Shown one piece after another: positions 1 through 64,000 of a DNA stretch of 64,000 nt. Source of the stretch: Mobula birostris (taxonomy: Eukaryota). The stretch's first letter is position 1. The number at the start of each line of letters is the position of its first letter. A program made the translations under genes and the position numbers. The notes beneath the pieces are model-generated. The model had not been told where the DNA came from, ran no database searches, and was given only the letters and a program-made list of their open reading frames with translations. The stretch lies in contig NC_092402.1 in assembly GCF_030028105.1 (NCBI RefSeq), positions 51,170,352 through 51,234,351 of the forward strand, in the 5' to 3' direction.

Positions 1-799
1 TACTCCCTCCCTTCACCATCATCTACAGAACCCACTGCGGTCACTTGCCCCACCTACTCCAACAGCCCCTTCCAAACCTCCCCACCTCTCCCCAACTTGG
101 AAGAGAAACACTATACTCTGGAGGTTCTGTGGAATTCATTGCCACAGATGGGTGTGGAGGCCATATCATTGGGTATATTTAAAGCAGAGGTTGATAGGTT
201 CTTGATTAGTCATGGCAGCAAAGGCTACAGGGAGAAGAGAGAAGAATGGGGTTCAGAGGGATAATGCATCAGCCATGATTGAATGGTGAAGCACTCGATG
301 GGTCAAATGACCTAATTCTGGTCCTCTATTGATGGGATGAGGCAGAATAACAGTTTGGCATGTACTAGATGGGTTGAAGGGTCTGTAGTACGCTACAGCA
401 GAGAAACATCTCAGTTGTGGAGTGAACACACTTACAAGGTGGGGGTGTGTAAGGGAGCTCTGTAAACACACACAGAGTGGGGAATGGATGAGGGGAGATC
501 TATGTCTTATGGAGGTTGCCCCTTCCTACACCATCAGATTGAAATAAATTGACTGTCTTGCCTGTTTATATCCTGGGAAATCCCTCTTCGACAGTGCTAT
601 GGGAGCACCCTTACCATATGACCCCCTTCCTGGCTTTCCTCAGGGACCCGTAGGGAGGGACAATAAATGCCGGTCAAACCAGACACACTAAAGATAAAGA
701 CATTCCCCATCATCTAAACAAAAATGGAGCAGGTCAGAGGATATGGGGACTTCATCTCCTGTTCCCATCCTCTTTCCCGCCAACAGTGTGATGACTCAC

Positions 800-911
800 C
801 TCGTAATCGTCGAAGATCTGGCGGTGGTGGAAGTAGGCGTGGGAGAAGATGCGGTAAATCCTGCGACAGACGGAGCCCAGCTTGGCCACGGAGGATTCCT
901 TAATGCTGACT
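800..911 (-). CDS. MOB4: MOB4-like exon 7
   Basis: [37 protein letters not shown]; 112 nt; AG/GT flanks. Confidence 0.93.
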
Positions 912-3900
912 CTATGGGACCGAGGACAGTACTGTCAGCATTCCAGGGCAGATCACTGGGTGGCAGGGGGGAGCCGGGGACAGGTAGAGTGTGGATTATA
1001 GGAGGGAAAGATGGATTGGGTGGGAGTGTGGGGCTCAGAGACGGGTAGGTAGGACAGGACCACAGCCACCAGACACACAGGGAGGGGGGATGGAGTGTGG
1101 GGACTGTATGGGTAGTGAGTTGGGGAGCAAATGCACACACAAGGTGGGGGTGTGTAAGAGAGATCTATAAACACACACACAGAACTCCCAGGTAAGATGG
1201 GCTCTCCATGGGGAGAGTATGCGAGGATCAGGGATGTGGAGCTGGGGATTTATGGGTCAGGGGTTCAAAGGTTAGGGTGCATGTCCCTTGTCACCTGATC
1301 CTCAATGCTGGGGTCAGGGACACTGATCTGGTTCATTGATGAAAAGGGTCTCCCCGTGGATGAAGTGGGGGGACCTCCCCTGGCCAACTGGAGCATGTGA
1401 GAGTCCGCAGAGCCAGGTACCTACCTGCTGGGAAAGTACTTGTTACTGTTGAGCAGGCAGGCAGCTCCATCCAGAGTGTGTCTCGTGTAGTCAATAGCAG
1501 GGCACTGAAAGCAGAGATCACAGTGAGTGGAGGGGAGGGAATGTGGCAGGGTAGAGAGTGAGGGAGAAGATGGGGGGGGAGAGCACAGTGAAGGGGGATG
1601 GAGGGAAGTGGAGAGGGTGGTGAAAAGGGGAAGGAGGGGAGAAGGAGGGACAGAGCACTGAAGGGGGATGGGGAAGGGGAGAGGAGACGGAGAGAGCGAT
1701 GAAGGGAAAAGGAGAGCAGTGGGAGGGGAGAGGCTGAGCAATGTGGTTGAGGGAGGGAGAGCATGGTGAAGTGGAAGGGAATGGTGGGGAAAGGGAGAGC
1801 AGTGGGTGAAAGTGAGGGGGAGAGAGGGTTGATGGCAATAACGTTCTTGTGCACAAATTACTTTTAGGCAGCCAGTTCCTGGTTGGGAAGGTATGTTGGA
1901 AGTTCAGAAATATGTAAGGGTTGATATGGGGTTTTGGGTAAAGCCACAGCTGCAGTTTGGGTCCTCTGATTTAAGGACACACTGTCACTGGAGGCAGTCC
2001 TAAGGAGATATATTGGGCTAATTCCTGGGACCAGAAGGTTGTCCCATCAGAAGGGGGTGGACAGCTCGGGTCTGTATTCCTGTGGAGTGTAAAGGAACGA
2101 GGAAGTACTTTATTCCAACACTTGGACCCCAAGGGGAGGTGATATGAGATGTAGGAGAGTCTTGAACGAGTAGACAGTTACAGGGTTGGGGACGGGCATT
2201 TAACACTGACACTGTGGGAACTACTCTCAGAGGGAGGAAATTCTCTACTCCTCCCTAGAGAGAGTGGAGGCCTGATCACTGAGGGGGGATGTAAAGAGTT
2301 GGGAGATAAATGTTTAAAAGATGGCTGGGAGGAGATTATGGGCTGTTGGGAACAAAAGGGTGGATAAGGCCTGGGGTACCAAATGGTGGGACAGGATAAA
2401 GGAACTGAGTGACAGTTCCTATCGCCTCCCCATCTCCCCATATCAACAGCTTCAGGTTACTGCACCGGGGAAATCCACCCCCGCTCCAGTCTCTCCCATC
2501 TCTCCCTGTAACTGCAATGTTCCCACATCCTGGCATCACTGGAACTGGAGTTGGTGCTCCAGCGCAGGTGCTCTGACTGGAGTTATGCAACAGGCCCTTT
2601 GGCCCATTGAGTCCTTGTGATAATCAAGTATCCACATTCCCTGGCCCCCTTTTAAATCACCATATTTCCTTACATCATGAAGGAGGCCATTTCGGCCTAT
2701 CGGGCCCCAGTTTCATGACCCAGTCTCCTGTTCCTTCAGGGATGGGACTGTGGATTTCAGGAGGTGCCTCTGCAGGAGAGCTCGGTCAGGGCAGGAGGAA
2801 AGTTGGTGGGTGGTGGGGGGGTGGAGGAGTGGTTGGGCTATTGTTCAACCAGAGACCTGTGGCTGCTTCACCAGCCAGGGAACACTCGTCACAGCAGAAC
2901 ACTTCTCCCACCCAGCCCCCGGTGGCAACAGGCCTGCCTACCTCCTTTGGGGTCTTGTGTGCGGCACACAGGAAGATCCACTGCTCTGTTGCCGTCATCT
3001 GGGTGCAGGTGTCGGAATGGCACTCACTCTACAGAGAGAACACAGAAAGACAGGTCACATCACCGGGACACATTTGAGTGAGGGACAGAGAAAGAGAGAG
3101 AGAGAAACAGGACATGTTACTGGGACATGCTGGCAGGAGACAAGAGTCAAAGAAACACGTGACATGGAGTGCAGACAGGGACAGAGACACACAGACAGAG
3201 TGAGCATGAGATCAACAGACAGAGAGAGAGAAACAGACAAAGGGGCACATGCATACAGAGGGGGGAGAAGGGGGAGTGAACATGAGACGCACAGCCCTGC
3301 AGATAAAGTTAAAAAGTAGTCGATGCTCTGTCTTAGGGGAGCTCATCATCCTTGAACCTTGCTGAGGAGTTAACTTACTTGTAGTTTCACAGCCAAGTCG
3401 TTCAGTTCCAAGCAAAACTGCCTGAAATAAAACCCAAGTTCATTGTTTATTAGGTTGAGGCAAACACTTGAACATAACCTTCCAATGTGAACACATCAGC
3501 ACTATCCCATTCTTGGCATCCTTTCCGTTTAGCACCCATTTTAAAATTCTCATCAACTGTCTGGAAATACTGACTCAGCACCATCCTATTTCTGTGACCC
3601 TCTCCAGCCCTCACATCCCTCCTCCACTATTTCTGCCTCTGTCATCAGTGGTCATTCAGCTGCATGCACACCAACCAGATTTATTTCCCTCCCCACTGAG
3701 GACTGGGTGAGAGCATGGGTGAAGGGCTGGGCGAGTGTGAGAGTCTAGATGAGAGTGAGGGACAGGGAAAGGGTGAAGTACAGGTGGGACAGAAAGAGCA
3801 GGGCACAGGGGAGTGGAACTCAGTCGCTCAAATGGCCAGCACGCTCCCATTGGTGCTCAGTGTTAACAATCGGAGGCACCGTAGATGGCAGATGCTGGAA

Positions 3901-6900
3901 CACGAAGCAACACAGGAGAATCAGGAGGAACCCACTGGACCAGGAGTCAGAATTGAACAGCAGATGTTTGTGGGCAAGACCCTTCACTCACATGAAGTGA
4001 CCCTTCAATGCTGAAGAGTCCATTGCTGATGTTGCCTTACCTACTTAGTTCCTTGTATTGCTATAAATGGATGAGATTTTAATTTAGATGTCTGTGGGCA
4101 CACACCAGTGGAAGTGGTGGGTCAGACTACATCCACTTCACTACCCCTACACCCTTCCCCAACCCCAACTCTGCCTTGGGCCACTATGATCCCAGCAAGG
4201 CCCTCACCGGAGATGCTCATATTTCCAGACGCCCTCATCCTGCCCCTCCGGTGGTTCCAGGATCTTCTCGATGTCCGATGCGTCATCGCGGATGCTCTGC
4301 TGGATGTACTATGGGTGGAGGGGGAAAGGGGGGGTGGAGAGTGGGGGGAGTGATGGGTGAGGGGAGGGCAGGAAGAGAGAGAGAGAGAGAGAAGGGGGTT
4401 GATTCTGGGATTGAAAGGCTTATCATATCAGGAGCTCTGGGTTTGTACTCTGGAATTCAGAAATATTACGTGGTGGGGGGTTGTTCTCATTGAAACCTGC
4501 CGAATGTTGAAAGGCGTCGATAAAGTGGATGTATCCTAAGACATAGGAACTGAATTTGGCCATCCAGCCCATCAAGTCCACTCCACCATTTCATCATGGC
4601 TGATCCTGGATCCCATTCAACCCCATACACCTACCTTGGCATATCCCCTTTGACTTCTACAAATTTTTATCAATGCACCATAGGAAGCATTTTATAAAGA
4701 TGCACCACAGCTTGGTACAGCAACTGCTCTGCCCATGACTGCAAGAAACTGCAGAGAGTTACAGATAGAGCTCAAAACATCACAGGAACCAGCCTCCCCT
4801 CCATGGACTCTGTCTGTGCTTCGTTGCCTCAGTAAAGCTGCCAGGATAATCGAACAGCCCACCCACCCCAGACATTCTCTCTTCTACCTCCCATCAGGAG
4901 AAACACGTACCACTAGGCTCAAAGACAGATTCTATTCCATGGTTATAAGGCTCTTAGATGGACCTCTTGTATGACCAGTTTCACTTTATTCTTTATTGTT
5001 ATAGTTTTACCTCAATGCTTCTGTGTAATGATCTGATCTGTATGAACAGTACACAATCGGAGGCACCGTAGACGGCAGATGCTAGAACACGAAGCAACAT
5101 GGGAGAATCAGGAGGAACTCACTGGACCAGGAGTGAAAGACAAGCATTTCACTCTTGGTACATGTGACAATAATAAACCAATTTCACTTTCTTCAACTCT
5201 CCTGCTGGTGGTAACATCTCCATTTCTACCCTGTAATGTCCACTCGGGATCCGAATTTGTAATTTTGTTTATTATTGTCACATGTACATACCAAGATGAA
5301 ATATACAACTTGTTCTGCGTGATATCCATACAGATAATTTCAAGACACAAGTACACTGACGTAGTACAAGTGAAAAGGAATAACCGAATGCAGAATAAAG
5401 TGTTACAGAGAAAGTGCAGTACAGGCAGACAATAAGGTGTAAGGTCACAATGAGGTAGATTGTGAAGTCAAGTGTGAAGGTCACTGGAACAGGTTTATTC
5501 TTGTTGCATGTACTGTGATACAGTGAAAAGCTTGTCTTCCATACTGTTCACACAGATCAAATCATTACACAGTGTGTTGAGGTAGAACAGGGTAAAACAA
5601 TAACAGAATGCAGAATGTAGAGGTCAAAAGGCCATCTTAGAGAACAGTTTAACATCCTACTAACAGTGGAGTAGAAACTGTCCTTCAACCTGGTGGTGCG
5701 TGCTTTCAGGATTTTGTATCTTCTGTCCGATGGGAGAGGGGTGAAGAAAAGAGAATGTCCAGTGTGGGTGGGGTCTTTGGTGACGTTGGCAGCTTTACTG
5801 AGACAGTGAGAAGTGTAGACAGAGTCCATGGAGGGGAGGCTGGTTTCTGTGATGTGCTGAGCTGTGTCCACAACTCTCTGCAGTTTCTTGTGGTCACAGG
5901 CAGAGCAGTTGCTGTACCAAGCTGTAATCCAGACAGGATGCTTTCTATGGCGCATCGATAAAAATTGGTAAGGGTTGGTGGGAAATGCTGAATTTTTTTA
6001 GCCTTCTGAGGAAGTACAGGGTCAGGACAGGCTATTGACCAACTCTTTTGTTTAACTAATACTGAGGGAAAGGTTGATGTCAGAACACCACGCCACTAGG
6101 CTATCTCCTTCCTGTACTCCAATGCGTCCTTATTTGATATGTGGCACACTACAGTGGTATCATCTGCAAACATGTACATGGAGCTAGAGCAGAATCTGGT
6201 CATGCAGTCACAAGATTATTGAGGGGTCATTTAACACTGAGGTATGTAAGGACTTCTGCTACAGACAGTGGGGGAAATCGCTGGAATTCTCTGCCCTCAA
6301 GGGTTGTGGAGGCCTGATCACAGGTGTAAGTTAAATAAGAGCTTTGGGTTTAGCAATGCACTTGGAACACCACTTCCACGCTGCGGTTTTCCCACAGTGC
6401 CACACTGGTCACTGGTGCTCCAATGCTCAGGAACCTTGAACAGAGTGCAGGGCGACTCTGGACGTACTCACCTGCTGCACAGCCAGGGTGCTGTCCATCT
6501 CATCCAATGACTCATTAGGCCAGTTGTAGAAGTCCTAGAGGATGGAGTGAAGCAAAACTGTAGGTGAGGAGGCTGGCCCAGTGATCAATCGATAGCATAG
6601 AAGCCAGTATAACGCTTTACAGTGCCAACTACTGGGGTTCAATTCTGCCACTGTCTGTAAGAAGTTTGTGACTGCGTGGGTTTCCTCCCACATTCCAAAG
6701 ATGTATGATGTATGAGTTCGGGTTAGTAATGCTGTGGGAATGCTATGTTGGCATGAACCCACAGGGGGAGGAAGCAGAGGGATTAATGGAGAGCAAAAAA
6801 GGTGTGAAGGAGGATGTGGGGGGGGGGAGCTCCAACTAGAGAGGTTGGGAATACTAAACAAGGAAAGGGACTGCAAGCAAGACAGCATAACTGGGGTAGT

Positions 6901-7650
6901 GTAATGAGGGCATGGGGAAGTTACTGGAGGGGTCAAGTGAGTGAGGGTGTAGGGATGATGTGGATGAGATCAGGGGTGTGGTGATGGAGTAGGAAAATAG
7001 TGAATGGGGTGAAGAAGGTGATGGTCATGCGGGTAAATAGGATGATGAGGGGCAATGGCAACAAGGGGGTGGGGGTTGGAGGAGCAAATGTGGTGAAGTT
7101 GAGGAGGGATGATGGTGACAGGTGTAATTAGAGGGAGTGAAGGTGGGATGGGAGTTTGTAAGGGTGGGACTGAAAGGGGGAAGGTGATGGGGGATGGAGG
7201 GACTGACGTGATGGGGTTGAGAAGGGGTGATGGTGACGGGAGCGATAAGGGGTTCAGAGATGCGGGAGCGATTGGAGAAGAGGGGAGATGATGATGGTGA
7301 AGAGGGTGCTGAGGAAGATTAATGGAGAGGCGAAGGGAAGGGGCCGGGTATGTGATGGACGGTCCTTACATCCAATCGGTAGGGCGCCATCTCTAAACCG
7401 GCAAATAGCAAGCGGAGGGTGGGAACATCCTGTGGCGACCCAACCAATCAGCACGGAACCGGGGCCCCGTGCCCCTGAATTTGGGCGGATACCCTCGGAC
7501 TCCTCACACTGGGTCTCTTTCTCCCTCTCCCTCCCCCCTCAGATCCTGGGCGGGGATCACTTGCCGCTTAGCACCTCCGACTGTCCCCCAGCTCCTCACC
7601 TGGGCTTTAGTGCCTGGCCTGTTTCTCCTCAGCAAGACGGTGGCCGCCAT
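800..7650 (-). CDS. MOB4: MOB4 (phocein)-family gene, coding exons 1-7; final exon lies left of the window
   Basis: Exons 7650-7600, 6534-6472, 4308-4208, 3421-3379, 3028-2942, 1504-1425 and 911-800 all have GT-AG boundaries and compatible phases. They splice to [179 protein letters not shown], which is near-identical to vertebrate MOB4. It may be a paralog. Confidence 0.95.
1425..1504 (-). CDS. MOB4: MOB4-like exon 6
   Basis: [27 protein letters not shown]; 80 nt. Confidence 0.93.
2942..3028 (-). CDS. MOB4: MOB4-like exon 5
   Basis: [29 protein letters not shown]; 87 nt. Confidence 0.93.
3379..3421 (-). CDS. MOB4: MOB4-like exon 4
   Basis: [14 protein letters not shown]; 43 nt; tttcag / gtaagt. 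Confidence 0.92.
4208..4308 (-). CDS. MOB4: MOB4-like exon 3
   Basis: [34 protein letters not shown]; 101 nt. Confidence 0.93.
4650..6220. mobile_element. Degenerate Rex1/Babar-type LINE 3' fragments in both orientations
   Basis: ORF remnants [26 protein letters not shown]...RLKDSFY, typical of the Rex1/Babar RT C-terminus. Confidence 0.75.
6472..6534 (-). CDS. MOB4: MOB4-like exon 2
   Basis: [21 protein letters not shown]; 63 nt. Confidence 0.93.
6590..6750 (+). mobile_element. tRNA-derived HE1/V-SINE-like SINE fragment
   Basis: B-box-like ggggttcaattctgcc followed by ctgcgtgggtttcctcccacattccaaaga core; similar copies near 23420, 34130, 41170-41340 and 50030. Confidence 0.6.
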
Positions 7651-7830
7651 CCCGAGCAACACCCAGCTTCCCCTGAACCCGGATGTAATTAAAGGCGCCT
7701 CCTTCCTTCCCGGCGGTGGTGCCGACACAAATTAAATCGTTCTGTACTCCTAAAGGGAAGTGCACTGGCAGCGAAGAAAGGTGCGCCTTTGCGCCCCCAA
7801 GTGTTAGCGCACGGATCGCGGGTAGAGTAG
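7340..7830 (-). promoter_or_regulatory. CpG-rich promoter/first-exon region of the MOB4-like gene
   Basis: Local CpG enrichment, YY1-like ATGGCGGCC at the start codon, ETS-like CCGGATGT, and CCAAT boxes in intron 1. Confidence 0.6.
7600..7650 (-). CDS. MOB4: MOB4-like exon 1 (coding part)
   Basis: [17 protein letters not shown] followed by gtgagg donor. Confidence 0.92.
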
Positions 7831-7939
7831 CAATTTAATTCCCCTCCACCTCACATTCACCTCTCTCTCCAGCTGATCCTTACCATTGTTCCACTTCATT
7901 CTCATCTCCCCTCCAGCTCTTCCTCACCTTAAATAAGTG

Positions 7940-9740
7940 AAGTTATCCCCTCTTGTTCAAGAGCCTGATGGTCGAGGGATAGTAACTGTTCTTGAACCTG
8001 GTGGTGCAAGTCCTAAGGCTCTCGTACCTCCTACCTGACGGCAGCAGTGAGAAAAGAGCATGGCCTGGGTGGTGAGAACATAAGAAATAGGAGCAGGAGT
8101 AGGCCATCTGGCCCATCGAGCCTGCCCCACCATTCAATAAGATCATGGCTGATCTGTCCATAAACTCAGCTCCATCTACCTGCCTTTCCCCCATAACCCT
8201 TAATTCCCCTACTATGTAAAAACCTATCTAACTGTATCGTAAATATATTTAGTGAAGAAGCCTCAACTGCTTCCCTGGGCAGAGAATTCCACGGATTCAC
8301 CACTCTCTGGGAAAAATAGTTTCTCCTCATCTCCGTCCTAAATCTTCTCCCCTGAATCTTGAGGCAATGTCCCCTAGTTCTAGTCTCACCTACCAATGGA
8401 AACAACTTTCCTACTATCTTATCTATCCCCTTCAAAATTTTGTATGTTTCTATAAGATCCTGTCTCATTCTTCTGAATTCCAGAGAGTATAGTCCCAGTT
8501 GACTCAATCTCTCCTCATAGGTTAACCCCTTCATCCCTGGAATCAACCTGGTGAACGTCCTCTGCACTGCCTCCAAAGCCAGTATATCCTTCCTCAAGTA
8601 TGGAGACCAGAACTGCACACAGTACTCCAGGTGCAGCCCCACCAGTACCCTGTACAGTTGCAGCATGACCTCCCTGCTCTTGAATTCAATCCCTCTAGCA
8701 ATGAAGGCCAACATTCTGTTTGCCTTCTTGATAACCTGTTGCACCTGCAAGCCAACCTTTTGGAATTCATGCATAAGCACTCCCAAGTCCCTCTGCACAA
8801 CAGCATGCTGCAATCTTTCACCATTTAAATAATAATCTGTTCTTCTATTATTCCTTCCAAAGTGGATGATCTCACATTTACCAATGTTGTATTCCATCTG
8901 CCAGACCTTGGCCCATTCACTTAACCTATCTATATCCCTCTGCAGACTCTCCCCATCTTCTGTACAATTTGCTTTTCCACTCAGTTTAGTGTCATCAGCA
9001 AATTTTGCTACACTACACTCACTCCCCTCTTCCAAATCATCAATGTAAGTGGTAAACAGCTGCGGGCCCAGCACCAATCCCTGCAGCACCCCACTCACCA
9101 CTGACTGCCAACCAGAGAAACGCCCATTTATACCAACTCTCTGCCTTCTATCAGTTAACCAATCCACTATCCATGCCAATACACTTCCTCCAATTCCATG
9201 CATCTGTATCTTATTTATAAGTCTCTTGTGCGGCACCTTATCAAATGCCTTCTGGAAATCCAAGTATATGACATCCACATGTTCCCCTCTATCCTCTTTA
9301 GAATCTTTGATGATGGATGCTGCTTTCCAATGGCAATGTTTCATGTCGATGTGCTCAATGGCTGGGAGGGTTTTACCCGTGATGTACTGGGCCAAATCCA
9401 CTACCTTTTGTAGGATTTTCTGCTCAAAGGCATACCAGGCTGTAATGCAGCCAGTCAGCGCACTTTCCACCACACACCTATTGAAGTTTGCCAAGGTTTT
9501 CAATGACATGCTGAACCTCTGCAGACTCCTGAGGAAGTAGAGGTGCTGTTGTGCTTTCTTCACAATAATATTTATATGATGGGTCCAGGACAGGTCTATC
9601 TGGTATAGTGACACCCAGAAATTTAAAGTTAATGACCCTCTAAACTTCTGATCCTCCGATTAGTACTAGCTCACGGACCTCTAGTTTCCCTCTCCTGAAA
9701 TCTACCATCAGTTCCTTGGTCTTATTTACATTGAGTGAGA
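7940..9740 (-). mobile_element. Rex1/Babar-type LINE fragment interrupted by a CR1 insertion
   Basis: KKAQQHLYFLRSLQRF..CITAWY..KAASIIKD on one side of the CR1 and [25 protein letters not shown] on the other. Confidence 0.8.
8079..9299 (-). mobile_element. 5'-truncated young CR1 (HER1-like) LINE with an uninterrupted RT fragment
   Basis: YLDFQKAFDKVPH..SGVLQGLVLGPQLF..KFADDTKL..LEYCVQFWSP..RTRGH; CR1 3' UTR with a ttcttatgttct tail. Confidence 0.92.
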
Positions 9741-9958
9741 AGTTGGCCATGGTGTTCACAACACCACGCTCCACCTTTGAAACACCAACAAACAACTGAC
9801 CTTGTCCTTGCTAAGAATATCATATGCTATATACATTATTACTAATTTGAGACAGCCAGCGTCTATCACTGAGTAAGACAACAGCAGCAATTCGGGGGAG
9901 GGCTGGAATAATAGTTAAAAGCCCATCATGCTATCCTATAACATATTACTATGTAATT

Positions 9959-10143
9959 GAGGTGTCAGGGAGGGGTAGCACCTCTGGTGGGGGAACATGT
10001 CGCGTCCTTTTCAAGGCGGTTAGTCCACCTTTGGTCCCCACCTGGCACTCAGCTCTCACCTGTGGCTCCCCGTAGCTGTTTGCATGCGACAACGGCCACA
10101 CCCCGGGCAACGGCTTCGACAAGCCGGCTAAACCAGGTGAGGG
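9959..10143 (+). ncRNA. Putative HDV-like self-cleaving ribozyme
   Basis: P1 GAGGTGT(9959-65)/ACACCCC(10098-104); P3 GGC/GCC; L3 TCCCCGTA plus an inserted hairpin; GGGCAA; P4 CGGCTT-cgac-AAGCCG; J4/2 GCTAA; P2 CTCTCACCTG-T/ACCAGGTGAGGG. Confidence 0.65.
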
Positions 10144-10455
10144 TAGCCGACAGGTCTCAAACCCTCGGTGAGATAGGGAGATGTCTATCCCAGCATGTGA
10201 AGACAGACTCCGGCGGATTGAGCGGACGAGACCAATGGAAGGTCCAACGTTCAAGAAGGCGGTCTCTGCAAGCGTCGTGGAACGTGTAGAGCAGGACAAG
10301 ACACAGAAGACGTCCTGGTCATCCACTGCGCCTAGTCCCATCTCCAGCCATCTCGACTCTTGTCTTGCCACTGGATCCAGATGGGAATTGGGAAGAGAGA
10401 GTGAGGCTGACGCTGCGCAGCTCTCCCTCACTTAAATCCAAATCACGCGCTAGTC
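9959..10455 (+). mobile_element. Non-autonomous RTE-derived element (5'-UTR module, 3' end truncated)
   Basis: CpG-rich non-coding segment from gggaggggtagcacctctggtg to ccctcacttaaatccaaatcacgcgc. It resembles RTE 5' regions as I recall them and begins with an HDV-like fold. Confidence 0.65.
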
Positions 10456-10939
10456 TCTGGTGAGCTTTCTTGCACCGGTGTCTATGTGTTTGGACCTGGA
10501 TGAATATTGGTGAAGTTCACTCCTAGGAATTTGAAGTTCCCAACCCTCTTGTCCTCAACACTATTGATGTAGGCAAGAGTTTGTGCACCGTCAACACCCT
10601 CCTTCCTGAAGTCAATGGCTAACTCTTTGGTTTTGCTGATATTGAGGAAAAGGTTGTTGTCATAACATTATTTTGGATTTCCAGAGAAACACAACATGGT
10701 TCAGGGTATCATCATGGCAGAGGAGTGGGTTTGGACAGCAACTTTGAGAGCACCTAGCACCGGATGAGCAGGCTCCTATCAAAGTCAAAGTGGAGTTTAT
10801 TGTTACCTGTATTCAGGTGCAGTGAAAAACTTGCTTGCAGCAGCATCACAGGCACAGAGCATCAGGTACACAACATTCACAAGAAAAATATAAATCAAAC
10901 AAGGAAGATCACAATTAGAATAAAAAAGGTCCATTGGAG

Positions 10940-11300
10940 TCCTAGTGTTTCACCTTGGCTACCTGCTCCAGCCAATTCTTGCTGCTCCGAACCAGATCCC
11001 AAGTAACTTCAGATTTGACGGGGAAGGGAACAGAAGAGTAGTCAGCCCAATTGCCAAGGACCATGTCCTCACTTTTGCTGTAAATTACTCTTAGGCCATT
11101 TCAGTCCAGTCATAGTTGCTGATCGATTTGCGGATTGTCTGTGGGTCCAAGAAGGAGATGGTGCTTTACCCGCATACAGGAAAGCTTTGACTTGAGTAGC
11201 CCCGGTGCCTAGCATCGTCACACCCTCAAATACATCTATCCGGTGTTCGCCAATTCTGGTTAACAAAATGTGCCAGTGGAGGGAAGCAAGAAGTAAATTG
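10940..11300 (-). mobile_element. Degenerate L1-Tx1-like LINE RT fragment
   Basis: GVTMLGTGATQVKAFLY resembles the Tx1 motif GVTIPGSGG.QVKASLYMDD. Confidence 0.5.
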
Positions 11301-11304
11301 TAGA

Positions 11305-12405
11305 ACCTGGGCCTCTAAACCTCCTTCTGCAATTGGATCCTCAGCTTCCTAACTGGAAGACCACAGTCTGTGCAGATTGGTGATAACATATCCTTCTCGC
11401 TGACGATCAACACTGGTGCACCTCAGGGGTGTGTGCTTAGCCCACTGCTCTACTCTGTATATACACATGACTGTGTGGCTAGGCATAGCTCAAATATCAT
11501 CTATAAATTTGCTGACGATACAACCATTGTTGGTAGAATCTCAGGTGGTGACGAGAGGGCGAACAGGAGTGAGATATGCCAGCTAGTGGAGTGGTGTCAC
11601 AGCAACAACCTGGCACTCAGCGTCAGTAAGACAAAGGAGCTGATTGTGGACTTCAGGAAGGGCGAGACAAAGGAACACATACCAATCCTCATAGAGGGAT
11701 CAGAAGTGGAGAGAGTGAGCAGCTTCAAGTTCCTGGGTGTCAAGATCTCTGAGGATCTAACCTGGTCCCAACATATCAATGTAGTTATAAAGAAGGCAAG
11801 ACAGCAGCTACACTTTATTAGAGTTTGAAAAGATTTGGCATGTCAACAAATACACTCAAAACCTCCTATAGTTGTGCCGTGGAGAGCATTCTGACAGGCT
11901 GCATCACTGTCTGGTAATGGGGGGTGGAGGGGCTTCTGCACAGGACCGAAAGAAGCTGCAGTGGGTTGTAAATCTAGTCAGCTCCATCTTGGGTACTAGC
12001 CTACAAAGTACCCAGGACATCTTCAGGGAGCGTTGTCTCAGAAAAGCAGCGTCCATTATTAAGGACCTCCAGCACCCAGGACATGCCCTTTTCTCACTGT
12101 TACCATCAGGTAGGAGATACAGAAGCCTGAAGGCACACACTCAGTGATTCAGGAACAGCTTCTTCCCCTCTGCCATCCGATTCCTAAATGGACTTTGAAC
12201 CCATGAACACTTTTTTAATATACAATATTTCTGTTTTTGCATGTTTTAAAAAATGTATTCAATATACGTAATTGATTTACTTGTTTATTTATTATTATTA
12301 TTTATTTTTTCTCTGCTATATTATGTATTGCATTGAACTGCTGCTGCTAAGTTTAACAAATTTCACGTCACATGCCGTTGATAATAAACCTGATTCTAAT
12401 TCTGA
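11305..12405 (+). mobile_element. Young Rex1/Babar-type LINE, 3' portion
   Basis: [42 protein letters not shown]; attct-type 3' tail. A near-identical 3' end lies in reverse at about 47347-47702. Confidence 0.9.
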
Positions 12406-12979
12406 TAGTGTCCCTTTAAATTAGAGCCCGCTGAATATTTCCAGCAGTTGTCTCAATACTTTACCAAGGTCATTACAGTACTTCAGTGTCTGAGAAGAAC
12501 CATGGCTTATGATGCAAATCCTTTAAAGTTTCATTGCAAACTGAAGATTTTAGACTTATAAAATACATAATTTCGAGTTCAGTTAAACCAGGGTCAAACC
12601 AGTGAAGCAAACGAGTAACAGACTAAGCCCAGGCCACTCTATTGATGTTGTGCTATCCCTCAAGGATATTAATTTAATTCCTAATTATTTCAGGATATTA
12701 GCATGAATTATATAATGCACTTCTTAATACATTGAAATGAGACAATCAAATTATGTCTCATTTTATTGTATTATTTAAGACGTATAAAGTCAGTTTTATG
12801 TAATATATTTGGAAACGTCATGTTCTGTATTAATATATTTAAATATGATTGTAAATCGTCAGATTAACTTCATTTTTTCATTGCTTGTGCAATGCATGTG
12901 TCTTAAAATATGTGTCGTTTGTGCTTTGGGAAAATTTAATATTCATTAGCTTCCTCAATTGAGGGAAATAATATGCTAG

Positions 12980-13500
12980 CTGTCTGATTGACGAGCAGAA
13001 AGCCAATGAGGGGGCGGAAGGCCGACGGACCTGGCCATTAGATAGCGGGATAGAGGAGGCAGGCCATATACGCCCCCTGAGTAGTGGTCCAGCAATTAGC
13101 GTGATGAGTATGGGCAGGTCATTCACGACCATCGCCCGGTAGCAGCGCACGGGACGGTCATGCCATCGTCATCCTGTGGAGTGGCTCCTCCCTTCTGTGC
13201 GCAGGCGTGTTGAGCGGTGACGCGAATGCCTTCTCCTTCCTTCTCGGCACCGTGAAACCTTTCAACCTTGTGGCTGACTACTGAGCATCATGTCTCTGCT
13301 GGCAGCGAACAGAGCGGCGGCCATGCTGCTGCGGAGCGCCAAGGTGAGGCGGTGCGTTCCGGCTTCCCGAACCGGGGAGGTGGGCAGCCGGGGTGAGCGT
13401 GAGGACCGACGGCGTGGCGGGGTGGGCATCAGGCTTCGGTTTGACCACTAGGCCGCGGTCGCCCGGTTGCCATGGAGTTGGGGAGTCCGTCCGCGAGGTG
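12980..13500 (+). promoter_or_regulatory. CS CpG-island promoter
   Basis: CCAAT at 13003-13007, GC box at 13011-13017, NRF1-like TGCGCAGGCG at 13198-13207, and CpG density around exon 1. Confidence 0.75.
13290..13343 (+). CDS. CS: CS exon 1 (transit peptide)
   Basis: [18 protein letters not shown] followed by gtgagg. Confidence 0.88.
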
Positions 13501-16500
13501 TGAGCAACTGAGTGGGTTTTTTGAGTTTGTTGGGGGTGGGGTGGGTGGGAAATAGACGGTGTAGTTAGGTGTAGGTTCCGAGGATGGAGAGATGGAGGTG
13601 TGTGGGGTGGGTGATAAGGGGGGGGGGAGAGAAGGGTGGATGTGAAAGGGGGCTCGGTGGAGCTTGAGAGTGAGGGGATGGAAATGGGAGTGAGGGAAAG
13701 GGATTGAGTATGTGGGCTATAGAAGGCAGGTTGGTGAGGTGTAGAGGGCAAGGTAAAGGATTGGGTAGTGTTAAAGGTTGAGTGGGCATAAAATGAGGGT
13801 AAAGGGAGGTGAGGACGGATGTGAGTGTAAGGCCAGGGGAGATGAGGAGGGAAAAGTTAGATGGAAGGGGTATGGGTGTAAGTTGTGCAGGAAGGGTTGC
13901 AGGACAGGGCACAAGCTAGAGATTGAGGGCATATGATTAGGGTGATGGGTGCCATTCAAGGGTGGGGGTAATGGTGGAGGGGTTACTGGATGGAAGCTGG
14001 TAGCTGAAGTCCAGCCTTATTCTAGGGGCCATCTGCCAATCCTTGTACCCTACAACACTCGAGTAACCAACCCCTTTTAACGCAATCAGACTCCTGGGTC
14101 TTTTGATACTCCCTTCCCATATGGCCACATAATTGATCCCCTCTGAGGCTTTCAAAACCCTCCTGCCTATGAACAGCATCTGGCCTTGACGTGCATGGGG
14201 TTGTTGGTGTTGAGGGAATATCCCAATTTCATGTTATTCCTGAAGTAAAATATTTTGGGGGCCTTATCAAAATGTCTTCAAATTCTAAACGGCATGAGTG
14301 ATTAGTGTAGGTTACAGTCCAAGCTGTATATTTGGCAGGTTAAAAGAACATTTCTGTTGTTTTGCATACAGACAGACCGGAGCTACTTTGTGGTCTAGCA
14401 GCACTAGACTGGGGATGTATGAGTTAATATGCACTTACTGTATAGAGATACTGTAGACAAGGTCATGTACAATAAATGAGTGTTGGGAACAAAGAGACCT
14501 TGAAGTAAATGTCCAAAGGTAACATTACAGCTAGATAATGTGGTTAGAAGGGCACATGCAAAGCTTTTTATCATTGTTTCTGGACTACTGTGACTGCACT
14601 GGAGAGGGCAAGGGAGAGATAAGAGTGTTGCCAACACTGGAGAATGCTAGCTCTGAGGAAATATTTGAGGTTGGCTCTGGAACAGAGTCAGCTAAGGGAT
14701 GTGGAAAGTCTGATTGGGAAGGACTGTTTCCCTTGGAAGGGGGTCAAAGGTCAGGGAGCTGAGGTTTAAACAAAGGTGGAAGGGTGAGTGGAGGAGAATT
14801 GTTCTCCCTCAGGGAGTTTGTTGCCTTGAACTAATAGTGGAGGCAGAAACATTTCCCCACTTTTAAGCAGGACATTCCTGGTCAGCATAATGATGGGCTG
14901 AATGGTTGTCTCTCATGTTATGAGCTTTCCATGCTGGTGTCATTAATGCTGGTTATCTTCTGTGGACCAAGCAACATCAGGTTCAAGGTTAATGTAACAC
15001 CCCTACTGCTTCATTGTCCCTATGTATAATGACAATAATGACAATAAATGCTGGGAGGTTACTCAATTCAATTCAGTAACCTCCCAGCATTGGTCTGTCC
15101 ACCACATTTGGCAAACAATTCATGAAACTGATTTTGGCAAATGTGGCACCAGTAATGGTGTCCATGTCTCTGTAGTCCCCAGGGCAGGGACCTGTCTCAG
15201 GATGGTGGGTCTGAATGCACCAACCCATGGTAGAGTGTTGTTAGCTAATGCTGCATGTATGGTGTTGTCAAGCAAGACCAAAAGGGTAATGATGTTTGTG
15301 GCGTTTTTATAGAACCCACAGCAGTACAGCACAAGGACAGGCCCTTTGGCCCCAATGTTATGACGAACTAATTAAACATTAAACTAAATCCTTCTGCCTA
15401 CACAAGTGCATGTCTCTCCATTCTCTGCGCATTCATGTACTTATCTAAGAGACTTTTAAATGCCTCTATTGTATTTGCCTCCAGCACCACCCCTGGCAGT
15501 GCATTCCAAGCACCCACCACTGTTTTTAAAAAAAAAAATAATAATAATAATAATTTGCTTGCATATCTTTTAACTTGCCTCCTCTCACTTGAAGTGGCAG
15601 TGGAAGCAGGTTTAGTGGTGGCTTTATAATGTAACTGGATAAGTACTGGAGAGATTTGCAGAGGCATTTGAAGACAGGATGAAGCAAATTGGATGGGTTC
15701 TCCAGTGTGGTGAATCGTTGCCTTCTGTATAGTCTGTTATTGTGGAAGTTCATCTCTCTCACTGGTGGGACACCTCTATCTTTTCCTGCTCGGAAAAGAG
15801 AAGGTTGAATTATGTTCTAGTGAATAGGTTCTGATGGACAGCTACAGTTAACAAAGTACTTTGGGGGGGGGGTGATTGTGAGGAGGGGGAGGGCATGCTG
15901 AGATAAACGAGAGAGCAGCTTAAAACTAGTTCCAGACAACAGCACCATGAATTGAAATCTGAAATCAGTTGCCAACTGATTTCAAAGCAATGAAACATTC
16001 CTGCACTGTATTTGAGGGGCTCTCTGTAGCAGCTCCCATGAGTTACTTGACAGCAAGTACAAGAAACTCACCAGCCTTCCTCTCGTACTTTCCAAGTTTC
16101 CTGCTGCTATCTTGGCTATAATTTACTTTACCAGCATCTTGGCATCACTGGTAAGGTAAGCATTTGTTGCCGTCAAAGGTGAAGGTGGGCTGCCTTGCAC
16201 CTTTGCGGTCTTTGAGATGATTGTGCTCCTCACTACACTGTTGCAGAGAGTGTTCCCTGACCTACGGATGAAGCAGCAACAAAGCTTCCCAATCAGCAGA
16301 GCATCAGGCTTAGAGGGAACCTGCAGGTGGTTGTGTCCTTGTGTGACAAGTGTTCTTGTCCTCAGCGGTAGAGGCTGTGGGTTTGTGAAGTGCTGTCGAG
16401 TAGCCTGGATGAATAATAGCTGTGCATTTTGTAGATAACATTCACTGTTGCCAAGGTGTGTCAGTAATGGATAAAATGAATGCTTAGGGTGGTGGATGGG

Positions 16501-19500
16501 GTGCCAGTGAAGCAGGCTGCTTTGTCCTCCATGTTGCTTGGGAGGAGCTTTTGGGTGTTAGCAAGTGAATCATTTGCCACAGGAATCTAGCCAGTCTCTA
16601 ACCTGCACTTGCAAATGCTCCAGTGGTGATCCCCGCCCAACCCTAAGACGTAATAGTGTGGGAACTGGTGGTGCTAATGTCATAGGTAGTCTCTCACATA
16701 AATAAACTGGGTGTTGAAAGTACAAGGTGTGGTTAGTAAGTTTGCACACCACACTAAAATAGGTGACATCAAGGTTATCAAAAACTACAATATCTTGATC
16801 AGTCAGGTAAGTAGGCAAAGAAATGGCAATTGGTGTTTAATCCAGTTAAATACGATATTGCATTTTATGATAGCCTAAACAGGATGGGGCTAAGTGGACA
16901 GTGGGACTCCGTGGCATGTTGTAGAATGGAGGGATTTAGTACAAGTTTGAAGTTCCTTGTAACCAGTGTCATGACTAAGCAAGATGCCAAAGAATACATT
17001 TGTCATGCTGGCCTTTGTCAATCAGGGCATTGAGTACAGGAGTTAAAACATTATGTTCCTGTTCTACAAGACTTTGAGGCTCCACTTGAAGTATTGTGTA
17101 CAGTCACCATATTATAAGAAAGACATCAAGAAACTGGAAAGAGTGCAAAGAAGATTTGAGAACTTTGCTGGAAATCGAGTGCCTAAGTTAATGGGAGACG
17201 CTGGTTAGGCTAGGAGTTGGAGGATGGGAGACAGGAGTGACCTAGCAGAGGTCTATAAAACCATGAGAGGGCATGGGCAGGGTGAATGTGCAGTGTTTTT
17301 CTCAGGGTAGAGGAACTAAAATCTAGAAGGCATACTGAGAGGGGAAAGATTTGAGACCTGAGGGGTAACTTCATGCAGAGGGTGGTGCATATACTGAAGA
17401 TGCCAGTGGAAGTAGTTGAGGTTGGTCTAATAACATTTAAAATACATTTGGACAGGTCCATGATTAGGAAAGGTTTACAGGAATGCAGGCAAATGGAACT
17501 GTCTTGGATGGGAATCTTGGTTAGCATGATGAATTGGGCTGAAGGGCCTTTTCTGTTCTTTATTACTCTGCAATGGAGGTGATTGTGGCCTGCCATTTCT
17601 GTGGCACAAATGGCACTTATCAGCCCATGCTTGAGCTTTATCCAGGTGTTGCTGTCTGCAGGCGTGAACTGTTTCATCTGCTAACTTAAACACTGTGCAG
17701 TCATCAGTGAACGTTCTCACTTCTGACCTTGGGAAAGAAGGTTATTTTGAGGAAATAGCTGGAAACGTTGGGCCTGGCTCACTGCTCTGAACAACTGCAG
17801 AAATATTCTGGGGCTGGGATGTTTCATCTCCCACTGTAATGGCTGCCTTTTTGTGCTAAGTATTTCCTGCAATCCACCGGAATGTGGTGAGCACCTGTTC
17901 TCAACACTCCCTTGTCAAAGCAAAGGAACCTCTCCTGGATTCCATAGTACAGTATTAGGAGGTTCCTTTTGTTTACAATCTTCAATAGTACAGACTCCTC
18001 ACCTCCCCCACTCACTGTGAAAATATAATTACTGAAAAAATACAACACCAGCCCAGTCAGTCTTTCCTAGTGTTGGGATCTTTTTGTGCCTTTCTGATAG
18101 AACATAGATGAGAACTCTGGGAACAAGCAGTTGTATCATGAACTGCAGCTTGAGTTCACCCGTCACATCCATTTTGGGATGATGGTGCTGCCTGTATTGA
18201 GAACACACAAAAATAGCTACCACAGATCACAGCCAAGAAGAGTGGTGCTGGATGGATGCTGTGGGGTCAGTAACTTTGTTCTGTTCCATGACAGGGAGAA
18301 CATGAAACACTAGCATACATCAGCTGATAGTGTAAGTTTAGAGTTGGCAGCTAGTGAGACTGAGCATAAACATGCCAACAGTCCACTTGACCTAGGTGGC
18401 CACCTTGGCTAGTCCCACTTGCTTGTATTTGGCTTTTATCCTACTAAATCTTTCCTGTCCACTTATCCAAATAGAAGACCATAAGATATAGGAGCAGAAG
18501 TAAGCCATTTGGCCCATTGAGTCTGTTCTGCCAATCATGGGCTGATCCAATTCTTCCAGTCATCCCCACTCCCCTGCCTTCTCCCTATGTACCCACCTCA
18601 TCTACTTTCTCTGGCAGCTCTTTCCATATCTCCACCCTGAGCGTGAAGGAGTTGTGCCTCGGGTCCCTAATGAATCTTTTTGCTCTCACCTCAAGCTTAT
18701 GCCCTCTGTCTTTGGTTTCCTTTCCCTGGAATTAGACCATATGTATAACCTATCTATACCCCCAATGTTTTATGCACCCCCTCAATCTCCCTCTGAGGAA
18801 TAAGTCCTAGCCTACTTAACCTCTCAATAATTCAGACCCTCAAGTCTTGGCAACATCCTCAAATCTGCACTCTTTCCAGCTCAATGACATCTTTCCTATA
18901 ACAGGGTGACCAAAACTGAGCACAATACTTCAGATGTGGCCTCACTGACACCTTGAACAATTGCAGCATAAAATGTCTTCTCATTTGTTTTCTTCCTTCT
19001 AACTTGTATCCCTCTTCCACTTCCCACTTTCCATGGGCTCCTTCACAGCTACCGGACATTCTGGATATGAGGGTCTAATGCTGTGGTGCCTGAGGACTAG
19101 ACTGTAAGGGACTAATCCACTCTGCCCCCAGCCCTGGCTGTGAGAATTGTGCTGCTTCTTGTCTGCCATGTACGGCTGAACTGGACAGATTCAGAAAAAC
19201 ACCAGTGACGCTCATCTATCTGATATGCTAACACTAGGGAGTATTTCCAACACCTCTTCTATTGTGGTTTATGGCAAATACTGCAGAATATTGCTCATTT
19301 GATGTTTTCCTCTTCTCCTCCCCCCCCACCCCCCTCCGTGTAACTGATGTGTAGCACACTAATCAGCAATGTAATTAATCTGAGTGCTTGCTTTTTGACT
19401 GTGGAGAATTCCAGAAGGCACTCAGCACCTCTCAGCTGTACATTGTGGGGCGGGCGACCTCTGGACAAGGGGATGCCTGTGAAGTGCTGTGCTCGATGGT

Positions 19501-22500
19501 CCTCTGTCATGTAGCTTGGTATGTCAAGCCAATCAAAGTTCAAATTTCAAAAAATAAATTTATTATTGAAGTACATGTCACTATTGCAGCTCTGAGATTA
19601 ATTTTCTTGCAGGCATACTTAAGCAACTTGTGTGGAAAGAGATGACAAATTGTGCAAATACAAAAAAAGAAATAATACATAAACAATCAATGAGAGTCCT
19701 TGAAAGTGAGTCCATAGATTGTGGGAACATTTCAGAAATGGGGTGAGTGAATTTATCCTCACTGGTTCAAGAGCCTGATGGTTGAGGGCTAACTGTTCCA
19801 GAATCTGGTGATCTGAATCCTGAGGCTCCTGTACCACCCTCCTGATGGCAGCAGTGAGAAGAGAGCATGACTTGGGTGGTGGGGGTCCCTGATGATGGAT
19901 GCTGCTTTCCTGCAACAACGCTCCGTGTAGATATGCTCAATGGTGGGGAGGGGCTTTACCTGTGATGGACTGGGCTGTATCCACTATTTTTTGTGGGATT
20001 TTTCGTTCAAGGGAATTGGTGTTTCCATACCAGTCCATGATGCAACCAGTCAATTATTCTCCACCACACATCTATAGAAGTTTGTCAAAGTCTTAGATGT
20101 CATGCCAAATCTTCACAAACTCCTAATAAGGTAGAGGCACTGGGGTGCCTCCTTCATAATTACACTTGCAACACCGAAGAATTTAAAGTTGCTGACCTTT
20201 ACCTCTGAAGTGGACTGGCCCACGGTCCTCCGCTTTCCTCCTCCTGAACTCAAAAATCAGCTCCATGGTCTTGCTGATACTGAGCAACTGATTGTTGTAA
20301 CACCACTCAGCCAGATTTTCAATCTCTCTCCTATATGCTGATTCATCACCATGTTTTATTCAGCTAACAGTGGTGTCATCAGCAAACTTGAATATGGCAT
20401 TGGAACTGTGCTTAGCCACACAGTCATCAGTGTAAAGCAAGTAGAGCAGGGGGCTATGCACACAGCCTTGTGCATCTGTGCTGATGGAGATGTTGCCTAA
20501 CTCAGTGGTCCCCAACCTCCGGGCCGCGAAGTGTGCAGCGGTAGCTGGAGCGTAGCCAGCACATCTTTGAGAAAAAAACAGAAATAAACAAGCTGATTAG
20601 GTGCCACCCGATCAGATGATCTGGGCTGACATTTACGTGCCGGGCGGCACCTAATTAATTAGCTTATTTATTTCGGCATTCTTCTTAAAGATGTGCTGGC
20701 TGCGCTCCGGCTGCCTGCATGCTTCGCGGCTCGGAGGTTGGGAACCACTGTACTGAACTGAGTGGGATCTACAACTGAGCAAATCTGGGATCCAATTGCA
20801 CAAGGAGGTATTGAGGCCAAGCTCTTGAAGCTTGTGGATTAGTCTCAACACACGAGCAGGCTGACATCTTTCTCCAGAAATCAGGAATGCTTTTCCCTTA
20901 ACCTCTGAGCAGCAGTGCATCTTTTGTCATTTCCTGTTCAACCAGTGTCTTCCTGGGTCACTACAGTTTCTAGCCGCTTACTTAAATCTGGCAACAGATT
21001 CTCCCTATTCCCTTTTCCTCGACTGCCTTGTCAGCTAAACTCTCTGCTTTAAAAATGGGATTAGGATAGGCTTAGTCTAAATGTGTTTGGTTGCTGAGGA
21101 TGAAATGAGTTTGAAGGGCCTGGCTGCATGCTGTATTGTATGAACAACCTTGGCTCCTCCATTCACTGTAGATAAGTGACTTCTGCATCCTCCCCAGGGT
21201 TGAACCTTTTTGTTAAGTTACAGGATGTGAAGTTGCTGATGTCGTTGAGCAGGCAGACCCATTGAGTTGTGGCAGATTTAACCCTCTTTCTCCCCCCCCA
21301 TCAGCTTCTCTTCTCTCTGCCCCCCCCCCACCCCACCCCACCCTGGGAATTGTTCTTTCCCAGTTTAGCTTGGTTGCATACAGTTGATAAGCAAATATAT
21401 GCCTTCAGGCTTTTGTATCTGTTCCCCAATGGGGGGCGGGGGGGAGAGAGAGAAGAGAACGTCTTTGATTATGATTTAATAGCAAGATAATACAATAACC
21501 CAAGGATAGCAACTGCAGGGACATGCATTTTCCCCCAGCTTTTGGTGTCAAAGATGATTAAACATGCCTGCAGGTGTCCCACTTAAATGTCCCTGTTAGT
21601 GTGACATGCAGCACCTGTAGAACTGGTCTTATTTTCAATTTTGCATTGAGAATCGGGCTTTGAGCCCCACAGAAGAGCCACTGTTGGTTGAACATGGAGT
21701 ACAGGTTTAAGATGACTGGATTCACTTGCAGTTAATATTATTTTGAGATGTTTTATTATACTTTAAAATTATATTAGTTATTTTGAAACCTCACTTATTT
21801 AAAACTATAATAGTTAGAAACAGCTTATTGAGAATTGGGCTCTTTCTAACGCCATCTTTTTAATCCCACTGATGTATAGCAGGTGAAATCTTCGAACATT
21901 TAAAGTTTTATTGGGAACTGAACCGAGAAGACAAATGTCAACCTAAAAGTTAATTGAGTACTTCAGTGGATTCAAACTCATCCACTTCTCTCTCTGTAGT
22001 ATTGGAATAAGTGGGCGGAATCAGATTTATTATCAATAATGTGAAATTTTGTTTGCACCAAGAATACATTGTGCAAAAAAAAAAGGAAAATGAGATAGTG
22101 TTCATGGACCATTCAGAAAGCTGATGGCAGAGGGGAAGAAGCAGCAAAGTGGTGAAAGGTTTATGGGACTAGCAAACCAAGAGGCAGCTTCCTGTCTGAG
22201 GAGCTTGTTTGGAGAGCTGAGTAATGTGGAAAACTGGATATCCACATGCACAGGGTTTGATGTTGGTTGTGGCCATGCCTGTGGAGTTTCAGGCATCATC
22301 GGGCAGCACTGATCCTGACTAATGGGGCCACTGTTCATCAACTGGCATAATGTTGTAATGGGAGCTCAGCAGAGAGGCTCTCAAGTTAATTGTAGTATTG
22401 TAGTGGACAAAACAACAAGTAAGTCAATTAATCCATTTGTTCGCGCGCATACCATCCTTCTGCCTAGCCAGGGCAAGCAGTGAGAAGGTAAAACGGAATC

Positions 22501-25500
22501 CGTATCAAAATGTAAATCTTGCATGTTAAATTGTTAATTTGTTCACAAAATCTGGCACGGAAAGCTGGCATCTTCATCTTTTATTTATAGGGACTTGGAG
22601 TCCAGCTACACTACAGGTACCTCAGTGCTGCCTTTAAAAGAAATTTGGGATGGTCCAGTTGTTTGATGTTTCTTTGGTTCAGATCCTGGGGAATTAGGAA
22701 ACTCCTAATCTGGATAGGGATGCAAGCTCTCAGTTCCAGACAGCCTTGCCTCTTGATTATCCTGCATTCCTAATTTCCTTTGAAGGAAGTGGTGCGGTGC
22801 CCATAATAGTGTATCAGTTTGTTAGAATTGGATGCTTGCAAGGCCACATTAGAATCAAATTTATTGTCACTGACTTGTATGATGTGAAATGTTTTTTGTG
22901 GCAGCAGTACAGTGCAATGATACAATTACTGTAAATTACACAAAGTTCAAAAAGAATGAATAACAATGTGTGTATGGACTGTTTGGTAATCTGATAACGG
23001 GAAGAAGCTGTTCCAGAATCATTGAGTGTGGATCTTCAGGCTCCTGTACCACCACCTGGATGGTAGTAAATAGAAGCGGGCATGTCCCAGATGGTGAAGG
23101 ACCTCAGTGATGGATGCTGCCTCCTTGAGATACCAGCTTTTGAAAATTTCCTCGGGGTGGGGGTGTTATGCCTGTGATGGAACTGTATCCTCATGCAATT
23201 GTGGAACAAGTGTCACACACAAGCCAGACCATGAAAGGACTGGCTTTTTTCAGCAACCCTGTAATTAAGCTGTCTTTTTGTTTTAAAAAAGAGTTCTAGA
23301 TTTATAGAGTACCCATGGATCACGGTGAGACTACACCTGGAGTACTGTACACTGTTTTAGGGTCCCTTTTAATAAGGATATATCTGCACCGGAGCCAGTA
23401 CTAGAGATTCAGCAGGCTCGTTCCTGGTTCATTTCTGTCGTCTGCAAGAAGTTTGCATGTTCTCCCTGTGACCGCATAGGTTTCCTCTGGATACTTGGTT
23501 CCTCTCACATTCCGAAGATGTATGGGTTGGAGTTAGCGAGTTATAAGCAAGCTATGCTGGTCCAGAAGTGTGGTGTCACTTGTGAGCTGCCCCAGCACGT
23601 CCTCAGACTATGGTTGTAGATGCGTTTTATTGTACATGTTTTCAGACAAGCAGTTTGAAAAGTTGATCTGTATTATTTGAAGTTGAGAAGAATGAGGGGT
23701 GATCTCATTGAATCATTAGAATTTAAGGGTGCATGACAGTGTAGATAGTGAGATTTCCACTCATTCGAGAGTTGAATGAGGGGATAATAGTTTCAAGATG
23801 AGTCATTTAAACTGTGGTGCCTAAGAACATCTGAGTGTGGGGATGCTCAAGAATTCCCTGCCCCCAAAGATGGTGGTGGGCAAAATACTGGTATTTAAAG
23901 AGGGAAGTGCTTTTTAGAAAGATGAGGGATTGAGAGCTGTGGGAAACTGGGACCAATGAAGAGATTAGTCTTGAGGGGTTGAGTGACCTAATTATGTTAA
24001 TTTGGAAGTTGCTGCAGTGGGATTTGAACTATCATCCCTGGCTTAGAATAGCCTCTGAATTCCTAGTCCTGTGATTTAACTTGGCATCACTCCGTGCACT
24101 TTTGAAATTCTTCGACTGTTGCCAATTTTGGAATCTGTGCCAGAGTTGAGTCCTTTTCCAAATTTGTATGCAGTAGAAGCAGCCCCTAGTTAATGACAGG
24201 GTTTAATTAATCTGGAGTTCTCCTGATGCTGGTTTGTTTGCTAACTTACAATAAGTATAGGTTTTAATTTACCAAATGGTATTCTGGTAGAGCCATCAAT
24301 TTGTGACAATTTAAAAATCAATACAACATGACTTGTCTTTAGCATGTTGAATCTGGGCTGGCCTTGTCTATAAGGGCAAACTAATTAGAACCGGTCCTCA
24401 TCTCTCCCCTGTTATTTATAGCATCGTGGATAAGTATTGCAGTGCCAAGTTATTTTGTTGTAAAGTGAGATGCAACAAAGGCAAAAGCGAATTAAAATGG
24501 TGGTATATTTGGATCTGTGTTCACAGGGTGCAGCATAACTTGTATTAACTTTAAGTTTGTTTCAGAATGTTGCCAGTTTGAATTCATGACCTCACTGCGG
24601 TCCCAGTGCAATGACACTTAGGTGAAGCTTGGGTCTGGACTGCTAACTGGAGGTTACAATGACACCATATGTATACAGTGGCAGCCTCCTTTTAATATGT
24701 GATCCGTTTGACCGCCTGAAGCACTCCAGAGGCTACAGTAGCCAGGGTGAACAAATGGGCTGACTCATTCAAGGACAGTGTGAAACAGCTGCTTTACACT
24801 CAGTCAGCCTGTGTCTGTTGACAAGTTTTGTCGAATTTCACCTTATAAGCATGAACTCGTTTGCAGCAAAATGTCTCCAAGGCATTTCCCTTACAAAAGT
24901 GTGATATTAAGACATGGTTCATTGAGGTGCATTGACAAGGAGAAGCAAGATGAAGACTGCAGAACAGGCATGCAATCAGTAGTGGAACATATAACACAAT
25001 CTGCTGGAAGAACATTGAACAGAATCTGTGGAAGGAAAGGAGCTGTAGGTGTTTTAGGTTGAAGAATGACCTACCTCATTCTGTTTCTTAGCAGCACACA
25101 CAAAATGGAGGCAGTCAACAGGTCAGACAGCATCTGCGGAGGGGAATAAACTGTTGACTGTTTATTTCCTTCCGTAAATGCTGGCTGACCTGTTGAGTTT
25201 CTCCATTTTGTGTGTTGCTCAAGGTTTCCAGCCTCTGCAGAATCCCACAGATGCTGTTTCCAATAGATTGTTTCCAGACTCCATTCTCTATGTTGTCCTG
25301 TGTCTCTATGAAATATGTAAATAGTGTGGGGGAAGTGGGGAGGGGGTGGGGAGGAAGAAGGTGAAGAATGAGTGAAAGGCCAAATTGGAAGTGTGCTGAG
25401 ATCTCAGGACTGAAGGGCAGTGGTGCACTGGCTATTTGGTAACTTGGAGTAATTTTTATGTCTTGCACTGTACTACTGCCAAACAACAAATTTCACAGCC

Positions 25501-28500
25501 AGTGATACTAAACCTGGATTCTGATAAATGTGATTCAGAAGGTTGTCTATGGCAGGGGAGTGGAGAAAGTCTGCTGAATTTCAGTGTTGCTCATCATTGG
25601 AAGTTTAGCAATAGTTCAGATGGAACTTCTCAGTATGCATCTCGCTTAGTGTAATTTGTTTCTTACACAGGAAATGAATGTTTCCAAGGCAAGGGATTTT
25701 CATCATGAAGTGCAGGAGTCCCCAACCTTTTTTTGCACCGCGGTCCGGTTTATTCTTGCAGGCTGGCCGGCCAGTGGTGGTGGTGGGGGGGGGGGGGGGC
25801 GGATGTTCAAGTTCAACAGTGCGTGACAGGGAATGAGGAAAGGTACAGCTGATTAATATCGTTTCATATCGCCAAATCGTATCGTTTCCGTTTCCTCGCG
25901 GCCCGGTAGCACATGCGTTGGGGACCACTGATGAAGTGCATAAGAGAACTCGGCGGGGTGGGGGGGGGGACTTCAGCCTGTTCTGCCATTCAGCATGAGC
26001 TTTGTTAATCTACCCTCAGGCCTCAACATCTCTTCTCTGTCAGTTCCACCTACTCCCTGATCTTTCAAATCTTTATCTACCCTGCTTTATCCCTGTCATC
26101 TAACTTCCACAACCCTGAATTCTCAAAGTTTAACAAAAAAAATTTCCTGTACACCTGAGTTTTAAATGACTGTCCCCTTTTTGTTTTGCAACTAAGAGTT
26201 TGAGAGTCTCTCGCTAGTGGAAGCATCCATGTAAGTCACTGAATATGGTGGTATGAAAGATCATTTGGAGGGAATCTAGTTCTGTGTTCCCATGTTTTAG
26301 ACTTCTTAAATACATGACAATTGATTGACTACAGTTCCAATAGTCATAATTATCTAGTTTTGCACTTTAAATGTAGACAAATAGTTTGCCAAATTGCATA
26401 TTTACAATGGGAGGCCCTCCTAACAAGCAGAACCTCTTTGAATATTAGTCTCTGGTCTGAAAGCTTCTGAATGCAAATTGACACCCAAAATATACCACTT
26501 GGTGTTGAGGCTCCCTGAATATATAACTAGTGAAAATATGAGGTGACAGAACAGACCAGTCCTGTACTGTTTGACCTTTAACTTTGACGCAGGAGTTGGC
26601 CACATTACTTTCTCTGATCTTATCCTGAAGTTTTTAATGGTCATCAATTAACAAATTATCTTTTGTGGTCTCCTGTGTGGTTAGCTGGATCAAATCAGAA
26701 TACCCCATACCAAATGATCAGCTTCAATAGTCTTGAATATCAGTTGAAGTTAAATTTGAAACACATTTCCTGAAGGTTGGTTCCCATTTTAATTTCTATC
26801 AGCTGTCCATTATTTGAATTCCAGAATAATCCCTTAGGAGCAACATAGTAGCAGTGGTTAATGTGATGCCGTTACAGCTCCTGTGGTCACTGATCAGGGT
26901 TTGAAAAGTCCACCTTGTCGTGCTAGGAAATTATCAGATACTCCTATAATCTTGGGGTAGAGGCTGCCATGATTCAGCTTTTTATCTTTTGCCCCATGGG
27001 TTGGGGAGGGAGGAGAAGGGAGTGAATGTCTGGGGTGGGTGGGGTTTTTGATTATGCTGGCTGCTTTACTGAGGTAAGAAGAAGATGGAGTCCATGGAGG
27101 GGAGTTCGGTTTCTGTGATGTGCTGAGCTGTGTCCACAAATCTGTAGTTTCCTGTGGTCACGGGCAGAGCTGCTATTGCACCAAGTTATAGTGCATCCAG
27201 ATAGTTCTTGCATATGACTGTGAAGTCTCTTCAAGGTATGCTGACTTTGACAAAGTGTACTGTCCTTTGGAGTTTGTGTGAGCTCCTCTCCTCTCCCCCC
27301 CCCCCCCCCCCCCCAAGTGCAGGCGCACAAAGCACGGAGAGAGCCTGGTGAGCAAATGGGGAAAGTGAGGAGTATCATACTAAACTTGTAATCAGATCAG
27401 AAGACTGACACCAGAATTTTGTACTTCCAGTGCCCTCGCTACGGAACATACACTGTATCTGTTTCGAGACTTTGCCATTATCCTTGACCTGAGCTGACTG
27501 CTGATTTAGCAATGTTTCTGACTTGGCCTTGTGTTCAAACATCTTTGTGTTCTCAACCCCCTCAAGTATGTCATAAAGTCATTATCCTACATCAGGGAAA
27601 CTGGCCCTTCAGTCCGTCTAGTCCCCTGCCAATCATCAGCCATCCACTGATCACAATCCATTCATCCCTACATTCCTATTGCCTCACCCACACATACTGA
27701 GGAGACACGACTCAGTGGCTGATTAACCCACTGATCCCACACGTCTTTGGGACGTGGAGGGAAAGCAAAGCATGTGGGAAAACCTGTGCAGTCACGGAAA
27801 ATGTACAGACCACACACTTACAATGTCTCCTACTTGCTAATTGTGAGGAGTGGTTGATTGTTTCTGGCCTGTACACTTTGGAGCTTAGGAACGTGAGAGA
27901 ATCTCATTGAAACCTACTGAATATTGAAAGGCCTAGATCAAGTGGACGTGGAGAGGATGTTTCCAATTGTGGAGGAGTCTACAGATGGGGAGGAGTTTCT
28001 TTAGCCAGCGGGTGGTAAGTCTGTGTGGAGTTTGTTGGCGCAGATGTCTGTGGCAGCAAAGTCATTGGGCACACTTAAAGTGGAGGTTGATAAGTTGATT
28101 AGTCAGGACATCCAGGGTTATGGGGAGAAGGCAGGAAAATGTTGTTAATTGGGAAAACAAATCTGCCATAATTGAAAGATAGCCCAATCTAGATGGGCTG
28201 AATGCTTTTGTTGTATGGTGTATTCAAAGAACATCTTTTGTTTTTAAACAGAATTCAGCGTGCATTGTAGTTGCCTCGCGGAGTGCAAGTTCCTCAACGG
28301 TGAGTGGTTTCCCTGCTGTGTCCCTGGACTGTCACACCCTTGGTTCCCCAACATCACTCCCATGTCCCCTTATTGCTTGGATCTGTGCCTGGGCTTCCTG
28401 ACTGTCCTCTTCTCCATCCCCCTAACCCCTTGCTGATCCCACTGTGATGCTCCAGACTTGAGAATCTGTAGTCTCTTCTCTCCGTTTTGCTGTTTCACTG

Positions 28501-31500
28501 CAAAGTCTCCAAGTGCTTGCCCACTCTGAGCAAGGGTTCCTCTTTAGAGAGCTTCTCTCATTCCACTTTGATTCCTGCTGTTCGACCATTGCAACAGCTT
28601 GGACCTCCCAGTGGCCACCCATTGGAATTTGATTTCCATTCCTGTTCTGACATCTCTGTCATGGCCTCCTCTGCTGAATGATGAGGCCAAACTCGGGTTG
28701 GAGGAGTAACATCTCACATTCTGTACAGATGGCCTCCAACTTGATGGTATGAGCATTTATTTCTTCATCTTCTGATAACCACGCCCTCAGTTACCCCATG
28801 TTTTGATGGCCCTTTCTCAGCTCATCACCTGCCCATCACATCCCTCTGGGTCCCTTCCTTGCATGGTCCACTGTCTACAATCAAATTCATTCTTCAGCTT
28901 TTTACCTCTTCCACATCACCTCCCAACTTCTTGCATCATCCCCTTCCTCCCCCACCTACCTTCCCCCTTATCTGGTCTAACTTATCACCTGCCACCTTGT
29001 ATTCCTCTCCGTCCAGCTCCCTAGCTCATAGGCTCACAGCTGGAGGTGCCTCCCAATATCCATGACGTCAGAGAACGTGGGCAGCATCTGCACCTGCAGA
29101 CTTTGGTGTTTGGGGGGGGGGGGAGGTTGGTGTTCATGATTGAGAGTTGCAAGGTGTCAGAGCAGCTTCAGTTTATGTTGTGTTTCAAAGATCGGCTTCT
29201 TGAGGTCGCCCTGTTCCTTTAGCGACACTGACCCAACAAGGGGCATGGACGCACGCGAGGTGGTTTGGCGGTGGAAGCCACCAATTGTAGCCCCTGTGCA
29301 GAGTTTAACAATCACATTTCTTTTCTAGAATTTGAAGGATGTTCTTGCTGACCTTATCCCCAAGGAACAGTCCAGGATCAAGGCATTCAAACAGCAGCAT
29401 GGTAAAACGATCATTGGACAGATCAGTGTTGACATGGTAAGGGTTACGATTGTTGTTGCGGTATAGGGCGGTGGTGGATTGGGCAGTGTTGACTGGTGGC
29501 CAGTGGCCATCTCCAAAATGGTTGTGCCTCTTCTTGACACTGCAGCATTGTTAGTCATCCCCAGGGTCACAGATTGGGTCAGCACAAACTCCCTTCAGCC
29601 CACCTCTTTACCCTTCAACACCAATTCCCTATGCTCTCATTAGGACATTCCTTTTATGTTGTTCATTCCTTATGCGCCGTGTTGTATGATATAGGCTAAA
29701 GAGGTACTACACCTTGCCCAAGGGTGACCTGCAGGCTACCGGAGGGAAGCAGCGCCTTACACTTTGTTTGGTAGAGATGGATCTCCACCCAGCCTCCCTA
29801 TCTTTAGAGATTTTATTTAAAGCCTTCTGCTCCAATGATCCCATGCTGCCCGATTCCACCATGTCTAACCCACATGTCTTTGGAATGTGGGAGAAAACCA
29901 GAGCACCTGGAGCAAACCCACATGGTCACAGGGAGAATGTACAAACTCCTCACAGTAGTGGAATTGTACCCAGGTCACAGGCACTGTAACTATGCTACAG
30001 AGCCACCCTAAGTTACTACTCCTACTTCCTACCTATTTACATCTGTCTAAATCTTCCTCAAACACTGAGTCTCTGATTCCAGCACCACCTCTGGCAGCAA
30101 CTTCCAGATACCATCCACTCTCCATGTGGGGAAACTTGCCCCTTGGGTCCCTTTTGAACCTCCTTCCTCTCACCTTAAACTTCTTCTTTGACTATCAACC
30201 CTATTGGTAGCTCTGTTTTCCTTCACTCCAGAAAAAAGAGCCCACCTTATCCACTCTTCCCAATAAATGAAGTCATTCAATCGTGCAACACCCTGGTGAA
30301 TCTCCTGCATCCCCTCCAGTGCAACCACATCCCATAGTGTGGTGATCAGTGCTTTACACAATACTCCAAGTGAGGTCTGTCAACTGTTGTAAAGTTGCAA
30401 CATATCCTCTCAGCTGTGCCCTATGAAGGCAAACATACCATATGCTGCCTTCACCCTATCTGTGTTGCTATTTCTAGGGAATTGTGCATGCCCAGGTCTC
30501 TGTTCATCAGCATTCCTTAGTGTGAATTTAGAATTTATTTTTGTTTCTTACATCCATCTCATAACATGAGGGAGTGAAAACCTTTATGGTGCATCACTGT
30601 CACAATGTACAAGCAATGAGGGGAAATGCGAAGGAAATTACTCAAATTGTTTACCATGTACAGTCAGATACAATGTACGATCAGAAATGCAATCAGATCA
30701 ATGGAAGTGCACTACCATTTAATGTTTTATCCTCATCTGACTTTCCAACTTGCCTTTTCATCTGCCCAACACTCCCTCAACAATCCACCTGATCGATAAC
30801 TTGCTGTAGCCTTAGGCAACCTTTCCCACTTCACACACCACCTCAAACTTTGGTGTCAAACGTTGTTCCGGAACTCAATGGTACTAGCTGGAAATGGCTC
30901 AAAGACTTACTGTGTTGTGCTAGGCAACTTCCCACCCCTCCACTGCTTATGAGGGATACTATTATTGGGTTTGGACGTCATAAGGTGTGAGATAATGTAA
31001 AAAGGACCGCACTAAACGTATAGGGTTGAAAGGGAAATTATATTACAGTAGACAGTTTAGTGGTGGGGCCAACAGACTGTTTCCCTGTAAAGTAAAAGCT
31101 ATCCCCGTGGCCACAGGGTTGGGATTTTCCTTGCATTGTGTTTACATGGGGCAGGATGGAGCTGAGGTGCAGAACAGTCTCTGAGTTAACAGATGACATT
31201 GCTCTTCCCAGGTGTACGGTGGCATGAGAGGAATGAAGGGCTTGGTGTATGAGACGTCAGTGCTGGACCCGGAGGAGGTACGTATCTCTGAGGTTGGGAT
31301 CCCTTGCACTCTCCTGGCCCTGCTCACTATACTTACTCTGCTCTCCCCTGCACACTCATTCTCTGCACTGCACCCTTCCCCCACCCTTGACCACACGTGG
31401 TTACAGATGTGGATTTGTGATCCTCTCTGCTAGGGCATCCGTTTCCGTGGCTACAGCATCCCAGAGTGCCAGAGGCTTCTGCCCAAAGCCCCTGGAGGAG

Positions 31501-34500
31501 AGGAGCCCCTTCCTGAAGGCCTGTTCTGGTTGCTTGTGACTGGAGAAATCCCCACAGAGGAACAGGTGATGGATTTGTGCAAACTGTAGTTTTTTCAACT
31601 GTAACACAATATTCTGCGCATTGTTTCCTTTGTACTAACTTAATGCACCTGTGTACAAATTTGTCTGGATGGCAAGCAAATAAGTTTCACACTTGTATCT
31701 TGGTACATGTGATCAGTTCGATGGGAAATGGTAAAATGCCTCCCACCCCAAAGTTTGGTGGGGCTGGCAATGGTTGGGGTGGGGTGAGACCATTCTCTCA
31801 CTGCGCCCCTTTCCCTGCCATGTTCTACTATGCTATGGACTGACCCTTCTCTCCCCCACCCCCAACACAGGTCACCTGGCTGTCCCGGGAATGGGCACGG
31901 AGAGCGGCCCTGCCCTCCCATGTGGTCACCATGCTGGACAACTTTCCCAACAACCTGCACCCTATGTCACAGCTGAGTGCCACCATCACAGCCCTCAACA
32001 GTGAAAGCAGCTTCGCCCGTGCATACTCTGAGGGCATCAGCAAGACCAAGTATTGGGAGGTAAGGAGGGGGGGAGTGGGAAGGGAGCTTTTGTGGTATTG
32101 GAGCATTGAGGAAGGAATTTGTGGGGAGGGATGTAAGGGTTGTCCAGTCCTTGCAACACAGCCAAGTACAGAGGTAAGGGGGATTTGAGGGATAAATATT
32201 TTGAGGCAGTGGTGGAGCCAGTCTGTGGGGAGAAGTGGAGGGATTGTCCAGTCCCTACTCCAACAATACAAAGTACTGGGATGTAAGGAGGGTGGATGTG
32301 CTGGCAAGTGTGTGGGATGGTTGTGAATTGGTGGGTCTGGGCTGGGGTGGGACTGCGGGATTGGGTGAGTGTGCAGCAGACCCTCAGACCAAGCAGTTGG
32401 CTCTCTGGTGGGGATCCTGCAGTGTGTTTACCCTGAGACTCAGTAATTGAGGTCTGCACTCTTGGGGTGGGGTTGGCCCACTACTTTCAGCTAAGCCCCT
32501 CTTCCTGGGCTCCCAGAAGCATCACTGTGGGAGGGTGTTGGTATCTATCTTGGTCATCCTCTGAGCTGTAACATTTGCTGAAGATGTTTCAATGCAGCCT
32601 TAACTTGATTGTCCTCTCTTCCCACCATTTCCTGTAGTTTATCTATGAGGACTCGATGGACCTCATTGCCAAGCTGCCCTGCGTGGCAGCAAAGATCTAC
32701 AGGAACCTGTACCGAGAAGGCAGCAGTATTGGGGCCATTGACTCTGACCTGGACTGGTCTCACAACTTCACTAACATGCTGGGTTACACTCAACCTGAGT
32801 TCACTGAGCTGATGAGACTCTACCTCTCCATCCACAGGTCAGTGTCGTCTACCCTGGCAGAGAAGTGGAGGTCAGTTCCTGGGTGTCTCCTAGTGTCTGC
32901 ACTGGAGCTAATCTTCTTCCCTTCACCTAACCGTGCTCCTCTGCAGCAACACTCATGGAGCTCAGCAGGTCAGGCAGCATCTGTGGAGGGAAATAAAAAG
33001 GATGTGACCCTTCAGGGCTGAAACAGCGACTGTTTATTCCCTCCAAAGATGCTGTCTAACCTGAGTTCCTCCAGTATTTTGTGTTCCTTAGGATTTCCAA
33101 CACCTGCAGTATCTCGTGTCTGAGTTCTGCACCTGCCCTGCTCTCAGACTCGGTAGTGGGTGGGCAACGTCTGGGTCAGGAGCATGAGATGCAGGGTGTG
33201 TGGTGTGGTTTGAGTCTGAGTCCAATTCCAAGCCCCCTCATCCACCACTGTCTACTATGTGGCAGGATGTGTTCTGGTCTTACGCTACATACGAGAGATG
33301 TGTGTGGGCAGTAACCAAGCCCTTCCTTCCCCAGGTGTGTCTGTCTGGAGGCGGATTCTGCATCAGAGGGTTGTAGAACAGTGTTTCACTTACCTGACCA
33401 CTGGAAGTGGTGGGTGGTGCTGGGATGTTGATCTGGAGAGACAGTATGGGGCCTGTTAAGTTCCCTCTGTAGGAGCTCTGCTCTCACACTTAATTCTCGG
33501 TTGGACTTCGTTTAACTGTCATCACTGTTACCTTGTCTGCAGTGACCACGAGGGCGGAAATGTGAGTGCACACACAAGCCACCTGGTGGGGAGCGCCCTC
33601 TCTGACCCCTACTTGTGCTTTGGGGCTGCCATGAATGGACTGGCTGGCCCTCTTCATGGACTTGCCAATCAGGTAAGGTGTTGGCTGCACTGGGAGAGGA
33701 TATGGGGGCTGTTTGATCCAATGTCCGAGGGTGTAGGGCATAGTGGTGTGTTTGGTGTTGCCACAGGGATTGGTGCTCGGTCCGTTATTTATCAACAATC
33801 TGGATGATAATCTAAACGGGATGAATAAATTTGCGGATGACACTAGGAAGGGGAATTAGGTTGGGGGTGGCTAAGTAGTTGTGGTTACTGGGGTCACAAG
33901 CTTGAGGTGAATGTTTATCACACTGGGAATGTGAATCAGTGTGGGGGTAAACTCTGGGGAAGTCCTGCCTCTGTTCCGGTCACTGGAGACTTGGCCTGGA
34001 CCACTCCCGGGGGAGAAGGCCCAACCCACCACTTTTCCTTTTGATGGAGTGCCAGTGGTTGGTCTCTGGAGAGGGAGGGGAGTATGGTTCTTCTGAGGTG
34101 GTTAGCGCAATCATCAGATCGGGGTCCGGTTCCTTCTGCTGTCTGTAAGGTATTCGCATGTTCTCCGTAACCATGAAAGTTTCTTTCCACATTCCACGAC
34201 AGACATTTAGGGTTAGTGATTTGGGGCATGCTATGTGAGTGCTGAAACCATGGTGACACTAGTGGGCTGATCAGCACAATCCTTGCTGAATTGATGCAAA
34301 CAATGCTTTTTACTGCACTGTTTTGATGTACATATGACAAATAAAGCTAATCTTTTTAATCTCTGGAAAGAGGGGTGGTGTTGGTGGGGTTTGGATAAAT
34401 ATCCAGTTTCCTGGAACTGAGGTGCTTGCACCAGCAGTCATGGACAAGAAAGGATTTACAGAGTTACTGAGTCAGGATCAGCTCAGGCAGGCACAGACAG

Positions 34501-37500
34501 CTAGGGCCGGTATGACACTTGTGTGTTCCCTCCCTGACATTCAGGAGGTGCTGATCTGGCTGACCAACTTGCAGAATGAGCTGGGCGGTGAGGTGTCCGA
34601 TGAGAAGCTGAGGGAATTCATCTGGAACACCCTCAACTCTGGCAGGGTGAGTGGATGAGGATGGGACCAAGAGATAGTGTGGATGGTCTCTGGGGTGGGA
34701 GGGGAATAATGCCACAGATCATAAGAATCCCATTCGGCCCATTGTCTGTTTTGCCATTCGAGTGATTCATTTTCCCCTCACAACACCATTCTTCTGCCGC
34801 CTTGTAACTGTTGACACCCTTACTTACTTAGAACCTATCAACCTCCACTTTAAATATACTGAATGACTGGCCTCCACAGTCACTCTGGCGATTAATTTTA
34901 CATATTCACCACCCAATGGCTAAAGAAATTCTTCCTCATCTGTTCAGAATCAATCAGGTTTAATATCACTGGCATATGCTGTGAAATTTGCTTTGCAGCA
35001 GCGGTACAATGCATTGTATAATCATTAAAAACAAATTACTATAAGAAATACTTTTTTTTTGCACTAAAATGTTTGTGAGGTGTTTATGGGTTCATTGTCC
35101 ATTCAGAAATCTGGCTGAGTGGAAGAAGCTATTTCTGAAACATTGAGTGTGTATCTTCAGATTCCTGTACTACCACCTTGATGGTAGCAATGAGACTCCC
35201 ACTATTGAAAATGTCCAGGGCTTTCAATCGTCAGGGCTATCCCTTGAGGTTGAGGATGATGGTCTCTGTTCCATTGATCTATTTATGGGCTCCCAAGTGG
35301 CTTATGAGTCCAATCTTGGCTTTAAAAGTTTTTCCGCATTCAGGACAAGTAGTTCCAGATGGCAGATTGGGCTTTGGTTGTTGCTGCCTCTCTTTCCATT
35401 TTCTTTTCTAATTTTGCATATCTGTTGGCTTCGAAAGTTGCTGTTCCTTCTCGAATGATGGTTTGCCAGTTCCCTGTCCTTGGCATTGGTTTCCCAATTG
35501 TTGATGATGGTGCTACATTTCTTCATGTTGGCTTTTAAGACGTCTTTGGATCTCTTCTGTTGTCCGCCTCTTTTGCGTTTGCCGTCTTTAAGCTGGGAGT
35601 AGAAGATTTGTTTCGGCAGACGTTCGTCTTTCATCCTAACATGACCGCTCCATCTTAGTTGGTTCTTGATGACGTAGGCTTCAATGCTTGTTTTTGCTTC
35701 ATTTAGCATGCTGACGTTTGTTCTTCTATCTTCCCAGCTGATATTTAAGATGTCTCGGAGACAGCATTGATGGAACTTTTCAAGTGCCTTCAGATGTCGT
35801 CAGTATGTTATCCAGGTTTCTGATGCATACAGGAGCGTTGGGATCACCACTGTTTTGTACACTAACATTTTGGTGTCTGTTCGAATGTCACGATCGTGAA
35901 AGACTCTTGTTTGGAGAAGTCCAAAAACTATTCCAGTGCATTTAAGACCATGTTGGATCTCGACATTAAGGTCGACATTGGAGGAGAGGTGACTTCCAAG
36001 ATACAGAAAGTGGTCCACGTTTTCCAGGGTTGTTTCGCCAAGTTGAAATGATGGCTCTATCCGACTTGTCTCAGTTGGTGACGGTTGGTAGATGATCTGA
36101 GTCTTGGAATTGATGGTAAGTCCAAGTTTTGTGTATGCATGGTTGAAGGCAGTCAGACTCTGTTGTAGGTGGTTTTCTGAAAGAGCTGCAACACTGTTGT
36201 CATCTGCGTATTGGAACTCGTGGACTTGAGACGGGCAAGATTGAAAAGTCTGCCATCCGTTCTGTAGACAATTTCAATTCCTGGGGGTAGGTCGTCCTTG
36301 ATGATGTGGATGATTGTCGCAATGGAGATGAACAAAGTTGGGGCAATCACGCATCCCTGTTTTACTCCTGATCTAACTTGAAAAGGCTCATAGTTACTGT
36401 TGCTGACCATGATGACATGCTTGCCACAGTCATGGAGGAGTCTCAGGATTCGAATGTACTTTTCAGGGCATCCATAGGTGGACAGGACATCCTGTAGGAG
36501 TTCCCTTGATACCGAGTCAAAGGCTTTGGTGAGGTCGATGAATCCCATGTACAAAGGTTCAAGTTGTTCATGAAATTTTTCTTGTAGTTGTTGCATTGTG
36601 AAGATGATGTTGATTGCTCCACGTGATGGTCTAAAACTGGCCTTTGTCTCCGGAAGGATCTTCTCAGCTAAAGGCTTGAGCCTGTTGTTCATGATGCGGG
36701 TGAGGATCTTTCCTGCTGTTGCTAACAGAAATTCCACGATAATTTCTGCATTTGGATCGATCGCCTTTCCTTTTGTAGGTGTAACGATTGCTGAGTCTGT
36801 AAAGTCTGCTGGTACGTCTTCATTTATCCAGATCTTGAGAAGTTGATGCAGTTGGTAATGAAGCAGGTTACCTCCAATTTTGTAGATCTTGGCTGGTATT
36901 CCATCGAGTCCAGCGGCCTTGTTGTTTTTCAAGGTTTTGACTGCTTCCTTGACTACAAGTGTTGGTATTTTGCTTAGGGAGTTGTCAACGGGCTGCTTTG
37001 GAATGTTGTTAATCACATTCCTGTCAAATGAGACAGTTTGATTTAGAAGATCTCCAAAGTGCTCCCTCCACCTAGAATTGATGTCAGCATTGCTCTTCAA
37101 GATGGTTGAACCATGTTTGCTTTTGAGAGGGGCTTGACCGTGAGTGGATGGGCCAAAAATAGCTTTAGTTGCGTTGAAAAAAATCCTCGAGTGTCGTTGG
37201 CGTCTGCTAGTTGTTGGATTTCCTGAGCTTTCTTCTTCCACCATTGATTTTTCAGGTTTCGAGTGCTCTTCTGGACTGCAGCCTTGCATTCCTGATGGTG
37301 TTTCCTTTTGGTAGCCGATTGTTGAGCGTTTTGTAAGGTGATGAAAGCTTTACTCTTTTCGTCGATGAGTTGTTGGAGTAGTTTGTCGTTATCATCGAAC
37401 CAATCCTGATGATTTTTCGTCTTGAACCCAATTGTTTCTTTGCAGGAGGTGATGATAGCGTTCTTCAATTGATTCCAGTGTTCTTCTACAGATGGTGGGA

Positions 37501-39819
37501 TTTGTTGAGGCAGTTGTTCTTGAAGCAACACTCATAACATGCTGGAGGAACTCAGCAGGTCAGGCAGCATCCGTGGAAATGATCAGTCAACGTTTCGGGC
37601 CGGAACCCTTCGTCAGGACTGAAGAGGGAAGGGGTAGAGGTCCTATAAAGAAGGTGGGAAAGAGAAGGCTGGTAGGTTCCAGGTGAAAAACCAGTAAGGG
37701 GAAAGATAAAGGGGTGGGGGATGGGAAGCAGGGAGGGGATAGGCAGGAAAGGTAAAGAAGGAAAAGGGGAAAGCACAATGGTTAGTAGAAAGAGGCAGAA
37801 CCAAAAGGGAGGTGGAAGGCAGCTGGGGGAGAGGGCAGAGTGACATCGGGATAGAGGAAGGCAGGGGGAGGGAATTACCGGAAGTTGGAGAATTCGATGT
37901 TCATACCAAGGGGCTGGAGACTACCCAGACGGTATATGAGGTGTTGCTTCTCCAACCTGAGTTTAGCCTCATGGCAGTAGAGGAGGCCATGTACGGACAT
38001 ATCCGAATGGGAATTTGAAGCAGAGTTGAAGTGGGTGGCAACTGGGAGATCCTTTCTGTTGTTCTTGAAGATTTTGTGGAACTTCTGTACATGGTTGATG
38101 TCTTGAAGGATGTCAACATTGAATTTCTTAAGTGTTCTGATTTTGGTGTTTCCTTTTGGGCCGAATCTTCATTCTCATGGTGGACAAGATGAGTCGATGG
38201 TCTGTCCAGCACTCGTTGGCATCAGTAACAGCTGTTGTTATCAGTACATCTTGTTGGTCCTGAGATCGTACAATGATGTAGTCGATGAGGTGCCAGTGTT
38301 TGGAGCATGGATGCTGCCAGGAGACTTTGTGCCTGTTTTTCTGGCGAAAAAGGCTGTTTGTAATCACCAGGTTGTGTTCAGCACATTTGGTGAGGAGGAG
38401 TGTTCCACTGGTGTTGGCCTTGCCAACTCCTTCCTTGCTTATTATTCCAGTCCAGAGCCTATGATCTTTCCCGACTCTGGCACTGAAGTCTCCCAAGAGA
38501 ATAATCTTGTCGTTGGGCTTTCAATATCTTAGAGGTTTCAATGAGATCCCCTTCAAACTCCAGTGAGTACAGACCCAAAGCCATCAAACACTCGTGCATT
38601 AACACTTGCATTCTTGCAATCATGCTTGTAAACCTCTGGACCTTTTCCGATGCCAGCATATTCTTTCTTAGATAAAGTACCCAAAACTGCTCTCAATACT
38701 CCAAATGTTCTCTGACCAATGTATTTAAGCCTCAGCATTACACTCTATAGATGCTGCCTGACCTCTCAATGAATGCTAACATTACATTTGCCTTCCTTGC
38801 CAACAACTATCTGTGATCCGAGGGGGAAGGAGAGTGGTGATGGTCTGTGGTATGGGGGAGGCTGAGGTGTGGGGGGAGGTGTGTAATGGGGGGGGGGTGA
38901 GGTTAACCAGGGTCAATATTGGGAGTAGGTGATGGTGGGTTGGTGTCACCAGGCTTGGATGTGTTGGGAGGGCTGATGGGATGGGGGGCTACTCTCTAAT
39001 GCTCCCCGTCCCTCTTTCCACGGAGGTGTGTGTGCCCAGAAGCAGAACAGTGACTGCCTTGTCGGGTTGCAGGTGGTACCAGGATATGGCCATGCCGTGC
39101 TGAGGAAAACTGACCCCCGCTACACCTGCCAGAGGGAGTTTGCCCTCAAGCACCTCCCCAATGATCCCATGTTCAAACTGGTGGCTCAGCTCTACAAGAT
39201 CGTGCCAGGGGTCCTCCTGGACCAGGGCAAGGCCAAGAACCCCTGGCCCAACGTGGATGCCCACAGTGGTGTCTTGCTTCAGGTGAGGGGCAGGGTTGGG
39301 GACAGGGAGGAGGGCTTGGGGAAGGTTTGTTGGAGGGTACTGACATGTAACACTCCCTCATTCCACCAGAGTCCTGTGCTTGATCTTAACCCAACTGACT
39401 ATTCAGTATGTCACAGCTGTCCCATTATCATGACCTCCATCTCTCTCAATATTAGAGAATGAAGGGGGTTAACTACCTCACCCTGTAACCTCTCTATTCT
39501 CATCAGAAAATGAAGGAAATGATCCAGTACACCCTGTGTAACATCTTGCTGTCTTTTCTCTCCACTAAACCCCCCCTCAGTGTTACAGAATGAAGTAGGT
39601 GAGCCACTACTCCCTGTAACCCATGTCTCTTCTCTTTCTCCCCCACAGTACTATGGAATGAAGGAGATGAACTACTACACTGTGCTGTTTGGGGTGTCTC
39701 GAGCCCTTGGCGTCCTCTCCCAGCTGATTTGGAGCCGCGCCCTGGGATTCCCGCTGGAGCGTCCCAAATCCATGAGCACAGATGGCCTGATCAAGCTGGT
39801 CAAGAGCAAGTCGGGTTAA
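13290..39819 (+). CDS. CS: Citrate synthase, mitochondrial; 11 coding exons, 469 aa
   Basis: Exons 13290-13343, 28252-28299, 29329-29436, 31212-31277, 31434-31565, 31871-32059, 32638-32837, 33543-33672, 34545-34646, 39073-39282 and 39649-39819 total 1410 nt, all GT-AG. Catalytic motifs present: [38 protein letters not shown]. Confidence 0.98.
16790..17560 (+). mobile_element. Degenerate CR1 LINE 3' fragment in CS intron 1
   Basis: Remnants of [22 protein letters not shown] and the CR1 3' UTR. Confidence 0.7.
19540..20850 (-). mobile_element. Rex1/Babar-type LINE fragment containing a MITE
   Basis: [11 protein letters not shown], gcccccctgctctact (PLLYL) and gctgatgacaccact (ADDTT) motifs on the minus strand. 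Confidence 0.75.
20503..20750. mobile_element. hAT-Charlie-like MITE, near-palindromic along its length
   Basis: Ends CAGTGGTCCCCAACCTCCG...CGGAGGTTGGGAACCACTG; internal arms are complementary (ccagcacatctt/aagatgtgctgg, attaggtgcc/ggcacctaat). Confidence 0.85.
25713..25930. mobile_element. hAT-Charlie-like MITE with an 8-bp TSD
   Basis: TIRs CAGGAGTCCCCAAC / GTTGGGGACCACTG; TSD ATGAAGTG at 25705-25712 and 25931-25938. Confidence 0.9.
28252..28299 (+). CDS. CS: CS exon 2
   Basis: [16 protein letters not shown]; cag/gtgagt. Confidence 0.9.
28560..29020 (+). mobile_element. Penelope-like element 3' fragment (GIY-YIG C-terminal remnant)
   Basis: [17 protein letters not shown]...LQ..GM.I remnant followed by a pyrimidine-rich tract. 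Confidence 0.65.
29329..29436 (+). CDS. CS: CS exon 3
   Basis: [36 protein letters not shown]. Confidence 0.95.
29655..29800 (-). mobile_element. Internally deleted RTE-related SINE
   Basis: The minus strand joins a head (gggtggagat..ctaccaaa..taaggcgct..cctgcaggtcacccttgggcaaggtgtag) to a tail (tcatacaacacggcgcataa). Confidence 0.5.
31212..31277 (+). CDS. CS: CS exon 4
   Basis: [22 protein letters not shown]. Confidence 0.96.
31434..31565 (+). CDS. CS: CS exon 5
   Basis: [44 protein letters not shown]. Confidence 0.96.
31871..32059 (+). CDS. CS: CS exon 6
   Basis: [37 protein letters not shown]...KTKYWE. Confidence 0.96.
32638..32837 (+). CDS. CS: CS exon 7
   Basis: [25 protein letters not shown]...[10 protein letters not shown]. 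Confidence 0.96.
33543..33672 (+). CDS. CS: CS exon 8
   Basis: [24 protein letters not shown]...GPLHGLANQ. Confidence 0.96.
34545..34646 (+). CDS. CS: CS exon 9
   Basis: [34 protein letters not shown]. Confidence 0.96.
37526..38057 (-). mobile_element. Penelope-like element 3' fragment nested in the RTE
   Basis: GIY-YIG C-terminal remnant ([44 protein letters not shown]) plus terminal repeat; 13-bp TSD GTTGTTCTTGAAG at 37513-37525 and 38058-38070. Confidence 0.88.
37584..37621 (-). ncRNA. Minimal type-I hammerhead ribozyme motif of a Penelope-like element
   Basis: CAGTC-CTGACGA-aGGG ttccgg CCC-GAAA-CG-TT-GACTG. Confidence 0.7.
39073..39282 (+). CDS. CS: CS exon 10
   Basis: [17 protein letters not shown]...[13 protein letters not shown]. 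Confidence 0.96.
39649..39819 (+). CDS. CS: CS exon 11 (coding part)
   Basis: [21 protein letters not shown]...[20 protein letters not shown]. Confidence 0.96.
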
Positions 39820-40263
39820 TGGCAGGACCCCAAGGCCTTCCATATGACTGTCGCTGGAGGAGGAGGTGCTGGTCAGTGCCCCCAGAGAATGGCACGACCT
39901 GAAGAATGAGATGTATACTGTGTCTGTCTCAGCTGGGATTGGGGGGGTGGTGGGCTGCTGGCACCAAGGGAGCAGGAAAAAAAAACAGGGATACTTAAGT
40001 TAAGAATTAGTTTCTTTTGTCAGAGAATGGGCGACATGTTACGTTGACTTGGACACAAGGACGGATGGATATGAAAGCGTGCGCGCAAACACACTCCTTA
40101 GGAAGTGGGCGAGGTGAGGGTGAGCCAGCCTCGAGTAATCTCTCTCTCTCCTCACTGCCCAACCCACTGTGGTGACATTGGCAGAGAGAGCTACAGGACT
40201 TTAGTTGTGTAAATGTACTGATCGTGTCTCATACCTCAGGTTGTTCAGCATTCAAAACAGGAA

Positions 40264-40269
40264 AATAAA
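40264..40269 (+). terminator. Probable CS polyadenylation signal
   Basis: AATAAA about 445 nt after the stop codon, followed by U/GU-rich sequence. Confidence 0.65.
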
Positions 40270-41519
40270 TGTTTTTATTACTGGCTTGGTTCAGGTGTTT
40301 ACCCTCTGGTCTGGGTACAGGATCTTGTGGGTAGGAGAGTGGTCACTCCTCCCTATGGGGCATTTGTGTGTCTTTGTTTAGCATGGGTTAAGCTGTTGGG
40401 AGGGGGGTGAGGAGTGTATGTGTCCTCCCTGTCTGGTATGGGGTCAGGTTGTTGGAGGGGGGAGTGTGTCTGTCCCTGTCTGGTTCAGGGGTTGGAAGGG
40501 AAGATGGGCTGTGTATTTCCCTCCATCTGGAAAAGTGCACTTCCCCTTCTGGAAAGAAGCCAGTGGGGGGGGGGAGGGGCTCTGTCCCCATCTGGAGCAC
40601 ACTTTAGGCCATGGTGGGGGTTATATGTGTGACACCCTCCCTGTCTGGGGCAGGGTCGGTGTGTGGAGTGTTGCCCTCTTTGGCATCTGAGTGAAGGGTG
40701 TGGGTAGGCAGGAAAGTTTCTCCTTTCAAATATTGGTGGGGGTGGGGTAAAGATGTGGGATGTAGTTGTCCTTTCATAGTCTGAAGGGATGGGGTTGTCT
40801 CCTTGGCTGTGGTTTGGGACCCTGGGGTTTGTTAGTAGTGATGGAGGGGTCTTCACTCTAACTGTCCTGAGACACAGTGGGCTATTGTTCTGAGAAGGAC
40901 GACGGGCTTTAGGTACTGGAAACACAGGGAGACAGTGCCAGCTTTTGTCTCAGCTGAATGAGCTTTGTCATAATGAACCAAGAAAAAGCTCTTTGCTACC
41001 TTGTATGTCACACTTGTACACCATTCAACATGGTTTGCCCTGGGCCTCATGTTCTAGTTCCCCATCTGTTTCCTGATCCTTCAGATAAAGAAGGTGTTAC
41101 AAGATTAGCTGTTGAATGTGTCATTTGACTAATAGTCAGAGGATGTTCTGGGAGCAGCTTGCAAGTGTCGCCATGTGTCTCGCCAACATAGCATGCTCAC
41201 AACTTACTAACCCTAACCTGTACATCTTTGGAATGTGAGAGGATACTGGAGCACCCAGAGGAAACCCACACAATTATGGGGAGAACATATAAACTCCTTG
41301 TGGACAGCAGTGGGAATTGAACCCTGATTGGTGCTGTAAACCATCACACTAACTGCTTTTCTGCCATTCTGCATCCCCGTGCGCCGCCCCCCCCCCCCCC
41401 CCGTCTATCTTTGTTTAAACCTCAACCCATGAATATCTCGATGTGGAGCTGCAGGAGATGGCGAGATCCTCTGATTATCGTCCTTTCATTTTTACCATGA
41501 AGAAAAGTGGAGACTTTCG

Positions 41520-44500
41520 ATCTTGATAGTTACTGGGGATGTCTTGGCCATCATGACAGAGGTGGTGTTGGATGTCTTAAAATGTAGATATGTCTTCAGT
41601 GCCTGATCAGGTGCGTTCAAGAGTACTATAGGAAGCTAGTGAAGAAATTGCAGGAGCTTTGGCTGAGAGATGTGCCTAATGGTAGGTGAAGTGCCACAGG
41701 ACTGGAGGTTGGCTAATGCTGTCTTTAAGAAGGACTGCAAAGAAAAACCTGGGAACTGTAGACTAGACCTAACATCTGTGGTATATAAGTTATTGGAGCA
41801 GATTCTGAGGGATAAGATGTACAACTCTTGGGGAAAGATGGGGTGGTTACAGATGGTCAATATCACTTTGTGCATTACAGATCGTGTCTCATGTATTTCA
41901 TTGAGTTTTTGAAGTAACCAAGAAGTTTGAGGGCAGGGCAGTAGATTTACATAGTGAGCTGCTCTGACAAGTTGGATTGCATGGGATCCAGGGAGAGCTG
42001 GCTAACTGGATACAAAAGTGGTTTAATAATAAGCAGAGGGTGATCTTGGAAGGTTGTTTTTCAGACTGGAGGCTAATGACTAGTGGTGTTCTCAGTGGTT
42101 AGTGCTGGGTCCATTGCTGTGTCACCTATGTCAATAATTTGAATGAGAATGTGCAATGTGTGGTTAATAAGTTTGTAGGAGACCTTGTAAAGATGATTAT
42201 TGTGAATTATAGAGAGAACTTGATTAGCTGGGCAAGTGGGCCAAGGAATGACAAATGGAGTTTGATTTGAGTTAGTAGATGTTTGGAGTCCATTATTAAG
42301 GATGAGGTTTTGGGGTACTTGAAGGCACATGATAAAATAGGTTGAAATCGGATGGTTTCCTTCAGAGAAAATCTTGACAAATCTGTTGGAATTCTTTGAG
42401 GAAATAACAAGCAAGGTGGACAAAGGAGTCTGGATTTTGCTTACTTGGATTTTCAGAAAGCCTTTGACAAGATGCCACACAAAGCTGCTTAACAAAATAA
42501 AAGCCCTTGGTATTACAGGAAAGATAGAAGATTGGCAGAGTGGAAATAAAGGGTGGGCTTTTCTGGTTGGGTGCTGGTGACTCAAAAATACATTCTATGA
42601 ACCCTGAGATTCATTTTCTTGCAGGCATGCACAGTTAAACAAATTTTAAAAAACTACACAGTGACAACCATTGTGCAAAAGAAGATGAGCTGCAAATATA
42701 AAAATAAATAAATGGTAACTAATATTGAAAATTTGAGTTGTACAGTCCCTGAAAGTGGGTCCATAGATTGTGGAATCAGTTCGGTGAGGTGAGTGAAGTT
42801 AGCCAGTGATTCAGTGCCTAGTTTGTGGCCAATACAACAATAGGGTGGGGAGGGGAGCAGGTAGTGTTGATAAAGCAGGGAGTCTGCAGAAGGAGACTGG
42901 GCAAAGAAGAGACGAAGAGGCAGATGGTATAGTGTAGGGAAGTGTATGGTCCTGCACTTAGAAGAAATAAAGGCATAGACTACTTTTTTAAATGGGGAGA
43001 AATTACAAAAATCAGATGTACAAAGGGACTTGGGAGTCCTTGAGCTGGATTCCTTAAAGATTAACTTGCGGGTTGTGTCAGTGATAAGGAAGGCTATTGC
43101 AATGCCAGCAATCATTTCAAATGGACTAGACTACAAAAGCAAAGATGTAATGCTGAGGCTGAAGGCATTTGTCAGCCTGCAATTAGGGTATGGCGAGTTG
43201 TTTTCAGTTCCTTATCTAAGAAAGGATGTGTTTTGGAGAGGGTCCAGAGGAGGTTCATGAAAATCAATTGAAGAACGAAGGAAGGGAGATCTTAAAAGCA
43301 ATTGAATATTGAAAGGCCTATATAGAGTAGATGTGGAGATGTTTCCGATAGTGGGGAAAGTCTAGGACCAGAGGGCATGGCCTCAGAATAGGTTGTTCCT
43401 TTAGAACAAATGGGGAGGTATTTCTTTAGCCAGAGAGTGATGACTTTGTGGAATTCATTGCCATGGACAGCTGTGCAGGTGAGTATATTTAAGGCAGAGT
43501 TGATCGTTCTTGATTAGTAAGGACAGCAAAGGTGAGAAAATGAGGTTAGAGGAAAAATAAATCTGCCACAGTGGAGCAGACTTAATGGGCCATATGTGAG
43601 AGAAGCATTTTTGGAAGCCAAATGAGGTTAGGACTTTCACAGTGCCATTATGCTTAAAAAATGCAACAATTGTATTGGTGTATAGGGAGAGGTTGGGCAA
43701 GCTAGGACTTTATTCCTTGCAGTATAGAAGACTGAGGGGTGACCTTAAGGAGGTGTATGAAATCATGAGGGGCAGTTCCCCCCCCCTCCAAGAGTAGGGG
43801 GATCTAACACTCAAAGCCACAGGTTTAAGATGAGAAGGAAAGATGGGAACAGGGGGCCAACTTTTTTTTTTCTTCCAGGCAGGTACATAAACAACATTTA
43901 TAAGGTATGTGGATAGGAAAGAATGGATATGAGCCAAAAATGGGTAGGCAATTTGGTGTGGATGGTTTGGGCTGAAGAGACTGTTTACACACAGCATAGA
44001 TCTTTAGGGCAGTTTGCAGCATGTTGCAACACGCCATCACTAAAGTTCTTGCCCCCTTCCAATCTTATAACAGTTCCCTTGTTAAAGACTACCACTGGTG
44101 AACCATCTCCACATCGGAGTCAAATCCCCACAGGATCCTTTCATTTTGAAACTTCAAGGATTCCTCCATTGAGGCTCCTGGGCAGTAGAACCATCTGCCC
44201 TGATGGGTCCTCTCTGGAGCCAGGGTGGCTGCTCCTTGTATTGGAATGGGGAGTCTCTAGAAGACAAAGAACAGAGAGTGCTTCCTGCTGTCCTGGGACA
44301 CCAAGGTGCAAATCCCATGATTTGTGGTATGGGGGAGGACCGAAGCTGTCTTCCAACCTCAAGTGGCGCTCTGGGCATCCCACTGGTGAGCATCAATAAG
44401 ACCATAAGATACTGGAGCAGAATTAGGCCATTTTGTCCATTGAGTCTGCTCCTTCATTTAATCATCCCTGCCAGACCCGATCTCCTGCCTTCTCTACCAT

Positions 44501-47330
44501 AACACTTCACATCCTGACTAATCAAGAGCCTATCAGCCTCTGGCTTAAATATACCCAATGACTTGGCCTCCTCAGCCAGCTCTGGCAATGAATTCCACAA
44601 ATTTATCACTCTCTGGCTAAAGAAATACCTCATCTCCATTCTAAATGGATGTCCCTCTATTGAGGCTGTGCCCTTTGGTCCTAGACTCCCCTTCCAAAGG
44701 AAACATCCTCTCCACATCCACTTTATCAAGCATTTCAACATTTGATAGGTTTCAATGAGATTCTTTCTATCCTCTTCGCCCCCCGCCGCCCAAAGTGCAT
44801 ACCTATACACTCCCTGAGACTAAATTCCATCTGCCACTTTGTCCATTCTCCTAATCTGTCCAAGTCCTCCTGCAGTCTCCCTGCTTCCTCAGCACTACCT
44901 GCCTGTCCACCTACTTCTCAATGAAACTGCTGACATCAGCCTATTTTATCACGTGCTTTCAAGTATGCCAAAACCACGTCCTTAACAATTGACTCCAACA
45001 TCTTTCCAACCATGAGGTCAAACTACCTGGCCTATGATTTCTTTTCTTCTGCCTCTCCCCCTTCTTGAAAAGTGGAGTGGCATTTGCAAATATCCAGTCC
45101 TCCAGAACCATGCCAGTCTATTGATTCTTGAAAGATCATTACTAATGCCTCCACAATCATTTCAACCACCTCTTTTCAGCACCCTGGGATGTAGAAAATC
45201 TGGTTTAGATAATTTACCTACCTTCAGAACTCTGTTTCCCAAGCATCTTCTTCCTAGTAATGGCAACTGCACTCTTCTGCCCCCTAACACTCTCAAATTT
45301 GTGGCATACTGCTAGATTTATGCACATACATAATCAGTTTGTCTGCCATTTACTTGTTTCTCCCTCCCCGCCCCCATTACCAGTTCTCCAGCATCACTTT
45401 CCAGTGATCCAATATCTAATCTCACCTCCCTTTCACTATTTTATATTTGAAGAAACTTTTGATATCCTCTAATATTATTGGAATACTTTTGTATTTCATC
45501 TTTTCCTCCATTATGACTTTTTTAGTTGCTTTCTGTTGGTTTTCAACAACTTCCCACTAATTTTTGTTTTATTATATGCTCTCTTGCTTTTATGTTGGCT
45601 TTGACTTTCCTTGTCAGCCATGGTTGCCATCCTGCTTCTAGAATACTACTACTCTGCGATGTACAATATCTATCCTGCACCTTGCAAATTACTTCCAGAA
45701 ATTCCAGCTATGCTGTCATTCCTATTGGTGTCTCCTGATCAATTTTGGTCAGCTCTCTTTCATGTCTCTAATTCAGTTTACTCCACTATAATACTGATAA
45801 TATATCTAATTTAGTTTCCTCCACTCCCAATTGCAGGGTGAATTCTATCATATCCTAATCACGGTCTCCTAAGGGTTCTTTTACCTTGGGCTCTCCTATC
45901 AATTCCAGCTAATCGTTCATTGCATGACACCCAATCCAGAATTGCCTTTTCCCTAGTGGAATCAACCACACGCTGCTCTAAAAATCCATCTCATAGGCAT
46001 TCTACAAAGTCTCTTGGGAACCAACACCAACCTAATTTTCCCAATCTACCTGCATATTGAAATCCCCCTGACTATCATAACATTGCCCTTTTTACATGCA
46101 ATTTTATCTCCTGTTGTAATTTAATCACAAATGAGAGAAAATGTGCAGATGCTGAAAATCCAAGCGCGCGCACACAAAATGCTGGTGTAACTCAGTGGGC
46201 AGGCAGCATCTGTGGGGGGTGGGGTACAGTTGACATTTTGGGCCAAGACCCCTCATCGAGATCTCGGCTCGAAACGTTGACTGTTTACTCTTTTCTATAG
46301 ATGCTGCCTGGCCTGCTGAGTTCCTCCAGCATTTTGTGTGTTACTGTTATAATTTGAGTCCCACATCTTTGGTACTGACTTTTTACCTTTGCAGTTTCTT
46401 AACTCTATCCACAAGGATTCTACATCTTCCAATCTGTGTCACCGCAAAGGATTTGATTTCATTTATTTTAAACGCAGCCACCTCACCCCCTCTGCTTGTT
46501 CTTTTGATATGTGTATTCTTGGATGTTAAACTCCCAGTTTATAATCCTCCCTCAGCCACAACTCAAGGATATTGGTCCCATTCTGGTTCAGGTGTAACCT
46601 GTCCCTCTTGTACAGGTCATAACTTCCCCAGAAGAGATCCCAATGATCCAAAAATCTGAACCCCTGCCCCCTGCACCAGTTCCTCAGCTATGCCTTTATC
46701 TGCCTAATGCTCCTTAACCTCACTGCTGTGTGGCACAGGCATCAATCTAGAGGTTACTAGCCTGGAGGCGTCCTGCTTTTCAGCTTTCTCCTGAGCTCCC
46801 AAAAATCCTTCTTCATAACCTCGTCTTTCCTACCCGTGCCATTGGTGTCAATATGTACCATGACAGCTGGTTACTGTCCCTTTTTAGAATGCTGATTAGA
46901 ATATGATCAGAGGCATCCCTGGCACCTGGGAGGTAATATGTCACCTGAGTATCTCTATAGTGGCCACAGAATATCATCTATATTCTTCTAATTATGGAAT
47001 CTCTTAACATTGCTTCACCCCTCTTCTCTTCAGAGCCTCAGTGCCAGCGACCTGGTCTCTACTGCTCCCCTGGTAGGTAGTTCCTCCTCAGTATTCAAAA
47101 CGGTATACTTATTAAGAAGAACAGCCACAGGGCTGCTCTGTACTAGCTGCCTATGCCCTCCTCTCAACAGTCACCTGCGTCTTGCAATCTAGGGGTGACC
47201 TCCTCTCTGTAACTTCTATCTGTTCCTCATTTTCCCATATGAACCGAAGGTCGCCGAGCTGTAGCTCGGAGCACTTGATGCGATGTTATCCCACACCTAA
47301 CACAAAGAACATAACAGTCATCCTCGCTGT
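41520..47330. mobile_element. Cluster of degenerate CR1 LINE fragments (both strands) with SINE and PLE pieces
   Basis: PQDWRLAN..KPGNCR, TNLLEFFEEIT..DKG, and CR1 3' UTRs; inverted PLE terminal-repeat pair at about 46130-46345. Confidence 0.7.
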
Positions 47331-47819
47331 TCTAATTATGCCATATCAGAATCAGGTTTATTATCACCAGCATGTGACGTGAAATTTGTTAAAAGCAGCA
47401 GCAGTTCAATGCAATACATATGAGAAAAAAATAATAAATAAAACAAAAAAATCAATTACGTATATTGTAACAGGTTGTTAACCCCGAAATACTGTATATT
47501 AAAAAAGTGAGGTAGTGTTCATGGGTTCAATGTCCATTTAGGAATCGGATGGCAGAGGGGAAGAAGCTGTTCCTGAATCGCTGAGTGTGTGCCTTCAGGC
47601 TTCTGTACCTCCTACCTGATGGTAACAGTGAGAAAAGGGCATGTCCTGGGTGCTGGAGGTCCTTAATAATGGATACTGCCTTTCCGAGACACCGCTCCCT
47701 AAAGACAAAGGATGGAGAAAAAGAAACTTCCAGATACTTACCTCGCCCAAGAAGCCTGATTTTGCCATTGCCAAAATCCACCCACTTTTAAATGGCCCAC
47801 TCAAACAATATGTGGAAGG

Positions 47820-48500
47820 ACCAACCTGGACCGCACAGCGGTTGGGGACTGTGTCTGGGAGGAACATACTGGAAGTTTCTGCGGTGGATAAGTGAACGGG
47901 GCCTGGAACTCTGCACTCGGCGGTGAGTCGTGTGCGAGACCAGTCCCGACCTCCCGCCGATTGGCGGCGGTGTATTGGAAGACTAGGCAATGAATGGGAG
48001 GACCGACTTGGACCTCCCGCCGGTAAGCGGCAGTGTCAGGCCTCGCCCCGCCCGCCTCTCTCCTGTCCCTGGCCGCGCTTTCTCAGGCGGGCTGCGCCAG
48101 GCGCCGAGAGCCCAGTGATGAGCCAGAGCGTCTTCCGGCGACAGCAGCCTTCGCTCTGCTCCCGGCCTCGGCCCAGGCCCCGGCCACGCCCGCTCCCCCT
48201 TGCCCGGCACTTGCTTCCAACCGGGTCATGGGTGTGCTCTGCCTAACGGAGCAGGTAGGACGGCAGCCACGCAACTCGAGGGCTGGGGATAATGCGGCCT
48301 AAACCACCGGGGCGTGGGGAAGGCGGGGATATTGTGTTTGCAGTGGGGGGGGGTGATTTGCGGGGGAAGATGAGGGCCCCGCCGGGAAGGAATGGGCCTG
48401 GACTATAGGATAGGAAGGGGGAGGGAGGAGCTCTAAAATAACTTGGGGGATGGAGGGAGAGAAGGGCTGCCGTAGCGCGGGGTGGAAGAAATGATGAGGG
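47820..48500 (+). promoter_or_regulatory. ANKRD52 CpG-island promoter (possibly bidirectional)
   Basis: High CpG density, ATTGG boxes at 47960 and 47974, GC boxes near 48045. Confidence 0.75.
48228..48254 (+). CDS. ANKRD52: ANKRD52 exon 1
   Basis: MGVLCLTEQ followed by gtagga. Confidence 0.85.
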
Positions 48501-51500
48501 GGAGCCCCATACGTTGGTGAATTGTAGGGAGAGGCCCCTTTTGCGGGATGAGGGGAAGATTCTTGAGAAGGAGATGGAAGCAGGAGTCCCTCGTATTTGG
48601 GAGAGATAGGGAAGGAAATGGAGGGGCGGGTCCCTCGTACGGGAGGGGGTTGTGATGGAGATGGAGGAAACAATCTCGGACTGGGGAGGGGAGGGAGATG
48701 AAAGGGATGGACCCTCGAACTGGACGGTGGGAGGGAGGGTGATGGAGGGGAGGTTCCATTGCATTGGGGCTGTGAGTGGGAGGAAGGGAGGTGGAGGGGA
48801 GTGGCACTCCATTGCAGGAAGAGGGGAAACTGCCTCGTACTGTGGAGAAGGAGCAGATGGAGGGTAGGATCCTGCGTAGTGGGTGGGAGGAGATGCAGGA
48901 GGGAGTCCCTAGTATGAGGAGGGAGAAGTTGGTCCCTCATTCTAGAAATGGATAGATAGAGATGCGGTGAGGAACATCACTGAAGAGGGGGGTGGGCCCC
49001 CTTACTCCCTCCATCCTAGCAGATGTCCTCAGCCACCTCCTGCCTCTGGAGTCAGCCTGGGACGAGGTGGTTCAGGCCTGGAGGGCCAGGTGCTGTCTGG
49101 TTGCTCTGCGATGGGTTGTGGAGAGGGACTGATCCTCTCTTTCTCCCCCATCTGAGTGCTCCCTGCAGTATGTCTGCACCAACGTAGGAGCTGTCTCATT
49201 GAAATGTTTATCCTCTAGCACTCGTGTTTACCTGAGGTTAATGGTGTAGAGCGTTTAATACATGCCGCGACACTCCAAGTTGATCCGTTCACAAGCATTC
49301 CTGATCAGCGTGACAGTGATTTCTGATTAAGAGATTTATATTCAGTTCTCTGACAGTTTTGCACCACAAACTCTTTGCCTCTCCTCCTCTCTCCTGTGTT
49401 GTCTGAGGGGTGGTGTTCACTGAGTGATGCCAAAACTTTGTCCTTGGTTACTGAAACTGTTCCCCCTGCACTGGACCACTGGTGGCTCTTCCATCTCACT
49501 TCACTGTCCACTGAGGAAGGAGGTCCAGATGATGCTGATATTGTTCTGATTCCCCACACCCCTCCTCGAGCGACCTCCCGCGAGCCCTGTCCCCACAACT
49601 CCACTATGTGTGTGTGTCCGTCTGTCTGTCTGTCTCCCTCTCCACACCCCACTCCCTCCCTCTCTCCGCACCCCACTCCCCCCCCACTCTCTCCCTCTTT
49701 CTCTCTCCATCCCACTCCCCCATCTCTCCTGAGCCTTCAGCCACCTGGGTCCCCCAAGTGGTGAAATTTTTAAGATAAATTTCCAGTCTCTGCATGTTGT
49801 GGCAACAACATTGTTATTTGCCCCTGGAATGAGGTTCTTGCCAAACCATTTCAGACCAAATTTAAAAGAAAATGTTTTGTTGACTAGAATCATCATTTCT
49901 TTTCCTCCATTAACCAGATGTGTTTTCTTTGCAATTCAAAAGATTTGGAGATGTTTCCAGATAATGAATTTTAAATGTAATTAATTTTAAAATTCCACAC
50001 TGTTAATCTGAATTTATATCGTGTGGGGAGTGCTGCTGCCTCGACTAGATCCAGAGACCTGGGTTCTATCTCGAACTCCAAGGTTGTCTCTGTGGTGCCT
50101 GCGTGTTCTCTCCCCCCCCCCCCCCAACCCCTGACCTCATGGGTTTCTCACGAGTGCTTCTGTTGCCTCCCACGTCCTAACGACATGCGAGGTCAGTATG
50201 TCAGCAGGGATTTGATGGGCTGCAGGCTCTGAGCTGCTGGTGCTGGTGTTCGGACAGGCATCGCGGGTTGGGGGGGGGTGTTTTTGGGAGAACAGTGGGT
50301 TGATGTAGGGAGGCTTGAGCCAAGTCCTTGCAGGAGTTCCCTGAGCCTGGCCCTCCCACTCGCTCCCTACGTCATGTGCTTTGGTGGTGTTTCCGTGTCA
50401 GGCAGTGAGAGAAATTCTTGGCTGGAAGGAAGAAAACAATTCCAGAGGCAATCAAAGGGCCTCAAAGATAAACAGAAGACTGCTCCCGCCAGCATATAAC
50501 ACTAGCAGAGGGAGGATTACATGGTGCTTTAAACATCAGCAGTGTGGGGAGTATGTTATCCCAAAGTCACAGAGTAATATAGCTTGAAAACACACCCTTC
50601 AGCCGATCTGGTCCATGCTGGCAATCCTCCAAGCCCCTCGGCTCCACTTACCTATCCAATTGCCTCTTAAATGTTGCAGTTGTACCTGCTTTGACCACTT
50701 CCTCTGGCTGCTCATTCCGGATACTCATCACCATTAGTGTTGCCTCTCAGGTCTCTTTTAAATCTCCCTATTTGTGTTGTGCAGTTTTGGATTCCCCAAT
50801 CCTGAGGAAAAACTTGCCCCTCATGATTTTATCAAATAAGGATCCCTTCATTGTTGTGCACTGCAAGGAGTAAAGATCCAGCATGACCAACCGTTCCCAA
50901 TAACTTCGGCCCTCTTGTCCATGCAGCATCCTTATAAATTTCTTTTGCACTCTCTGTCCATGTTGACAATGTCATTCCTATAATTGTGACCAAACTTGAA
51001 AATGCTTGAAGTGAGGCAACTTGTATAACTGCAATATGATGTCTCTACTCCTATGCTCGATGCTTTGACAGATGAAGGCCAGCACATCTTCTTTACCACC
51101 CTATCTACTTGCATGGCTGCTTTCTGCAAACTGTGCATTTGTACTACCAGGTTCCTCTGTTCCAAAACACCATAGGAGTCTCAACTAGAGAGAGTGCAAT
51201 ACTAGATCTATTCAGGAATGAGGCAGGGCAGCTGACTGTGTCGGGGGAAGGTTTGCATCTGGTGATCATAATGCCATTAATTTCAAGGTAATTATGGAAA
51301 AGGACGGGTCTGGTCCTCATGTTGAGATTCCAAATTGAGGAAAGGCCAAATTTGATGGTATCAGAAAGGACCTGGCAAGTGTGGATTGGGACAGGTTGTT
51401 TTCTGGCAAAGGTGAGGGCTAGAGTATAAGAAATGAAAGAGAACACTTAAGGAAATCAGGAGGGCTGAAAGAAGACAGGTTGCTCGAGCAGACAGAGTGA

Positions 51501-54500
51501 AGGAGAATCATAAGGGATATGTTAAGAGCAAAAGATTTGCAAGAGACAAAATTATTCCTCTGGAAGATCAGAATGGTAATCAAAAGAAATGGGGGAGATC
51601 TTAAATTGATTTTTTGCATCTGTATTTACTCGGGAGATGTGTGTAAAATCTATAGAAGTGAGACAAGGCAGCAGCGAGGCTATGGACCCTGTACAGATTA
51701 CACAGGAAGAGGAGTTTACTGTCTTGAGGTAAATCAGTGTGGTCAAATCCCAGGGCCTGACAAGGTGTTCCCTCGGATCCTGTGGGAACCTGGGGTGGTG
51801 GAGGAGACAGAAACAGGGACTTTTAAGAGATGTTTGTTCATTTCCATAGATGCTGTCTGACCTGAGTCCCTGCAGTATTTTGTGTGTCTTTTTACCTTTG
51901 CAGTTTCTTAACTCTACTCCCAAAGATTCTACCTCTTTCAATCCTTTTTCCCTTTTTAAGAATTTGATTTCATTTTGTACTAACAGACTCACTCCACTGC
52001 ACCCTCCACTTACCTGCCTGTCCTTTCAATACAATGTGTATTCTTGGATGTTAAGTTCCCAACTATGATCTTTCAGCAACATCTCAGGGAGGCCACAATG
52101 TCATACCTACCAATCTAACTGTGCTACAAGATCATCTACCTTATTTCGTATACAGCGTACGTTCAAATATAACACCTTCACTCCTGTATTCATTAACCTT
52201 TTCAATTTTGCCCCCATGTTGCAGAAGTTAAATTTATACCCCTTTCTAAACCTTTTGTCTTCTGGACACTTTTGTAATCCCTCCTGTACTCTTTTTCCCT
52301 TAACTTTTCCAGACTGTTGAACACCACCTCTCATTATTTAGTTTAAAGCTCTTTCCATGTTCTAATTTCTCCCAGATTCTACCCCTCATCCACAGATGGG
52401 GGACAGTTCACAGCAGGAGGAATGCGGAGCATCTGGGGGGGAACGCATGCAGTCATGGCAAGGGTATGCAGACACACAAGTGTTAGGGTCGAGGGCAAGG
52501 GGAGATGGTGGGGATAGGTGCTTCCCTCCCTTCCTGAGCAGCTGTAGGAATGGAGTGCTGGGTTAATGGTTCTGCGGCTGAGACTGGGAGATTGGTGAGT
52601 TTGAAGATCGAAAGCTGGGGTGGGTGAATAACTGTGTGTTCTCTCGCTGTCAGGCACCCCTGATCCAGGCCATCTTCAACCGAGATCGGGAGGAAGTGAA
52701 GTCGCTGATAAACAGGAGTGAGGACGTCAATGGATTGGTATGCGGAGCTGCACACACTCAGGGTGTTGATGGGGAGAAGAACGGGGATGCGTAGTGAGGA
52801 CATCAGTGGGATGTGGGGACCTGCACACTCTGGGTGGTGATGGTGTGAGGGAGCAGGTGGGGAATATGTAGTGAGGACATCAGTGGAACCATGGAGCGGG
52901 ATAGGGAGTGTGTAGCAAGGACTGGAGTGTGTGTCAACTATATGCAGCACTCACTCCCCATTATGACGGGTGACTGATGCCTGGCTTTGTTCACAGGACC
53001 AAGAGAAGCGGACACCACTTCATGCAGCAGCCTACCTGGGTGATGTTCAGATCATCGACATGCTCATCCAGTCAGGTAAGGCTCTGTCATTCTGGAACCC
53101 CTTCACTGACACTTCTCTACTCCCACCGTACAAGCCCCCTGACCCACCTCCTGTGTGTGCATGCGTGTGTGAGACCTTCCTCTGTGTCTCTCATCCTCCC
53201 CATCCCTGTCATCGTATATCACCTTTGACCCTGACCCTCCTCTCTGCATACTTCACTCCCCCCAGCTTCATGCATATATCACTGATTCTTGAAACTGCGG
53301 TGAGAACATGTCCCACTAAGAAAAGTGCTAATTCCGTTGCAAATGAATAACATTTTCTTAGTTAAAATAATCAGGGTTGATCATCTGAGGGTCAAATGCA
53401 ACATTTTTTCATATGTTTGTTTTTAATTTTATAAATTAAATGATTATATGATAGCCCAGTACCCACAAAATCAGTTGTCCTCAGACAAGAGATTATCATT
53501 TCAATTTGATAAAAAAGTGTGAAAAAATCATTTAAAATGTATAATATATATGCCAGATGAAAGAATAGAGTGAAAAACCTCTTTAAAATTAAAAGTAGTG
53601 AATTTTCAACAGTATTTATCTTATTTTGTGGTTGCTCAAAATGTGTCCCAAGTTTTTGTCAACACTGTCAGACATTTATATAAAAAAAGTAATAAAATCA
53701 GGCAACCACATGGTCAACTATATTCCTGAGGACCCCCTTCCCACCCTCCACATCTGCTAAATGCAACAAGGTCAAACAAGCTCCTGTAAGTTTGCTATTT
53801 TTTTCAATAATTTTTATATATTTATTGATGTTGCTACTGTCATGATCATGACGTGTCAACACTGTCTCTTTTGTATAGAAAGAATTATTTTAAATTATGT
53901 CATAAATTTATGCATTTTAAGTAGAAGCCAGAGGCAGTTAGCAACAGAGGGAAAACAAGATGGCTTCTGTATACAACTCATGCATGTCATGTTTAAAAAA
54001 AACCGTCAGGTTTTCTGTCTAACAGTGGTGACAAAAACATCCAAATCATCCTCAGTGGAGGCTTGAATATAATTTATGATCACAATAAATAGTAATATGG
54101 CTTGTAATGTTTCTTTAACCTCTTTATTTATAATATACAGAATTTCCTCTTTGTTTCTTCCACACACAGGCCCACAATATTTCCTTACTAAATGTATCCT
54201 CAATGACTAAAACCATAAATGAATTTAGTTGCACCATTTCATAATCATTTTATAAAATTTCACTAAATTAAACATAATTAAATTCATACTAATTTTGCAC
54301 AATTTCATAGTAATTCCATTAAATTCTTACCTTCCTTTTATGTATTTTAGGAAGTTATGGCTAGGCAGCAGCTATCAGTGGAGGAGCAAAGGAGAAGAAG
54401 CAGGGAATACCAAAAAAAGTGGAGAGAGAAAATATATAGTGAGCCCGAGTTAAAGGAGGAATACCTGAGAAAGGAAAAGCAAAGATGGAAGAAGAGAGTA

Positions 54501-57500
54501 GAGGATTGGAAGATAAAAACTATCAGTGCATTGAATGAAAGGGAAAAGAGGAGTAAGAGAAAGGCGTGGAAACGTAGACAGCAAGAGTCAAGAGAGCGTA
54601 AGAGAAAGGGCCCAGATCGCCCAGAAACTCCCCCAGATAGTCCATTGAATCAGACTATACAGGAGCCAGCTCGCAGTAGGCAGTCTATAGCAGGTGAAAG
54701 GGAAAGAAAGAAAACAAGAGCAAGATACTTGAGAGAGATGAAAGCTTTGAAAAATAAACTTCGAGATAATAAAAGATGGGAACAAACTGAAAAAGCGTTG
54801 GCGACGAGAGCAAACTAGAAATAAAAAAACACAAGAATCACCAAGAAAAAAAAACAGAGCAGATGCTACAGGGAAGCAAACTCAAAAACCCCTCCATCAA
54901 GAAAACCCTGCTCTTCCACAACTGTCTCATTCAAGAATTTAATCAAAACAAAAATAATTTACAGTCTGCTCAAACATCAAAGAACTTGACTCTGTCAGGC
55001 AGGGTTCTAAAGAAATATCGCCTGATACACCAGACAAAGCAGTTCGGGCTGACATACAACACACTGCGAAAGAGAAGTACTACAGACAAAAAACCCTCTT
55101 ACATTCAAACAATAACCCCGATGGTTCAGGATTTCTACCATAATGCTGCACAAATGATGGCGGACAAACAGGACACAATAACATGGAAGAAAATAAAGCA
55201 TCAGAGAATGATTCTGACTGACACAATATTCAATCTTCACGGGGAATTCATCAAAAAGGAACCAGCTGTAGAACTCAGTTATTCGTCCTTCTGTGCTTTA
55301 CGTCCATTCTATGTCACAGCACCAAAACCATCAGATTGAAAGACATGCCAGTACCATGAAAATGCAAAGCTGATGTTTGATGTCCTAACAGCATATGGTA
55401 TTGACAAGTCTAGCAGATTGGAGGGTAGTTTTGAACTTGTGTGTTGTTCTCAGACAAGCGAGGCATGTCTCTGTGCTCCTGCACCCGATGTCTCCACAAG
55501 CACACACTTCCCACCCCACAGCAAGAGTTGACCGATGTTGAGTGGCAGCGATGGGAACGAGTTCAGGACCAAACAGCAGATGGAATTCACTGCAATACAA
55601 GATATGTGAAGCGCAATGGCACACTGGCAGAGCTCATCAAACTGTATGAAGACAAACTAAAGGGTGAAACAACAACACGTGTGTGCTTGGTTCAGAACCA
55701 GTCCAGGGAATACAGGAGCTTGATACAGAACTGCAATGAAAGCACTGTAATTGACGTGGACTTTTCTGAGGCTTGGAAATATAGTTCTGAGGTACAGTCA
55801 TGCCATCTTGGTCAGAACCTCCCACAGCTCAATCTGCGCAGTGGCATGTACACACAAAAGTAGAGAAAGCAGGATTTTGTATAATATCAGAATCCAAACG
55901 ACAGGATGCTTCTGCCATTTGGACTCACTTGGAACAAGTCCTCAGAGATATTTGTTTAAAATTTCCAAAAGTTGATACCATTCAATTTTGGTCAGATGGC
56001 CCCAGCAGCAGTACAAAAACAAGAACTTCTCTCTCCTCTGCAATGTCCCTCCAACCCTGGGTTTCCAGAGAACAACCTGGAACAACTTTGCAGCTTCACA
56101 TGGGAAGGGAGCTCCAAGTGGCATTGGGGGAACTGTGAAAAGGACTGCAGAAGGCCTTGTACTACGGGGGAATGGCGTTGAGCATGGCAAGATCTTCCAT
56201 GAGATGGTTGGGAGAAGCCTTTGCAGTACTCAGCTCTATTGTATTGTTGAAGGTGACATGCAGACATATGATGCAGTCCTTTCTCAACCACTATAACCTG
56301 TACCAACAACAGGGAAAATCCATCAGGTTATATCTTACGGAAACAGCATCCATTGCAGATAATTGTCATGTTTCTGTAGTGAACCACAGATGTGCCAGTG
56401 TTTCAGCCCAACAGCATTTCAGTTGTCTGAAAATACACATGCCAGGCTACAGGCTGAGGAGAATGATGGCCCTACCACAATGGGAAAGAACAGAGGGCCT
56501 TTGGCAATGCTGATGGAGGAAATGGAGTAGGAACCCCAGAGTGGTCCTGATGGGACTACGACAGATATATCTGCTGGTGTCATTAATGATGGAGGTTGTC
56601 TTGCAGTCCTTTATGACCAAAACTGGTGGTTAGCAAAGGGCTGTCCCTGTGGATGCTCATAATCAAGATGTTCAAGTGGAGTTCTTGCATCCTCATGGGC
56701 CCAACACGCGTTTCCATCCAAAACCAGGTGGAAAGGATATGTGCTTCGTACCAGTCGAAAATATTCTGGTCAAACTGATGGAGCCATCATTACCAGGTCA
56801 TGCAAGCAGGATGAGGGAGATCTACCACCTGTCTGCAGAAGTCATGGACTTCATAGAGGAGGAGCATATTAATCATCTACTTCCTGATAAAGCTGACTGA
56901 ACGTTTTCGAAGATTTTCAAACCCAGAAATGGATGGAGGAGGTTGCACCGAAATATTGCTTGATTGCTGAGACTTTGTTCTATAAACATATATGTTTAGA
57001 TTTCTTAACACTTAAAATTTTTTCTTTTCAAAATTAAAACCTGTTTTATCCAAATTCTCAAGAATCAGTGATATGTCTCCCACCAGTCTGTTCGCCCCAT
57101 CCCTGGACTCCCTCTGCATCTGCTTCCCCCAGGCACTCCCCCCTCCCTCCTCAATGCATTTCTGAGACACTGGGCACACAGTCTGTCTCAAGCCCTCTGC
57201 TGCCTGGTTGAACTGTTCTTTCCTGGTGAGTCAGACCCAGCCCCTCTCTGTCCCACAGGAGCTAAAGTCAATGCGAAGGACAGCGCCTGGCTGACCCCAC
57301 TGCATCGCGCAGCAGCTTCTCGTAACGAGGTAAGGAACCCTGTTCTACTTTCTGAGCCAGCGTTGGGTCAGTGGGGCGCACTGTGTGAGAGGGGGTCGGG
57401 GAGGGAGACATGAAAAAGGGTGCAGGGGGAGAGGGAGGAAAGATGGGGAGAGAGAACTGTGGGAGGGGTGGCAAGGAGACGAGGGGGTAGCAGTGAAGGG

Positions 57501-59883
57501 GGATGGAAGAAAGAGGAAGTGCAGAGGGAGGAGGGAGCACCACAAAGGTGAGGGAAGAGGGAGAGCTGTGGGAAGGGGAATAGGGAGTGCCACGGAAGTG
57601 AAGTACCAAGCAGTGCAGCAGTTTCAAGGGAAGGAGTGATGTTTGATGGGTGGTGACCGTACCCTCCTCTCCCCACCCCCCACAGCGAGCTGTGAGCGTG
57701 CTGCTGAAGCACTCGGCTGATGCCAATGCCCGAGATAAGTTCTGGCAGACTCCTCTACATGTGGCGGCTGCTAACAAGGCTACCAAGTGCGCTGAACTTC
57801 TTCTGCCGCTGCTCACCAATGTCAATGTGGCCGACCGTACAGGGCGGACAGCACTTCACCACGCTGCCTACAGCAGTCATCTGGAGGTACCTGGCGAGCC
57901 CGGGGGAGGGGGTGGGGGAGATGCATTTGGGATGTGGCATGAGAGAGGGGTCCTGTGAAGTGGGGTTGGTGTTTCTCTGCACTTGCTGTCCTTGCCCTTC
58001 TGGGCAGGAAGAGATGTGTGGTTTGGGAGATGCTGTCGCAATAGCTTGGGTGAGTGAGTACAGTGGGTTTTGCAGACTGCATTTACTGTGTGCAGTTGGT
58101 GGGGTGGGATTGCCGATTGAGCGGGATACTTTTTTCCCAGGTGGTGTCAAGCTTCCTATAGACGGTGGAGAGGTAAGGTTGTATGCATGGACTAACTCCA
58201 CTCCAGTTCCCTCTCCATCCCTGTCACTTCTCCAGAGAATTTTTTCACCTGGAGCGGGATGAACTTATGGAATTTTCTCTGAGATGGGGGATGTTCTGTG
58301 GCAAATCTACTGCCCAGTGAATGTTTTATTTCATTAATTAGCGAGTGAAATGTGGGAGCTGTATTCTCTGACTTGCTCATCCTCATTCTGACTGTCTATT
58401 CCCTGAGGTAGGCAGTGATGTGGGAGAGCTGTTTTTGTTCCTCACCCCCCCCCCCTCACTCTACCTGTTCCCTGGGGTAGGGAGTGGTGTTACCTGTGTT
58501 CCATCCCCCTTACACTGCCTGTCTGTTGCAGATGGTACAGCTGCTGTTGAACAAGGGGGCTTGTGTCAGTGCCTGTGACAAGAAGGAACGTCAACCCATT
58601 CACTGGGCTGCCTTCATCGGTGAGTGTGGGGAGTTTCAGACCTGGTCTGGTGCTTCACCCCTGTCTGTCCCAGAGGTAGAAAACATCTGTGGGGTGGAGT
58701 GTGACCATGTACTTCACGTTTCTCCTCCTCTCCCACCCCACTTTTCCAGGATCCATGACTGGGGGGAGAGGAGAATGAGGTGTTTCTTGATCATTGTTCC
58801 AGCCTGAGATGGATGGGGACTTTGGGGAATTGGCTGACATGTTGATTATGGCATGGGGTTGAGGTGTGGGTGGCTTATCTTAGGGGTCTGAGGCTGTGGG
58901 GGTGAGGTGCGGTGGTTTGCTGTAAGTGGGGGGAGTGGTGGGTCTGGAGGATTCACTGCCCATTCCTGATCTCTGCCCTCTGTTCCAGGGCACCTGGACG
59001 TGATGAAGCTGCTGCTGTCCCGTGGGGCAGTGCCAAGCTGTAAGGATGTGAAGGGATACACCCCGCTGCACGCGGCTGCCTCCAGCGGAAAGTTCGAAGT
59101 GGTGAGGTACCTGCTGAAGCTGGGTTTGGAGGTAAGTCATGTCATTCCTCACCCTCACCCTCACTCCTCGTCCCTCACCTTCCCCTCTCAACACCCCACC
59201 CCTCCCACCTCCTCTCCATCCTCTCTTCATCCCTTATCTCCTGATTCAGCACTCCTCCATCACCCCTGTCCTCCATGCAGCCCTTTCCACCCTCTTCCTC
59301 ACCCCTACCATCACTCCACACTGGCCTCACCCTCCCTTCCCCCCCACACACACACATTTGCTTCCCCCCCCCCACACACACATTTGTACCCTCTCGTCCT
59401 GGGCTGAATGTCTGTGTTGATGTCCCCAGATCGACGAGCCCAATGCCTATGGGAACACAGCCCTCCACATTGCCTGCTACACTGGACAGGACGCTGTGGC
59501 CAATGAGCTGGTCAACTACGGGGCCAACGTCAACCAGCCCAACCTCCTGGGCTTCACACCGCTGCACCTTGCTGCTGTCTCCACCAACGGAGCTCTGTGC
59601 CTGGAGCTGTTAGTCAACAATGGGGCCGATGTCAATGTTCAGGTGGGTCTGCAGCCCTCTCCCACCGCGCAGGGTCTCCAACCCATCGGCTCCCCCCACC
59701 GATCTTGGGGTGTGTGGTGGCTGGCCTAGGGGATGGCAGGTGGCTGTGCTGATACCGCAGGGCAAGGTCACCCCCCCTCTCTCAGTCATCTCCTTTTCTT
59801 CCAGAGCAAGGATGGGAAGAGCCCTTTGCACATGGCTGCGATCCACGGCAGATTCACTCGATCTCAAATCCTCATCCAGAATG
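48228..59883 (+). CDS. ANKRD52: ANKRD52 (PP6 regulatory ankyrin repeat subunit C), coding exons 1-9; continues beyond the window
   Basis: Exons 48228-48254, 52654-52737, 52997-53075, 57259-57329, 57686-57886, 58532-58619, 58989-59131, 59430-59642 and 59805-59883. Residues [34 protein letters not shown] and [18 protein letters not shown] favour ANKRD52 over ANKRD28/44. The gene neighbours CS as in human. Confidence 0.93.
50590..52350. mobile_element. CR1 LINE fragments in ANKRD52 intron 1
   Basis: [17 protein letters not shown] (EN start), [19 protein letters not shown] remnants. Confidence 0.7.
52654..52737 (+). CDS. ANKRD52: ANKRD52 exon 2
   Basis: [28 protein letters not shown]. Confidence 0.92.
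52997..53075 (+). CDS. ANKRD52: ANKRD52 exon 3
   Basis: [26 protein letters not shown]. Confidence 0.93.
53276..57074 (+). mobile_element. Sola2-like DNA transposon (about 3.8 kb) with a decayed transposase at 54357-56900
   Basis: TIR ATATCACTGATTCTTGA at 53276-53292 and inverted at 57058-57074. Motifs [24 protein letters not shown] and [24 protein letters not shown] are spread over several frames because of frameshifts and stops. Confidence 0.85.
57259..57329 (+). CDS. ANKRD52: ANKRD52 exon 4
   Basis: [23 protein letters not shown]. Confidence 0.93.
57686..57886 (+). CDS. ANKRD52: ANKRD52 exon 5
   Basis: [37 protein letters not shown]...[10 protein letters not shown]. Confidence 0.94.
58532..58619 (+). 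CDS. ANKRD52: ANKRD52 exon 6
   Basis: [29 protein letters not shown]. Confidence 0.93.
58989..59131 (+). CDS. ANKRD52: ANKRD52 exon 7
   Basis: [47 protein letters not shown]. Confidence 0.93.
59430..59642 (+). CDS. ANKRD52: ANKRD52 exon 8
   Basis: [38 protein letters not shown]...NNGADVNVQ. Confidence 0.94.
59805..59883 (+). CDS. ANKRD52: ANKRD52 exon 9
   Basis: [26 protein letters not shown]. Confidence 0.94.
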
Positions 59884-59892
59884 GTAGGTCTA

Positions 59893-60116
59893 TGTTGTGT
59901 ATGTGGCCTGGCTACACAACAGTGCTATTAATAAAAACGCTGGAGACGGGAGCTAAGTTTCGTGGTTTTTTATTGGCAGAATCCGAACTTTAACACACAC
60001 GTACAGATCAATACGCGCCTAATAACGCATGCTCAATATGCGCCTAATAGCGCATTCAAAGACGTTTTACTAAAACATAAAGTAGTCCCTTATTATACTG
60101 TAGGCTATACGGTACA
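59893..60116 (-). repeat. 3' LTR
   Basis: Direct repeat of 62910-63130, with about 13 differences by eye, many at CpG. Confidence 0.95.
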
Positions 60117-60436
60117 CTCCTCCCCTTTTATTTTAATAGTGTATCAACTTTTTTTTTACTGGGTCACTATGCTAAACAAATATGTTTACCCATACAAACA
60201 TCGACCATTTGTTTACTTAGTAATTTAATAATATTAAATTATAACAAGCTTTTTTTTTACTTTTGGTCTAAGACCCATTTATAACTCAAGTCTCTGGGGG
60301 TCTTCTCTGCCTCTCCAGGTAACATCTGTCAATAAACTTGTTTGTTTTAATACAGATTTCCATATAAAAGTCATGAAAAGTTGACCTCTGAACATAGGGA
60401 GTTAAGAAGATGTACGCCTCCAACTTGCTAAGAGTT

Positions 60437-61367
60437 CTAGGCAGCAGATCGCCTCCGTATAATGAAGACTCCTCTGTGCAGCTGTCCTAGATATATACAC
60501 ACCTTTGTGCTATCACTTGTCTTCCTTGCCCATATCTCATATGTTCCAACTGAGCTAATTACACAGCCAATCTCCGTATTCTCCTTAGATTCCAAATAGA
60601 TAGCCTGACCTTTATGATACCATCTCTTATCGTAATGTAACTTTCCATCTTCTATTTGTGCTTCATATCTTTGTGCTGGTGATTCAGCAGGAGTGCTGGG
60701 AAGATGCTCAGGAGAAGACGGAGATGCTGGTCTTTTTGGAGATTTAAGCTTATTGAGAGTTTGCAGATCTTCCATTATCTGTTCATCTGTTAACAAGCAA
60801 TTTAACTCCACAGGTGCTGGTTTTCGTCTTTTGTCTGTAATTGGAACAGGGTCATTTGGTCTCCTTAGTTTCCTAGTCGTTATTGGCTTTACCTCCATAG
60901 AATCTCCTGTGAGTTCCATTGTTAGCCTCTCATTCTCAATCATCTTTTTTTCTTCTAACTCAATCTTTTTATCTTCAAATTCCTTCACTGCTGCTTTCTT
61001 CTCTTTAATATAATTCCTTTCAACTCATTCTGTCTCCAGTTGCAGAAGAAGCTCTGCATTTTGTATTCTTTCCTTGTATTGTTGATCTAGTTTCTTCATC
61101 CTTTTCATGATACTCCTGCAAAGTGCCTTCCTGTAACTGCTGTAGCTGTCTTTTGAGAGATGTCAATTTCTCCTGGTACATCTGCTCTTTTACTTCCAGG
61201 TAGTCTTCATCATCCTGCTTATTGGCAATATCTGTCTCCCTTGCATCCTCTGTATCTTCATCCGATTTGCGGCCACGGATACTGCGGTCGTCCTCATCGT
61301 CGACGCTGTCTGGCTCCTCCTCGTCATTCTAATAGTCAACAATGGGTGAGAGGAGAGCTGCAGACAT
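60437..61367 (-). pseudogene. SUDS3: Processed SUDS3 (SDS3) retrocopy inside the LTR element
   Basis: Intronless: [79 protein letters not shown]. Lesions: TAG at 61331-29, a +1 frameshift near 61108, TGA at 61027-25, and an apparent in-frame deletion near 60955. Confidence 0.95.
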
Positions 61368-61389
61368 CTTCCCCGCCTTGCTGCCCTCC

Positions 61390-62527
61390 TTTGCTGACAC
61401 ATCTAGTGCCTTGATGGTGTGCCAATCCAACTGGATTTTCCTGAGCCATTCACGTCCCAGCAACGGTGGTCCTCCATTTTTCAGTACAGAGAGGTTCAGC
61501 TGCTGTGTTTTGTCTCCGTAGGTCACTGTCACTTTAATTTTACCTTTGGGATGCACTTTCTTTCCTGTGCAAGTCTTTAGCAGTAGTTTAGTTCGTTTCA
61601 GAGGTATGTGAGAAAACAGTCATTTGTAGTCGTGTACAGAGATCACTGTTAAAGCTGAGCCTGTGTCCAACTCCATTTTCAGTCTCACACCTGCCACTTG
61701 TGGAGTGATCCATATTACTCTTTGATTATCTGTCTCTTTCATACTGTGAAGTTGCAGACAAGACAGTTCACTTTTGTCTGAACTGCTTTCTTCCATTTTG
61801 TGTACATTGTTGTGTTTTCCTTACTGGGGTTTCTTACTTCTCTGTATTTTGTCCTTTTTCTGCTGTTTACTAGCTTTGCATACTCTGCCCGTGTTTGCCA
61901 TAGTTTCTGCATTCTTTGACAGGCATCAGGGTCATGTGACATGCTCCCACAATGGTAACATTTCTTTCTTTCATTTCTGTTCAGTGACATTTTAGTCGTA
62001 GCATGTTCCAGAGATTTTTGTTGAATCTCTGAAGCAGCCTGTGCTGCTATTTCCGTTGATATTGTAATGTTCAGTGCCTTCTCTCATGTGAGGTCTTTTT
62101 CACCCAGGAGCTTCTTCTGTGTGGTTTCACAGTGCATGCCACACACTCAATGCATCTGATAGACCAGCTCCAAATTGACAATGTTCTGATAATTTGCGCA
62201 ATTCAGCACAATATTCAGAAATGCTTTCATTTTTGCTTTGATTCCGTTTGTGAAATTTAAATCTTTCAGCAGTGACCAGTGGTTTGGGATTTAAATGCTG
62301 TTGGAGAGTGTCACTATTTGCTTGAACGTTTTGTCAGCTGGCTTTTCAGGCGTTAACAAGCTCCGTAGCAGCCCGTATGTTTTTGCTCCCGTAATACTGA
62401 GTAAGATGTTGGCTTTCTTTTCATCATAAACACCGTTAGCCTCACAATATAACTCCACTCTCTCAATGTAAGTTGCCCAGTCTTCAATGCCACTATCAAA
62501 TGCTGTAATGGTTCCAATCATCGCCAT
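61390..62527 (-). pseudogene. Decayed gag-protease region of the Gypsy element
   Basis: EDWATYIERVELYCEAN..GAKTYGLLRSLLTPEKP..AERFKFHKRNQ..ESISEYCAELRKLSEHCQFG; aspartic protease LDTGS. Confidence 0.9.
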
Positions 62528-62681
62528 CCTTGTTATGTTAATTAAGCCCTGTTTTCCCTTTGTTTTCTTTTTGACTCGTGTGTTCTTTTTGCTAGTGCCA
62601 TGAGCGCACTCCGTCTAGATGTGTGTGTGTCTGTCTTTTTTATCTCCCTTCTGGGGCAGGCAGACCCTCAGCCCCTGGGGG

Positions 62682-62843
62682 TCAACGCTGGCTGTGGTCT
62701 CGGCGGGATGTGCTGCGGCTCCGACTGTGTCTCTTTGTCTCCCGATGTTCCCGACCCCGGCTGTGCTCCCGCTTCCTTTCGGACTCGCGGCCTTGCTCTG
62801 CCTCCTTCTCCTGCTCCTTGGCTTGTTCCATGCGCTCTTCCTC
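62682..62843 (-). pseudogene. ACIN1: Captured fragment of the ACIN1 (Acinus) C-terminus in the LTR element leader
   Basis: [53 protein letters not shown] compared with the recalled ACIN1 end ..[41 protein letters not shown]. Confidence 0.75.
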
Positions 62844-62909
62844 CGAGTGTCGTTATCAGTTAAAACAAGGTGTTCCGATACGATGTAGGTTCATTAGCCT
62901 CGTCGCCAA

Positions 62910-63130
62910 TTTGTTTATGTGGCCTGGCTACACAACAATGCTATTAATAAAAACGCTGGAGACGGGAGCTAAGTTTCATGGTTCTTTACTGGCAGAATCC
63001 GAACTTTAACGCACACATACAGATCAATACGCGCCTAATAACGCATGCTCAATATGCGCCTAATAGTGCATTCAACGACATGTTACTAAAACAAAGTAGT
63101 CCCTTATTATACTGTAGGCTATATGGTACA
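62910..63130 (-). repeat. 5' LTR
   Basis: Followed on the minus strand by the PBS; flanked by the TSD GTCTA. Confidence 0.95.
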
Positions 63131-63260
63131 GTCTACAACTGCATCTGTGGGATCAGAGACATGAGTGATGCAAGTAGGTCCTTTGGCCCAACAAATGCGT
63201 GGTGACCCAGTTCACCCACATTAGGACCATGTCCTTCTACACCTCAGCTGGTGACCCCCT

Positions 63261-64000
63261 CCCTATGTTCCCTCTAAGCTGTGCGCGCGCACGCACTCTT
63301 TTCAACCAGCGCACAAAGGCAATTAATGTGCGCACAAAAGGTTAGTTACCTAAAATAATGTAGTAATTAATAATTATACTTATTGAAAATAATCTTTTAG
63401 CTAAATGTTTCTGTTAATTAGTTAGTTTTTCAAATACCACAATGCACGTCACAAATTTGCATCACCTCACCTTTTCTGTTCCTGTTTGTACAGCTACATC
63501 ACGGCAGCAGCCATCTTTGGCAGACAGTGTTCATATCGTAAAGTTTACAAAGATCTGTTTCAAATCCTGTAGATAGCTTACTAAGTTTTTATTGAAAAAA
63601 ATATTGATTCACTATGTCGAATTCAAAAGAAGCGAAGGGCGTGAAGCGCAAAAGAACTGCAAATTTGTTTAAAGTTAAAAGGTGCAAATTTAAAGAAATT
63701 GCAGAGGCCTCTGAAAATGAAGCTGTTGCTTTCAGACCACTTAATGAAATCAAATGGTTATCTTGACACTTTGCATTGCAGGCAATAATAAAAAATTATG
63801 AGGCACTGATCACATACTTTGAAGAAGATCAGTCAAATGACCCTGTGGCTAAATACAGTCACGAGAAATTGATAAACATCACATACAAAGCAGCTTTACA
63901 GGTTTTAAGTGATGTCTTTGATGAACTGACTGCAGTGTGCAAGATTCTGCAAAACAGTGGCCTGACAATGATTGATTCACTTCATTTTGCGCGAGGCAAA
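63261..64000 (+). mobile_element. hAT (Tip100/ZNF862-like) DNA transposon, internally deleted; runs off the window
   Basis: Terminus ctatgttccctctaagctg. ORF from 63614: MSNSKEAKGVKRKR..LNEIKWLS*HFALQAIIKNYEALITYF..LSDVFDELTAVCKILQ, containing the hAT RWLS motif with a stop at 63764. Confidence 0.75.

Follow-up and report, generated by a model that had tools for sequence, protein, structure and literature searches.

HDV-like ribozymes at the 5′ ends of RTE retrotransposons are established (Ruminski et al. 2011, as cited in the available text of PMC3774820, PMC5786205 and PMC6765202). In the accessible part of the supplement to PMC4870747, the published descriptors require an L3 of the form TYYHCG*Y or TNCNCGY with one optional base and a J1/2 of no more than about 50 nt. 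RTE 5′ ribozymes and drz-Agam-2-1 (PMC4908430, available part) share with the structure described here the order of helices, the CNRA junction and the position at the element 5′ end, and likewise have an extended P2 and a structured J1/2 closed by a helix P1.2. The arrangement of P1, a short linker, a strong P1.2 and a long P2 is the activating one measured for drz-Agam-2-1 in the same text. There are two differences. Here L3 is 26–29 nt long across families (28 nt in family S, below) and contains a hairpin, whereas those ribozymes have an L3 of 7–8 nt, and here the 5′ strand of P1.2 nearly repeats the 5′ strand of P1, so that two registers are allowed.

The R2 ribozymes (Eickbush et al. 2013; PMC3774820, available part) are similar in that a 7-nt strand paired with P1′ sets the cut and J1/2 is long. 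Duplications at R2 5′ junctions can also offer two P1 strands; unlike here, they consist of 28S target sequence. The R2 variation listed in that text covers P1, P2, P4, J1/4 and, in Nasonia, L3 spacing, with no helix in L3. The HDV genomic and CPEB3 ribozymes have P1.1 and residues U20/G25, C75 and A77/A78, all with equivalents here (the role of C75 is treated in the available part of PMC13635239), and differ in a short J1/2 and an L3 of 8 nt (HDV) or 7 nt (CPEB3), as given in the accessible text of 10.1101/2022.09.22.508989. On the side of the element, RTESINE1/2, WALLSI3, MAR4_MD and Bov-A (PMC5786205, available part) and the R2 SIDEs combine a parental 5′ UTR and 3′ tail with no coding frame, as family S does. 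Bipartite RTE elements have target-site duplications like those of S and usually keep the extreme 5′ end of the parent, where the ribozyme lies; unlike for S, the available text gives no structure with an L3 hairpin.

Against this background, RTE 5′ HDV-like ribozymes are already known and the predicted helix in L3 is what appears new. The original prediction that standard descriptors would miss such a variant is correct, because both published limits are exceeded, and the J1/2 limit of about 50 nt would by itself exclude it. Because its L3 departs from the published length, we provisionally file the structure as a variant of the HDV-like ribozyme. An L3 hairpin was not found in the openly accessible text of the literature searched, and an earlier drawing may exist. 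The available text of PMC4035085, PMC10879173, PMC9901934, PMC1874588, PMC11331408, PMC13708176 and PMC6007223 describes no L3 helix. Rfam returns no HDV-family match for the window, for copies L027 and L236, or for L188, a copy that has lost the hairpin; since L188 is missed as well, the Rfam result is uninformative on L3.

The predicted ribozyme in the window and its families

The window (the whole 64-kb stretch of DNA that was analysed) contains, over both strands, one match to a relaxed HDV descriptor with an L3 of up to 60 nt, and this match is the feature at 9959–10143. With L3 limited to 9 nt there is no match in the window. Sixty dinucleotide shuffles of the window give 1 relaxed match with a P2 of at least 9 bp and 10 with a P2 of at least 6 bp. 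All HDV-like elements of the original prediction are present between these coordinates, and their correct order is borne out by both the sequence and the relaxed descriptor.

All features lie on the plus strand. An inner repeat unit (9959–9969) includes the GAGGUGU (9959–9965) originally taken as the 5′ strand of P1, which we predict to be the 5′ strand of P1.2. It is followed by the structured interior of J1/2 (9970–10040), which differs between families, and by the 3′ strand of P1.2 (10041–10050), whose outer 5 bp are paired in 94% of alignment cells. The 5′ strand of an extended P2 of 10–11 bp (10053–10063) leads into the P3 5′ strand (10064–10066). L3 consists of a part of canonical length, UCCCCGUA (10067–10074), in which the equivalents of U20, C21, C22 and G25 are conserved while 23, 24 and 26 vary, and a 20-nt insert (10075–10094) made of a 5–6 bp hairpin (10075–10093) and the linker G10094. 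P3′ (10095–10097) and P1′ (10098–10104) are followed by the GG of P1.1 (10105–10106) with J1.1/4 (to 10110; 96% of cells paired), the P4 hairpin (10111–10126; strands 10111–10116 and 10121–10126), J4/2 with the predicted catalytic C10128 (10127–10131), and the P2 3′ strand with a bulged C (10132–10143). Directly 3′ of the ribozyme there is an extra hairpin (10147–10168), identified by eye and left out of the counts, which by eye families S, D and E all retain; D appears to show a single two-sided change there. The remaining RTE-derived 5′ UTR body (10169–10457) ends where the copy breaks off; the last ~59 nt, the (ACA)n tail and the target-site duplication are missing, so the copy is 3′-truncated.

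The window copy is damaged in other ways. At 9950–9958, where the family carries a further 9-nt unit that is likely the true P1 5′ strand with the cut at its first G, as judged from family boundaries and compensatory changes, the window copy has at most a remnant. A P1 of 6–7 bp from G1 is thus present in the family with the outer unit and absent here, and the outer duplex of this copy is worth −0.5 kcal/mol. G>A at 9960 creates an A–C mismatch and weakens the inner duplex to −6.2 from −11.8 kcal/mol, and G>A at 10092 weakens the insert fold from −5.2 to −1.5 kcal/mol. The family repairs both mismatches: 31 of 37 copies have G at 9960, and 35 of 37 have it at 10092. The suspicion in the original prediction of a damaged copy with one P1 mismatch is thus confirmed and extended. 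Because the outer unit is missing and both P1 and the insert hairpin carry mismatches, the window copy is likely inactive, and the finding concerns the family rather than this single copy. Judged from the sequence alone, the copy lies between two GC-rich, apparent divergent gene starts at ~7,650 (minus) and ~13,290 (plus), together with other retroelement fragments. A broken RTE copy of family A lies elsewhere in the window (35276–38520, minus strand), interrupted by another repeat at ~37570–38070, and the 5′ end of family A gives no HDV-like match.

The region heads a repeat for which the 4.0-Gb source genome yielded 2,075 first-look candidates; those listed (40) are 95–98% identical, the window's own copy excepted. 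At full length, members of this family, S, span ~565 nt with (ACA)n at the end; flank words of at least 10 bp are shared in 15 of 37 copies. A young RTE family, B, encodes endonuclease and reverse transcriptase; its 5′ UTR matches positions 232–510 of S at 75%, and its tail matches the last 31 nt of S (535–565) at 84%; S has no ORF. Because 5′ UTR and tail match family B, S is, in the terms of Kojima 2018 (PMC5786205, available part), a bipartite, non-autonomous derivative of an RTE. Three short motifs were not found in the supplement text of that paper. A tRNA-headed SINE was considered for S and rejected, as the element starts with the ribozyme, no tRNA is called in L027 and there is no Rfam match. 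We presume a likeness of S to marsupial RTE derivatives.

Family D (L118, L130), found with a pattern that leaves the L3 insert free, is an autonomous RTE with the same predicted ribozyme upstream of its endonuclease reading frame. The RTE origin proposed originally is therefore supported by D as well as by the matches of S to the UTR and tail of B. Families E1 and E2, found through variant letters in public runs, have 826 exact matches to a 20-nt motif. Among 56 loci in metagenome records, 20 are relatives by eye, several of them continuing into RTE-type UTR sequence, and 36 were discarded by eye as chance; only 6 passed the strict descriptor. We take the metagenome relatives to be host animal DNA. 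Viral contigs give no match with the hairpin pattern, and with the hairpin left free none of 143 prokaryotic and viral loci passes the descriptor. Neither the descriptor nor model R1 finds a ribozyme in RTE families A, B and C or in three DUF6451-bearing loci. The free-insert pattern also matched L111, L114 and L115, which were rejected as chance; they show a repeated coding stretch with an LTR gag-like look and fail the descriptor.

Several side observations concern these families. In 11 of 30 D loci (L124, L126, L129, L133, L135, L139, L141, L142, L143, L148 and L150) the ribozyme-bearing 5′ UTR of ~490 nt is joined, with slightly varying joins, to a short tRNA-like repeat with its own tail, and in L133, L135, L141 and L148 duplications flank the entire composite. 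The tRNA-like label is given by eye; ARAGORN called nothing in three of the composites. Family B (L265–L279; L091:575–940) has a CpG-rich head where the ribozyme would be, and 9 of 15 B loci have ahead of them a host-like coding piece with a weak Glyoxalase_4 match (E 4e-5 and 0.0035), which we take to resemble methylmalonyl-CoA epimerase. At G000:C38:14.8–17.3 Mb and on C171, many DUF6451 matches with repeated equal scores look like a tandem array holding RTE copies.

Pairing, covariation and the L3 hairpin

The fold was assessed on a 14-row alignment drawn from these families, including metagenome rows. The nested double pseudoknot is present with P1, P2, P3, P1.1 and P4 in order. In this alignment 90.9% of cells are paired in structure, a value reached by 0 of 500 shuffles, although the shuffle test overstates significance because the rows are related; controls with the structure slid along the alignment give 35–49%. 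Three pairs of the six in P4 change on both sides, in 6, 7 and 2 of the 14 rows. P2 has five pairs with two-sided change, and bulge shifts blur its alignment; folded singly, every row (14/14) forms a long P2 of ~9–13 bp. In one record, L193, P4 does not fold. The 3-bp P3 and the 1–2 bp P1.1 are kept and invariant, partly because the search patterns fix them; in the metagenome rows this holds for the P3 5′ strand. All 14 rows share the C at the catalytic position and the AA that follows and differ in the intervening base, giving a J4/2 of CNRA, and C10128, named originally as the candidate, occupies this invariant position. Together, the pairing in 14 rows, the two-sided changes in P2 and P4 and the invariant C support the proposed HDV-like fold. 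The feature is real and most likely works like an HDV ribozyme.

The covariation check proposed for P1, P4 and the L3 hairpin gave a mixed picture: P4 shows clear covariation, as does P2, P1 shows three changes of one record each, and the L3 stem is invariant. The first four insert pairs do not change, and in the metagenome rows the search pattern had fixed them. The fifth pair is U–A or U–G throughout the 14 rows, a sixth is present in half of them (7) with three pair types, and the stretch inside the fifth pair ranges from 7 to 10 nt with varying sequence. A genome-wide search for a double change at insert pair 3 gives 2 matches, one of them complementary. The L3 helix is supported, on sequence grounds, by complementarity and a free loop, not by covariation. 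The invariant stem may have a sequence-specific role.

That the insert is fixed in the lineage agrees with the counts. The source genome contains 2,123 exact cores with the hairpin and 9 short-L3 matches, of which 8 are in elements, each a different deletion. One of these copies, L188, has lost exactly the insert, leaving an 8-nt L3 that passes a descriptor with an L3 of 7–9 nt. The canonical short-L3 pattern with GGGCAA has no match genome-wide, and 17 matches in the source genome to another hairpin sequence are all single mutated copies or chance, with no such family. The first six L3 bases fit TYYHCG*Y in S and D. U27, near which the hairpin was originally placed, is dispensable.

The P1 strand and the alternatives

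The original prediction took 9959 as the first base of the element, placed P1 and the cut there, and expected copies to start at this position. The family speaks for another register. The upstream 9-nt unit, with at most 2 mismatches, is present in about 85 of the first 100 exact S matches (1,321 in total), and 3 show no trace of it (both counted by eye, in a sample that requires the exact inner 24-mer), and a script count finds the unit in 32 of 41 S copies. Most copies begin 9 nt upstream of 9959. In runs X3 and X19, which like all eight runs used consist of contigs and cannot show where an RNA starts, loose ends pile up just before the outer G. The coincidence of the element 5′ end with G1 of P1 thus holds for the outer unit of S, is bimodal in D, and fails for 9959. 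The inner strand at 9959 would instead form a 10-bp stem, P1.2, with 10041–10050, and including this strand changes the energy of the J1/2 fold by a mean of −11.7 kcal/mol (23 S copies). The two units of family D have the same sequence, and its P1.2 is weaker (mean −7.8 kcal/mol, n=16). The S and D means were computed separately, and rows S_L027, L213, L214, L220, L229 and L236 are excluded from these inner-unit energies. In the minimum-energy fold of the 5′ part, the inner unit is in P1.2 in only 8 of 14 rows. From copy boundaries, three compensatory changes and folding energies, the P1 5′ strand is probably the upstream unit, 9 nt before 9959.

The outer unit is preceded by T in 21 of 32 S copies, for which untemplated addition, slippage and target choice are candidate origins; according to the available part of PMC1874588, U is the −1 leader base with which the HDV genomic ribozyme is fastest. 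In a sea-urchin HDV-like family, 5 of 11 copies have the P1 5′ strand twice (PMC4870747 supplement, Figs S15–S16, as far as accessible).

The alternative is that the strand at 9959 is P1 and marks the cut, and that slippage creates the upstream unit afresh with every insertion. In its favour, the inner strand pairs perfectly with P1′ in the majority of S. In family D only 12 of 28 copies have the outer unit, and the other 16 have the inner G as their first base; in S, D and E there are also third and partial additional units, so slippage does happen. However, the outer unit of S ends in AT and the inner one in CA, which rules out the inner as template of the outer, and a start at the inner G is seen in only ~3 of 100 S copies. 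The compensatory changes also follow the outer unit: P1′ changes together with it in L199 (pair 2), L202 (pair 5) and L232 (pair 6), one record each, and these changes work only with the outer unit, while the inner register shows no two-sided change on the 14-row alignment. A program count of five compensatory P1 changes includes misaligned or truncated rows. In L193, P1′ is the same as elsewhere, whereas the strand occupying the inner position and the 3′ strand of P1.2 have diverged together. We regard a cut at 9959 as the rule for the family as improbable. In D, whose P1 has a C–A mismatch at position 7, the cut may fall at either G, with slippage rebuilding the outer unit.

With the outer unit as the favoured P1 strand, two other explanations concern the insert. 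The fold could be kept while catalytically weak or dead, the L3 hairpin disabling the active site, the structure serving as a 5′ protective cap or a binding site for the RTE protein, and the 5′ ends arising by promoter or exonuclease stalling. L3 belongs to the active site (PMC4908430, available part), the published descriptors require C at L3 position 24 but E2, L209 and several further relatives carry A, the HDV-like fold aids R2 insertion through stability (PMC11331408, available part), and family B does without a ribozyme. Set against this are the identity of the catalytic-position C and AA in all rows while the intervening base varies, the retention of P1.1, and copy boundaries at G1 of P1, the cut position of this ribozyme class; we consider a dead fold unlikely. 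The ribozyme could also be active with the invariant insert strands forming a folding switch or a tertiary contact, for example between the L3 AGCUG and CAGCU/CAGUU at the J1/2–P2 junction during transcription. The stem is invariant across families with changed P2 and P4, which a passive helix would not need, and by eye the alternative pairing can be drawn in most of the 14 rows. Yet AGCU is palindromic, which makes such pairing easy to come by; in L199 the pairing contains a mismatch, no covariation supports it, and the families are maybe too close for the stem to have changed. We consider this possibility very unlikely.

Proposed mechanism and meaning

What we observe is the element with its copy number, boundaries and RTE parentage, the pattern of paired strands and the fixed insert; from this we infer a mechanism in six steps. 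A host transcript would run into a copy of the element. The inner repeat unit would pair with the end of J1/2 to form P1.2, which with the long P2 would pinch P1 and P2 together as in drz-Agam-2-1. The outer unit would then pair with P1′, and C10128 would act as general acid in a cut 5′ of the first G of the outer unit. The L3 hairpin would bud out past the eighth L3 base and leave the core intact. An RTE protein acting in trans, probably from family B because its 3′ tail matches S, would copy the RNA from the (ACA)n end. New copies would start at the cut site, and slippage at the G-rich 5′ end would sometimes add further units. Against this mechanism, family B, the likely mobiliser, has no ribozyme match. 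On the model as a whole, we expect this account of an HDV-like 5′ ribozyme, with P1 formed by the outer unit and the L3 hairpin outside the core, to be probably right.

A wider reading is put forward tentatively, and we hold it to be rather doubtful: a widespread, unrecognised HDV-like subclass in one RTE lineage, with a helix in the active-site loop and a self-renewing cut site, in which the strength of P1.2 picks the cut among two competing strands and reverse-transcriptase slippage would rebuild a lost outer strand. The competition between strands is based on the observation that about 3% of S copies, with P1.2 at −11.7 kcal/mol, start at the inner G, compared with about half of D copies at −7.8 kcal/mol.

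The source genome provides natural controls, namely L188, from which precisely the hairpin is gone, and families whose P1.2 stems are of unequal strength. The finding may bear on RTE-based gene-writing templates, whose 5′ UTRs matter (PMC13708176, available part), and if true the L3 helix would offer engineers another site for attaching aptamers. An active natural ribozyme whose L3 holds a helix would widen the definition of the HDV family and imply that a lineage present in thousands of copies in this genome, and in other animals, has escaped searches.

Follow-up and report, generated by a model that had tools for sequence, protein, structure and literature searches.

Among described systems, those closest to the locus reported here are the LTR-mediated retrocopies of Tan 2016 (PMC5131818). 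According to the part of that paper on which we draw, a host mRNA there lies between two LTRs in place of part of the internal ORF, poly(A) is lacking, retroposition is secondary and non-autonomous, and multi-gene chimeras occur; the retrocopies in flies tend to cover only part of the transcript (median 26%) and to occupy few insertion sites, "in-frame" refers to the parent gene, and the named species include no cartilaginous fish. Maize Bs1, as portrayed in the source excerpts at hand, gained fragments of three genes by serial capture of host cDNA, exists in 1-5 copies with common switch points and encodes a translated chimera. In the acutely transforming gag-onc retroviruses, which depend on a helper, host cDNA takes the place of pol and continues the frame of the viral protein upstream. 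Processed pseudogenes made by LINEs are marked by a poly(A) tail and a TSD around the cDNA.

The ray Gypsy family reported here, whose cargo is SUDS3, shows neither of these LINE marks at the cargo and behaves like an LTR-mediated retrocopy: an intronless mRNA replaces an ORF between both LTRs, poly(A) and a cargo TSD are lacking, and the copies are dispersed (as seen at the protein level). The capture mechanism itself was already known from the part of Tan 2016 (PMC5131818) cited above. Unlike the retrocopies of flies, however, the ray family holds nearly the whole CDS, occupies 15 other loci in 4 species in addition to the window, and is in frame with the element protease. With Bs1 it shares host cDNA gained by serial capture and switch points common to the copies, but it carries a corepressor subunit almost whole, and its copies are mostly neutral. 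In layout it recalls the gag-onc viruses (pol replaced, helper-dependent, cargo in frame), whereas it is a Gypsy without env that was amplified in the germline, and its putative fusion is known from sequence alone.

The window, that is, the whole stretch of 64,000 nucleotides of Mobula birostris DNA that was analysed, contains on its minus strand a Gypsy element of 3,238 bp (63130-59893) with a 5-bp TSD. Its LTRs, TSD, primer-binding site (PBS), polypurine tract (PPT) and Gypsy-homologous gag and protease identify it as a non-autonomous Ty3/Gypsy LTR retrotransposon, composed as follows:

63131-63135, minus strand: TSD (TAGAC), 5' side
62909-63130, minus strand: 5' LTR, starting with TG and ending in AT, against CA in the 3' LTR (end +/-3 nt)
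62898-62908, minus strand: primer-binding site, TGGCGACGAGG
62528-62897, minus strand: leader, 370 nt, 54% GC, with an Arg/Ser-rich open stretch inside (62852-62685)
61761-62527, minus strand: gag, ATG at 62527, zinc-knuckle remnant at 61960, with three frame changes and two stops
61398-61760, minus strand: aspartyl protease and start of the PR-RT linker (WHTIKALDVS), LDTG at 61670, stop at 61622
61368-61397, minus strand: 5' junction with 7-10 codons of probable SUDS3 5' UTR, in frame and stop-free, breakpoint at 61397-61388
60437-61367, minus strand: intronless SUDS3 CDS, ATG at 61367, stop codon at 60439-60437
60331-60436, minus strand: presumed SUDS3 3' UTR, about 106 nt, ATTAAA at 60351-60346, without poly(A)
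60279-60330, minus strand: end of Gypsy pol, last ~17 codons and stop, with one frame change
60117-60129, minus strand: polypurine tract
59893-60116, minus strand: 3' LTR, TG...CA, with AATAAA at 59974
59888-59892, minus strand: TSD, 3' side, equal to host-gene intron positions +5 to +9
59790-59883, plus strand: exon of the host ankyrin-repeat gene (start approximate)

The two LTRs are direct repeats with TG...CA ends and 94.5% identity over 220 aligned sites, of which 12 differ (9 transitions; 6 at CpG). The resulting K2P distance of 5.7% agrees with the divergence of about 6% that a preliminary description of this DNA had estimated by eye. The ratio of observed to expected CpG is 1.0-1.3 in the LTRs (59893-60116 and 62910-63130) versus 0.35-0.41 in gag-PR and the cargo. 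We take a serine tRNA to be the match of the primer-binding site at 62908. Part of the leader, read in a different frame, recurs in XP_062921164 of M. hypostoma, matching at 75% over 40 aa. The leader's Arg/Ser/Glu-rich stretch of 56 codons (62852-62685, minus strand) was considered as a third captured gene and rejected, the atlas returning only weak look-alikes (best 0.83, low recognition). The gag matches the Gag N-terminus (residues 1-66) of Hemitrygon akajei XP_072884955 at 77% over about 66-70 aa, and the protease matches the K02A2.6-like P0146 of Chanos at 74%. Pfam matches to aspartyl protease and to Sds3 were both under the curated cut-offs, and Rfam gave 0 matches over window positions 56000-64000.

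Gag, protease and the C-terminus of pol have homologues in the K02A2.6-like Gypsy elements of teleosts and a skate (Chanos P0146, Trichomycterus P0147 and Amblyraja P0157), and full-length relatives encode gag-pol as one ORF. The closest intact relatives have the domain order PR-RT-RH-IN and, unlike the ray element in the window, retain RT, RNase H and integrase. The pol remnant is detectable only when the reading spans its frame change, and single-frame BLASTP found no match for it. Against five intact relatives, its score was reached by 0, 13 and 0 of 1000 shuffles for three; with the remaining two, 102 and 161 shuffles did so (not significant). The room between the end of pol and the PPT is too small for env. 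No second copy of the element occurs within the 64-kb window, and protein searches did not find a helper Gypsy in rays.

The element lies antisense to the ankyrin-repeat host gene, presumably of the ANKRD28/44/52 family, having inserted 9 nt past a splice donor. The TSD leaves this donor site intact (59884-59892), and an AATAAA on the plus strand of the 3' LTR falls in host-gene sense about 55 nt into the intron. Elsewhere in the window, broken plus-strand ORFs in another intron of the ankyrin gene (54351-56900) resemble what we take to be a DNA-transposon transposase (WSDG and SHGKG motifs). A direct repeat pair (82 nt, 94%, 1,187 nt apart, at 3866-5134) and an inverted pair (192 nt, 95%, 12020-12211 and 47514-47705) are probably dispersed repeats.

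The passage from element to cargo is open. On the minus strand the protease frame runs uninterrupted from 61619 via GPPLLGREWLRKIQLDWHTIKALDVSAK-EGSKAGK to the SUDS3 ATG at 61367 and on to codon 12. Intact relatives share WH.IKAL followed by a variable linker, so the element-derived part stops directly after that motif; putative protease cleavage would fall near IKAL. The linker before the ATG is probably SUDS3 5' UTR, a reading supported by the bamboo-shark model P0006, which translates its own SUDS3 5' UTR in frame as GEGGLAGK-M, against EGSKAGK-M in the window. The chance of an in-frame, stop-free junction over 7-10 codons of such composition is 0.29-0.30. On the far side of the cargo, the longest A run between the SUDS3 stop and the pol remnant is 4. 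Where the parent isoform models have insertion and skip points, the cargo reads across with no intron. The 6-mer AGATGT is common to both junction zones and belongs at each end to element-derived sequence.

Compared with SUDS3 of rays and skates, the C-terminal part of the cargo shows 87% identity. The cargo CDS contains stops at 61331 and 61027, a frameshift at ~61108 and two single-codon deletions, as well as inherited changes: an 8-codon deletion at 60956/60955 and the substitutions S43R, P187T and S271G (numbered after M. birostris XP_072103779). The segment lost in the 8-codon deletion falls in the coiled-coil fragment solved as 4ZQA, and its 8 residues are not a heptad multiple. In the portion of Marcum 2022 on which we draw, the SUDS3 coiled coil is the region of antiparallel dimerization. 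With further stops at 62086, 61823 and 61622 and frame changes at ~62297, ~62146 and ~61915, the window copy is dead also far upstream of the cargo, in gag-PR.

Much of the preliminary description stands. A SUDS3 mRNA captured in the place of pol, an open frame from protease to ATG, probable SUDS3 5' UTR at the junction, an ATTAAA without poly(A) and the return of Gypsy sequence (near 60330, with the last ~17 pol codons) were all borne out, and its estimate that one junction in three would be in frame by chance is close to the computed value. That SUDS3 replaces pol is accurate insofar as everything after the protease is gone, except that those last codons were kept. Its count of two stops and a frameshift fits the cargo but omits the three stops and three frame changes of gag-PR. 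The same in-frame junction stands in XP_062921164 and XP_072884955. The proposed Gag-PR-SUDS3 polyprotein is possible as a product, given the one gag-pol ORF of intact relatives, but the release of full-length SUDS3 from it is not supported, since the inherited 8-codon deletion and two single-codon deletions shorten the cargo.

Fifteen RefSeq loci, on different scaffolds or otherwise distinct, share markers of the element:

M. hypostoma, 7 loci: XP_062910978, XP_062921164, XP_062897021, XP_062914480, XP_062911214, XP_062911948, XP_062913587
M. birostris, 3 loci: XP_072100482/3, XP_072094239, XP_072098599
Hypanus sabinus, 2 loci: XP_059812296, XP_059800869
Hemitrygon akajei, 3 loci: XP_072884955, XP_072920092, XP_072900925

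These come from protein searches, a representative search and cluster look-ups, and as only loci annotated as coding are included, the count is a lower bound. The best 120 of 950 cargo matches comprised cartilaginous-fish SUDS3 and several Mobula "SDS3-like" models; among the matches listed, sharks, skates, Pristis and Narcine had no copy. For comparison we used 118 orthologue or isoform rows, leaving out six: four of unnamed source, a human row and an ambiguous one. The segment KENLIAEL is absent from 11/11 copies that cover it (10 models and the window) and present in all 118 rows, in one of them substituted; alternative splicing as the source of the 8-residue gap is ruled out, with 0/118 orthologue or isoform rows lacking the segment. 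P187T is found in 9/9 copies and 0/118 orthologue rows, S271G in 8/8 copies and 6/118 rows (a weak marker), and S43R in 7 of 11 copies. The protease-side junction is visible in 2/15 models: XP_062921164 of M. hypostoma consists of a piece of element leader and ALDVSAKEGSLVGK in frame with SUDS3, and XP_072884955 of H. akajei of the Gag N-terminus and HTIKALDVWTKEGNSAGK-M. In XP_072098599 the UTR part of the junction appears, by eye, in another frame. The other copies are known as protein models, and all but these three are tied to the family by shared markers alone. The SUDS3 start Met is replaced by Ile in XP_062921164, XP_062911948 and, by eye, XP_072098599, through a shared subfamily change or independent decay.

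In the protein tree, the 13 copies of SUDS3 type form one clade among the parent genes of rays (UFBoot 95), inside which they radiate as a star with no supported structure (internal support <=72). Markers common to the copies, a single clade and the absence of the markers from orthologue rows favour a single capture, and by these comparisons the copies evidently have a single origin. Because all would derive from one junction, their in-frame agreement is not independent. The markers are found in mobulids and stingrays, which would place the capture before the split of these groups, unless the element moved horizontally; we found no dated mobulid-stingray split in the literature. The sharing of the coiled-coil deletion, a check suggested in the preliminary description, thus holds in all 11 covering copies. 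For this deletion the lesion predates the amplification, a circumstance which that description had named as counting against its polyprotein. The search for intact copies which it also advised found no intact Gag-PR-SUDS3 protein among 69/69 longer matches, 23/23 junction matches or the best 150 of 3,923 representatives (weak negatives).

The three H. akajei models, annotated "YBX1-like" (XP_072884955, XP_072920092 and XP_072900925; P0153, P0201 and P0240), are SUDS3-Y-box chimeras. Residues 1 to about 50-57 of SUDS3, with S43R, are followed by a Y-box protein with its cold-shock domain, and in one of the three, XP_072884955, element Gag and junction pieces lie upstream. They sit on scaffolds of 63, 111 and 225 Mb. 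The frames over the SUDS3-Y-box junction are those of gene models, in which introns may have been placed across breaks. The arrangement reads as a second capture followed by a second amplification.

We examined 201 distinct changes in 13 copies, after masking by eye stretches in seven models as model artefacts. Of the 201 changes, 141 fell on sites that 95% or more of the orthologues conserve, against 73.5% expected if substitution were blind to conservation (p=0.30). Mean BLOSUM62 was -0.27 in the copies and -0.27 in a neutral simulation, versus +0.6 for recurrent orthologue changes. The window cargo has 21 changes in 306 residues, three of them inherited; the non-inherited ones comprise 18 missense changes and 2 stops, against 18.1 and 1.2 predicted from half the LTR divergence. 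This comparison of cargo and LTR divergence, likewise proposed beforehand, matches the expectation from LTR age, so that the cargo was still nearly the parent protein at insertion. On such evidence the cargo copies decayed neutrally after insertion. The stem of the copy clade carries two substitutions and the deletion, and its shortness fits quick amplification or purifying selection alike. One copy is unusually conserved: XP_062914480 of M. hypostoma (P0233) has the deletion and S43R, yet against an expectation of 15 changes its 159 residues contain only 4 (P=0.0007, or about 0.009 when all 13 copies are allowed for), most of them conservative. Its model stops short of the region matching 2N2H, presumably the segment that binds Sin3. 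The copy might be young, gene-converted or domesticated.

Passive carriage is the reading we regard as probable: one capture, helper-driven amplification, neutral decay and an in-frame junction due to chance. By analogy with the cases in Tan 2016, co-packaging, a double template switch and helper-dependent copying would account for the family. A spliced SUDS3 mRNA would have been packaged into a Gypsy particle. RT would have abandoned the element RNA close to where pol ends and resumed on the mRNA 15-20 nt past ATTAAA, about the polyadenylation point; after copying as far as the 5' UTR it would have rejoined the element in the PR-RT linker. Read-through transduction would yield an identical product. 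The chimera would have lacked RT, RNase H and integrase and, since it kept LTRs, PBS and PPT, could be copied many times by an intact helper. An early copying error may have removed the 8 codons between repeated Glu-Leu codons, and amplification would have come soon after the capture, before or around the mobulid-stingray split. Later, in the Hemitrygon lineage, a Y-box cDNA may have replaced most of SUDS3 in a second capture, the product being amplified anew.

The open junction invites other readings. A master element might have made Gag-PR-SUDS3, from which the protease freed a SUDS3 variant that aided the element, for example as a dominant-negative Sin3-HDAC subunit. A stop-free, in-frame junction directly after the conserved IKAL in 3 genomes, the single-ORF gag-pol of the relatives, the short stem and star tree, a deletion inside the 4ZQA coiled coil and dimerization region, and the apparent constraint on XP_062914480 all accord with it. 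The junction, however, represents one event with a chance of ~0.3, 12/13 copies decayed neutrally, no intact Gag-PR-SUDS3 is among 69/69 longer matches or the best 150 of 3,923 representatives, and the H. akajei branch spread after most of SUDS3 had been lost. Moreover, a non-heptad deletion in the dimerization region counts against a useful SUDS3, and a literature search joining SUDS3 to retroelement silencing listed no paper evidently on point. We consider this account unlikely. A fuller version is unlikely too: the in-frame Sin3-HDAC subunit, as a register-shifted dimer version, would have been selected as an anti-silencing or decoy factor during the spread in ancestral rays, later swapped for the Y-box in stingrays, and left as the constrained XP_062914480 in devil rays. 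For such a selected anti-silencing role, the Vandal/VANC-KIU transposons of Arabidopsis provide an analogy only; according to the source excerpts consulted, they are DNA transposons whose captured host domain is tied to silencing and has a demonstrated function, and nothing comparable is shown in rays. A selected gag-onc-like polyprotein is possible but unsupported.

The 5' junction, the 24-nt deletion and the Y-box junction (in model XP_072900925) are frame-preserving in appearance, and the open frame itself might have been favoured. Nonsense-mediated decay acts on long 3' tails; an out-of-frame junction would end translation early, leaving the element RNA with a long untranslated tail and exposed to such decay, and frame-keepers would be copied more. 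The inherited changes do preserve the frame while looking damaging (the 8-residue, non-heptad deletion; P187T at a site invariant in 118/118), and the Y-box junction of XP_072900925 reads through. On the other hand, protein databases favour open frames, spurious introns in gene models may hide breaks, deleting the stretch between repeated codons necessarily keeps the frame, and the other copies are known as protein models, not DNA; this explanation is unlikely. An origin without LTR capture, by a LINE-made SUDS3 retrocopy that landed in a Gypsy whose pol was deleted later, or by independent LINE retrocopies or segmental duplicates, is highly improbable. LINEs do predominate among batoid repeats in the consulted part of the manta genome paper, most vertebrate retrocopies are credited to LINEs in that of bioRxiv 10.64898/2026.06.26.734816, and AGATGT occurs at both junction zones. 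But that 6-mer is element-derived at each end and so no TSD flanking the cargo, there is no poly(A) tail, pol is missing exactly between the cargo ends, the window copy has its own 5-bp TSD, and independent retrocopies would not have a common deletion seen in 0/118 orthologue rows. Passive carriage is preferred, with the cargo most likely a passenger and its in-frame junction most likely due to chance.

We found no prior description of a SUDS3-carrying Gypsy family of rays in the literature. In the part of bioRxiv 10.64898/2026.06.26.734816 on which we draw, SUDS3 is mentioned once, as one of the five genes with most retrocopies in cartilaginous fishes; retrocopies are discussed there under LINE-driven formation and selective filtering, with no mention of LTR carriage of SUDS3. 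The gene is absent from the main texts of the manta genome and VGP papers, as far as these were covered. Other top retrocopy parents in the same part of the preprint, MIPOL1, SDF2L1, SLU7 and ZNF276 in cartilaginous fishes and PIWIL2 and DND1 in amphibians, could be element-borne too.

Gene capture by LTR elements in animals is known mostly from young, partial, low-copy events. What is new here is that one near-complete capture of a silencing gene gave rise to a multi-copy family in devil rays and stingrays, and then took up a second gene. If the published SUDS3 retrocopies are this Gypsy family, the top-five rank would reflect one transposon burst. Ray genes annotated in RefSeq as "SDS3-like" or "YBX1-like" may likewise be transposon copies rather than expansions of gene families. 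With many datable copies in chromosome-level genomes, whether a carried silencing gene benefits the element is directly testable.

What the first reader, a model, noticed from the sequence alone, without database searches (positions are those of the whole stretch)
62620..62850. ACIN1 RS-rich C-terminus in the element leader, forming a 49-codon uORF
Seen: a GC-rich island between the PBS and gag, missed by the ORF track on this strand. It encodes [49 protein letters not shown] (62831-62682) and is followed by probable 3' UTR. It matches the recalled Acinus ending (KE.[19 protein letters not shown], terminal stop). The Q/H residues at expected R positions are CAA/CAG/CAT/CAC codons, as CpG decay of Arg codons would give. 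Inference: a second capture. The purine-rich, SR-protein-binding RNA or the RS peptide could have aided export or packaging.
Basis: partly seen in the sequence, partly recalled or inferred. Interest (0 to 1): 0.78.

Follow-up and report, generated by a model that had tools for sequence, protein, structure and literature searches.

The report
Host ACIN1 fragment in retrotransposon leader
A jumping-gene family in a ray copied about 190 bases from the end of the host's ACIN1 messenger RNA into its own untranslated leader and spread it to hundreds of places while keeping its copying enzymes, but the short reading frame seen in this one copy is a chance mutation, not a gene.

Summary
The capture is real; the uORF is not a family feature. 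Window 62844-62652 (minus strand) matches the last coding exon and 30 nt of 3' UTR of the host's ACIN1 gene (166/192 nt, E 1e-60 against 40 kb). It sits in the leader of a Ty3/gypsy LTR family. Fifty sibling elements keep the empty site, and the 5' junction lies in a purine-rich microhomology, as template switching predicts. The ATG at 62831 is private: host and 29 of 30 copies lack it, as do 100 of 100 listed pattern matches. The frame is otherwise closed by two stops, and sub-lineages share frameshifts in it. Unlike the fly cases in Tan et al. 2016, no ORF was replaced: 13 of 49 insert-bearing elements keep pol. It probably preceded the SUDS3 capture. Best reading: a tolerated non-coding passenger; a helpful RNA signal is not excluded. 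Unexplained: the piece differs from today's host only at silent and UTR sites. The scan noted the SUDS3 cargo before on other genomes; no note named ACIN1.

The parts
62652..62844 (-). Captured piece of host ACIN1 mRNA: end of the last coding exon (RS-rich tail), stop codon, 30 nt of 3' UTR; includes the 5' microhomology
   Evidence: blastn to host locus L032, 166/192 nt, E 1e-60; boundaries from empty-site siblings
62835..62844 (-). 5' junction: purine-rich stretch shared by the empty leader and the host exon (9 of 10 letters alike between this copy and the host)
62682..62831 (-). 49-codon open frame of this copy; its ATG is a private change from AAG
62652..62681 (-). ACIN1 3' UTR remnant, 30 nt; the 3' junction shares only one base with the element
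62853..62894 (-). Family-wide 12-codon upstream frame closed by two stops; in frame with the ACIN1 piece; older than the capture
   Evidence: 12 codons in 36 of 39 elements of the empty-site type and 40 of 49 insert-bearing elements
62898..62908 (-). Primer-binding site complementary to the 3' end of tRNA-Ser(GCT)
62912..63130 (-). 5' LTR (TG...CA)
62528..62651 (-). Element's own leader downstream of the insert
   Evidence: present in empty-site siblings
61385..62527 (-). Decayed gag-protease region (stops and frameshifts in this copy)
   Evidence: sibling L011 frame is 53-57% identical to the best K02A2.6-type gypsy polyproteins; aspartyl protease Pfam hits below cut-off
60437..61367 (-). Spliced SUDS3 coding sequence in place of RT-RNase H-integrase (the other cargo; broken in this copy)
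   Evidence: Sds3 Pfam E 1.8e-5, 25.3 bits against a cut-off of 25.4; one host exon found with its intron ends
60117..60130 (-). Polypurine tract
59893..60116 (-). 3' LTR, 91-94% identical to the 5' LTR
59888..59892 (-). 5-bp target-site duplication, right copy (left copy 63135-63131)

Best explanation
During reverse transcription inside a particle of a Ty3/gypsy LTR retrotransposon, the enzyme left the element RNA in the leader, copied about 190 nt of a co-packaged host ACIN1 mRNA (end of the last exon plus 30 nt of 3' UTR) and returned to the element at a purine-rich microhomology, losing only a few bases. The piece held no AUG and touched neither the PBS nor gag-pol, so the element stayed autonomous and the piece hitch-hiked through the family's burst. 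A pol-less derivative that swapped pol for SUDS3 cDNA, probably later, carried it to most copies. It is not translated as a family feature; sub-lineages trimmed it by slippage at its repeats, and each copy then decayed at CpG sites. In the window copy one A>T change made an ATG by accident. Shown: host origin, empty site, boundaries, presence in pol-bearing and pol-less copies, private ATG. Inferred: template switching, order of the two captures, neutrality.
For: Host match; host locus is ACIN1 (RSB motif, one match in the genome; 91% to a named stingray ACIN1 whose tail equals the host frame). Empty sites in 50 elements, 47 with pol. ATG private. Host piece has 0 ATG in 201 nt. A frameshifting 1-nt insertion shared by 6 copies and a 10-nt deletion by 4. 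Diversity by codon position among copies: gag 0.096/0.089/0.140, ACIN1 frame 0.195/0.175/0.149; shared transversions at third positions 20 of 37 in gag (p 0.007), 4 of 10 in the ACIN1 frame (p 0.44). CpG decay is symmetric, 132 CA to 113 TG, p 0.25. Insert-free and insert-bearing classes have the same LTR-LTR divergence, medians 0.089-0.097. No folding excess in the leader (z -0.08). Mechanism described in animals by Tan et al. 2016.
Against: Fixed differences from today's host are all silent or UTR: 5 clear plus 2 less certain synonymous of about 40 sites, 0 of about 128 non-synonymous sites, 5 of 30 UTR bases (5/40 against 0/128 p 0.0006). Only two of them could be placed, both on the host branch. 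This is more than the roughly 4.5% per-copy decay. The neutrality test has low power (41 codons; ACIN1 against gag directly p 0.49). Leader types stand 248 to 53 in favour of the insert-bearing type, and 33 of 34 SUDS3 elements examined outside L216 carry it. The 3' junction has only one shared base. The order of captures is not proven: L193 has SUDS3 without the insert, the least-changed insert (L216) is in a SUDS3 element, and the gag tree is unresolved.
Confidence: 0.72

Rival explanations
1. Captured by the same route, then kept because the RNA helps the element in cis (nuclear export through SR-protein binding, packaging or dimer formation), above all the pol-less SUDS3 form that must compete for helper proteins.
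For: Insert-type leaders outnumber empty-type 248 to 53. SUDS3 is found in 33 of 49 insert-bearing but 1 of 50 empty-site elements, although leader variants shared between pol-bearing and SUDS3 copies show recombination. SUDS3 copies retain more of it (median 187 against 150 aligned bases). The 3' part is lost less often than the 5' part. A purine loop in a retroviral leader is reported to matter for packaging (PMC8096270, title and start of abstract only).
Against: Common descent from one founder explains the linkage, and copies are not independent. Among pol-bearing elements in the unbiased sample it is 13 with to 11 without (L134 moved by eye). L193 shows a SUDS3 element integrated without it. 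The purine-rich 5' part is the part deleted repeatedly, and the empty site was already 88% purine against 71% for the insert. No folding signal.
Confidence: 0.12
2. The family reached this lineage horizontally from another ray, already carrying that species' ACIN1 piece, and picked up SUDS3 here; the piece is a passenger that records the donor.
For: ACIN1 piece differs from the host at about 16% of near-neutral sites with no amino-acid change, whereas the one SUDS3 exon compared shows 0 fixed substitutions in 133 nt, 23 synonymous sites (7/40 against 0/23 p 0.034, 5/40 p 0.09). The gag tree is star-like, so little element evolution separates empty and filled leaders.
Against: An older capture or a faster GC-rich host locus gives the same pattern: two host-branch changes fell in this stretch since the split from species only about 1.5% apart. 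The SUDS3 exon is AT-rich (GC 0.34) with few synonymous sites. No distant outgroup DNA was obtained.
Confidence: 0.1
3. The RS-rich peptide was made by the element (read-through or re-initiation after the 12-codon upstream frame, or a non-AUG start) and was under selection, at least early.
For: All fixed coding differences from the host are synonymous; the upstream ATG is in the same frame; the ACIN1 stop is kept in 86 of 89 copies.
Against: Two tandem stops separate the ATG from the piece; shared frameshifts; no third-position excess among copies; only 34 of 89 copies have 49 or more open codons, and the 10 of 89 with an in-frame ATG have it at several unrelated positions. Constraint on the host gene explains the silent-only pattern.
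Confidence: 0.05
4. Chance likeness of low-complexity, purine-rich DNA, or an ordinary leader of the family.
For: The sequence is low-complexity and Pfam finds nothing in the peptide.
Against: 86% identity over 192 nt running through the stop codon into non-repetitive UTR; empty-site siblings lack exactly this stretch.
Confidence: 0.01

Closest known systems
LTR-mediated retrocopies of animals (Tan et al. 2016, Genome Res 26:1663, PMC5131818; 12 passages and section 5 read)
   Same: Partial mRNA piece inside an LTR element, microsimilarity at a junction, no poly(A) tail, more than one host gene in one element, further rounds of transposition.
   Different: In all their fly cases part of the element's ORFs was replaced and none looked like a continuous element interrupted by an insert. 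Here the ACIN1 piece is a near-clean insertion in the leader, pol is kept in 13 of 49 carriers, empty-site siblings survive, and copies number in the hundreds.
Maize Bs1 (as summarised in PMC5131818; otherwise recalled)
   Same: One LTR element with pieces of several unlinked host genes, multiplied afterwards.
   Different: Bs1 is a plant element; its pieces are recalled to form a chimeric ORF. The ACIN1 piece is not translated as a family feature.
K02A2.6-like Ty3/gypsy elements of fish
   Same: gag-protease 53-57% identical to the best hits; single gag-pol in the order protease, RT, RNase H, integrase; tRNA-Ser PBS; 5-bp target duplication.
   Different: This family carries host cargo in the leader and, in most copies, in place of pol. 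Assignment to the Mag clade is recalled, not tested.
Transducing retroviruses (recalled)
   Same: Host mRNA picked up by template switching; defective form spread by a helper.
   Different: No envelope gene seen in the elements examined; no evidence that the cargo is expressed or selected.

Membership tests
LTR-mediated retrocopy (Tan et al. 2016) | Host mRNA piece flanked on both sides by one LTR element with both LTRs | tested here: met
LTR-mediated retrocopy (Tan et al. 2016) | Microsimilarity at the switch points | tested here: inconclusive
   5' junction 9 of 10 letters in a low-complexity purine run; 3' junction one base; no chance test run
LTR-mediated retrocopy (Tan et al. 2016) | No L1 hallmarks (poly(A), own target duplication) | tested here: met
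   piece ends 30 nt into a UTR of about 430 nt, no A tail
LTR-mediated retrocopy (Tan et al. 2016) | Intron loss proving an RNA template | tested here: inconclusive
   the piece lies within one exon, so no splice junction is crossed; the SUDS3 cargo does cross them
LTR-mediated retrocopy (Tan et al. 2016) | Part of the element's ORFs replaced | tested here: not met
   insertion in the leader, pol kept; the paper reports this as its observation in flies, and it is the point of difference
LTR-mediated retrocopy (Tan et al. 2016) | Secondary transposition of the chimera | tested here: met
   132 exact junction matches; 92 distinct leaders held
Ty3/gypsy LTR retrotransposon | TG...CA LTRs, PBS, polypurine tract, 4-6 bp target duplication | tested here: met
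Ty3/gypsy LTR retrotransposon | pol order protease, RT, RNase H, integrase | tested here: met
   siblings cut at 2.9 kb hold RT and RNase H but mostly no integrase; longer ones hold all. The window copy has lost them.
Mag clade | RT tree placement | not tested
   recalled likeness only; one search gave no usable definition in the listing
Functional upstream ORF | Start codon kept across copies | tested here: not met
   1 of 30; 0 of 100 listed
Functional upstream ORF | Coding constraint among copies | tested here: not met
   low power
Functional upstream ORF | Ribosome occupancy or peptide | not testable with these tools
   no such data
ACIN1 (source gene) | RSB motif and orthology to named ACIN1 | tested here: met
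   PF16294 over cut-off, one match; PDB 4a8x_B E 7.5e-13; named ray ACIN1 proteins

The most novel reading that the evidence does not exclude
The retrotransposon put a captured host exon to use as an RNA signal in its leader (export or packaging), which let the insert-bearing form, and above all its SUDS3-carrying dependant, outgrow the original family about five to one: exaptation of host sequence by a transposon, with the ancestral empty state preserved beside it for a direct test.
Probability: 0.12. Interest if true: 0.72.

Novelty: new variant of a known kind. Interest (0 to 1): 0.42.

Why it matters
It is a clean vertebrate case of mRNA capture by an LTR retrotransposon in which before (empty leader), after (insert, pol kept) and a second step (pol replaced by SUDS3) all survive in one genome in tens to hundreds of copies. 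It shows that capture need not cripple the element. It also bears on retrocopy surveys: a 2026 preprint lists SUDS3 among the top retrocopy parents in cartilaginous fishes and reads such profiles as selective filtering (10.64898/2026.06.26.734816, 8 passages read); here SUDS3 copies are cargo of one LTR family. The claimed 49-codon uORF does not matter: it is one copy's mutation.

Tried and rejected
G-to-A editing or selection for purines: the window copy shows only CG>CA changes, but across 49 copies CA and TG are balanced (132 to 113, p 0.25); rejected. A first empty-site pattern found 0 matches because it was written from the filled leader, and a first PBS pattern matched only the window; both were too narrow. 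Searching with a fish gypsy protease-RT piece gave other families in its top 30 loci (63-75% DNA identity, no ACIN1 match in 30 of 30); the true partners came from the PBS pattern. A gag-protease tree of 58 of 67 rows (9 dropped for under 700 aligned bases) was star-like and could not order the captures. Folding of the window leader and of the host piece was no better than shuffles (z -0.08 and 1.12). Pfam found nothing in the 49-aa peptide. Laying four runs on the host exon (4 of 24 listed) placed only 2 differences; run X20 held unrelated low-complexity contigs; leader-like contigs in X8 and X16 at depth 2-6 against 117-198 for ACIN1 mRNA show presence in two other species, not transcription. 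Literature searches for this capture found nothing relevant in their listings.

Full report
Observation. It lies in a 3.24 kb LTR element: LTRs 63130-62912 and 60116-59893, 91-94% alike, TG...CA ends, a 5-bp target duplication, a polypurine tract and a PBS at 62908 that matches the 3' end of tRNA-Ser(GCT) genes of this genome. After the leader come a decayed gag-protease region from 62527 and, in place of RT, RNase H and integrase, spliced SUDS3 sequence. A sibling's gag-protease frame is 53-57% identical to the best K02A2.6-type gypsy polyproteins.

Source. The RSB motif family rang once in the genome, on contig C4338. That locus is ACIN1: it matches the solved fly Acinus peptide and a named stingray ACIN1 at 91% over the aligned part, whose tail equals the host frame read; its cluster holds only ray proteins. 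The leader matches the last exon of this gene through the stop codon and 30 nt of UTR, 166 of 192 nt, E 1e-60 against 40 kb. The host is thus a ray of the stingray and devil-ray group (inference).

The uORF is private. The host has AAG at the place of the ATG. So do 28 of the 29 other copies first fetched; one has AAA. A pattern open at that base matched 132 places; all 100 listed read AAG, 32 were not shown. The family's upstream ATG is in the same frame but is closed by two stops after 12 codons, and this short frame is also in elements without the insert (36 of 39; 40 of 49 with it). Of 92 distinct insert-bearing leaders, 89 could be aligned at the ACIN1 stop; 10 have some in-frame ATG, at several unrelated positions, five of them giving 9 residues.

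The empty site. I took 60 of 247 elements picked by an LTR-end plus PBS pattern that does not see the insert (the first on contigs C1, C3, C4). The script classed 48 as insert-bearing; I moved one more, L134, by eye. Of these 49, 32 carry SUDS3 without pol, 13 carry pol, 1 has SUDS3 and part of RT, 3 have neither. The 11 without the insert all carry pol. A base pattern just after the PBS separates two leader types, 248 and 53 exact matches (lower bounds). Of 40 further elements of the rarer type, 39 lack the insert: 36 with pol, 2 with neither (one of them disrupted right after the PBS), 1 with SUDS3 (L193); the fortieth, L216, has the insert and SUDS3 (20 of the 40 were read over only 2.9 kb). 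The empty leader reads straight through a purine run (88% purine over 30 nt, 33 elements). The insert begins inside this run, where host and element are alike over about ten letters, and ends with a single shared base; only a few element bases were lost. L216 keeps both units of a 12-nt repeat that the host has and most copies have cut to one.

Mechanism. This anatomy fits two template switches during minus-strand synthesis, as Tan et al. 2016 describe for animals (PMC5131818; 12 passages and section 5 read, supplements not read). The steps are inferred; the piece lies within one exon, so an RNA template is not proven by intron loss, and I ran no chance test of the microhomology. Why it was tolerated: the host piece has no ATG in 201 nt and spares PBS and gag-pol. 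Insert-free, insert-bearing and SUDS3 classes have the same LTR-LTR divergence (medians 0.090, 0.089, 0.097; 8, 10 and 26 elements), so they were active together. Leader variants shared by pol-bearing and SUDS3 copies show recombination between the forms.

Selection. Among copies, gag shows the third-position excess of a coding sequence (0.096, 0.089, 0.140; 45 copies), the ACIN1 frame does not (0.195, 0.175, 0.149; 49 copies), nor does the SUDS3 part tested (0.087, 0.093, 0.087; 30 copies). Power is low: the direct ACIN1-gag contrast is not significant (p 0.49). Six copies share a 1-nt insertion and four a 10-nt deletion in the frame. Pol-bearing copies keep less of the piece than SUDS3 copies (median 150 against 187 bases; copies are not independent). 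The leader folds no better than shuffles.

Against my reading. The differences fixed between family and today's host are 5 clear and 2 less certain synonymous changes of about 40 sites, none of about 128 replacement sites, and 5 of 30 UTR bases. That exceeds the roughly 4.5% per-copy decay (12 of 73, p 1e-4, interval 9-27%; three sites too many were counted). Close relatives placed two of them, both on the host branch. One host SUDS3 exon shows no fixed substitution in 133 nt, only a 24-nt deletion in 28 of 28 copies spanning it. The simplest reading is that ACIN1 was captured earlier and that the host gene has since changed at silent sites; a faster GC-rich locus, a donor from another species, or early coding constraint remain open. 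ACIN1-first is favoured (about 3 in 4, my estimate) by this contrast and by 13 pol-bearing carriers against one SUDS3 element without the insert, but L193, L216 and the unresolved tree leave the order unproven. The five-to-one excess of the insert-type leader could reflect an advantage, but descent of the SUDS3 burst from one founder explains it as well.

Comparison and novelty. It works like an LTR-mediated retrocopy and meets most features of that class; it differs in being an insertion into the leader that left the element autonomous, where all fly cases in Tan et al. replaced ORF sequence. Eight searches of the held library (listings only, apart from the two papers read in part) showed no report of this capture; subscription papers and repeat libraries were not searched. 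A 2026 preprint names SUDS3 among top retrocopy parents in cartilaginous fishes and does not mention ACIN1 in its main text (its supplements could not be seen and may list ACIN1 copies). Two earlier notes of this scan describe the SUDS3 cargo in other genomes; none contains the word ACIN1. Verdict: real capture, new variant of a known process, uORF an accident; interest 0.42.

Noticed in passing
window 61367-60437 (-); host exon L236: SUDS3 cargo: junction in frame with the protease end in the window copy; all 28 copies spanning the place share a 24-nt in-frame deletion against the host exon; no third-position excess among copies.
   Followed up: partly
window 61385-61370 (-): Just before SUDS3 the window copy has the letters of pol-bearing siblings where most SUDS3 copies differ, which suggests a crossover with a helper right at the junction.
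   Followed up: no
window 62894-62853 (-): A 12-codon frame right after the PBS is kept in most elements of both leader types; a possible regulator of gag translation.
   Followed up: partly
L135, L144, L162, L164, between SUDS3 stop and polypurine tract: About 200-250 extra bases shared by these copies; longer SUDS3 UTR or another captured piece.
   Followed up: no
L193: Only element seen with an empty leader and a full SUDS3 cargo.
   Followed up: partly
L105, L113, L115, L138, L170, L188 leaders: One empty-site subtype has about 32 extra bases before gag that insert-bearing leaders lack.
   Followed up: no
window 52967-59729 (+): Exons of an ankyrin-repeat gene (Pfam; recalled likeness to ANKRD28/44/52); the element lies antisense just after them, probably in an intron.
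   Followed up: partly
G000:C17: 73 of 84 matches to the tRNA-Ser(GCT) 3'-end pattern are spread along this one contig.
   Followed up: no
L105, L115, L127, L191: The same small element, looking like a non-autonomous DNA transposon, has inserted into several family copies.
   Followed up: no
window 42283-44998: Two nested pairs of inverted repeats of 63-65 nt, 86% complementary.
   Followed up: no
runs X8 and X16 on L032:9337-9540: Contigs of the insert-bearing leader occur in two other species, so the family is older than their split from this host.
   Followed up: partly
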